A DNA stretch of 62,429 nt, filler included, from Chlamydiales bacterium (GTDB lineage Bacteria > Chlamydiota > Chlamydiia > Chlamydiales > JACRBE01): NCBI GenBank assembly GCA_016213235.1. It is 4 parts of 4 records of this genome, joined end to end, with 100 filler letters (N's around TTAATTAATTAA, not from the genome) between each part and the next. Parts side by side here need not be neighbours in the genome. Positions count along the whole stretch, not along the records: positions 1 to 21,298 come from JACRBE010000005.1; 3 more parts are not named here. One strand, 5' to 3'. The notes under the pieces were generated by a model. The model saw only the letters and a program-made list of their open reading frames with translations, was not told where the DNA came from and made no database searches. This document shows positions 1 to 62,429 of this stretch, in pieces. A program made the position numbers and the translations under genes. Every line of letters begins with the position of its first letter. Positions within the stretch are counted from its first letter, which is position 1.

Positions 1-3000
1 AATCTCCTCATTATCGATTGCTTGTAAAACGTCGGAATCAAGCTTTGCAAGTTGTGTTCCACTTAATTTGCGAATTACTTCCAAATCTTCTATACGCAAT
101 AATTTTACCTGTTCTTCCGATAAGTGCTTGTATTGATTATCTGTAATAGCGCCAAAACACGTTTTCGGTAATCGCCGGATTAATTCTTCATCCTCCATAG
201 ACGTAATTTGCTTATCACTTAAATATGCTAATTGCTCATCTGTCAGTAGTGTCAATAGAGCATCATCTGGTATTTTCTGAATGATCTCCTCATCATCGAT
301 TGCTTGTAAAACGTCGGAATCAAGCTTTGCAAGTTGTGTTCCACTTAATTTGCGAATTACTTCCAAATCTTCTATACGCAATAATTTTACTTGCTCTTGT
401 GTTATGTGTCTTATTTGTTCTTGAGCCATGTGCTTCATTTGCTCTAATGTAAAATGTGGCACGCACTCTTGCGGTAGCCTTTGCAATAAAGGGAAATCTA
501 CAACAACTGATTGCACCTGGCTGGGAGATAAACACTTCAAACTCCTTTGATTAAGCAAAGATAAACATGGTGGTGGCAATCTTACAATAAGCTCTTCGGT
601 AACAATTTGTTGAAAACGTTTTTTTACTTTCACTGCAAACATAGAATCTGCTTGTGCTGCAATGATATGCTCCCATTGCGCATCCGACGCATATGCAAGT
701 TGATTGTCAGAAAGACCTAAAAGGAGACTCGGATCCATCAGCCCCAAATGAGGGGTCATTTCAGGATCAATATATTGTATTTTTATACGAGGAACCTTTT
801 GAAGCAGCGCCGGGTCCTTTATTTGTCGATATTGATCGTCTGTAAAAGAACGAAGCATAGACTCTGGTACATGCTCTGCAGTTAACATCGCTATGCTTTC
901 ACCGGGAATAGCTCTAATACAATCATCTCTGGTTACATAAGGCACCTGAGATACTTGTATATACCTCATTTGTGACGCTTCTAAATAAGGCACCAAGTCA
1001 TTCGGTAAAGCTTTTATCTGCCCCGGTGTGTTTAGATGTTTTATACTCTCTTTATGATGTATCGTAAGTTTTGCGATCTGTTCAACGGTTAACCGCCTGA
1101 CACCCCTTCCTCTAGTGTTCTCTATGTCATCATCACGAATAGGCATCATATCCTCTGCACTTGCAGATAAATCCTCCAGCATGGAAGTTGCCTCATCTTC
1201 CTGTCCTAAGATGTTTTCTAAAACATCTCTTTGCAATAGATATCGATAAATAATAGGCTTATGGCTCTGATCTGCCTCCGCTCTTAATTTCAAAAATCGT
1301 TGTTTCAAAGCGGTGAGATCTTCTTTTGACGATACTCGTGTGTCAAGCCATACCACATACTCATTCATATGTTGCAATAAATAGTCTGTATTAGGTGATA
1401 AGATAGACATCTCGGTAAATATACGACCTACTTCAGAATCTGTTATATCAAAATTCGTGATATCCCCGGCCTGTAATTCTCCATTTGGCATAGCAAGCCA
1501 GACATCCTTCAGGTGATTATCTCTAATGTATTCTTTAAGCTTTTTTGCCTGATATTGCGATACGATAACACCACTGTGCGTATCTGATTCTTTGACGATT
1601 AAAATGTATTCGAAAGGTCTCATCTTCTGATCAAAAATTGTTATATTTTCCTCATAAGGATGTAAAAAATCCTCCGTTGCCATCAAATGGGAATGAAATA
1701 TCTTTCCGTAAGGTTTTTTATATCTTGGAGAGGAAAATGCCTCGCACATCTTATTTGCTATAGGATCTACAGCTTCCCCGCCTAATTGTTTTCTTAAGGT
1801 TGTTAAAAAGATTGCTGCATTAAAGGGATTCCCTACAGGATGAAGCTTTCTCTTGCTCTGCATAGATTCTAATTCAAGCTGCAGCTCTTGCTCCAAATTC
1901 ATATCAACTTCATTTTGCACTTCTTGCTGTACTTGTCTGGCAACTTCCATCTCCATGCCCGCTTGCGCTGCGCAATCCGCTTTCTTTTCCACAGAGAGCA
2001 ACAGATGTTGCACAAACCTTTCTTGAATATTCTCTGCATGAGCTAAAATCTCCTCTTGCTTATCACGGATTCTACCCAAAATCTCCTCTTTATCCGTTAC
2101 GCCGGCTTTTGATAACGAATCTTCCAATGCATCCAGTATACTTTTTTGTGTTAATCTCAAACTATCCATGATGGGAACAGGTTTCTGTAAACTACCTAAA
2201 TCGCGATAGGGTTCATCCTCCATTGGCGTATATAAAGCAGGATAAAAACCGCTTACAAGTTTCTTAAGCAGATCTTCATTGTCAGCGCAGGCTTCAAGCT
2301 CCATGAACGCCTTTTTAGCCTCCTCTCTTGCTGCATTGCCAAGCATTCTTGTAAACGCTTTTACCATTTTATTTGACCTCTGATGCACTTCCATCACAAT
2401 TGCCTGGTGTATAATCGAAAGTAGAACATCTTTTGATGTTTGAGGATCACCTGCATCACACCCCTGTACTAATTCAATAAACGTCTTTCCAGGAACAACA
2501 CTTGGCATGCTCTCTGCAGCATAAATAGGTATACCCATCACTATTTGTTGACCTTTGAGAAGCTGTCTCATCCTCATCCATCCTTGCGTCGCATCACTTA
2601 AGGATACAATAGGATCATAAGAAGATATATTAATTGCATCCGGCAGCTGCTTCACATCAGCGCCTGTACAATGCCTCTTGTCATAAAAGATAAAGTAGCG
2701 ACCCGGAGTAAGACCGTGTTTTCTTAATTCGTGTTCTGTTGTATCTCGAATAAACTCTGGCTCAGCCATCCCTCTTCGTATAATCGCAGGATAATCCGCT
2801 ATACTCGATCCATTGCGTCTACAAAATACAATTACTGCATCTATTGCAGGTTTCCCTGTTTTTTCAGATACTTCCTGCAATACCTCTAAAAACATCCTTG
2901 CAATATGAATGTTATCATGATTCTTAAATACAGCCCCTATATCCAACATACCACTTACCCGGTGCCAATCATCAACAGATAATTGCTTAAAACATTCCCG

Positions 3001-6000
3001 AAAAAAGGCTTCAGGTTCATCATTTGCTGTAACAACTACTTTTGTTTGTTTTGTTACAATAGCACTTACTACTTCGGGGTTTACCGTACCATTAAGGATA
3101 TTGTTACCTTCCCGTTGTAAACTCAGGTCCATGATAAGAGGATCTGGTGTTCCACTGAAACCATTGAATTCACCAAGCATAGAAACAAGCCCGATTGCGT
3201 TTCCATTTAACATCTCTTCGTGGTAGCGGACATATTTATCAATAGTCACCTGTTCAATGATAAACCGTTTGGCACAGTCCTCTTTCAATTGCGCTTTTAC
3301 TGCTTCAAGTTCCTTTACAATATCTCTTGGTAAAACACCAAAATAGCTCATACATGCTTTAGCAGGTGGTGTTTGTTCATATGGTATATGTTTATTCTTG
3401 AAAAACCAGATCGCCTGTTTATGGTACTCATCAAAAAAATCGAGGATCTGCTTATCGTCTACTCCGGCTATCACACTCGTAAGCAGTTGATACAATATCG
3501 CTTCATAGTGATATCCAAATTCATTTTGTGAGGGAGTATCTGCACAAATAAACGGAATAACCTTCCCCGTTTCCTCTTTTTTTCTGCTACGTCCAAAATT
3601 GGCATTTCCTACTTTTGTTAAAACAAAGGGAAGCATATCACAAAGAATATGTCTGGACAGTGCAATCAGATCAGCCGCTTTCTTTGCTTCATTATCTTGT
3701 GATTTGGCAAGTCCATTGCGCAGGCGTTGCACAAACTCAAGGTCTTCCCGATCAACTGTCGTCCAATCTTCTCCTTTTAATTCCCCTTCAATGGCCTCTT
3801 GAATCTCTCCTCTTATTTGTCCCGATGAATACCTTTCAAACCCTTTTCTCTCTTTTTCCGTATCTAGTTTAAGGTATTGTTTCTTTACCAATATTTTTGC
3901 TATTTTTGGAACAAGATATCTTGTAAAAAGTGAGCAAGAAAAATAACACTGCCTATTATCTTGAATTTTGATGATATCGGCAAATGCGTATTCATATTCA
4001 CTGGAATCCCCTTCCATAGGTAGGTGAAGAGCTTCGCACTCTTCTTTTGTAAATAAGGCTCTCCCTTTCTGAATAATCGATAAGATATCGCTTGCCAATC
4101 GTACATGTTTTGGATCAACTGCCTTATCATCGCCAAGAGGAAAATTAATCTCTTTCAGAATATCCAAAATGGTATGCATCTCATCGCTAAAGGCAACGCC
4201 ATCTTTTTTTAATAGCTGAAATATCTCCCTTAACACATTTAATTTCTGTTGTAATCCATCAGTAGCATTGGCAGGATGCTCTTTTGGCAGAAGAAACCAA
4301 TCTCTCAACAGTGAAAAATATTCCAGTTCTATGATTTGAAGTGTTTCCGGACAGACAAGAAGTGCCGTTGGAGAGAGAAAACGATTGGATTCCTGAATAT
4401 CCTTTAGAGTCTTTAAGATATTGGTTAGCACAGGTAACGTAAGATCTTTCCTGGCATAATCAAATGTTTCTATCTTCATGTGAAATGCATCATGAAGTGT
4501 CTTTTTAAGCTGCTCAAATAAGCTTCTGTATTGGAAAGAAGGGGTGATTAAAATAGGAATTTTTCCTTTAGAAATGGTTACCTGAAGTGTGTTTGGTGCA
4601 AAAATAGAGGTTTTTCCTTCCCCCATTCTAACCTGAGCTATTTTATTACCACGATTTACACCAAGTAATCCCTCTAAAATCTTAGCCTGGTCCGGATCTT
4701 TTCTAAACATTAAACCGGTTGTATATTCAAAAACAAGGAACTGTGGATATTCTTCTATTGTATAGTTTATACTCTGCGTGGCAATACCTATCAAATCTTC
4801 CAAATCCTTTACAACAGTGATATTGGAGACTATTCCTAATGCTTCATCCATCACCTGATCTGTAGAATTCATGCCATCTTTTTCCATATCAGCAGCAAGT
4901 GTATGGTAAGCTGAGGCCATCCTCTGTATTTGCTTTGCTTCAATCGAGCGATGTAAATACACACCTGTTTTATCATATAGTTCCTGGATATTTTCATTAC
5001 TTAGCGCCTGGTTTGCTTGATGAAAAGCCTCTGCATTTCCAAGAGAAAAGAAGAATACCAGATCAGGGATCGTAAGCTCTTTTCTATTCCCTGCAACAAC
5101 ACTGAGAGAGCAGCTTATATCTATACTTTCATCCCCTACCTTGCGATTTGCAAGCTCGAGCAACTCCCTTTCTAACCCTTGCACATCATCGCATGCATCC
5201 CTTTCCCAGTCTTTTAGTTTTTGCGCCTCTTCTTCTATTTGGAGGCGACTTAAACAAGGAAACTTAAACTTATTATCATTGGCTGCAATTTCTCTATACC
5301 CCTGTGAAAACGCAGCGATTTCCTGTTCTATTCCGGATCTATAACTATCAGACTCTTGCTCTGTTAAAGGAACGGACAGCTGCAATAGATCTGCCTCAGC
5401 ATCTATCACTCCCACCGTATATGTTGCTCTAAATCCACTCTCTTTGTTACCAAGCAACCACTCTTTTGCATTTTCTAGGGAAGAAACCCAATCGGGCTCT
5501 CGTGTGATCCAACCACAGTGCAGGGCAAGTCGTGGACTCTCTTTTAACCTGGATTCGATAGGAATAAGATGATGTACGTTTAATGTTGATTCGCCCTCTT
5601 CTTCATCGTTTCCATGATGGTAGATGCCTGATAAGCAAAGAGTGTCTTTTTCTTTAAAGCTATAATGTCTCATTACAATGGAAACCCAGTCGTTAAAATA
5701 CTCTCCTGTCCATGTAATAAAATCAGGAAATGGCAGCTTTACACTGCTAAGCAATATCCCAAGAAGAAACACTATCTCCCTATAGGAGCTCTCTTCTTTA
5801 TCATGTGGTATATTTGTTTGTTTAAGATGATTGGAAAATATATAGATGAGCTGCTTTCGTCTCTCTTTATTTTGAAGAGATTTCTGTACAAGGTCATAAA
5901 GAATATAAAATCTCTCTTCTTTGTTATAGCGTTTGTGAAGTTCTTCATTTAAACTAATGAGATCCAATGAAAGGGGGATATTGCCTAAATCGACAGCCTG

Positions 6001-9000
6001 CATATGACATAGTTTGTGGATTATATCTTCTAGTTCTATCTCCTCTTTAACATATGAATGAGCCTCTTTTCCATTAATGAATGGAAGAGATGTCATCTCA
6101 CCGGAAAGGATTTTTCTACGATTGGATAAAATGGGTAAACTAAAGTTATCTTCTTCTAGAGGCGGGATATTTTCATATATAGACAAAAGAAAGTGTTCCT
6201 CTGCCAGAGAGAGTCTATATTTTTCTTCTATATTTCCTAGCTGTCCAAGATACTCTTGATAGCACAATAACAATTTTTTTAATCGCATATCACGATCATC
6301 ATCATTTTCATCGCCTTTAAGCATTGACTGTTTATTCAACAAATATTGCTCTCGCATCTTTATCGCTATCACAGGAGGAGAAAAATCCTTCAGTCTCTCC
6401 GGCAGTTGGACGAGCATATCCAAGACTCCTCCTTGACCATCTAGTTCACACGCAGAGATCTGTGTTAAAAATACTACCACTTCCTGATATTTCCTTTGTC
6501 CAAGCATGATAAATGCTGCAGAGAGTAGTTGTTCCGTTGTGACGGGATCAAAGTGATCTCCTTTTAGAGGAATCATGGTATAGGTTCTGCTTAATGCACG
6601 TTTTTCTTCAATGTAATCATCAAACTCTTTTGGTTCCAAATTTGCATCGGCAACATCTAATTGCGCGCCATGAGCAAGCCCCGGCACAGGTCTCTTTTCA
6701 CTGTTGTAATAATTAACATTTGGCACTAGCGCCACCAACTTGTTACTTTCCATATGCTCTAAAACTAAAAAAGACTCAAAATGATCTAGAATAGATTGAG
6801 ATACATCCTCTTTTAAACGGTAATGACGATCATGCACCAGTACAAGTCCATCTTGTGTACGTTGAAAAGTAAGAGGAGAACCATCTTCATTTTTGTAACG
6901 GGTAAAAGTAACGAAAATATCAGAGCCTTTCTTTTCCTTTACGATAAACAACGGATTGTCAATATGGGCGTTTGTCTCTGCAAACGCTGTCCGATGAAGC
7001 GGCTCTAATGATCCAATTTCTTCTAGCGTATCCTGATCATTAAAGATGCAAATTCCACTATGGCCGTCAAGAATACCGTATTTTACTTTCTGTGTTGATT
7101 GATCACAAATGTAGATACCATCTTCACCTATCCAATGCGTATGATCTGTAATAACAGAAAGGGGAATATCTCCCGTCCAATGATAAGAGGATGGAGTCCC
7201 CTCAAGAGCTACATGATACTTTTGTGCAACAGCTCCTTTATTGATAGCTGTGCACCATTTGCCATGGATATTTTTTTGTAAAACGATAGGAAGAGTGCGA
7301 TAAGAATCATCTCGCTTTCCTAAAGAAGATGCAAGGACTCGAAATTTTCCAAATTTTTCGTCTTCAAAACAGATCCAGGAGCCTACCAGTCTAAATTCTT
7401 GCAGTCTATCTCCAAATATTGCTCTATATTGCTCATCATCGATGATCTTCTTTTTATCTACTGTATCATTGATCAGCTCCCCATTTTGTAATAAGACACC
7501 GGTATATAGATCTATTGTGAAGACATCCCCATCCCCATCGCTATCCCTGATTTGAAATACAAAACTGCTTTGCCGCTCTATGGTTTTATTACCGGACATT
7601 CGAATATGAAAGACATCTTCTATTATACCTGGCAACGCATCTTGAATATCTGAAGGATCAAAATCTTCCGATGATAAAAATCTTGAACCAACATAACAGA
7701 CCATTTTTTCCAAATAATCAGTATCCCAATTTGCACCTGCTTTTGATTGAATAAAAAGATAACTTTGTAACAAGTTGATTTTTTCTTCGAGAGAGCTCCC
7801 ATTACTGCTACTACTTGATGAGGAACTTTCTATTGTCTGTCTATATTGGTTTTTACCAAGAAGAAAAAGAGCTCGATGCAAATGCAAGACATATCGATCT
7901 TTTTTTTCAAGTTCCGGTATTTGCAACCATCTATCTATCTCTCCTATTCCCTCTTCTAATCTTTGTGCAAAAACATCTTCGCCTGCTCTTTTGGCAAAAG
8001 GAATTAATAAAATAGCATATTTAATAAACTCTAATACAATAGGCAAGCTCTCTGAATTAATGTTCTGTGCAAAAGTCGATTTTCCTTGTTGTATAAACTG
8101 AATAAACGCTTCCTGGAATTCCGGTAATTTTATTTCCGAGTCAAATGGCCCTAAAACCTCATACCCACCATCTCTACTTCGGATAACTGATTTAAATAAC
8201 TGATTTTCAAACGCACACCTAAACTGTTCTTCTTTAAACGCTTCTATATGATACAACCCTTCATATAACAGCTCAATTGGTCGTAATTCATCCACACTAC
8301 TGGGATGATAAAAAAAATCACACTTTTGTTGTTTAGATAACAATACGAAGGCTTCGAAATTTTCTTCCGTGTCTCCATCTTCTAATTTATCAACACCCCT
8401 TTGAAAAATGTTCCTACGAGGTATATCATTCATCACACCGCGGCTAATGTAGCTGTTATAAACTTGCCTGTTTTCAATCCTTGATTCAAGAAAGTATTTC
8501 CATCCCTTACTATAGTCAAGCCTCCCGGCTCCTACTATAAAATCACCATCGTAGAAACTAGTATCAACAGGTTCTAACCCATCATATCTATCAAGGGATA
8601 CCTTCTCTGTTTCAGACATTTGCAAGTAGTTAATAATGTGATGAGCCTGCCTTAAAAAATATAGATGAACCCATCCAAGTGTTTTAAAAATAGATTGATC
8701 AAATGGTCGTACATCACGCAACAACTCAACTAAAAGACAACTCTCTTGAGAAGCTGCCTTCCCTTTAGCATCTTTCCAGCTCATCGTCCGTCTGCTGCCA
8801 TTATAGACATCAAGCAATTCCCTTTTTCTCTCTTGTACTACCTTGTATAATATGGTTGGCAACGCCCCTTCCAAATCTTGTTGGTTAGAAAGAGGTACAG
8901 AGTAGTTAAAGCCTTCATTAAACATATCTGAAAACGTAGACCTCTGATGGTCAAAATACTCTTTAAGTTGTAACATTTTGTCATACTCATCTGGACAAAA

Positions 9001-15886: not shown

Positions 15887-18800
15887 ATGAGAAAGCATGT
15901 TCTGAACATTATTGCGTATCTGTTATTCATCACAATTAATAGCATCTGTATTGGTGCAACAGATACTATGAGCAATGCTACTAATACACAGCCTAACCTT
16001 ATTCATATCTCCGGTGGAGAAGATGCCGAGGGCTATACGATCAACTTTCAAAATGTCTCCATGCTCGAATTTATGAAATTTATTTCAAAAATCGCCAACA
16101 TCAATTTTATCTATAATCCTGGCGATTTAAATTTTGATATCAATGTTCTCTCTGATGACCCTACATCACTGGAAAATGTGATGGCCACCTTTATACAGGT
16201 GTTGAAGATAAATGGATTCAATCTGATTGAAGATGGTAATAATTTCGTTATCAATCGTAATGCAGAAATCAAACAGATACCTACTATTGTTTCAGAAGAA
16301 GAACCATACATTGGCAAGCACTTTCCTGCTTATGTAACAAGGGTATTTCATTTAAATAATGCAAATCCAGCACAGATAGCGCAGTTACTGCGTCCCATGA
16401 TTTCGAGTACTGCTATGATAGATGTTATTCCAAGCTCCAGACTGTTGATCATTACAGACATGACATCGAATATCAATCAGATAAGCAAGCTTCTTAGTAT
16501 ATTAGATCAACCGCAATCTGCCCTTCAGGTAGGATCTTATATTGTAAAAACCAATAACACAGAAAATTTAAAGATACTTGCCGAGCAAATTATTATCCCT
16601 GTAGTTGGTGATACACCAATTATTTTTGTAGCACAACCCTCTACAAATGTATTATATGTGATATCTACGCCTTATTATATCAATCTGGCAATGACGTTGC
16701 TCACAGAAATCGATTCTGCTCCAATGAATGAACAACAAAAGGTATTAACCGGAAATAATATTTTTATTTATAAATTACAATATCGCTCTGCAGATTTTGT
16801 AGAAAATTCCTTAAAAAATATTGGAGCAAATGCAGAGAGTTTAGGCTTTCTATCCAATGGATTATATGAAACAATCGCGAATGTTAAATATTTAAAATTG
16901 ACAAACTCATTATTATTTATTGGTCCAGAAGATGTTTTAGATAGAATTAAACAGCTGCTTGCACAAATTGATGTTCCCGGAAAACCAACTACCGGTAATG
17001 AACATGCTTATTTTTACATGTTTCATCCATCTCATACCACTCCTAACCAGTTAAAAATTATTTTGCTGGAAATAGCAACTAGTATGGATGAATCCGGACT
17101 CTCTGATCAGGCTCTTATCTTTACAATACAAAATGCAAAAATCATTGATGCAACGCAGTCTATTTTATTTACTGGAGACAACTCTTCTATTGAAGAAATA
17201 AAAAAATTACTCATTCAAGTAGATCAAGAGACTGCCAATTTCAAAATCAATGCTTCTTCCTTTTATATTTACAAATTGAAAAATGCCACTGATGACCAAA
17301 TGGAGAAGGCACTGCACTCCTTTGCAGCTAACTTGCAAAGTAGTCAAAATCCGGATGAATCATTAATTAATGCAATCAATAGCATGAAATGGGTGCCTGA
17401 TACCAACTCGTTAATTTTTACGGGAACAGAAAAAGCGATTGTCCAATTGCAAAATATCGTTCCTTCCTTTGATGTACAGCCACTAGAAGTACAAGCACAA
17501 CTGATGCAGCAACGCAATGCAAAAAGTGCTTTTTTTATGTATACTCCCAAAAATGTAACTCCGGAAACATTAGAAGCCTCTATCGAAGATGTTGCTCAAA
17601 AATTATCTCAATCTGGACTTGCGGACCCCAGTTTTATCACCACACTAGAAACTGCAAAATATATTCCTTCCTCAAAAACAGTGCTATTTACAGGAACTCC
17701 TTCCTCTATTGATCGTGTTCAAACACTCCTTTCTATATTAGACCAAACAAAAGAAGGTTCTAAAGTAGAAGAACAAATTTTTATTTATACTCCTAAGTAT
17801 GCAAATGTAGATACCATTCAGGATGCATTAAGTAATTTTGCAAATTCTCTACCGACCTCTGATACTACACGAAGAGTGGTTCAAAATGCAAAATGGCTGG
17901 ATAATTCCAGGTCTTTTATCTTCCAAGGATCTACAGCTTCTATTGACAAAATCAAACAAATCTTGGCTGTCACTGATGTAGATAATTTATCTAAAGAGAA
18001 TAAAACCTATTTTATCTACAAATTGAAATACATCCCAGGCGATGTTGTTATAAAAGATTTACAGCAAATGATTCGCACCTTGCAGCTAGATCCAACTCAA
18101 AAAGACTCACTTACCAACACAGTTAGTAATATCGAGTGGATTAAATCGACAAATTCTCTCTTTATCACTGGAACAAAAAATGATGTAGATGAAATTAAAA
18201 ATCTAATTGCAGAATTTGATGTTGGTGGACAAACACAAGAGTTGGAACCCACTACATTTATGATCTATAAACCTCTTTATATCTCCCCTGAACAAGCCGA
18301 GATTGATCTGCAAGCAATCGCCTCTGATTTAGAGGATTCTGGATTATCTGATGTCTCGTTAATTAGCACCATCAATAGCGTAAAAATATCGCAATCAGGC
18401 TCTGCCTTAGTCTTTACAGGAACCCAAACTAATTTAGATAAAGTAAAAACTCTTCTTTCTACCATTGATGTCTCTGCAGGGCAAGAAGGCAAAATACAAC
18501 AGGTAGGGATGTCTTCCTTTTTCATTTACAAAATAAAATATGTATCTGCAGATTTCTTAACAGGTCACCTCAATTCTATTGCTTCTCAAATGCAAGAGAT
18601 AAAAGGAGCTGATAAAGATTTTATCTCTGCTATTACAAATATGCGTTATGTGAAAGACACTAATTCGATTATTTTTGTTGGCTCCGCTGCAGCACTGGAA
18701 CAAATAAGAACATTATTAGATAAATTTGATGTTCTGCAAGAAGGACAACCACAACCAGAGATCACTCCTCGAGCACCTGGTGGTTACACCATTTACAAAC

Positions 18801-20233
18801 CAAAATATGTACCAGGGCCTGATCTCATTAATATCCTAAAAGACTTTGAACAAAATCTAAAAACATCTGGTGTAGTTCAACAAAATTTATTTGATGTCAT
18901 TGATCATTTAAAATGGATGGAAAAAACAGACTCTATTTTAATTTCAGGTACAGAGTCAGATACCATCGCAGTAAAAGATTTATTGGAAAAGTTTGATATC
19001 CCTCAAAAAGGAGCTCCCAAACCGGCCAATATTGGAACATTTGAAGATCTCAGCTTCTTAATGTACAAATTACAATATCATCAAGGGGATGAAATTCAAA
19101 CCGCATTAAAACAAATCGCAACTGATTTAAAAAAAGGAAAAGATTCAGTAGAAGCAGAAAATTTAATGAATGCGATCCAATCTCTACAATGGATTAAAGT
19201 CACGAATTCTTTAATTAGTTCCGGAGAGCCTCGCACACTTGCAAAATTAAAAGAACTCCTCTACAGCATCGATATTCCGCTTACTCAAGTATACATTGAA
19301 GTATTAGTACTGCAAACAACACTTGGAAAATTGCTTGATTTCGGTTTGCAATGGGCATCTCAAGGTAAATATAAAAACCGGTTTGCTTATGGATTTGGTA
19401 ACTTTCCTCCTGCAGGTACCGATCCTACAAATGGTACATTTGGAAATAACGTTTCGAAAATTTCCGGCACCAACGTGCCAACTGGTAGTAACATCCCATT
19501 TATAACCGGTGGGGATCTTGGAGTTATCGGAGATATCATCTTACATAAAGGAACAACCTATTTTTCTCTTGGCTCTTTAATTTCTGCAGTGGAACAAGAT
19601 AGTGATGCAACTATTGTTCTTAACCAAAAGATCGTGGCGCAAGATAATAACAATGCCCAGCTCTTTGTGGGAAGCAACATTCCATTCAGCGGATCTACCG
19701 TACAAATTATAGGACAAACGCAAACGACCTCTTCCAACTTAGAGTATCGAGATATTGGAACATCCCTCAGTATTACACCGACGATCGGAGATAATGATGT
19801 TGTAACCCTTGACATAGACCTTGAACTTTCTTCCACAACAAACAGTGGGGCCAACACCAGTTCTACCTCTTCCGTATTACCATCTAATCTTCTATCCGCA
19901 TCCACTACAGAAAAGACTACTATCCAAACCAAGTTGCTTGTACCTGACAACCATTTCGTTGTCCTTACTGGTATGATCAATGATAGCACCATCCATGATC
20001 GTGCAGGCATACCTTGTTTAGGTGGACTACCTGTAATTGGAGTTGCGTTTAGCCAAAATAACTCGACAAAAGTAAAACAGAACGTAATAATGTTCCTTAA
20101 ACCAACCATTATTAAATCCAGTGACATTTTCAAACACATTACAGACAGGCAAGAACAACTCTTCAGAGAGCAAGCAGATATGGAAGCTTATGATGCGGGC
20201 ATTAATCTTGTATCTACGCCAGATGACAAATAA
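15887..20233 (+). CDS. sctC: T3SS secretin SctC/CdsC with expanded periplasmic N-domain repeats
   Basis: Signal peptide, N0 domain (YTINFQNVSMLEFMKFISK), repeated N3-like domains, C-terminal secretin domain (QVYIEVLVL; YRDIGTSLSITPTI; GIPCLGGLPVIG). Confidence 0.93.
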   Translation: MRKHVLNIIAYLLFITINSICIGATDTMSNATNTQPNLIHISGGEDAEGYTINFQNVSMLEFMKFISKIANINFIYNPGDLNFDINVLSDDPTSLENVMATFIQVLKINGFNLIEDGNNFVINRNAEIKQIPTIVSEEEPYIGKHFPAYVTRVFHLNNANPAQIAQLLRPMISSTAMIDVIPSSRLLIITDMTSNINQISKLLSILDQPQSALQVGSYIVKTNNTENLKILAEQIIIPVVGDTPIIFVAQPSTNVLYVISTPYYINLAMTLLTEIDSAPMNEQQKVLTGNNIFIYKLQYRSADFVENSLKNIGANAESLGFLSNGLYETIANVKYLKLTNSLLFIGPEDVLDRIKQLLAQIDVPGKPTTGNEHAYFYMFHPSHTTPNQLKIILLEIATSMDESGLSDQALIFTIQNAKIIDATQSILFTGDNSSIEEIKKLLIQVDQETANFKINASSFYIYKLKNATDDQMEKALHSFAANLQSSQNPDESLINAINSMKWVPDTNSLIFTGTEKAIVQLQNIVPSFDVQPLEVQAQLMQQRNAKSAFFMYTPKNVTPETLEASIEDVAQKLSQSGLADPSFITTLETAKYIPSSKTVLFTGTPSSIDRVQTLLSILDQTKEGSKVEEQIFIYTPKYANVDTIQDALSNFANSLPTSDTTRRVVQNAKWLDNSRSFIFQGSTASIDKIKQILAVTDVDNLSKENKTYFIYKLKYIPGDVVIKDLQQMIRTLQLDPTQKDSLTNTVSNIEWIKSTNSLFITGTKNDVDEIKNLIAEFDVGGQTQELEPTTFMIYKPLYISPEQAEIDLQAIASDLEDSGLSDVSLISTINSVKISQSGSALVFTGTQTNLDKVKTLLSTIDVSAGQEGKIQQVGMSSFFIYKIKYVSADFLTGHLNSIASQMQEIKGADKDFISAITNMRYVKDTNSIIFVGSAAALEQIRTLLDKFDVLQEGQPQPEITPRAPGGYTIYKPKYVPGPDLINILKDFEQNLKTSGVVQQNLFDVIDHLKWMEKTDSILISGTESDTIAVKDLLEKFDIPQKGAPKPANIGTFEDLSFLMYKLQYHQGDEIQTALKQIATDLKKGKDSVEAENLMNAIQSLQWIKVTNSLISSGEPRTLAKLKELLYSIDIPLTQVYIEVLVLQTTLGKLLDFGLQWASQGKYKNRFAYGFGNFPPAGTDPTNGTFGNNVSKISGTNVPTGSNIPFITGGDLGVIGDIILHKGTTYFSLGSLISAVEQDSDATIVLNQKIVAQDNNNAQLFVGSNIPFSGSTVQIIGQTQTTSSNLEYRDIGTSLSITPTIGDNDVVTLDIDLELSSTTNSGANTSSTSSVLPSNLLSASTTEKTTIQTKLLVPDNHFVVLTGMINDSTIHDRAGIPCLGGLPVIGVAFSQNNSTKVKQNVIMFLKPTIIKSSDIFKHITDRQEQLFREQADMEAYDAGINLVSTPDDK

Positions 20234-21176
20234 AAAAGAGTGGATCTTGTTTCCACTCTTTTTAGTATTAGTCAGCTGTGAAAAAGTATCTGATAAAATC
20301 GAGCCTCAAATTACCTATACTATTCACGAAAATCAAATCAGTCGTTTGCAACCTGCATTTCCTTCCCTTACCATACATGAAAAAAAAGAGGAGTGGGGAA
20401 AAGAATATCTCATTGGGATGGCCTTTGCTAAAGAGCTCGATTTATACCGAGCAATTACAGCATTAAAAAGAGCTAATATCCTGATACCAGAGGATTTCAT
20501 TTATCGAAGAGCGGAGATTCAATATTATATTTTACTATGTTATTACCTGGGTGGAAAATATGAAGAAGCAATTGATACCTTTGATAAATCAGAGCTGTCT
20601 CACGTTTCTGACCATTTTCCAACATATAAAGATCTGCTAGTCATGTTATATGAATGTTTCTTAAAAACAGAGCAGACAGAAAAAGCTCAATTTATTTTAC
20701 AGCTGCTTAAAGAAAAAGATCCTGCTGTATCAGAAAAGCTATCCTTTCATACAGCTATTTCTCATGCCAATTTTCAAGACATATTGGCTAATGCAGATAC
20801 AAGCCCAATTGCACAAGACTTTAAAGCTGTTTCTTCCCAATTTAAAAAGGAAAAAAAATCGACATTTGCGGCACAATTTCTCAATGCAACTATTCCTGGA
20901 GCCGGTTTTCTATATGTAGGACAAAAACAATCTGCGCTTACCTCGTTTTTATTAAATGGGTTATTTATCGGAGCTGCTACCCACTTTTTTATGCATGGCA
21001 ATATTGCAGCAGGGCTTATTACAACAAGTTTTGAAACAGGATGGTATTTTGGTGGCATCTATGGAGCTGGAGAAGCCGCTAAATTATACAATGAGCGCAT
21101 TTATGAAACAAAAGCGCATCAGTTTATGCAACAAAAAAAATTATTTCCCATTTTCATGATAGAACATGCTTTTTAA
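20223..21176 (+). CDS. TPR-like lipoprotein with C-terminal membrane segment
   Basis: Likely start MTNKKEWILFPLFLVLVSC (lipobox); TPR-like helices; hydrophobic NATIPGAGFLYVGQ...LNGLFIGA. Confidence 0.7.
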   Translation: MTNKKEWILFPLFLVLVSCEKVSDKIEPQITYTIHENQISRLQPAFPSLTIHEKKEEWGKEYLIGMAFAKELDLYRAITALKRANILIPEDFIYRRAEIQYYILLCYYLGGKYEEAIDTFDKSELSHVSDHFPTYKDLLVMLYECFLKTEQTEKAQFILQLLKEKDPAVSEKLSFHTAISHANFQDILANADTSPIAQDFKAVSSQFKKEKKSTFAAQFLNATIPGAGFLYVGQKQSALTSFLLNGLFIGAATHFFMHGNIAAGLITTSFETGWYFGGIYGAGEAAKLYNERIYETKAHQFMQQKKLFPIFMIEHAF

Positions 21177-21298
21177 TAGAATATTTATTTGTTTATTCAC
21201 GCTATCTTTTTATGCCTTTGGAGCAACAGGCTATGAATTACCTTGGGGAAAAGATGCTGATTTAAATAAAATAGACGGTCCAGATCAACAACCATCTC
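21166..21298 (+). CDS. 5' fragment of an exported or membrane protein, truncated by contig end
   Basis: Overlaps the previous stop; signal-like N-terminus followed by ELPWGKDADL. Confidence 0.55.
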
Positions 21299-21398
21299 NN
21301 NNNNNNNNNNNNNNNNNNNNNNNNNNNNNNNNNNNNNNNNNNTTAATTAATTAANNNNNNNNNNNNNNNNNNNNNNNNNNNNNNNNNNNNNNNNNNNN
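21299..21398. other. Artificial contig linker
   Basis: 44 N + TTAATTAATTAA (stops in all frames) + 44 N. Confidence 0.99.
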
Positions 21399-21399
21399 A

Positions 21400-21936
21400 G
21401 AAAGAGGATTTGAAGGGAAAATTCTTGCTGCCAGATATTGTAGAGAGCATAAAGTGCCCTATTTTGGACTATGCCTTGGTATGCAAGTGCTTGTTGTAGA
21501 ATATGCGCGCAATGTTCTTGGTCTTGAAGGCGCTAATTCCACCGAGATGAACCCTGAAACCAAACACCCCGTTATTTGTCTTTTAGAAGAGCAAAAACAA
21601 ATCACCAGGAAAGGTGGTACGATGAGACTGGGAGCGTTCGAGTGTATTATAGCTAAAAATACAAAAGCTTTTGAGGCATATAAAACAACAAAGATATCAG
21701 AGCGACATCGCCATCGATTAGAATTCAATCATCAATATAAAGAGCAAATGACAGAGAAGGGACTCCTCATTTCCGGACTCGAACAAGAACAAGACCTTTG
21801 TGAAATTGCTGAAATAGCAAGCCATCCTTGGATGCTAGGAGTGCAATTTCATCCAGAGTTTAAGTCTAAGCCAACTGCTCCCCATCCCCTATTTTTAGCT
21901 TTTATTCAAGCTGCAATCCACCACAAAAAGAACTAA
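21400..21936 (+). CDS. pyrG: CTP synthase, C-terminal glutaminase part (5' truncated)
   Basis: ERGFEGKI, GLCLGMQ, GGTMRLG, ERHRHR, QFHPEF motifs. Confidence 0.97.
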   Translation, partial: ERGFEGKILAARYCREHKVPYFGLCLGMQVLVVEYARNVLGLEGANSTEMNPETKHPVICLLEEQKQITRKGGTMRLGAFECIIAKNTKAFEAYKTTKISERHRHRLEFNHQYKEQMTEKGLLISGLEQEQDLCEIAEIASHPWMLGVQFHPEFKSKPTAPHPLFLAFIQAAIHHKKN

Positions 21937-21937
21937 C

Positions 21938-22357
21938 ATGCGTATCATGAGTATTGATTATGGAAGGAAGAGGATTGGCGTTGCTATATCAGATCATTTA
22001 AAGATTTTAGCTTCTCCTCTTACTACGATAGAAGCAAAAAAAACAATGGAAGAGACGGTTCTGTTTTTTATTAAAGAAATTAAAGAGATCAAAGAAACGG
22101 AGAAGATCATTATTGGATTACCATTAAATATGAATGGATCGGAAAGCGAAATGTCTAAAGAGGTAAAAGAGTTTGGTAAATTATTAGAAACTCATGCGAA
22201 AATTCCAGTAGATTTTTTTGATGAGCGTCTATCCTCCAAAGGAGTAGATCTGTTATTAAGGGATCAGCAATTAAATAGAAAAGAAAGAACAAAAAAACTA
22301 GACACAGCAGCCGCTTCTTTAATGTTGCAAACCTACTTGCATTTGCATTTCTCCTAG
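21938..22357 (+). CDS. ruvX: YqgF/RuvX resolvase-like nuclease
   Basis: SIDYGRKRIGVAISD, IIGLPLNMNG, DERLSS. Confidence 0.95.
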   Translation: MRIMSIDYGRKRIGVAISDHLKILASPLTTIEAKKTMEETVLFFIKEIKEIKETEKIIIGLPLNMNGSESEMSKEVKEFGKLLETHAKIPVDFFDERLSSKGVDLLLRDQQLNRKERTKKLDTAAASLMLQTYLHLHFS

Positions 22358-22417
22358 ACCAAAAAAGACCAATTGAGGATATTAACGAGTTAGTTATGAT
22401 TATTTTCCAAGGTTTTT

Positions 22418-23956
22418 ATGGACTTAAAACAACATCCTTTTGAAGAAGCTGGTCAATCTAGAAGGAGTATTCAACCGTGTATACTCATTATTTTCGGTGC
22501 AACAGGTGATTTAACCTCTCGAAAATTAATGCCTGCTCTTTACAATCTAAAAAGAGAGGGTCAATTACCTTCCAATTTTGCCTGCGTTGGATTTGCAAGA
22601 AGGGAAAAAACAAGTGAAGATTTTCGAAAAGAAATGAAATCGGATATTAATACGCATTCTCGTGTTAAGCCAATAGAGGAAGAGCTCTGGAAAGGTTTTC
22701 AAAACCAACTTTTCTATCACCAGTCTGAATTTGATGATCCACAAGGATATGACGCACTCAAAAAGTTACTAGATGACTTAGACAAAAAACTGGGGACCAA
22801 AGGCAATCGAGTCTTTTACCTCTCTACACAACCAAGCTATTTCCCTGCTATCATTAAAAACCTCAATCAAAGCGGTCTTATTTATAAAGAGAGTGAAGAT
22901 CGTTTTTTTTCCCGTGTTATTATTGAAAAACCGTTTGGGCATGATTTAGATTCTGCTATTGCGCTGCAACAAGAGCTTATGAATCACTTAAGTGAGAAAC
23001 AGCTTTATCGTATAGACCATTACCTTGGCAAGGAAACAGTACAAAACCTACTAGTATTTAGATTTGCAAATTCGCTGTTTGAAAACCTATGGAACAATCG
23101 ATATATCGACCATATTCAAATTACAGTGGGAGAAGACATTGGTATAGGGTCTCGTGGTAGATTTTGGGAAGAAGCCGGTATGCTTAGAGACATCATACAA
23201 AACCATATGATGCAACTGCTAAGCCTTGTTACCATGGAACCTCCCTCTCATTTAAGTGCAGACTCTATTCGTGATGAAAAAGTAAAAGTACTAGAGTGCA
23301 TTGACCCTTTTTCTCAACAAACATTTCATGAGCGAGCAGTAAGAGGTCAATATGGCAGGGGATTTATTAATACAGAACCTGTAAAGGGGTACCGAGAAGA
23401 AGAGAATGTAAGTCCAACATCTAGTGTAGAGACCTATGTTGCTTTAAAATTGTTCATTCACAACTGGAGATGGGAGGGGGTTCCTTTTTACCTAAGAGGG
23501 GCAAAAAGGTTGCCTAAAAGAGCTACAGAAATAGCTGTCATATTTAAGGACACCCCAGGAGTGTTATTTCAGTCGAACAATCGCAAGTTGAATCACAATG
23601 TTCTTACGATTCGCATCCAACCAAATGAGGGTATTGCTTTAAAGATTAATTCTAAAGTACCAGGCCCCTCTAGTCCTATCCAACCTGTAATGATGGATTT
23701 TCGCTATGGTGCTTTCTTTGGCCTTACACCGCCTGATGCTTATGAGCGACTGATTTGTGATTGCATGTATGGAGATAACACGCTCTTTGCAAGAGAAGAT
23801 GAAGTAATGCACTCTTGGAGAGTGCTCTCTCCTCTTGTTCACTATTGGGGATCGACACCTGCCACCAATTTCCCCAATTATGCAGCCGGTAGTTGGGGTC
23901 CTAAAGAAGCAGATGATATGCTTGCAAAAGACAATCGACATTGGAGATTAATATGA
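22418..23956 (+). CDS. zwf: Glucose-6-phosphate 1-dehydrogenase
   Basis: IFGATGDL, EKPFG, RIDHYLGKE. Confidence 0.98.
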   Translation: MDLKQHPFEEAGQSRRSIQPCILIIFGATGDLTSRKLMPALYNLKREGQLPSNFACVGFARREKTSEDFRKEMKSDINTHSRVKPIEEELWKGFQNQLFYHQSEFDDPQGYDALKKLLDDLDKKLGTKGNRVFYLSTQPSYFPAIIKNLNQSGLIYKESEDRFFSRVIIEKPFGHDLDSAIALQQELMNHLSEKQLYRIDHYLGKETVQNLLVFRFANSLFENLWNNRYIDHIQITVGEDIGIGSRGRFWEEAGMLRDIIQNHMMQLLSLVTMEPPSHLSADSIRDEKVKVLECIDPFSQQTFHERAVRGQYGRGFINTEPVKGYREEENVSPTSSVETYVALKLFIHNWRWEGVPFYLRGAKRLPKRATEIAVIFKDTPGVLFQSNNRKLNHNVLTIRIQPNEGIALKINSKVPGPSSPIQPVMMDFRYGAFFGLTPPDAYERLICDCMYGDNTLFAREDEVMHSWRVLSPLVHYWGSTPATNFPNYAAGSWGPKEADDMLAKDNRHWRLI

Positions 23957-25044
23957 GCGAAAAAGTAACCGTTCCACCTATTCAAATTGAATCTGCTCTT
24001 GCAAGGATTTGGGACGACTTGCAAGGAAAAAATAAAATGAGAGCCTGTTTATTTAATATGGTGATTTACACCAAAAAAAATAAACGAGATGGTTATTTGC
24101 AACAGGTTGCAGAAAAAGTAATCCAAAAATTTCCTTCCAGGATCATCTTTGTGTCAGAAGATGAACACGCTAAAGAAAAACTACTTTGCTCTGTATCTGT
24201 TCTTACCGCTAATGAAGGCGACTCTACTATCTTTTGTGACTTGATTGAATTTGAGGTAAGCACAGACAACCGAAAAAGAGTGCCTTTTGCTATTTTACCT
24301 CATTTATTACCGGATTTGCCTATTTATTTAGTATGGGGTGATGACCCAACAAAAGAAGATCCCCTTTCCTTTAATCTAGAACAATTTGCAACAAGAACGA
24401 TATTCGACTCAGAAACAGCAGAGTTTTTAATGCCATATGCAAAAGCAATTTTTAAGCATTTGCAACACACAAAAAAAGATGTTGCCGATCTAAATTGGGC
24501 TCGCATTGAAAGCTGGAGGAATCTTTTTGCCTCTGTTTTTTATTCTAAAGAAAAACTAGAAGCCTTGAATAAAGCGAAAAAGATAGAAATATCTTATAAC
24601 GCAATTGAATCTTCTTATCTATCTCATACTAAAACGCAATCGATTTTTTTATCCTGCTGGCTTGCAGCTCAACTTGGATGGAAATGCATACGTGCTATGC
24701 AAGATAATCAAGGACTTACCTTGCATTTTACCACCAAATCTTCTGAAATTCCTTTTTATGTAAAAGAAACAAAAGTAGAAAAAGTCAAACCGGGTCGTAT
24801 TGTTACTCTGGAAATTTTTTATAATGACGATGATAAATTAGTATTTAGAAGAAATTTGGATCACCCACACCATATTATCATAGAATCTTGTCACAAAGAT
24901 GTTTGTGAACTTTCTGCCCAGCAAATTTTTGAAAAAGAAGTATCAGGTCAATCCCTTGTAAATGAAATATGCCATGAAGGTACTAGCCAGCATTACCTAA
25001 ATATGCTATCTCTAATTTCAGAGATACCAAAAGGAAATATTTAA
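23953..25044 (+). CDS. opcA: G6PDH assembly protein OpcA
   Basis: Between zwf and pgl; LLPDLPIYLVW and ADLNWARIESWR motifs. Confidence 0.88.
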   Translation: MSEKVTVPPIQIESALARIWDDLQGKNKMRACLFNMVIYTKKNKRDGYLQQVAEKVIQKFPSRIIFVSEDEHAKEKLLCSVSVLTANEGDSTIFCDLIEFEVSTDNRKRVPFAILPHLLPDLPIYLVWGDDPTKEDPLSFNLEQFATRTIFDSETAEFLMPYAKAIFKHLQHTKKDVADLNWARIESWRNLFASVFYSKEKLEALNKAKKIEISYNAIESSYLSHTKTQSIFLSCWLAAQLGWKCIRAMQDNQGLTLHFTTKSSEIPFYVKETKVEKVKPGRIVTLEIFYNDDDKLVFRRNLDHPHHIIIESCHKDVCELSAQQIFEKEVSGQSLVNEICHEGTSQHYLNMLSLISEIPKGNI

Positions 25045-25055
25045 TAGGATTAGCT

Positions 25056-25904
25056 ATGAAATCTAGTAACTATTCATCGAATCATGGTCATTTTGCCATC
25101 TTGGGATTAACTGATGATCAGAAGTTTATTCCCCTGCCTAAACCAAAAATTTCGATTAAAATCGATCATCGAAGAGTATTAGAAGTACCCGGTGATCATA
25201 ACGAAACAATCAGCTATGCAACCCATCTGTTTATCCAAATTGCGCAAAATGCCATTAAAGAAAGAGGCAAGTTTTTTGTTGCTTTATCTGGAGGCTCTAC
25301 TCCAAAAGAAATTTACTCTCATTTAACAACGGATAAATATAAAAGGTTCATTGACTGGAAAAAGGTATACCTATTTTGGTCTGATGAACGAGCTGTTGAA
25401 CCAACACATCCAGATAGCAATTACAAAATGGCAATGGACTGCGGATTTAAACATGTTGGTATTCCTGCTAACCAAATTTTTCGCATGGAAGCAGAGTCCG
25501 ATATCGATCAACACTCTTTAATGTATCAAGAATGTATTGGAAGCACCCTGCAAGGATCCGTATTTGATCTAATTATGTTAGGGGTTGGGGAAGATGGTCA
25601 CACGGCATCTTTATTTCCTGCAACAGAGGCCTTAGATCAAAAAAGTCGACATGTTGTTGCAAATTATGTTCCTCAACAACAAGCATGGCGCATGACCATG
25701 ACAATACCTTTTATTAATCAAGCAGATAACGTTATTGTTTATGCAATTGGTGAAAAGAAAAAAGATATCATCAAAAAAGTTCTTTTAGCAGAGAAAACAC
25801 CTGAACCACTTCCTGCAGAAAGAATTGGGTCTTCTTCTCATCCGGCTTTGTGGCTTGCAGATGATAAAGCAGCGCAAGCAGTACTAAAAGCTTTAAAGAA
25901 ATAA
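25056..25904 (+). CDS. pgl: 6-phosphogluconolactonase
   Basis: ALSGGSTP, WSDER, SNY, LGVGEDGHTASLFP. Confidence 0.95.
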   Translation: MKSSNYSSNHGHFAILGLTDDQKFIPLPKPKISIKIDHRRVLEVPGDHNETISYATHLFIQIAQNAIKERGKFFVALSGGSTPKEIYSHLTTDKYKRFIDWKKVYLFWSDERAVEPTHPDSNYKMAMDCGFKHVGIPANQIFRMEAESDIDQHSLMYQECIGSTLQGSVFDLIMLGVGEDGHTASLFPATEALDQKSRHVVANYVPQQQAWRMTMTIPFINQADNVIVYAIGEKKKDIIKKVLLAEKTPEPLPAERIGSSSHPALWLADDKAAQAVLKALKK

Positions 25905-25916
25905 TCTCAAACGAGA

Positions 25917-26501
25917 TTATTTCTTTACCGTGACAGATAAAATCTTTTGCGTTTCAACAGGCTTGTCCATCCGATCTGTCTTCGTTGTTTCTATTTTTTG
26001 GATCACATCGTAGCCCTTTGTGACTTCACCAAAAATAGTATGGTTCATATTCAACCATGGCGTGGAAGCTGTTGTTATGAAAAATTGCGATCCATTTGTA
26101 TTAGGGCCGCTATTTGCCATCGCCAGGAGTCCTGGTTTATCAAATTTTACATCAGCTCGGAGCTCATCTTCAAATGATTTACCCCAAATAGAGCTACCAC
26201 CTCTTCCTGTTCCTGTTGGGTCACCACATTGTACCATAAAGCCTTTGATCACTCGATGAAAGATAATACCATCATAGTATTTTTTTTCAGCAAGCTTCAT
26301 AAAATTTTCACATGCTTTTGGAGCAATATGGGGTCTTAATGTAATTTCAAATGTGCCTTGTGTTGTTTTAACTTCTAAAACAGGTGCAACTTGCATAGAG
26401 TATCCTTGTGTTAAAATAAAAAGAAATTGTAATGGTAGAAGTAATTTAAAAGCTATTTTCAAGAGAAAACTCCGGTTAATTTTTTCACCAGAGTTTATCA
26501 T
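25917..26501 (-). CDS. Cyclophilin-type peptidyl-prolyl isomerase (hydrophobic N-terminal extension; start uncertain)
   Basis: FHRVIKGFMVQCGDPTGTGRGG, AMANSGPNTNGSQFFIT, HTIFG. Confidence 0.95.
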   Translation of the reverse strand: MINSGEKINRSFLLKIAFKLLLPLQFLFILTQGYSMQVAPVLEVKTTQGTFEITLRPHIAPKACENFMKLAEKKYYDGIIFHRVIKGFMVQCGDPTGTGRGGSSIWGKSFEDELRADVKFDKPGLLAMANSGPNTNGSQFFITTASTPWLNMNHTIFGEVTKGYDVIQKIETTKTDRMDKPVETQKILSVTVKK

Positions 26502-26727
26502 TTAAGGAAAATCTGATAAATTAATTTTTCTCTGTTTTGATAACAGATAAGAATTGTTGATCTGATGAGCGGGATGTGAGAACTTGGAAGAAGATCTGAA
26601 ATCATCGGATAGATCTTGATCTGACTCAGATGCCTCTTGTTCAACAAAACCTGGTTCAGATTCATATTTTATGTATTGAAGTATTTTTTATGCATATTTA
26701 TAAGACAAAGAAAAAGGGTTAAAAATC

Positions 26728-29421
26728 ATGATAATAACACCAGGGAAAGACCCTGCTCAAAATTTTCTTTCCGAGCCAAAAGGTATTGAGTATTTTTTTC
26801 ATCCAAGAAGTGTCGCTATCATTGGGGCTACAGAAAAGCCAAATAGTGTTGGCAAAACAATACTACACAATCTAATTTCCACCTCTTTTCAAGGAAACAT
26901 TTACCCTGTAAATCCAAAATATGAGACCCTGTTTAAATTAAAAACTTACCCCTCTATCGCCTCTTGTCCAGTAGTAGACCTTGCTATTATTGTGACACCT
27001 GCAAAAACAGTGCCCGATCTAGTAAAGGATTGCGTAGATCATGGGGTAAAGGCCATTATTATTATCTCTGCAGGCTTTAAAGAACTTGGGAAAGATGGAT
27101 TTGAATTAGAACAAAAACTTCTTTCTCATATCCAAAACACAGATACACGCATTATTGGACCAAACTGCCTTGGAGTGATGAATCCTATAAGTGGTCTTAA
27201 TGCAACATTTGCAGCAGATATGGCGCTAGGAGGGTCTATTGCATTTATCAGCCAATCCGGCGCTATGTGCACCGCTGTTTTAGATTGGAGTTTGCAGGAA
27301 AAAGTGGGATTTAGCGCATTTGTATCTGTCGGCTCCATGTCTGATGTAAACTTTGGTGATTTGATCGAATATTTTGGAAAAGACCCACAGACTTCCAGTA
27401 TTCTTATTTATATGGAAACAGTAGGAGATGCCAGAGCGTTTTTGTCTGCTGCAAGAAAAGTATCTTTAACCAAACCTATTATTTTGATTAAACCTGGGAA
27501 AACCGACGCTGCTGCAAAGGCTGCCGCTTCTCATACCGGCTCACTTGCCGGTAGCGACGAGGTATTACAAGCAGCTGTTTCCAGAGTTGGAATACTGCGA
27601 GTAGACACCATCTCACAGCTATTTGATATAGCGGCGGTACTTGCAAAACAACCAATGCCAAAAGGACCTCATCTAACTATTATTACCAATGCAGGAGGGC
27701 CATCTGTTTTAGCAACAGACAAGGCTGTTTCCATGGGACTTGCCATGACGGCGCTATCTCAAGAAACAATTAATCAACTATCTTCTTTTCTGCCACCTGC
27801 CTGGAGCCATGCCAATCCTATAGATATCCTTGGAGATGCAGGGGCAGATACTTATGCCAAAGCAATTGATATTATCGCTAAAGATGACTCCAGCGATGGT
27901 ATACTGGTTATATTAACGCCTCAAGACATGACAGATCCAACTGCCACTGCTAAAGCTATTACCCCTTATGCGACGATGAATAAACCTATTTTAGCTAGTT
28001 GGATGGGAGGACAAGTTGTTGCAGAGGGATTTGGTATATTAAATGAATCTGGCATACCCTGCTTTCCCTATCCTGATCAGGGAGCAGAAATCTTTGCGAT
28101 GATGTATCAGCATGCAGAAGAACTAAAAGCTATTTATGAAACACCTGTTGCAAGACCTGTGCCAAAACACAGCATAAATATTGCGGGGATCTTTGAGAGA
28201 GCATATACCGAAAATCGCCTTCTTTTAACAGAACTCGAATCAAAACAGGTACTAGAGGCTTACGGCATCCCTACTGTGAAGACTATACTAGCTACTACTT
28301 TACAAGAATCTACACTTGCTGCAGAAAAAATAGGGTTCCCTGTTGTGGTAAAACTCCACTCAGAAACAATCACTCACAAAAGCGATGTTGGTGGAGTAAA
28401 ATTAAACATTAGGACAAAACAAGGCGTATTAGAGGCCTTTGACGAGATAAAAAGCAACATTACTAAGCTGCATGGCGCAAGTCACTTTCAAGGTGTGACG
28501 ATACAGCAAATGATCTCGTTGCAAGGCTATGAACTTATTTTAGGTAGCAAAGTAGATGCGCAATTTGGTCCTATTGTGTTATTTGGAACAGGAGGAGAGC
28601 TCGTCGAAGTATTTAAAGATAGAGCAATTGGCTTGCCACCACTAAATTCCACACTGGCAAAGCAGCTCATGCAACAAACAAAAATCTATGAGGCTTTAAA
28701 AGGTGTTCGTGGGCGCAAAGCTGTTAATATGGAGATGCTACAAGAAATATTAATTCAGTTCTCTTTGCTTATTTCAGAGCAGCAACTCATTGCAGAGTGT
28801 GATATCAACCCCCTTTTAGTTTCAGAAAACAGTATCATCGCACTTGATGCACGAATTGTACTTCATCATAAGGGAGACATCATACCAAAGCTTGCTATTA
28901 GACCATATCCGGAGCTCCATACAGAAATAAAGAAATTGAAAGACGGGACAAATATCACAGTAAGAGCCATCAAGCCAGAAGATGAGATTGCCATCAAAGA
29001 GTTTCACCGCCTACTGTCTAAAGAGAGCGTTTATCAAAACTATCTAGAATTCCTTTCTCTTGATGAAAGGATTGCTCATCGACGCCTGATACAAATATGC
29101 GCCATTGACTATGATAGAGACATTCGTATGATCGCAGAAAACAGTGAAAAACAAATTATCGGGGTATCTTCACTCACTCGCATTCCTAATCGAAAGGAAG
29201 GAGACATGAGGCTCATCATACTTGACACCATGCATGGCAAAGGACTTGGCAATATCTTGCTCGACAAGTTAATAGACGTTGCTAAAAAAGAGAGGTTTGA
29301 AAAGATCAGAGGTAGAGTCTTAAACGAAAACAACGCCTTAATCCACATGCTAACAAAACGAAATTTCATCCTGGAACAAGAGGGTGATTTTTACAGATTG
29401 GAACTAATACTGAAAAAATAG
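26728..29421 (+). CDS. Acyl-CoA synthetase (NDP-forming)-like/GNAT fusion, Pat-family lysine acetyltransferase
   Basis: CoA-binding domain ([21 protein letters not shown]), ATP-grasp ([13 protein letters not shown]), C-terminal GNAT (HGKGLG). Confidence 0.92.
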
Positions 29422-29521
29422 CTTGGTACTACCTGGGTTATTGAAATAAATAGGGAGCTTTTTTGTTTTAGAACGTCAATAAGCTGCTCATGACATCTTC
29501 TACGTTATCTGAACTACCCAC
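29385..29521. repeat. Copy 1 of an imperfect ~140-bp direct repeat flanking the Fic gene
   Basis: tgatttttacagattggaactaatactgaaaaaata...ttttgttttag...aagctgctc...atcttctacgttatctgaactacccac aligns with 30807-30952. Confidence 0.9.
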
Positions 29522-29574
29522 ATTCCAAGTTTTTAAAATAAATAATATATACATTTATCATACACAACATAACA

Positions 29575-29677
29575 ATATGTCGGTTTTTTATCTTTTTTCC
29601 GACATATCTTCTTGATATGTTGACAGATTCAACATATTACGATAACATGTTGATATTTTCAGGAATATTCAACATAT
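29575..29677 (+). promoter_or_regulatory. Three related inverted repeats overlapping a putative sigma70-type promoter and the Fic start codon
   Basis: ATATGTCGG/CCGACATAT (29575-29607), ATATGTTGA/TCAACATAT (29615-29637), ATGTTGA/TCAACAT (29647-29675); TTGACA (29620-25), 17 nt, TAACAT (29643-48). Confidence 0.7.
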
Positions 29678-30761
29678 GACGATATTTAATCCAGAGAAAC
29701 CGTTCAACGAACTCCCCCTGCTTCCTCCAGATGTGAACCTTGAAACACCTCGTATTCTTAAGGCCTGTATTGAGGCAAACAGGGAACTTGGCAAGTTAAA
29801 GATAGCAGAAAGACTCATTCCCAATCAAACCGTATTGATTAATAGCATACCTCTCTTGGAATCACAAGCAAGCTCTGCGATTGAAAATATTGTAACAACG
29901 ACGGATGAACTTTTTGAATATGCTCAAAGCTATTCTTCTCTAATGAATTCTGCAACCAAAGAGACTCTTCTATATCGACAAGCCCTTTATCAGGGTTATC
30001 AGTCGATTAAAAAGCGTCCTTTAACTATTGCAACCATCTGCGAGATCTGCACAACAATTCGAGCAATCCATACAGAAGTGAGAAAGCTCCCCGGTACCAC
30101 GCTGATGAACGATTTATCACGAAAAAAAAACTACACACCTCCAGAAGGAGAGGGGCTGCTACGGCAGCTCTTAACCAATTGGCAAAACTATCTTCATCAA
30201 AAAGATGGTGTTGATCCTCTTATTAAACTCGCTATTCAACACTATCAGTTTGAGGCTATACATCCGTTTGCAGATGGGAATGGAAGGACAGGACGTATCA
30301 TCAATTTATTGTATTTGATTGAGCAAGGATTGTTAGATACACCTATTCTTTACTTAAGCGGCTACATTATTGAACATAAGGCCCAATATTATGAGAAACT
30401 ATTAAAAGTTTCTTCAGAAGGGGCATGGGATGAGTGGGTAGTTTACTTTTTGGCAGCAGTTTGTGAAACATCAAAATGGACAATGGCAAAAATTTTAGCA
30501 ATCCAAGATCTGATAAAGGAATCTCGAGTCTTTATCAAAGACAAAGCTCCTTCTATTTATAATAAAGAGTTTGTTGAATTGCTCTTCATTCAACCCTATA
30601 TACGAATTTCCAATTTAGTTGAAATGCATCTTGTAGGAAGGGATACAGCCTCCAAGCATCTCAAAATCTTATGTGAAATCGGATTTTTAGAAGAAGTGAA
30701 AAGAGGAAGGGAAAAACTCTTTATTAACCACCAATTCCTCAATTTGCTCAAGCAAAAATGA
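29676..30761 (+). CDS. Fic-family adenylyltransferase (SoFic-like, class II, C-terminal HTH)
   Basis: Inhibitory motif SSAIEN, catalytic HPFADGNGRTGR, C-terminal RDTASKHLKILCEIGFLEEVKRGREKLFIN. Confidence 0.95.
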   Translation: MTIFNPEKPFNELPLLPPDVNLETPRILKACIEANRELGKLKIAERLIPNQTVLINSIPLLESQASSAIENIVTTTDELFEYAQSYSSLMNSATKETLLYRQALYQGYQSIKKRPLTIATICEICTTIRAIHTEVRKLPGTTLMNDLSRKKNYTPPEGEGLLRQLLTNWQNYLHQKDGVDPLIKLAIQHYQFEAIHPFADGNGRTGRIINLLYLIEQGLLDTPILYLSGYIIEHKAQYYEKLLKVSSEGAWDEWVVYFLAAVCETSKWTMAKILAIQDLIKESRVFIKDKAPSIYNKEFVELLFIQPYIRISNLVEMHLVGRDTASKHLKILCEIGFLEEVKRGREKLFINHQFLNLLKQK

Positions 30762-30806
30762 ATGTAGGATTTTCTTGACTCACTCTCATTCCTAATCAAA
30801 AAAAAA

Positions 30807-30952
30807 TGATTTTTATAGATTAAAACTAATACTGAAAAAACAGCCCGGCACTACCCGGGCTATCATTGTTATTGGAATAGATAAGGAACTTTTTGTTTTA
30901 GCGCATCAACAAGCTGCTCCATGGTATCTTCTATGTTATCTGAACTATCCAC
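30807..30952. repeat. Copy 2 of the imperfect direct repeat flanking the Fic gene
   Basis: Aligns with 29385-29521; contains the intact sat-cysC 3' end and a decayed copy of the pat 3' end. Confidence 0.9.
30835..30861 (-). terminator. Rho-independent terminator of sat-cysC
   Basis: Stem AGCCCGG/CCGGGCT (30842-30861) with 6-nt loop, followed on the minus strand by GTTTTTT, 8 nt after the stop. Confidence 0.75.
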
Positions 30953-32572
30953 TGCAACATCTGCATGGATGGGTTCTTCAAATGGGTCGCTAATACCTGT
31001 AAACTGGGGAATTTTCCCCTCTCTTGCTGCCTTATAAAGGCCTTTTACATCACGTGATTCACACACTTCAAGTGGTGTTTTTACATATACTTCCACATAT
31101 TTTCCAACACTGGAAATAAGCTCCCGGTTAGCCATTCTATCTTCTTCATAAGGAGCGATATTAGCGCACAGGCATACGCCACCGGCTTCTGCTATTAATG
31201 AAGCAATAAACCCGATACGACGCACATTAATGGAACGATCTTTTTTAGAAAAACCAAGCTCACTAGCTAAATATTTTCTAATAACATCGCCATCTAACAT
31301 GACTACAGGAGCATCTTGTGTAGATTTTAAATACTCTTTTAATGCTTGAGCAAGCGTAGATTTACCAGATCCTGATAATCCTACAAAATAAATACAAGTT
31401 CCTTTTCTGTTTCTAAATTCTTTTTGCAATACATCTAGTACATCCGGATAAGAAAACCAGGTTGGTATAGGCTCTCCCACGGTTAGTTTTCTTCTAAATT
31501 CTGTACCGGAAATTTGTCCTATGTCCTCTTTATTTGTTATCTCTGTAATAGGAACATAAGTTTCTTTGACTTTATCATATACAATTTCAACAGATGGGAT
31601 GATTTCGACACCGATTTCTTCTTTATATTTTTCTAGTAATCGATGTGCATCATAAGGACCAAAAAAAGTCTCTCCATTTTTCTTTTTAACGGAAGGGCCT
31701 GCATGATCTCTTCCTATAATAAAATGGGTACATCCATAATTTTTTCTAATAAGAGCATGCCAAAGAGCTTCTCTTGGCCCTGCCATTCTCATAGAAAGGG
31801 GTAACAAGGATAAAAATACAGAATCTTCCGGATAATATTTTAATAGTTTTTGATAACACTTTACTCTTGTCCAGTAAGAGACATCATCTGGTTGTGTTGT
31901 TCCAACAACAGGATGGAGAAGTAACTTAGCATCTTCTCCAGCGAGATTCATACAATGATGAGTCAACTCCACATGACTGCGATGAAGAGGATTTCTTGTT
32001 TGAAAGCCAACGATCTTCTTCCATCCATGTTCTTTAAAGTAGTCTTTACATTCCTGTGGAGTAAACCGAATGGATGAAAAGTCAAAATGATGAGGAAGGG
32101 ATATTTTTCGAAGTTTTCCACCAAGATAGCAACTATTTGTTCTTTTTAAGACGTTTTTGATCATAGGATGATTATCATCGATACATCCGTAAATAGCCAT
32201 GCACTCTTTTTCTACATCTGGAGTATACATCTCCTCTATATCAAAAATAGCAATGGGATAGCTTTGATCATCTAAAAGGGTGATATGCCCTCCAGCAAAC
32301 ATTTTTTCTGCTTTACTCTTTTCCATTGGGAAAACAATAGGAATAGGCCAAATAGATCCATTTTCTAATCTCATGTTGTCAAGGACGCTATGATAATCCT
32401 TTTCATTTAAGAACCCTTCCAGTGGGGCAAATCCCCCATTCAGTAAAAGCTCTACGTCACAAAGCAATTCTCTTTCGACAGCTACTTGTGGGTAGTTTTT
32501 TGATTCACTCATCCAATCGGATGCAAAGCATATAGAACACATGCTTACAATCATTAACAACCATGCTTTCAT
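30869..32572 (-). CDS. sat: Bifunctional ATP sulfurylase/APS kinase with apparent signal peptide
   Basis: FQTRNPLHRSH, MRMAGPREA, HFIIGRDHAG, ISGTEFR; kinase GLSGSGKST, LDGD, RDVKGLY, FTGISDPFE. SD AGGAG 7 nt before ATG. Confidence 0.95.
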   Translation of the reverse strand: MKAWLLMIVSMCSICFASDWMSESKNYPQVAVERELLCDVELLLNGGFAPLEGFLNEKDYHSVLDNMRLENGSIWPIPIVFPMEKSKAEKMFAGGHITLLDDQSYPIAIFDIEEMYTPDVEKECMAIYGCIDDNHPMIKNVLKRTNSCYLGGKLRKISLPHHFDFSSIRFTPQECKDYFKEHGWKKIVGFQTRNPLHRSHVELTHHCMNLAGEDAKLLLHPVVGTTQPDDVSYWTRVKCYQKLLKYYPEDSVFLSLLPLSMRMAGPREALWHALIRKNYGCTHFIIGRDHAGPSVKKKNGETFFGPYDAHRLLEKYKEEIGVEIIPSVEIVYDKVKETYVPITEITNKEDIGQISGTEFRRKLTVGEPIPTWFSYPDVLDVLQKEFRNRKGTCIYFVGLSGSGKSTLAQALKEYLKSTQDAPVVMLDGDVIRKYLASELGFSKKDRSINVRRIGFIASLIAEAGGVCLCANIAPYEEDRMANRELISSVGKYVEVYVKTPLEVCESRDVKGLYKAAREGKIPQFTGISDPFEEPIHADVAVDSSDNIEDTMEQLVDALKQKVPYLFQ

Positions 32573-32661
32573 TATTTTACTCCTGTTTTTTATATTTTTT
32601 TCAAAGCTTGATCAAAATGAAGCGAATATGCGAATTTAAAACAAAAAAAGCAATTATTTTA

Positions 32662-33945
32662 ATGAAAACTTTTATCTACAAAACAATTGTTAATGCTTCC
32701 AAAGAGGAGGTAGTACAATACTTTTCTACAACAGCCTCTGAAACAAGACTTATTCCACCTTGGTATAAAAGAAAACGTGTTGTTTACAAACAAAGTGCAC
32801 TGGTTGCACATCTCTTAAACAGTTGTTTTTTTCATATGAATACTCACACGCAAGAGCTGCATTCTATCGACACCTCTACTACAGAAGTGATAGATTGTAT
32901 TAAATATAGCTGCAGCTTGTTAGAAAAGTATTTTCTTAGACAATTAAATCGTTTTTTTTCTTATAGAAAAACAATATTGCAAAACGATCTATTGCATATG
33001 AAACGATTTAATAAAAGGCCATTGACAATTTTGATGTCCGGCTCTAGTGGTTTTATTGGCTATTACCTCAAAGAGTTTTTTCATCTGTGCGGTTATGACA
33101 CCTATGAACTAACAAGAAAAAAATCAGACACTCCTCATTTCATCCACTGGGATGTAGACAAACAATTCATAGAAGAAGAAAAACTAAAACCTTTTGATGT
33201 GGTTATTCATTTAAGCGGAGAAAACATCGTGGGGTATTGGACGAAAAAAAAGAAGACTGCCATTTACAATAGTCGCATCAATTCCACTCGCTTTCTAGCT
33301 GAAAGCCTTAAAAAAAATCAGATCACTCCCCTCTTATGTATTTGCGCCTCTGCTGATGGTCTTTATGGATTTGATAATCATTTTATCAATGCAGAAAATG
33401 GACCTACCGGATCTGATTTTCTAGCTAACGTGTGTAAAGATTGGGAAAAATCCTCTTTGCAATTTAAAACAAAGCGGCTTGTTAACTCCAGGTTTTCCAT
33501 GGTGCTTAGCCCAAAAGGAGGAGCATTGAAACGGTTGATCTCCCTCTTTAAATGTTTTCTTGGGGCTATTTTAGGTAGTGGTAAGCAGCACGTTTCCTGG
33601 ATTTATATCGATGATCTTGTCTATCAGATACACCATATGATCTACAATGACTCTTTAACCGGAGGTGTTAACATATGCACCCCATCGTTTGTTACCAATC
33701 GACAGTTTTCTCTATCACTTGCAAAAGCGCTTCATCGTCCTTTATTATTTCGTATACCAGCTTTTGTTTTAACTCTCTTAATGGGTGATATGGCCAAATC
33801 ATTGTTTCTTTGTGATAAAAAAATCATACCGGAAAAACTAATCAAACACGGAGCAATCTTTAGTCATCCAGACCTTGAGCGTTGTCTGTTTTTTGCCTTA
33901 GGAAAAGAAAATATTGACGATATGCAGAAAAAGAGCGATGTTTGA
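32662..33945 (+). CDS. TIGR01777/YfcH-family NAD-dependent epimerase-like protein with N-terminal SRPBCC-like part
   Basis: SGSSGFIG, HLSGENI, SRINST, FLANVCKDWE, GSGKQHVSWIYIDD. Start placed at MKTFIYK. Confidence 0.85.
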   Translation: MKTFIYKTIVNASKEEVVQYFSTTASETRLIPPWYKRKRVVYKQSALVAHLLNSCFFHMNTHTQELHSIDTSTTEVIDCIKYSCSLLEKYFLRQLNRFFSYRKTILQNDLLHMKRFNKRPLTILMSGSSGFIGYYLKEFFHLCGYDTYELTRKKSDTPHFIHWDVDKQFIEEEKLKPFDVVIHLSGENIVGYWTKKKKTAIYNSRINSTRFLAESLKKNQITPLLCICASADGLYGFDNHFINAENGPTGSDFLANVCKDWEKSSLQFKTKRLVNSRFSMVLSPKGGALKRLISLFKCFLGAILGSGKQHVSWIYIDDLVYQIHHMIYNDSLTGGVNICTPSFVTNRQFSLSLAKALHRPLLFRIPAFVLTLLMGDMAKSLFLCDKKIIPEKLIKHGAIFSHPDLERCLFFALGKENIDDMQKKSDV

Positions 33946-33963
33946 ACTTAAACGAGGTGTTTT

Positions 33964-34521
33964 ATGAGGCTACTTACTTTTCGTGAGTTGATCTTGCAAC
34001 GGGTGCTAAACGTTATATTATTTTATCTTGGATGGGTCTATATCGTATTATCTGCAGCGCATGGTAGATCGACTCAAGGCATCATTGGAGCTGTTTGTAT
34101 CATCATCTTCAATATTATCATCAGTAAGAGTTGGGTCAAAGAGTTGCTTCTTACGATCCTTATTTGCATGATAGGCCTTATTGTAGATTCTATTTTTTCC
34201 TCCACCAAGATGCTCTCTTACGCCTCGCCAAATCCCTTTTCTACTCTAGTAGCTCCTCTTTGGATTGTTGCACTATATGGTATTTTTGCCACCACCATCA
34301 ACCACTCTCTTTATTGGGTAAAACATCAACCTATTATCTGTATGATTGTTGGGGCAATTGGAGGGACTCTCTCCTATTTTATTGGGGGACAAATGCATGC
34401 TATTAGCTTCTTATTACCAGAGCCAGTAGCCCTATCCATCATTGCAGCAATTTGGCTTGTACTACTACCTATTACCTGTGTCTTATCTAATTTACTTGAT
34501 AAGACATTAGGTGGTCGCTAA
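33964..34521 (+). CDS. DUF2878-like membrane protein
   Basis: Multi-TM; APLWIVALY, FATTINHSL, GAIGGTLSY. Confidence 0.75.
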   Translation: MRLLTFRELILQRVLNVILFYLGWVYIVLSAAHGRSTQGIIGAVCIIIFNIIISKSWVKELLLTILICMIGLIVDSIFSSTKMLSYASPNPFSTLVAPLWIVALYGIFATTINHSLYWVKHQPIICMIVGAIGGTLSYFIGGQMHAISFLLPEPVALSIIAAIWLVLLPITCVLSNLLDKTLGGR

Positions 34522-34907
34522 GGCTTAAGCATCATTATTGCAAGTGCATATATATACCACGAATGGTAAAGATTGCTCTCGTCTTTCTATTGCCGATTTA
34601 AAAATAGAAGCGTCTCCAACAGCTTTTCTAGCAATCCTTGAAACCTCATAATACAGCGCTACCTCCACCTATAACAGGCTGAAATCTAGCTTCACAGCTT
34701 GCTCTTGCACTGCAACTAACACTTGTACGATGATCTACATTAAAAAAAAGAGTTATCTATTTTGTGAAGCACATGCTGGCGTTTACAACAAAAGTGACAC
34801 AAACATAATTTAAAAAAATAAGTTTTAAATAAAAATTATTAAAAACATTTTTAATGTGGCTGTTTTATAATAAAAGATTATAATAATCGAAAAAAAACGA
34901 GGTTTTT

Positions 34908-37040
34908 ATGGACAGACTATCTTCTATTATTTGCGCGCCGCTTGAAGGATATAAAGGGCTGAGAGCATTGACAGGCAGCAGCCTAGCCCCTTATCTTACC
35001 ACAACACGTAGCATGGAAGCAGCAACAGATGCAATTAACCAATCCTTGAGAGCGTCTCATAGGGTAGCCGCAGATATCACACCAGGTCCTTTTTGCAATA
35101 AACTTATCCATCAAATAGATCTTACTTCAATAAATAGCCTTGACACTTTATACCACTCTTACATTTCTGCAGCCGTAGGAAAACAACTAGCAGAAGATGC
35201 AACAGCATACTGGATAGAAACAGGTGTTGATGCAACATGTGTTACCGCAGCCGTTTTTGCTCTTCCTATCGTAGGAAGCGCCACTTGTTTAGCTGCAGGA
35301 GCAGGCAGTGTATGTACTGTAGCTACAGCAACAGTTGCGCCTACAGCAATCGCTACAGGTGGAATGGTCTATGCAGGGCGCGAAGTTCAACAATACTTAT
35401 CTGACAGAGATGAAAAACAAAAAACGATCACCATTGCTACAATAGAAAAACATATACCAATCATCACTGGAGTTCTAACAGAGCATGCAGACTTACTTCG
35501 TTTATTTGATCATGACCAATTACTTACCGCGAACCAAGAAACCTTAAATCGACTATTAGAGTATGTCGTTTGTTTTAAAGTCGCGACTTCTACATCTCAA
35601 TCCTTCAATACACCGGCTATAGAAGAAATTGGGAATGCCTTATTAATACAAAATTTAGAATCTCTTGATGGAGAGAGCATCTCTTCCCCCGTCTCCCCTT
35701 GGGAACCTGGTGTAGGAGAAATGCCTACATCCTTATCAAATTATATGACTTACCATGCGATGTCATCGTTTATTCAAAGCATATTAAAACAAAACTCCTC
35801 TTACTCACTTGCTATGATTGATTCTTTACTTAGAAATCCACGTACTCTTACGGATTTAGTAACAACCGTTAATGACCACATAATACATTATTTTACAACT
35901 AATGTTAGAACCATAGGAAGCGCATGTAATATTAACTTTCCCTCTGCTACAGTCCAGGAGTTACCGCGTATTGATGCAGCTGTTTCAACAAAATTAAATC
36001 AGCTATATACACAATTACAAGGCCTATTATCTAATCCAGATCTAGATCTTGCACGAGGACATCCCTCTGGAGGCTCTTTAACTGATCTTTATCAAGAAAT
36101 CCACGCTATTTCTCCATTTATTACTCTTGGAGATGGTATTGCTTCTTTAACTGATATAGAACAGTTATTACGCAACTATCATGAGAGATCTGTTGCATCA
36201 AAAGTAGCTTACCTTCGAGCTACTACAGAAGCATTAGAGCATGCACATCAACAGCTTACTCAGCGAATTGCTATTCATAAAAAAAACGCTTTTCCATCTA
36301 GAGAATCTAAACTGGCCAATATCGACACTACCAAAGCTTTAGCTGCACAAATAAATCGTAACATCTTTACCATCATCAAAAAGCCAGAATTAAACTCTCA
36401 TAAAGGTTTTGCAACAATCGATGCTGCTCTGCCTTTTGAAGCAAGATATCTTGAATTACTCGGTTATGTTAATGCTAATTTAGCAATAATACCTATAGTA
36501 ACATCTTCTACTTATGGAGAGATCATCGGTGATGCAGTAACTGCTGTGGTTGGATATGTAGGTGATTTCTTTTCTAGAAAAGGATCCGCTGTTCCCCCAC
36601 CGACTTCCTTTTCCTCTAGTGTACCAGCGCCTACTGCACGCGAGCTAGCTGCTTCATTACCTGGTCTCTTAGGACTCCTTGGTTCATTTTTTAAAAAAAA
36701 CCAAATTCCACCAACTAGTAGTACAATAGCTACAGCTACTACAGTAGAAAGTATTACTGCAGTACCGGAAGTATCCGAAGAGTTTACTGAAGTAGATATC
36801 CTAGAGACGATCAACTACTTTAAAACCAATTTATCTCGCCTTAGACTTGATGATTCAAGAAGAAGACAGATCCAACGTGTTTTAGACACTCTATCTGATG
36901 CTTATACAAGGATTACATTCAAATCAGATCCATCAGCCAGATTTCAGACTATGAGAGAACCTACTCCTGATGAAATACTGCGATTAGATCATCAAATTAC
37001 AGCATGCATTAGATCACTAATGCCGCTTATTAGAGACTAA
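34908..37040 (+). CDS. Hypothetical 710-aa protein with a long hydrophobic segment; candidate inclusion-membrane/effector protein
   Basis: Long ORF with GAGG SD after an AT-rich spacer; no recognisable enzyme motif. Confidence 0.8.
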   Translation: MDRLSSIICAPLEGYKGLRALTGSSLAPYLTTTRSMEAATDAINQSLRASHRVAADITPGPFCNKLIHQIDLTSINSLDTLYHSYISAAVGKQLAEDATAYWIETGVDATCVTAAVFALPIVGSATCLAAGAGSVCTVATATVAPTAIATGGMVYAGREVQQYLSDRDEKQKTITIATIEKHIPIITGVLTEHADLLRLFDHDQLLTANQETLNRLLEYVVCFKVATSTSQSFNTPAIEEIGNALLIQNLESLDGESISSPVSPWEPGVGEMPTSLSNYMTYHAMSSFIQSILKQNSSYSLAMIDSLLRNPRTLTDLVTTVNDHIIHYFTTNVRTIGSACNINFPSATVQELPRIDAAVSTKLNQLYTQLQGLLSNPDLDLARGHPSGGSLTDLYQEIHAISPFITLGDGIASLTDIEQLLRNYHERSVASKVAYLRATTEALEHAHQQLTQRIAIHKKNAFPSRESKLANIDTTKALAAQINRNIFTIIKKPELNSHKGFATIDAALPFEARYLELLGYVNANLAIIPIVTSSTYGEIIGDAVTAVVGYVGDFFSRKGSAVPPPTSFSSSVPAPTARELAASLPGLLGLLGSFFKKNQIPPTSSTIATATTVESITAVPEVSEEFTEVDILETINYFKTNLSRLRLDDSRRRQIQRVLDTLSDAYTRITFKSDPSARFQTMREPTPDEILRLDHQITACIRSLMPLIRD

Positions 37041-37054
37041 ATCCAACATCTAGT

Positions 37055-37098
37055 TAGATAAATCTCATCTGGCGTAAAAGCTAAATAAGATTTATCTA
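37055..37098. terminator. Hairpin between convergent genes
   Basis: TAGATAAATCT (37055-65) / AGATTTATCTA (37088-98) with a partly pairing interior. Confidence 0.5.
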
Positions 37099-37131
37099 TT
37101 TAATGCTATCAACATTGGGTGGTCGCCAATT

Positions 37132-37923
37132 TTATAGCAACGATCGTAATTTTGCTTGATAGATTGCAAAAAACAATGATGGGTCCCTCATATAAGCAAC
37201 ATGCTCTTTCCCTTTGATGCTGATGTTCATTTTTCCATTTAACATTAAGGATTCTATTTCTTGTAAAGAAAGCACAATGGTTTGATCAATTGCTTCAGAA
37301 AATTCACAGTCTGTAGCCCCTATGGTATCATATTTAACAAGAAAAACGGAGAGCACTGTACATAAAGATCCTGTATCTGGTGCAAAGTCCCCTAAAAAAA
37401 CCAGGTCTTTAGCAATAGCTCCAGTTTCTTCCACAAGTTCTCGTTGAGCCGCCTCCATTGTCGTTTCTTTTTCTTCCCTGCATCCCCTTGGAAGCTCTAT
37501 TTCCCACGATCTCGTGGCATGGCGATAATTCACATTCAATAAAATCTTATTTTTCTCATTTAAGGGAAGCACCACAATACCGGATATGCCACTTAAGTTG
37601 TTTTTCCAAAGCAGCCGATTATAAGTGCCTAAAGCTCCATTTGGAAACCTTACAGGATCCCTCACCAAAATCCAGTAAAGATCCTCCATAATTTTCCCTA
37701 CTTGAGCTCCTCTGCTAGCAAACTCTTCATCAAAACCTTTTTTTAAATAACGCTCTTTTTGTTTTTGACTTGCAAGTAGCCCAGATGCTTCATCGACTAA
37801 TATCTCTATTTCACCGTCCTCAGAATTTCCTGTATCTCCCATCGCTTTTGTGACTTGCTCATAGGTAGTAGCTCTTAAATAAGTAACTAAAAAAAGAAAA
37901 AATATAATGGATAATCGTTTCAT
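37132..37923 (-). CDS. Nudix hydrolase (ADP-ribose pyrophosphatase-like) with signal peptide
   Basis: Nudix box ELPRG...AAQRELVEETG; start MKRLSIIFFLFLVTYLRA preceded by AGGAG. Confidence 0.88.
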   Translation of the reverse strand: MKRLSIIFFLFLVTYLRATTYEQVTKAMGDTGNSEDGEIEILVDEASGLLASQKQKERYLKKGFDEEFASRGAQVGKIMEDLYWILVRDPVRFPNGALGTYNRLLWKNNLSGISGIVVLPLNEKNKILLNVNYRHATRSWEIELPRGCREEKETTMEAAQRELVEETGAIAKDLVFLGDFAPDTGSLCTVLSVFLVKYDTIGATDCEFSEAIDQTIVLSLQEIESLMLNGKMNISIKGKEHVAYMRDPSLFFAIYQAKLRSLL

Positions 37924-38082
37924 GGTATCTCCTAGAATTTCAATGGAAAAGATAATAGGAAAGAAATATTTATTATTCGATAACTTTCTTACAATCTGAT
38001 AAAATGTTTGCATTAAAAAAATGTTTTTAAAACAAACGAATGTTACACTTAAAATTAACTTCACATTGACTAGAAATTTATC

Positions 38083-40314
38083 ATGAAAATTTTATCAGCA
38101 ATCTTACAGCCATTTTCCTCTTCCTTATTTAATTCAAAAGCAAAAATGGGAGCTTTATCCGGCGTCTTTCTTCCCAACATACTGCAAATGCTTGGAGTCT
38201 TGTTATTCCTGCGGTTTGGATGGATATTATCTCAGGTTGGCATTTATCAAATGCTCCTAATGATCTCTATTAGTTCGTGTATTTTATTCATTACGGGCCT
38301 TTCCATGTCTTCTATTGTAACCAATATGAAAATTGGATCTGGGGGATCTTACTATATTATTTCAAGATCACTTGGATTGCATCTTGGAAGCGCAATCGGC
38401 ATTTTATTATCGCTTGCTCAAATTACTTCCATCGCTCTTTGCACCGTTGGATTTGCCATCTCTTTTCATGAAATTTTTCCAGTTATGCCTGTTGTTTATA
38501 TTGAAATAACAACGATTTGCATCCTAGCCCTCGTGTCTTACCTATCTACTAGTATAGCTTCGAAGATGCAACTATTAATTTTTGTTGTGATCTGCCTTGC
38601 TTTCTATGCCATTTTCTCCAGCTCTTATGAAAAAGCTGCAGAAACTTCTATTATCACTAAAATGCCTTTTTGGGGAGCATTTTCTATGGTATTTGCTGCC
38701 ATGACGGGTATCGAAGCTGGAATGTCTATGTCTGGTGATTTGAAAAACCCCAATAAAGCACTTCCGATTGGAACCATGCTTTCTATTTTGGTGGCTTATA
38801 TCATTTACATCATGCTTGCACTCTTTATTCAAAAAAACATCTCCTATACCGATTTACAACATGAGCCTTTTATCCTTTGCAAACTCTCTAATTTAGAAGC
38901 TTTTGTCATGTTAGGAATATTAGGATCTACGCTTTCTAGTAGTCTTGGGAGTATGCTAGGAGCCCCAAGAACCATTCAAGCTCTTGCTAAAGACACCGTT
39001 CTACCCTCTTTCTTGGCTAAAGGTTATGGAGAATCAAATCTACCAAGAAACGCAACCATCCTAACATTTGCACTAGCTCTAATCCTTACACTGACAACAA
39101 ACATGAACCAGATTATACCACTGCTAACCATGATCTGCCTTGTCTTCTATGGACTGTTAAATTTTGTCTGTTTTTTTGAATCTTTTATGCAAAATCCAAG
39201 TTGGAGACCATCATTTGAAACACCATGGTATATCTCACTAGCAGGTTGTGTTTCTTGTTTTTTAGTGATGATTTTGATTAATGCCCACTTTTTTTCCCTG
39301 TTCTTTCTCTTTATATTTTTTATTTATTTATCTATTAGTGCTAGAAATTTGCATAATAACTGGGATGATATTCGCTATAGCATCTTTGGCGTTATCATCC
39401 GCATTTGCATGGAAAAATTAAAACACCTTCGTATTAATGCAAAAAGCTGGAGACCTCATTTACTAGCTATTTCACAACATCCCAATATCGACAACACCTT
39501 AATTTATTTTGGAGGTGCCATTAATCAAAACCATGGATTATTCACCTATTCTGTCCTCTTACCAAAAGAAGAAGATAGCGACTCTTTACATAAACAAATG
39601 TTAACTGGTCTTGAAAAAGACAATGTGTCCTGTTTTTTACACCTTTGCTCTGGATCCTCTTATTATGATGAAATAGACAACCTCATCAAACATTATGGTC
39701 TGGGACCTGTCATCCCTAACACCGTGATGATCGACTATCAAGAAAGCATTTGTGATTACACTCGTTTGGCAGGCACCATATTAAACGCATACAATCACAG
39801 CCGTAATTTTCTTATTGTAAAATCAGGGGCGCAAAAAGAATTGATATTTAAAAACTACTCCAAAAAGAATCCAAAATTAATTGATATCTGGTGGGGAGGA
39901 TCTTATCGTAAAAATGTAGATTTAAGCATAGCTCTCATCCAATTACTGCAACGCAGCTACTATTGGAAAAACACCAAGGTTACCATTAAATCGCTAGTAA
40001 AATCACAGCAAGAGCGCTCTGAGATCTTGCAAAGAGCCTCCGACTACTACTCTATTATTCGACTAAAAGAACTCTGTTTCGACCCCTATGTGGAGGATTA
40101 TGATGATTTCTATGAATCACTGCTTAGACACTCTCTTAACGCTTCTCATTTAACTTTTATTGGCCTCAGACATCCAAAATTTGATGAAACTATCGCCAAT
40201 TATCAAGAATATATACAGGAGCTATTCATAAAAACGGAAAAACTGCCAAATGTGATTTATATATTAGCCGGAGAGAAACTTAATTTCCTGAGAATTTTCG
40301 AACAAAAACAATAA
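38083..40314 (+). CDS. Cation-chloride cotransporter (SLC12/APC) family permease
   Basis: GVFLPNILQMLGVLLFLRFGW, GGSYYIISRSLG, AMTGIEAGMSMSGDLKNP, NPSWRPSF, KSWRPHLL. Confidence 0.9.
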   Translation: MKILSAILQPFSSSLFNSKAKMGALSGVFLPNILQMLGVLLFLRFGWILSQVGIYQMLLMISISSCILFITGLSMSSIVTNMKIGSGGSYYIISRSLGLHLGSAIGILLSLAQITSIALCTVGFAISFHEIFPVMPVVYIEITTICILALVSYLSTSIASKMQLLIFVVICLAFYAIFSSSYEKAAETSIITKMPFWGAFSMVFAAMTGIEAGMSMSGDLKNPNKALPIGTMLSILVAYIIYIMLALFIQKNISYTDLQHEPFILCKLSNLEAFVMLGILGSTLSSSLGSMLGAPRTIQALAKDTVLPSFLAKGYGESNLPRNATILTFALALILTLTTNMNQIIPLLTMICLVFYGLLNFVCFFESFMQNPSWRPSFETPWYISLAGCVSCFLVMILINAHFFSLFFLFIFFIYLSISARNLHNNWDDIRYSIFGVIIRICMEKLKHLRINAKSWRPHLLAISQHPNIDNTLIYFGGAINQNHGLFTYSVLLPKEEDSDSLHKQMLTGLEKDNVSCFLHLCSGSSYYDEIDNLIKHYGLGPVIPNTVMIDYQESICDYTRLAGTILNAYNHSRNFLIVKSGAQKELIFKNYSKKNPKLIDIWWGGSYRKNVDLSIALIQLLQRSYYWKNTKVTIKSLVKSQQERSEILQRASDYYSIIRLKELCFDPYVEDYDDFYESLLRHSLNASHLTFIGLRHPKFDETIANYQEYIQELFIKTEKLPNVIYILAGEKLNFLRIFEQKQ

Positions 40315-40339
40315 GGCATACATGAATTGTATGCCTTAT
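40311..40339. terminator. Perfect 12-bp hairpin between convergent genes
   Basis: ATAAGGCATACA-TGAAT-TGTATGCCTTAT. Confidence 0.75.
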
Positions 40340-40352
40340 AACCATCAAAAGA

Positions 40353-40475
40353 TTACTTTTTCTTTTGACCGCCTTTATCATGTGGCATTGGTTGTTGTGG
40401 TTTTTTTGGAGCATCTTTTTGAGCAGATGCAGCTGGTTTAGCTGGAGCTGCTGGTTTTTTACCTGTATCTTTCAT
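40353..40475 (-). CDS. 40-aa Lys/Pro/Ala-rich small protein (below ORF-track cutoff)
   Basis: MKDTGKKPAAPAKPAASAQKDAPKKPQQPMPHDKGGQKKK; GAGAG upstream and a hairpin just downstream. Confidence 0.7.
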   Translation of the reverse strand: MKDTGKKPAAPAKPAASAQKDAPKKPQQPMPHDKGGQKKK

Positions 40476-40659
40476 AATTTGACTCTCTAACATGTTTACT
40501 TTCGTGATTTTCGCAAAATTCTTTTCCGATCAAATCACAAACATATCTTATATTTTTTGCTCATTCCGGGTATTTTTGAAAATATATTTTTTAAGTCGTT
40601 ACAAGCCAAAATGTTGCTATTTTTTTTCTAAAAAAAACCATGTTTTTCAGGCGATTATT

Positions 40660-41229
40660 TTACAATAATTGGCAGTTTTGATGGAATTGACTGAGTTTAT
40701 TCATCATTAAACATGATTCAAGCTTTACAATCGGTCTGTTTTTTTTGATTATTTTTACCGCTTCATCAACTTCCATATGATGATACTTGATCAAATAAGC
40801 AGCTATCATGGAAGCTGATCTTCCCCTTCCTGCTTTACAATGGACATAGACAGGACCATGTTGCACAGCTTCATGAATGAAATCCGATCCTAGGTGGAGC
40901 TGCTCTAGCGATGGTATGGTGAAATCTTCTATTGGAAGCTCCATCCTATGCATACCGGCTTGTTCCCACTTTTGTTTAGAAACAGGGCTGCCAAACAACG
41001 ACCGTTTGGTTTCAAACGGTTCTATACAAGAGAGCACATGTTGTATGCCAAGATCTTGTAGCTGCGATAAATGATCTCTATTTGTAAATGGAATCGCCCC
41101 CAAATATATTTCACAAGGACCTCCTATCTTGTCCCACCAATTACAAGGATTTTTTTTGCTATAATAATGACTAAGGAAGCGGACTAGATAGTATTCAAAT
41201 TGAAGTCTTTTATAAACCGTCTTGATCAT
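40660..41229 (-). CDS. Dual-specificity phosphatase (PTPMT1-like)
   Basis: IYLGAIP, IEDF, VHCKAGRGRS CX5R motif. Confidence 0.92.
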   Translation of the reverse strand: MIKTVYKRLQFEYYLVRFLSHYYSKKNPCNWWDKIGGPCEIYLGAIPFTNRDHLSQLQDLGIQHVLSCIEPFETKRSLFGSPVSKQKWEQAGMHRMELPIEDFTIPSLEQLHLGSDFIHEAVQHGPVYVHCKAGRGRSASMIAAYLIKYHHMEVDEAVKIIKKNRPIVKLESCLMMNKLSQFHQNCQLL

Positions 41230-41441
41230 AGAGGGCTCTTTTATCCTGGAAGCGAAAACAGCATAGCCAAAAGAATCTATTGTTGTGTATCTGTTTTTAT
41301 AACGTCACCACGCAAACTTAAATTTTTAAATATAATTGTAAAATATAGTTTATTTAAAAAATAATATTAATTATTTTTTTATAATTAAAAAAAATAAATA
41401 AAGTGTTATTATTTTAACAGAAACTAAATATAAGGTTTTTT

Positions 41442-42753
41442 ATGAATATACTTTCTAAATCAATGGAACACAAGTCACACAGCTCCGGCGACTTGGAATC
41501 AACATCTACAGCAACTTCCAGCGATAGTAGCACAGCTCACACTGCTCTGTATGCAGCACCTTGTATTCACAATTCTATACTTGCCAGATATGTATATCTC
41601 GAGCGATACGCCGGAGAAGGCACCCAAACATACAGCGCTACCTCACAATACTCTGAATTTCCTCTTGAATTTCAGCCAAAGTCAGAAAACCCTTACTTTT
41701 CACTCCCTGTTGTTAGAGTCCCCAAAGAGATGGTAGAAATTACTCTTGGAAGTCCCAGAAAAGAATTAAGCGATATCTTTATTCAAGATGAAACAGTATC
41801 ACTATGCGCCCATCCCATTATTTTCGGTAATAAAGCAGTTCCGCATATGGAAGAGTTAATGACAATGCCTACTATAGCACCTTTTTGCACCACTCCGACA
41901 TCTTCCTCAAGAAGCGTGGTTGTATTAGATAAAGAAGATTATCCTTTTGTTGTGAAATGTCATTGTCCTGTTAAAGTATCTAGATTCCATCGAAACTTGG
42001 GACCTGCAACTATTCGCCATAGTGTCACCGTATCACACATCTTGGATCACACATCTATTACACACCTTCCTGAAACTATCGGCATTTCTTTGCCATCAAC
42101 AACCACGGAACGTGGATGGGGATTTATTGTAAGAGAAATGATTGCCAGACCATCTTTATCAACTACCACTCCTGTCAAAACCATGTTAATACCTTGCTTT
42201 GCCTTATATGGACGCGATCTTCACCATCCGGAAGAACTGCCATTGATTGTAAAAATGATTCATAATTCCACAGAAGATCCAAAAAGCTATGTTTTAAACC
42301 ATGTAATGCTTCCTATTATCGAAGATTTTGTAAGAGCATTTAAATCGGAAGGAATCTTACTGGAAGCTCACGGGCAAAACTCTTTATTGGAAGTAGATGA
42401 GGAGCTAAATCCGATCCGCATTATTCATCGCGACATGGATGATACAGTGGATGCAAATATTCGTAGATCTCTTGGATTAAGCATGGATGGTTTATCAAAG
42501 GGACAGATCATAGAAGATCCAACAGAGCAAGAACCTCTAGGTAGTGTACATAGTCTTATTTATGATTCCTCTATTGGGCATCACCATTTTTCTTATCTTG
42601 CACAAGTAATGCATGAATATTTTGGTGTTGCGGAAGAAGAGCTACAACAGGCCTGTAAGGAAAAATTCCTGGAATTATTTCCAGACCATGAGCGATATTT
42701 TCCACGCGAAATCTACTATTATGGTAAAGGAGAGATCTCTCATAATGAATTTC
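41442..42753 (+). CDS. IucA/IucC (NRPS-independent synthetase)-like protein, 3' truncated at contig end
   Basis: HP, PTSSSRS, IVRE, LEAHGQNSLL, HRDMD motifs; Ser/Thr-rich N-terminus. Confidence 0.75.
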
Positions 42754-42853
42754 NNNNNNNNNNNNNNNNNNNNNNNNNNNNNNNNNNNNNNNNNNNNTTA
42801 ATTAATTAANNNNNNNNNNNNNNNNNNNNNNNNNNNNNNNNNNNNNNNNNNNN
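42754..42853. other. Artificial contig linker
   Basis: N-run with TTAATTAATTAA. Confidence 0.99.
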
Positions 42854-42985
42854 ATAAGCAATCGAGCCTGGGTCTTCTCCTACTAAAATAAAGGCAAGAC
42901 CCGGTTGTATCATAGAGCTATCACGCATTTTTGATTGAAGTTCTAAATAGATTGCTTCAGCAACTTCTTTCCCCTTTAAAAACAT
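42854..42985 (-). CDS. folD: FolD N-terminal fragment (truncated by contig end)
   Basis: Hand translation MFLKGKEVAEAIYLELQSKMRDSSMIQPGLAFILVGEDPGSIAY; TAATG overlap with the suhB stop. Confidence 0.88.
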
Positions 42986-43797
42986 TATCGCGCCTCATAG
43001 TAACTTAAGTGTTCAATAGCCTGAGTATGTAGATGGGAATTGGTGGCTACAATAGAACTTTTTTGATAAATAGATACAGGGCGTCCCTTTAAATCACTCA
43101 CCATTCCTCCTGATTCTTTTATTATTAAAAGACCTGCAGCAAAATCCCATGGCTGCAAAATTACTTCCCAAAAAGCATCAAATTTCCCGGCGGCAACGTA
43201 GGCAAGATCAATGGCTGCAGAGCCAATTCTTCGAATGGGGATACCAAGTTTTGCAATGTGGGCAAATTGATCGATACAATGAAATGGGTTTTCTGCAACA
43301 TTATAAGGAAACCCGGTAGCGATCATTGCATCTTTTAATTTTTTTGTAGAGCTAACTTGTATTTTTTTATTATTGAGATAGGATCCATGTTGATAAATAG
43401 CATGAAACATCTCATCCACCATAGGGTTATAAATGCATCCAACTAGTACAGTATCTTGATGGGTAATTGCTATACTTACAGAAAACATAGGAATATGATG
43501 CGCAAAATTAACCGTGCCGTCGAGTGGATCAATAATCCATTTTAGGCCGCTTTGATCAGTGTTGCTAGCTCCGCTTTCTTCTGCTAAAAAAGAGTGAGAT
43601 GGATATTTTTTTTTAATCTCACCAATTAAAAAGGATTCTACTTTTCTATCATATTCTGTAACTAAATCATGCCTATCTGTTTTAGATTCAACTAAAAAAT
43701 GAGAACCAAATCCCCCTTTTAATATGCGTCCAGCCTGCAATGCAAGCTGCATTGCAAAAGAGGACAGCTCGCTTGGATCTTCTTTAATATCAACCAT
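42985..43797 (-). CDS. suhB: Inositol monophosphatase family protein
   Basis: DLVTEYD, WIIDPLDGTVNF, GSAAIDL, WDFAAG. Confidence 0.93.
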   Translation of the reverse strand: MVDIKEDPSELSSFAMQLALQAGRILKGGFGSHFLVESKTDRHDLVTEYDRKVESFLIGEIKKKYPSHSFLAEESGASNTDQSGLKWIIDPLDGTVNFAHHIPMFSVSIAITHQDTVLVGCIYNPMVDEMFHAIYQHGSYLNNKKIQVSSTKKLKDAMIATGFPYNVAENPFHCIDQFAHIAKLGIPIRRIGSAAIDLAYVAAGKFDAFWEVILQPWDFAAGLLIIKESGGMVSDLKGRPVSIYQKSSIVATNSHLHTQAIEHLSYYEAR

Positions 43798-44338
43798 GTA
43801 AGGATTCTTTGTTTTTTTTAATTTTATAATCTTGTAGTAGAGTTTGCAATTGTTTGCTTCTTTTTTTTATTTCTGCCGGAAATATCACCCATAAAAATCC
43901 ATAAATTCCATTGATTATTGGCATGATAAGCACTTGTGAGATCAAAGAAAAAAAAGAAAAGCTATAAGACTTATGGTTGATCGAACAAAACATCATTTCC
44001 AATATAGAAAAAAGAAGAGAAAATACCGATACCAGTAATGCAAAAGAAAAGGTTTTATCGTCGAAAAAAAAATGTTTGATGCGATAAATAAAGATCATAC
44101 ATAGCACATAGGAAAGTGCATAGATGCCAAACGACAGGGTAAAGTTTAAGCTATCTAGCATTAGACCACAAAAGAAAGCGATCCAGATGCTTTGATGAAG
44201 AGGTAATAGCTTTGCTAAAGTGCAAAGTAGTGGGGCAAAATAATTCAGATGAAAAAAAGGGAGGAAGACAGAAGAAAATAGACAAATACTTAAGCTAATA
44301 AAGAAGGAGTAGGTGACATATTGGCGCATTGTCATCAA
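43790..44338 (-). CDS. mreD: MreD-like membrane protein
   Basis: Multi-TM with AFFCGLMLDSL...FGIYALSY pattern. Confidence 0.6.
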   Translation of the reverse strand: MMTMRQYVTYSFFISLSICLFSSVFLPFFHLNYFAPLLCTLAKLLPLHQSIWIAFFCGLMLDSLNFTLSFGIYALSYVLCMIFIYRIKHFFFDDKTFSFALLVSVFSLLFSILEMMFCSINHKSYSFSFFSLISQVLIMPIINGIYGFLWVIFPAEIKKRSKQLQTLLQDYKIKKNKESLHG

Positions 44339-44949
44339 CAGGCTCCTTTAGGAAAAATCATTTGATGTATTGTTTTAAAGATGATTTTTAAGTCTAAAAA
44401 AAAAGATCTGATTTCAATATAGCGCTCGTCTAGATAAATGCGCTCTTGCATGGTTAGTTTATTTCTACCAGAGGTTTGCCAAATGCCGGTAATGCCTGGT
44501 TTGATAGATAAAATTTTTTTTGCTTTTTCTCCAAAATAAGAAAGGAGCTCTTCTTCGGATACAGGGCGGGGTCCTACCACACTTAAGTCTCCTTTTAATA
44601 CATTAAAAAACTGGGGGAGCTCATCTAGAGATGTCTTTCTGAGCAAGCTTCCGATAGGAGTGATTCTTGGGTCGTGTTTTAATTTTCTAAATAGAGACCA
44701 TTCTTCCCGTGCTGCTAAATTTGATTGTAATACTTGCTGTAGACTTTTTTCAGCATCTATGTACATTGTTCTGAACTTGAAGCAATTAAAGGGTTGAAAA
44801 TGATTTTTCAACCTACGGCTTTTATAAAAGATGGGCCCTTTCGAGGTGAGTTTAATAGCAGCGGCAATAAAAATAAAAAGAGGAGAAAATACACTGATAA
44901 TAAAAAGGCTGAAAAAAACATCAAAGAGACGTTTGATTATATTTTGCAT
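44335..44949 (-). CDS. Undecaprenyl-phosphate sugar phosphotransferase
   Basis: KRLFD, KFRTM, DPRIT, SLDELPQ, VGPRP, KPGITG. Confidence 0.95.
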   Translation of the reverse strand: MQNIIKRLFDVFFSLFIISVFSPLFIFIAAAIKLTSKGPIFYKSRRLKNHFQPFNCFKFRTMYIDAEKSLQQVLQSNLAAREEWSLFRKLKHDPRITPIGSLLRKTSLDELPQFFNVLKGDLSVVGPRPVSEEELLSYFGEKAKKILSIKPGITGIWQTSGRNKLTMQERIYLDERYIEIRSFFLDLKIIFKTIHQMIFPKGAC

Positions 44950-45803
44950 AAGGTAACTTCCGCTTTTAATTGATCAATAAAGGCATCTATTAAAGGAATC
45001 GTAAATGGTAGCATATGAAGAGATGCTTCAAGTGTATTAAAATGGAACTCCACTTTTTCATCTAAGAGCTTTTTAGAAAAACGATCTGTATAGTTTAGTT
45101 TTTTCCGCTTTGCATCAGAGGTGGCATCATGCAGATCATCCATATATTGATATAAAATACCAAGGTGTTTGCCAATTAGTTTTAAGTGATGCATCACTTC
45201 AGTTGTAGCTTTAATTAAAATACCACCAAATGCAAAAGCGCAAATAAATAGGTTTGCCGTTTTCTTTTCGTAAATCATCTCTAATGTGGATATCGATAGT
45301 TTTTTTTCTTCATAATATAGATCTAGTATCTGACCACCAATGAGACCAAGTCCTCCACTACAAGAAGATAAAGAGGAAATGAGTTCTAAGCGCTGCTCGC
45401 TGGATAGGTGATACTGCTTTGCAAGAATTTCAAATGCATAGGTAAGTAAAAAGTCACCTGTTAAAACGGCGGTAGACTCACTGTATGCTTTATGTAGAGA
45501 TGGCTTTCCTCTTCTAAAATCATCATCATCCATACAAGGGAGGTCATCGTGTATAAGAGAATAGGTGTGAATAAGCTCTATTGCGCAGGCGACATCTAAA
45601 AAAGGCTCTATTACACAAAGGGCGCTATCTGTAATACATAAAGGAATGATAGCTCTTATTCTTTTCCCATCTGATAATAGAGAATATCTGGCAGCATCAA
45701 ACAATGAGGATAAAGGCATCTTTTCTTCTGGAATAATCGAAGATAACCGATCAAGTAAGGGATGAATATATTTCTGTAGCTGCAATTCTAGTGTTTTTTT
45801 CAA
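44937..45803 (-). CDS. ispA: Polyprenyl diphosphate synthase
   Basis: GKRIR, SLIHDDLPCMDDDDFRRGKPS, GQILD, KTA, QYMDD. Confidence 0.93.
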   Translation of the reverse strand: MKKTLELQLQKYIHPLLDRLSSIIPEEKMPLSSLFDAARYSLLSDGKRIRAIIPLCITDSALCVIEPFLDVACAIELIHTYSLIHDDLPCMDDDDFRRGKPSLHKAYSESTAVLTGDFLLTYAFEILAKQYHLSSEQRLELISSLSSCSGGLGLIGGQILDLYYEEKKLSISTLEMIYEKKTANLFICAFAFGGILIKATTEVMHHLKLIGKHLGILYQYMDDLHDATSDAKRKKLNYTDRFSKKLLDEKVEFHFNTLEASLHMLPFTIPLIDAFIDQLKAEVTLCKI

Positions 45804-47124
45804 CTACTACTCCTATTCCAAAATAATCATAGCCATATTGGTTCATTTCTAATGGATTATATTGATTTCTACCATCAAAAAAAGCTTTTCCTTTCATTTG
45901 AGATAAGATTTGCAAATGGTCTACAAAACGAAATTGCTTCCATTCGGTAACAAGGGCTATGGCATCGACATCGATTGCAGCTGCATAGTCACTGTCAAAA
46001 TATCTAACTTGTGTAGACGGAGGAAATAGCTTTTTCATATGAGCCATTGCTTTTGGGTCATATAAATGAAGGCGAGCATTGCTATGAAGCAGTTTGTTAA
46101 TTAAAACGATACTGGGAGCTTCTCGGATATCATCTGTTTCTGGTTTGAAACTAAGGCCCCAAATACAGATGGTGACATCAGACAAGTCCGATTCAAAATA
46201 ACGCTCTATTTTCTGAAATAGAATTGTTTTTTGATATTCGTTTACTTCCAATATGGCATCTATCATAGGGGTTTTACTCCCTATTGTTTGTGCCACATGC
46301 TGCATTGCTGCAATATCTTTTGGAAAACAAGAACCGCCAAACCCAATTCCGGCATATAAAAACTGGTATCCAATCCTCTGATCAGAGCCAATCCCTACCC
46401 TCACCTGATGAATGTTTGCTCCTACCAGCTCACAAACATTAGCCAGCTCATTCATCAAAGAGATACGAGAAGCGAGCATAATATTAGCGGCATATTTGGT
46501 CATTTCAGCAGATTTGATGTCCATAATAAGGATGCGATCATGATTGTAGGAGAAAGCCTTATACATTTTTTTCATTGTTTCAATAGTGTGTTTGTTTTCT
46601 GCTCCAATAATAATACGGTCTGGTTTCATACAGTCTTGAATGGCAGATCCCTCTTTCAAGAATTCTGGATTGGCAACAACATCAAACTTTAGACAAGAGT
46701 CACGCTCTTGGAGTGCTCTTTGAATAATATGGCGCAGATTTTCTACAGTTCCGACAGGGGCTGTAGATTTATTAACAATAATAAGAGGAGCTAGCATCTT
46801 TCGTGCAATTGTTTGCGCCGCAGTAAAAAGAAAAGATAAATCAGCTGATCCATCTGTTTTTTTTGTAGTAGGAAGAGCTAAAAAGCAAATTTCACTCCTT
46901 TCAAGAGCTTGGCTATAAGAAGTGGTGAAGATGGCGCGTTTTGCTTCTATATTACGATGGAGAAGATCGGCAAGGCCAGGTTCATAAAACGTAGGGATAC
47001 CATTAGATAAAGAGATTATTTTATGTTCATCGATATCAACAAAAACAATATGATGTCCCATCTCTGCAAAACAAAGACCGGTCACGAGTCCAACATAGCC
47101 ACAGCCAATAACTGCAATATCCAT
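45751..47124 (-). CDS. ugd: UDP-glucose 6-dehydrogenase
   Basis: GCGYVG, NPEFLKEG, GFGGSCFPKD, FKPETDDIRE. Confidence 0.96.
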   Translation of the reverse strand: MDIAVIGCGYVGLVTGLCFAEMGHHIVFVDIDEHKIISLSNGIPTFYEPGLADLLHRNIEAKRAIFTTSYSQALERSEICFLALPTTKKTDGSADLSFLFTAAQTIARKMLAPLIIVNKSTAPVGTVENLRHIIQRALQERDSCLKFDVVANPEFLKEGSAIQDCMKPDRIIIGAENKHTIETMKKMYKAFSYNHDRILIMDIKSAEMTKYAANIMLASRISLMNELANVCELVGANIHQVRVGIGSDQRIGYQFLYAGIGFGGSCFPKDIAAMQHVAQTIGSKTPMIDAILEVNEYQKTILFQKIERYFESDLSDVTICIWGLSFKPETDDIREAPSIVLINKLLHSNARLHLYDPKAMAHMKKLFPPSTQVRYFDSDYAAAIDVDAIALVTEWKQFRFVDHLQILSQMKGKAFFDGRNQYNPLEMNQYGYDYFGIGVVVEKNTRIAATEIYSSLT

Positions 47125-47166
47125 TTACATCCTTATACTCATCAAATAATAGTTTAAGTCGATAGA

Positions 47167-47829
47167 CTATAATGCCACAATATTTTTATTTTGCAGTTGA
47201 TATTGGTAATCTAATCTAGATGCAAATTTCATATCATGTGTAACTAAAACAAGTGTTTTACCACTTGATCTACAAGCATCAATCAACAGATTTTGAATAA
47301 TAAGGGCGTTGCTTTGATCTATATTACCCGTTGGTTCATCAGCAAAAATAATGCTTGGGTCATTCACTAGCGCCCTTGCAATGCAAGCTCTCTGTTTTTC
47401 TCCACCTGATAAGGTGCTGGCTAATGAATCTTTCCTGTTCAGTAGTCCTACCTGATTCAGTAACTCTATCGCTCGCGTATAAGAAGGTGACTGTTTGGAG
47501 GTGTCTTGCCGATCAATCTGCGCAGGAAGCAAGATATTTTCTAAGACGCTTAAATCTTCTAATAAAAAGTAGGACTGAAAGATAAAACCAAAATGTTTTC
47601 TACGAAGATCGTTTATGTTGAGATCTTGATAGCGAGTCTCTTGAAAAAGAAGTTCTCCTGTTGTTGGAAAATCTAGAGCTCCCAAGATGTGCAACAGGGT
47701 GCTTTTTCCAACACCAGATGGTCCTGTAATTGCATAGGAGGCGCCTCTCGTTAAGTCTAATGAGATGCTTTCAATAATGCACAAAGAAGAGTCTTTAAAT
47801 GTTTTGGTAATATTGTTTGCTCTAATCAT
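47167..47829 (-). CDS. lolD: Lipoprotein-releasing ABC ATPase
   Basis: GPSGVGKST, LSGGEKQR, ADEPTGN; adjacent to the FtsX-type permease. Confidence 0.85.
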   Translation of the reverse strand: MIRANNITKTFKDSSLCIIESISLDLTRGASYAITGPSGVGKSTLLHILGALDFPTTGELLFQETRYQDLNINDLRRKHFGFIFQSYFLLEDLSVLENILLPAQIDRQDTSKQSPSYTRAIELLNQVGLLNRKDSLASTLSGGEKQRACIARALVNDPSIIFADEPTGNIDQSNALIIQNLLIDACRSSGKTLVLVTHDMKFASRLDYQYQLQNKNIVAL

Positions 47830-49841
47830 CCCTCAGACCTGAGTATTGCAGTAGGTGATAATTTCATTGCTACCATAGCAGGAACCAAACTTGCGATCAA
47901 AGACAAAATGGGGGTGGCTATAAAAAGAAAAATGATAGCATCCATGCTCATTTGGTTTGGCAGATGAGTTCCATAAAAGAGTGGATTAAACGCATCTCTT
48001 CCTTGAATAAAGCTTAAAAATCGTACAATGGAATCGATATGTAATAGTGTCATATGAGCAAGTAGTGTGCCAATAAAACAACTAACAAGACCAAGACAAG
48101 CCCCAACGCCACCAAAAATAAGAGCGATACTTTGTCGAGATGCCCCAAGTGCCTGCATGATGCCTATCTCTCTTTTTTTATCTTTTACCAGCATAAGTAA
48201 AAGGGCAATAATATTAGAGCAGGCTACCGTGAGAATAATAAGCCCAATTAACATAAACAGATATCGATCGCTTTGAAACTGTTGCATCAAGTCTTTTGCA
48301 AAAGGATAATCATAGAAAGACTCTATGGTGAAATAGGAAGAAAGAGATGCTTCATCAAAGGCGGTTTTAAGCGACTTTTCAATTGATTTTGTTTCATTTA
48401 AATGGGGGAACCACACCTGTATTCCATTTTTTAATAAAGGATCAATGGTGTCAGCATAACTGCTATGGGTCATTAAATGGACGAGCTCATAAGGGGCTAA
48501 AATGCTCCTTGCTCCAACAGTCATGATACCTGGATCATAAAACCCTGCAACTGCAATTGCCTCTCGTTGCTCTGTATTTTTTGATAAAGAAAAAGACCCA
48601 TAGGAAAGATACCCAACATCTCCAATCACAACATCATTATCTTTTAAATTTTTTGGAAGTAGTACGCCATAATAGCCTGGAAATAAGGGGATTTTAACCA
48701 TGTTGCCTACGCTGTAGGCCCATAGAGGGGGAATAGAAGGTAGCGCGGTAAAATGCAACTCTGGTTTTGCACTAACAATATCAATTTGATAGGGAAGAAA
48801 GGTAAGAGTAAGGGGATGGTCGAAATCATTTGTGTGAGCAAGAAGGTGAAACTCATTTGCTTGTGATACATTCCATGTAGTTTCTTCTGGAAAAAAAACG
48901 AGAGAAGAAGTAGGTAAAGAAAAGAGATCATCATCTCTTTTACACTCTATTTTATCTCCTATTTTTTGTACCTGATAGAGAATGTCATTTTGAGAGTTTC
49001 CTTTTGCTAGATGGATATCATTGTCAAGAATGTAAGCTGAAAAAACCAGTCCTTCCGGTAAGAGAGTTGCAGATAATTTTTCTGATTGTTTTAGTTTGAT
49101 TGTTTTTATACCTGCATGAGTAAAAAAGGCAGAGACTTGTCTGCTATCTTGCTCTTTTTTGTAAAGGGAGCAGGTAGTATCGGATAGGACATTTTTTAGC
49201 TCATAGGAAAGTGTAGCTAAAAGATGATTGAGATCGTTTTCTGTTGGAGCAATCAGTAAAGAGGAGAGATGAGGATTATCATCTAATAAAGAAGCGGTGT
49301 AGGCCGCTTGCGTTAAAAAATTTTGGGAAAATAGCTGAGAAGATAGGGAGTTGGTATTTCTGATCAATTTCATTTTCAGAAGAGATGGTGCTACTTCGTA
49401 ATCTTGGGCCCCTATAAAGGGATACCTGCTTCTTACAGTGTCAATAGCTGTGTAAGCCTCTTTAATGAGATCTCTTGATGGGTTTTTTGGAAAAAAAGAG
49501 GGAAGCGATTGATCAATGGAGGGGTCATAAGGGTCTAGCATAGAAGCAGCTTTTTTCTCTCTAATGCTTTTTGTCTGGTAAGAAGAATTAAAAGCATACC
49601 CATCGATAAGGTAGTAATAAGAATTATAATAGTTTTGTGTAGGTATGATTTGTATGGGGGAATTTAACTGAGTGAGTTTTGTCAGCCAGTTTTTTTCGAT
49701 TCCAGAGGTAACGGATAAAAAAACGAGTATTAACCAAACAACAGAAGAAATTACAACAAGCGACATCAATCCGATTAAACTTACAGAAAGATGTCGTTTT
49801 CGTGGTATTAAATATTTCCTTAAAACGGAAAATTCAAACAT
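47826..49841 (-). CDS. LolC/E-type (FtsX-like) permease with large periplasmic domain
   Basis: N-terminal TM; C-terminal VACSNII...DKKREIGIMQALGAS...AILRSE. Confidence 0.88.
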   Translation of the reverse strand: MFEFSVLRKYLIPRKRHLSVSLIGLMSLVVISSVVWLILVFLSVTSGIEKNWLTKLTQLNSPIQIIPTQNYYNSYYYLIDGYAFNSSYQTKSIREKKAASMLDPYDPSIDQSLPSFFPKNPSRDLIKEAYTAIDTVRSRYPFIGAQDYEVAPSLLKMKLIRNTNSLSSQLFSQNFLTQAAYTASLLDDNPHLSSLLIAPTENDLNHLLATLSYELKNVLSDTTCSLYKKEQDSRQVSAFFTHAGIKTIKLKQSEKLSATLLPEGLVFSAYILDNDIHLAKGNSQNDILYQVQKIGDKIECKRDDDLFSLPTSSLVFFPEETTWNVSQANEFHLLAHTNDFDHPLTLTFLPYQIDIVSAKPELHFTALPSIPPLWAYSVGNMVKIPLFPGYYGVLLPKNLKDNDVVIGDVGYLSYGSFSLSKNTEQREAIAVAGFYDPGIMTVGARSILAPYELVHLMTHSSYADTIDPLLKNGIQVWFPHLNETKSIEKSLKTAFDEASLSSYFTIESFYDYPFAKDLMQQFQSDRYLFMLIGLIILTVACSNIIALLLMLVKDKKREIGIMQALGASRQSIALIFGGVGACLGLVSCFIGTLLAHMTLLHIDSIVRFLSFIQGRDAFNPLFYGTHLPNQMSMDAIIFLFIATPILSLIASLVPAMVAMKLSPTAILRSEG

Positions 49842-50003
49842 CTATTTTGCTTCTTTAAAAGAGACGTGTTTCTTTAGCAATTTATCATATTTTTTTAGTT
49901 CTAAACGCTCTGTTGTCGTTTTCTTGTTTTTCATCGTCCAATAGCACTCGGAGCTCTCTGAGCTTTTCAATTTAATTTTTTCTCTAGCACCTTTCTTAGC
50001 CAT
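49842..50003 (-). CDS. rpmG: 50S ribosomal protein L33 (below ORF-track cutoff)
   Basis: MAKKGAREKIKLKSSESSECYWTMKNKKTTTERLELKKYDKLLKKHVSFKEAK. Confidence 0.97.
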   Translation of the reverse strand: MAKKGAREKIKLKSSESSECYWTMKNKKTTTERLELKKYDKLLKKHVSFKEAK

Positions 50004-50142
50004 TTTTAATCCCTATGTTCAAAATTTTAATTGTGCACAAAATTGTATAGAGAAATTCTTAATTATACAAGCAAATTTCTAAAGAATAGACTGCAATAGT
50101 AAGAGTTTTTTATAGCTTCGTACTTCAATGACATTCGGTATG

Positions 50143-51165
50143 TTAAGAAGAAAAAACCAGTTTTGGACTCGGTGGCAAATCAAAACAGTTTCCTTTCTTT
50201 TGATATTCATGAAATCCAAGTCCTGCGATCATCGCGGCATTATCTAAAGAGAGACCACTTGGAGGGAAATGGATGCGAAAGGTAGAGGGAGCATGACTGA
50301 CTAATAACTCACGGAGTTTGGAGCTATTACTCACACCTCCCCCTAAAAAAACATCGCTGCAACCATGTGATTGCGCTATAAAAATTGTCTTATATACAAT
50401 ATCGGAAAAAGCCGCTAGCTGAAAACTTGCAGCGATGTCGTTTTTTTTTGATTCTTCTATGGAAATTGAAGATGGCATATGGTTGTTTTTCCCATAAATG
50501 GCATGCATAACCTGGGTTTTTAGACCGCTAAAAGAAAACAAAAGAGGGTTCTCTTTTACCTTGCCGGGTTTAAAGGCGTAAGCAGATGGATTGCCAAGTA
50601 GTGCTCGTTTTTCAATTTCCGGTCCTCCGGGATAGGGAAGTCCCAGCATTTTTGCTACCTTATCAAAGGATTCTCCAATGGCGTCATCTACTGTCGTAGA
50701 TAAACGCTCATACTCTCCAATATTTTTTATTTTAACAATGGCTGTATGTCCACCAGAAACGACAACCCCAATTGCCGGAAGGGTATATTCTATTTTTTCG
50801 TGCATCATGGCAGCATAGAGATGCGCTTCAATATGATTTACACCAACTACCGGTTTATTTAGTGTAAATCCAAGTGTTTTTGCAACATTGACACCAATGA
50901 TAAGTGCCCCCATCAGACCGGGGCCGTTTGCTACAGCAATAAGATCGATATCTTCTAATGTAACATGGGCTTGGTCTAAGGCTTCATCAATAACCGGTAA
51001 TATAACATCAAGATGTTTCCTACATGCCAATTCAGGAAAGACGCCTCCGTAAGGCAGGTGGATATCGGTTTGAGAATAAATGACATTAGATAGGATTTTC
51101 TTTCCATCTTCTACAACTGCTATTGCAGTTTCATCACATGTTGTTTCAATACCAAGTACTAGCAT
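50143..51165 (-). CDS. tsaD: tRNA N6-adenosine threonylcarbamoyltransferase
   Basis: MLVLGIETTCDET, HIEAH, VSGGH, DDAIGESFDK, DNAAMIA. Confidence 0.97.
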   Translation of the reverse strand: MLVLGIETTCDETAIAVVEDGKKILSNVIYSQTDIHLPYGGVFPELACRKHLDVILPVIDEALDQAHVTLEDIDLIAVANGPGLMGALIIGVNVAKTLGFTLNKPVVGVNHIEAHLYAAMMHEKIEYTLPAIGVVVSGGHTAIVKIKNIGEYERLSTTVDDAIGESFDKVAKMLGLPYPGGPEIEKRALLGNPSAYAFKPGKVKENPLLFSFSGLKTQVMHAIYGKNNHMPSSISIEESKKNDIAASFQLAAFSDIVYKTIFIAQSHGCSDVFLGGGVSNSSKLRELLVSHAPSTFRIHFPPSGLSLDNAAMIAGLGFHEYQKKGNCFDLPPSPKLVFSS

Positions 51166-52079
51166 ATTGTATCCATGGCTCGTTTTAATCGCTCTATTAT
51201 TGTTGCATAGGCATCCGTTGATGGTAGATCTATGTCTACCCAAGCAGTTAAGATGTTATGTTCATCTAGTTGCCTTAATGTATTAAATAAGTTTCTTGTA
51301 ATTTCTTTAGGGTTATCATCTCTTCCCAAACTAAAAAATGGTAGGTGAGAGGGGTAATATCGATTAAAATATCCAACGAGTGCATCTGCGCGTGGTAGAT
51401 CTTCTTGTTTGGAAAGAAGAATAGCTTTCGGACTGTAGTGCTTATACATGCTGCCCGGACAAATAGGCGCAGCGCTTATTGTAACTTTTTTATTTATTTT
51501 TTCCTCTAGCTCTTCTTTGGAGATGGCCCCTAAGCGAAAAATTTTCCATTTATGATCGATAAAACCGATAATGGTAGATTCTACTCCAATGGATGGTGGA
51601 TCTCCCTCCATGATAGGAAAATCTTTACCAAAGTCAGTTTCTATATGAGAGGCAAGTGTTGCAGATGGTCTGCCGGATAAGTTTGCAGATGGAGCTGCAA
51701 GTGGGCCTGTTTTTTCGATTAGCTCTAGTAACTCTGGATGCTTTGGCATGCGGATACCGATAGTAAGAAGACCTCCTGTAATAATAGGCGATATAGATTC
51801 TTTTGCCAGTAGTATAAAGGTAAGAGGTCCTGGCCAAAATATAGACATTAATTTTTTTACTTCTGGATCTAATGCTTTTACAAGCGCCTGTACTTGATGA
51901 TAATTTGCAACATGAACAATCAAAGGATTTTTTTTAGGCCGTTTCTTGAGCAAATAAATATTTTCTATAGCGTTATGTTTAGACACAAGGCCGGCCAGTC
52001 CATATACTGTTTCTGTCGGAACAGCTATGTTTTTACCATCTAATAAAAGTCTTTTTGCTTCATTAATAGAAATAATCAT
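51159..52079 (-). CDS. sua5: Threonylcarbamoyl-AMP synthase Sua5/TsaC
   Basis: PTETVYGL, KKRPKKNPLIVH, WPGPLT, APSAN, PGSMYKHYSP. Confidence 0.95.
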   Translation of the reverse strand: MIISINEAKRLLLDGKNIAVPTETVYGLAGLVSKHNAIENIYLLKKRPKKNPLIVHVANYHQVQALVKALDPEVKKLMSIFWPGPLTFILLAKESISPIITGGLLTIGIRMPKHPELLELIEKTGPLAAPSANLSGRPSATLASHIETDFGKDFPIMEGDPPSIGVESTIIGFIDHKWKIFRLGAISKEELEEKINKKVTISAAPICPGSMYKHYSPKAILLSKQEDLPRADALVGYFNRYYPSHLPFFSLGRDDNPKEITRNLFNTLRQLDEHNILTAWVDIDLPSTDAYATIIERLKRAMDTIC

Positions 52080-52131
52080 AATAACGAGTATAGCATAGCA
52101 TTGGAAGACTCACAAGAGCGCTGTTATTGTT

Positions 52132-52488
52132 TCAGTCCAAGTCTTGAGATGGAGGGCGGCGCAGACGTTTTTTAGCAGAGTCTTTTGCTTTTTTAGCGCT
52201 GTTTTTGATCTTTACTGAGCGTGATTTGCGCGTAGCAATACGCTTTGGTTTCCTATAGTTGAGTTTTTCTACGATTTTGCGCAGTTTTGCAAGGCATTGC
52301 CTTTTATTGAGATATTGACTTCTCTCTTTTTGGCTTGTAACAACGATTCCTGTTGGAATATGAGTAAGGCGGACTGCACTATCTGTGACATTGGTATGCT
52401 GACCTCCAGGGCCGCTGGAGCGATAAGCGCTACATTTGCACTCTGACAAAAGATCTTCATCTAATGTTGGTAGTATGATTTTAGCCAT
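52132..52488 (-). CDS. ArfB/RF-1-domain ribosome-rescue peptidyl-tRNA hydrolase
   Basis: [18 protein letters not shown], basic C-terminal tail. Confidence 0.88.
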
Positions 52489-52494
52489 ATTGTC

Positions 52495-52770
52495 TTAACT
52501 ATATTTTTTGTTTGACTGTTCAATCAAAGCAATCTTTTCTTTTCGACTCAATTTTTTGATAGCACACTCTCTTTTTAGGGCCTCTGAGCGATTGGGATGA
52601 GTCTCTCGAAATACCACTTTTTCAGGACTGGAAAAATAAAAGAAGCGGGCTCCTTTTTGCCGTTTTTGATGGTTATCAAAACGGCGCTCTAAATTGTTAG
52701 TTATTCCTGTATAGAGCTTCTTTGATTTTGTCTCAATAATATATACTTCCCACTTGTTTGATGATGTAAT
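52495..52770 (-). CDS. GIY-YIG nuclease (YhbQ/UPF0213-like) with ATT in place of a start codon
   Basis: Hand translation ITSSNKWEVYIIETKSKKLYTGITNNLERRFDNHQKRQKGARFF...RSEALKRECAIKKLSRKEK; AAAGGA 8 nt upstream of ATT. Confidence 0.8.
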   Translation of the reverse strand: MTSSNKWEVYIIETKSKKLYTGITNNLERRFDNHQKRQKGARFFYFSSPEKVVFRETHPNRSEALKRECAIKKLSRKEKIALIEQSNKKYS

Positions 52771-52830
52771 AGTCTATGTCCTTTTTAATATGATGGAAAA
52801 TTGCATTCTTGCAAAAAAGCATTTCTTCGT

Positions 52831-53817
52831 CTAATGGAGAATGCTTTTCCATCCCTCTTTTAAAAGAGGAAGAGCAAATTGCATAAAAGAACTTAGGCTT
52901 GTGTGTTGTGAAGTGAGTATAATGTTTCTCTTTTCGAGCAATGCAGTATTACCTTTAAATAAAAAGCTCATCAGCTGCTTTAGTTTATTTACTTGCGCTC
53001 TTGGGGGAGACTGAGGGGCTATTTCTCCGAGGTAAGTATCAAAATAACAAATAAGATCCTCCCATTTGGGAATATAGGACTCATTAGAAAAATGAGCGTT
53101 AATCTGATGAAAAACAAATGGATTGATCACGCTGCCCCTTCCAATCATCAAAGCATCGCATTTTGTCTGCTTTAGCATTTCCAGTGCATGTTCTACATTT
53201 AAAATGTCACCATTTCCGACTACCGGTATCTTAAGTAGGGATTTTGCCTCAGCAATGAGGTCCCATCTGGCAGGAGGGCCATATCCATCGACCTTGGTTC
53301 TTGGGTGAAGAGTAATATAGTGAGCCCCACTCTCCTCCGCAGCAAGCAAATTTTCTTTAAATAGAGAAATATCTTCATATCCAGAGCGCATCTTTATGGT
53401 GACAGGAATAGAAACAGCTTTAACAATTGATTTTGCTACTTGATACAGAAAAGAGGGGTCTTTAAGTAAACTGGATCCAGCTCCTCTTCCTGTCACCGTA
53501 TTAGAAGGACACCCACAATTTAGATCGATACGAGGCGCTCTTCTATGCTGCATCTCTTTTGCCATTTCAGCCATCAAATCCAGGTCAGAGCCCATTAATT
53601 GCGCTGCGAGAGGAATAGGAGATAGCTCATCAGCATGATAGTCTTCTGCAAGACTTTTCACATGAGCGTTTTTTGGCACTCTGAGAAAGTCTCTGACCGC
53701 TTCATCAAATCCTCCAATCGTATTTATAGCCTTGCGAAAGCAGCGATCGCCAACGCCTTCCATAGGAGCTAGTATCAGAAAAGGGCAGCCATTTGGCTTT
53801 TTAGGGAGTAGGTTCAT
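52831..53817 (-). CDS. dus: tRNA-dihydrouridine synthase
   Basis: LAPMEGV, DLNCGCP, GAGSSLL, VGNGDI, MIGRG. Confidence 0.94.
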   Translation of the reverse strand: MNLLPKKPNGCPFLILAPMEGVGDRCFRKAINTIGGFDEAVRDFLRVPKNAHVKSLAEDYHADELSPIPLAAQLMGSDLDLMAEMAKEMQHRRAPRIDLNCGCPSNTVTGRGAGSSLLKDPSFLYQVAKSIVKAVSIPVTIKMRSGYEDISLFKENLLAAEESGAHYITLHPRTKVDGYGPPARWDLIAEAKSLLKIPVVGNGDILNVEHALEMLKQTKCDALMIGRGSVINPFVFHQINAHFSNESYIPKWEDLICYFDTYLGEIAPQSPPRAQVNKLKQLMSFLFKGNTALLEKRNIILTSQHTSLSSFMQFALPLLKEGWKSILH

Positions 53818-54045
53818 CTGAAGAAAAAATGTTTTTAATGATCTTAAATTTTAAGAGATCATGGAATAAAAACCTAATGCTAATAATCGCAAAAAACGAT
53901 TTATTGACAAGATGTCCTTATTTGACGCTTACCTGAATGTTGGATAATTCTATTCTGAAAGTAAAACAACCTCCTTATAAAAAAAAACAATTTATGCGAC
54001 AACTACGCTGAAAATCACCCCACCAACTTTAGTCATGGGAGTATG

Positions 54046-62429: not shown

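Follow-up and report, generated by a model that had tools for sequence, protein, structure and literature searches.

The window (the whole 62,429-nucleotide stretch of chlamydial DNA analysed here) contains a type III secretin gene, cdsC, in which the N3 domain, present once in Chlamydia trachomatis CdsC, is repeated ten times. In the clade comprising Simkania, Rhabdochlamydia, Neptunochlamydia and their kin (hereafter, the expanded clade) the unit occurs 4-21 times in whole loci and up to 23 times in protein matches, and the putative needle-length ruler CdsP lengthens in step with the number of N3-like units. On sequence evidence, this coupling is the new element; it was not met in the literature searched, which did not cover the Simkania cryo-ET study (Pilhofer 2014). 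The genes and domains concerned are the following.

11236..12801, + strand: cdsP/sctP-like needle-length ruler of 521 aa, putative, from position and remote homology
13029..14198, + strand: cdsQ/sctQ, TIGR02551 above cut-off
14202..15809, + strand: Ser/Thr kinase in the pkn5 position (Pkn5)
15887..20233, + strand: cdsC/sctC, chlamydial type III secretin of 1448 aa, GspD-like type
16040..16246, + strand: N0 domain, aa 52-120 (Pfam)
16337..16519, + strand: N1 domain
16520..16740, + strand: N2 domain, bounds approximate (partial Pfam match 16610-16726)
16754..16972, + strand: unit U1
17006..17224, + strand: unit U2, subtype A
17255..17473, + strand: unit U3
17525..17743, + strand: unit U4, subtype A
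17771..17977, + strand: unit U5, shortened
18002..18220, + strand: unit U6
18251..18469, + strand: unit U7, subtype A
18512..18730, + strand: unit U8, in the conserved barrel-proximal block
18779..18997, + strand: unit U9, in the conserved barrel-proximal block
19049..19273, + strand: unit U10, occupying the N3 position next to the barrel
19277..20233, + strand: secretin beta-barrel and C-terminal helices
20223..21176, + strand: putative TPR lipoprotein immediately following cdsC, a candidate pilotin

An earlier note on this DNA had proposed ten tandem N3-like units following N0-N1-N2. Indeed, all ten motifs are found in order, starting at aa 291, 375, 458, 548, 630, 707, 790, 877, 966 and 1056 (nt 16757-19052) with a spacing of 77-90 aa, and an HMM made from the units finds exactly 10; the domain order is N0-N1-N2-(N3)x10-barrel, that is 13 N-domains counting N0. 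Counting with Pfam, as the note had suggested, gives N0 at 52-120, eight Secretin_N stretches and Secretin at 1234-1410, the barrel matching PF00263 with 117.8 bits. Alignments between units reach z-scores of 5.7-30.9 against shuffles, while those of N1 with the units range from -0.7 to 11 and those of N2 do not exceed 3.5. The proposed alternation of two unit types stands only in part: two subtypes exist, one formed by U2, U4 and U7 (scores 137-152) and the other by U1, U3, U6, U8, U9 and U10, but U5 is degenerate, and U9, despite its P-type motif, has its best score with U6. The ten units are not an artefact of assembly, because the units of CdsC are at most 40% identical to each other and a separately assembled relative (P0002, 61% identical) has the same ten in the same order; moreover, cdsC contains 0 N letters and is complete within one contig.

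The N3/KH-like fold attributed to the units is borne out by structural models. Five of the ten (U1 and U7-U10) were modelled, and each shows the secretin N-domain (KH-like) fold, U1 having a pLDDT of 90.7 and a beta-alpha-(alpha)-beta-beta-alpha order; Foldseek E-values for the modelled units were all >0.001. The profile of the units matches the GspD structure 5wq7 (E 9.8e-10), and U10 with the barrel superposes on N3 and barrel of GspD (5w68; Z 18.8, rmsd 4.2 Å over 318 residues). GspD-like stacking is absent from the monomer model running from U7 to the C-terminus (pTM 0.44, linkers of low pLDDT), with multi-unit alignments at rmsd 11-31 Å.

Proteobacterial SctC, used as the reference in the earlier note, is replaced here by chlamydial CdsC, which is described as GspD-like with an N0-N1-N2-N3 order (PMC3459982). 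CdsC of the window scores below the cut-off of TIGR02516, the proteobacterial SctC family (105 vs 238 bits), and contains N2; it scores above that of TIGR02517, the T2SS GspD family (366 vs 351 bits), a value inflated by the repeats. Domain order, unit fold and N3-barrel packing are common to CdsC and the GspD/PulD/XcpQ proteins (TIGR02517). Unlike GspD, CdsC belongs to a T3SS locus, its neighbours being T3SS genes and not T2SS ATPase or platform genes, and its units have an extra short helix; a separate, normal GspD is coded in the source genome within a gspD-E-F-type operon. Within the cdsD-cdsN operon, cdsC is preceded by cdsP, cdsQ and the kinase, which is the chlamydial CdsC position, and the T2SS-like CdsC of C. 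trachomatis (921 aa) is reported in the same place (PMC4682100, PMC3459982). A giant antisense ORF breaks the operon between cdsO and cdsP. The hydrophilic N-terminal domain of about 250 aa found in C. trachomatis CdsC is missing, and N0 is preceded by only about 50 residues (49), probably a signal-peptide-like stretch. Before N0 there are 25-108 aa in 50 expanded loci (median 52) and a median of 155 aa in single-unit genomes; since in the latter the range is 51-1768 aa, a long domain is not a constant trait of the family.

The expansion is widespread within its clade. Of the 400 genomes scored, 165, from 29 families, had no more than two unit matches, and 15 families had at least three in 230 of 235 genomes; these genome-wide counts were taken among the best 14 scored candidates per genome and may exceed the CdsC count by one, so that all statistics use unit counts from whole ORFs. 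The other chlamydial families sampled have one unit. In the tree, all 50 expanded loci group together with a support of 1.0; the expansion arose once, in the clade containing Simkania and Rhabdochlamydia. Ten is the modal unit number among the homologues listed (35 of 120), so the feature belongs to the clade and is not an oddity of one genome; in terms of sequence, the earlier note's reservation that this repeat number could already be standard among environmental chlamydiae, with lower novelty, applies. The last unit matches U10 best in 119 of 119 homologues, the distance from N0 to U1 is constant in expanded loci (233-245 aa), and relatives show recent duplications of two units (92-93% identity) or of one (93-96%). 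Middle units are still being gained and lost, with N0-N2 and the last units remaining fixed. Among named members, one Simkania sp. record carries 14 units and a ruler of 579 aa, and a Rhabdochlamydia has 7 units.

CdsP is likely the needle ruler, as judged from position and remote homology. Its gene sits between sctO and sctQ, as for SctP/FliK rulers, and the protein comprises a short N-terminal motif, a Pro/Thr-rich internal segment and a putative C-terminal T3S4-like domain, resembling YscP, InvJ and FliK, which are described with a disordered internal segment and a T3S4-like domain (PMC6140923, PMC6972891). The C-terminal domain matches the DUF5421 family (hhalign 95.6%, E 1.2e-8), and its top Atlas matches are SPAN, Flg_hook and HpaP (0.87-0.91); Pfam Flg_hook was matched in only 7 of 65 family members (best E 1.4e-4), a PDB profile search with the ruler domain gave no match under E 0.1, and NCBIfam gave none for CdsP. 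The ruler measures 521 aa, compared to 283 aa reported for C. trachomatis CdsP (PMC4682100).

For its co-variation with unit number, 137 loci were considered and 37 left out (CdsC cut or beyond the 20 kb, or whole ruler missing); the first ATG was taken as the start of CdsP, which probably makes at least two of the proteins too short, and CdsP was assigned by position in 17 of 50 single-unit loci. In the 50 expanded loci CdsP length follows unit number with a Spearman coefficient of 0.82 and a slope of 24.1 +/- 2.4 aa per unit. Phylogenetic independent contrasts give r 0.82 (p 6e-13), or 0.78 once the two 21-unit genomes are removed; 9 of 11 informative sister pairs are concordant, none of 10,000 within-family permutations reaches r 0.84, the per-unit slope is tight within four families, and 17 additional named loci give a rho of 0.86. 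The gain in length resides in the internal segment, whose slope is 21.9 aa per unit (36 of 50 loci, with locatable motif). The contrasts have the same sign in only 28 of 40 cases within the expanded clade, and over all 100 loci, 50 expanded and 50 single-unit, r drops to 0.50, or to 0.36 if the branches are set equal. Factors besides unit number also drive CdsP length: with a single unit it ranges over 213-765 aa (median 317), and in several genomes with 7-9 units the ruler, at 315-355 aa, does not exceed that of single-unit genomes.

No trend with unit number was found for CdsD, CdsQ, the kinase, the second T3S4 gene or GC. A lengthened SctD, which the earlier note had suggested looking for, was not observed: the periplasmic part of CdsD keeps 272-280 aa across 62 expanded loci. 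The frame of T2SS GspD is 730-806 aa in 47 genomes, those with 21 units included (rho 0.08 vs units), and a lengthening of either protein is rejected. For a CT668-like gene the trend is weak (r 0.34, 0.6 aa per unit) and is gone without the 21-unit pair.

We consider it probable that the units stack as extra rings, with a basal body of roughly 60-75 nm compared to the 34 nm of C. trachomatis (PMC4682100), a local periplasmic bulge and a ruler retuned for needle exit. By analogy with the N-domains of GspD and PilQ, each unit would oligomerise into a ring; the stacked N3 repeats would lengthen the periplasmic tube of the injectisome, and N0/N1 would go on docking to the CdsD ring, which is unchanged. 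A ring rises by about 3 nm and a ruler spans about 0.19 nm per residue; on such scales, nine extra rings would add about 25-40 nm, and the CdsP slope corresponds to about 4.6 nm per unit, about 1.5 times the ring rise. Lengthening CdsP by some 24 residues per repeat would let the needle clear the longer tube. Separation of the membranes would be confined to the surroundings of the T3SS and would not extend over the whole cell; in C. trachomatis elementary bodies, likewise, the periplasm is reported to widen from 13.8 to 28.6 nm at the pole that bears the T3SS (PMC4336559). A broader proposal, to which we give even chances, is that throughout the clade shaft length would be set digitally by ring number (from about 45 to over 100 nm), with the secretin holding the membranes apart and a co-evolving ruler measuring from the inner-membrane gate.

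Alternatively, the array may be a compliant, telescoping or folded-back sleeve (a spring or radial collar) in a basal body only modestly longer, with ruler and array both responding to one pressure, for example needle reach in the host concerned. The low-confidence linkers of 10-15 aa, which leave the inter-unit geometry unfixed in the model, the reported elasticity of basal bodies through secretin N-domains (PMC4682100, PMC3728920) and the short rulers of some 7-9-unit genomes agree with this idea; it is nevertheless unlikely, given the tight per-unit slope in four families and in the contrasts, the added ruler length confined to the measuring segment and the constant N0-to-U1 distance. A periplasm wide throughout the cell, merely followed by the secretin, is distinctly improbable in view of the invariant periplasmic CdsD and of GspD, unchanged even with 21 units, despite a trait common to all 15 expanded families and the precedent of Thermus PilQ (PMC5745081). 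Of the longer conduit and unusually wide periplasm envisaged in the earlier note, the former is favoured, indirectly, by the ruler co-variation, whereas general widening finds no support, since periplasmic CdsD and GspD are not longer.

Neutral, tolerated slippage, leaving an array without selected role and a ruler change that is compensatory or a correlation that is incidental, could produce both the 4-21 units among relatives and the recent duplications at 92-96% identity. We regard it as highly improbable: none of the 50 usable expanded-clade loci has an intact CdsC with fewer than four units, the units of CdsC are old, as their divergence indicates, yet fold and frame are kept, and, whichever holds, a ruler that changes to match implies that length has a physical effect.

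The usual length of an injectisome basal body is close to 30-35 nm, its secretin having three to four N-domains. If the units do stack as extra rings, these machines would reach two to three times the usual basal-body length, tuned by domain count; on the broader proposal, they would be the longest T3SS basal bodies known and would offer the molecular-ruler model a calibration series provided by nature. Ruler length matching ring number is expected under that model, provided that the ruler spans the entire path between export gate and tip, and is not obviously predicted by timer or inner-rod models; the debated mechanism of length control would become testable by imaging species with 7, 14 and 21 units, and unit count would predict envelope geometry in uncultured chlamydiae from sequence alone. 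Needle length is reported to be set by ruler length (PMC6140923), and in the available text of PMC6140923 and PMC6972891 the length of SctP/FliK rulers is tied to the extracellular needle, no co-variation with secretin domain count being described.

A similar use of extra N-domains to lengthen a secretin is reported for Thermus thermophilus PilQ, among the largest characterised secretins, whose six N-rings span a wide periplasm (PMC5745081). PilQ serves a type IV pilus with six rings, whereas the 13 N-domains of CdsC vary in number among relatives and are coupled to the ruler. Finally, three metagenomic GspD-like proteins, P0282, P0284 and P0290, carry 27, 14 and 34 Secretin_N stretches, respectively; since the chlamydial unit HMM finds 0 units in them, their arrays represent an independent expansion.

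The secretin gene lies on a single contig and contains no N within its ORF:

15887-20233, + strand, cdsC secretin ORF, 1448 aa

A 521-aa Pro/Thr-rich gene, sctQ and a Ser/Thr kinase are found upstream, and cdsD, cdsN, cdsO and the intervening genes sit on another contig from this assembly that overlaps the present one. Family hits confirm CdsD, SctQ and the secretin, and the neighbourhood is the chlamydial cdsD-cdsC locus. Four contigs make up the window, joined by N gaps at 21299-21398, 42754-42853 and 59854-59953, and gene neighbourhoods spanning these gaps represent no real synteny.

As the earlier note had proposed, N0 (aa 52-120), N1 and N2 are followed by ten tandem N3-like units (U1-U10; aa 290-1129, 77-90 aa each) and then by the secretin barrel; the units align with each other at z 5.7-30.9 against shuffles, the closest pair having 40% identity. 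The N3/KH-like fold claimed for them was also recovered. The predicted model of U1 is beta-alpha-alpha-beta-beta-alpha (pLDDT 90.7), secretins top its Foldseek list, none reaching E 0.001, and the unit profile matches E. coli GspD at E 9.8e-10. All four units show the repeated fold in a second model, spanning U7 to the C-terminus (pLDDT 79.5, pTM 0.44), where U10 together with the barrel can be superposed on the N3-barrel portion of GspD (Z 18.8, rmsd 4.2 A); individual units reach Z 7-9 with the N-domains of XcpQ, InvG, EscC and PilQ. As modelled, the units have an N3-like secretin N-domain fold; since single units superpose while alignments over several units of the monomer model give rmsd 11-31 A, the fold is established but not the stacking.

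Among 120 homologues listed of 381, from a search favouring long proteins, unit number ranges from 7 to 23, with a mode of ten (35/120). Genome-wide unit matches across 400 scored genomes of the phylum are distributed bimodally along family lines, with 0-2 matches in 29 families (165 genomes) and at least 3 in 230 of the 235 genomes of 15 other families; these counts, at most 14 per genome, are to be read as "at least", and sometimes include one extra match outside CdsC. The family split is defined by unit count itself. A phylogeny built from six operon proteins, among them the CdsC barrel, tests it independently and groups all 50 expanded loci (4-21 units) in a single clade (support 1.0). The expansion is real and clade-wide, and the window is a typical member.

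Number of N3-like units in named chlamydiae
Simkania sp., 14 units
Ca. Amphrikana, 14 units
Ca. Neptunochlamydia, 8-13 units
Ca. Acheromyda, 9 units
Ca. Algichlamydia, 8 units
Ca. Rhabdochlamydia, 7 units

Simkania is reportedly among the environmental chlamydiae imaged by Pilhofer 2014. Within the expanded clade, N0 and U1 lie a constant 233-245 aa apart, and CdsC lacks the hydrophilic N-terminal extension found in other chlamydiae (median 52 vs 155 aa). U10, nearest the barrel, is the match of the last unit in 119/119 homologues and U8-U9-U10 form the terminal block in most of the 17 examined, the middle of the array varying as single units or pairs of units are duplicated (some copies being 92-96% identical). 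In the single-N3 lineages L126, L083, L098 and L125, CdsC is lengthened by other routes, either by up to 1768 aa ahead of N0 or by N0-N3 inserts (up to 651 aa versus about 240).

CdsP, the likely needle-length ruler, is encoded by the sctP-position gene upstream of cdsC. Profile comparison links its C-terminal domain to the Chlamydia DUF5421 family (95.6%, E 1.2e-8), 7/65 members have a Pfam FliK match, and language-model features place the domain near the SPAN, FliK and HpaP clusters; a PDB search with it gave no match. The 283-aa CdsP of C. trachomatis is regarded as the ruler in Nans 2015 (PMC4682100). Collection of 136 loci around cdsN, plus this genome, gave 137, of which 100 had both a whole CdsC and a whole sctP-position gene (50 single-unit, 50 expanded). 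In the 50 expanded loci, CdsP length climbs with unit number (Spearman 0.82, slope 24.1 aa per unit).

CdsP length by unit number, expanded loci
7 units, 315-436 aa
10 units, 396-553 aa
14 units, 554-599 aa
21 units, 670-700 aa

Independent contrasts in these loci yield r 0.82 (0.79 if branches are set equal, 0.78 minus the 21-unit pair), 9 of 11 informative sister pairs are concordant, and the within-family r of 0.84 was reached in none of 10,000 permutations. The extra length is in an internal segment between constant ends (N-terminal part 23-33 aa, C-terminal part 107-129 aa; 36/50 loci). Of 80 named loci, 17 were usable and non-duplicate, and this further set gives rho 0.86, uncorrected for kinship. 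It is this coupling that makes the finding surprising, and it can be tested.

Secretin N-domains form stacked rings, six of which allow Thermus PilQ (350 A) to cross a wide periplasm (PMC5745081), and needle length is dictated by ruler length (PMC6140923). Each unit would add one ring between the fixed dock on CdsD and the barrel, and more rings would lengthen the needle path before exit; the ruler would therefore have to grow per unit to match it, and growth per unit is observed. A ring measures about 3 nm and a ruler residue spans about 0.19 nm. On the latter value, the ruler slope would correspond to 4.6 nm per unit, and on these scales nine extra rings would add 25-40 nm to a C. trachomatis-like basal body. 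The C. trachomatis basal body measures 34 nm (PMC4682100), and its periplasm 28.6 nm at the T3SS pole versus 13.8 nm (PMC4336559).

The unusually wide periplasm suggested in the earlier note was not borne out as a general feature: GspD, the separate T2SS secretin, is 730-806 aa whatever the unit number (rho 0.08) in 47 expanded genomes; of the 49 searched, the other two were dropped, one for an internal stop and one for a contig end. Because GspD is unchanged, by analogy with the C. trachomatis T3SS pole the widening is probably local. Nor is SctD lengthened, a point that the note had asked to check: the periplasmic part of CdsD measures 272-280 aa (62 expanded loci) against 270-305 aa (47 single-unit loci). 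No length trend with units was found for CdsD, CdsQ, the kinase or a second short T3S4 gene, GC is likewise flat, and a weak trend of a CT668-like gene rests on two genomes. With CdsD, CdsQ, kinase and GspD all flat, the gain in length is confined to the T3SS secretin and the ruler.

Unit number is not the whole account of ruler length. The CdsP-position gene is 213-765 aa (median 317) in single-unit genomes, several 7-9-unit genomes have rulers of just 315-355 aa, and the contrast r drops to 0.50 over all 100 loci; the length of needle exposed, or other inserts, must also contribute to ruler length. Within the expanded clade, 28 of 40 contrasts share sign, and extending its regression line down to a single unit predicts 244 aa, near the bottom of the range of single-unit genomes. 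The ruler-position genes of two single-unit genomes, L128 and L135 (765 and 735 aa), would predict long exposed needles.

No description of N3 expansion in chlamydial CdsC, or of its tie to ruler length, was found in the literature searched, namely the accessible parts of PMC4682100, PMC4336559, PMC5745081, PMC6140923, PMC6972891, PMC3728920, PMC3565153, PMC5451489, PMC3459982 and bioRxiv 10.64898/2026.05.06.723290; Pilhofer 2014 and the Nans 2015/Abby 2012 CdsC-domain supplements, outside this search, could bear on novelty. Long N-arrays also occur outside chlamydiae, in three unrelated GspD-like proteins with 14-34 Secretin_N stretches. These metagenomic proteins, P0290, P0282 and P0284, have 34, 27 and 14, respectively, and P0290 (3767 aa) has a barrel. 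The chlamydial expansion is a new variant on a known machine, the T3SS.

Two further genes flank this part of the operon:

1-10833, - strand, giant antisense ORF, about 4000 aa, between cdsO and cdsP
20223-21176, TPR putative lipoprotein, ~320 aa, directly after cdsC

The giant ORF, inside the T3SS operon, continues on G000 contig C42 (locus L218, 2-1372) and carries DUF3638, with tandem repeats at its C-terminus; in the nearest relative its place is taken by a 244-aa ORF, and no PDB match was obtained for the giant ORF. His/Asn and Cys motifs lie close to its N-terminus, a pattern suggesting a papain-like peptidase. A second short T3S4-domain gene (about 170-245 aa) follows cdsP in 27/50 expanded and 0/60 single-unit loci (e.g., L012 4522-5208); it is missing from this genome, and its length is independent of unit number. 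No pilotin is noted in C. trachomatis T3SS operons by Nans 2015 (PMC4682100). The TPR putative lipoprotein, present in 63/69 loci outside one family of genomes (f4) and in 0/10 loci of that family, has a lipobox-like motif in 35 of the 63 and is a candidate pilotin.
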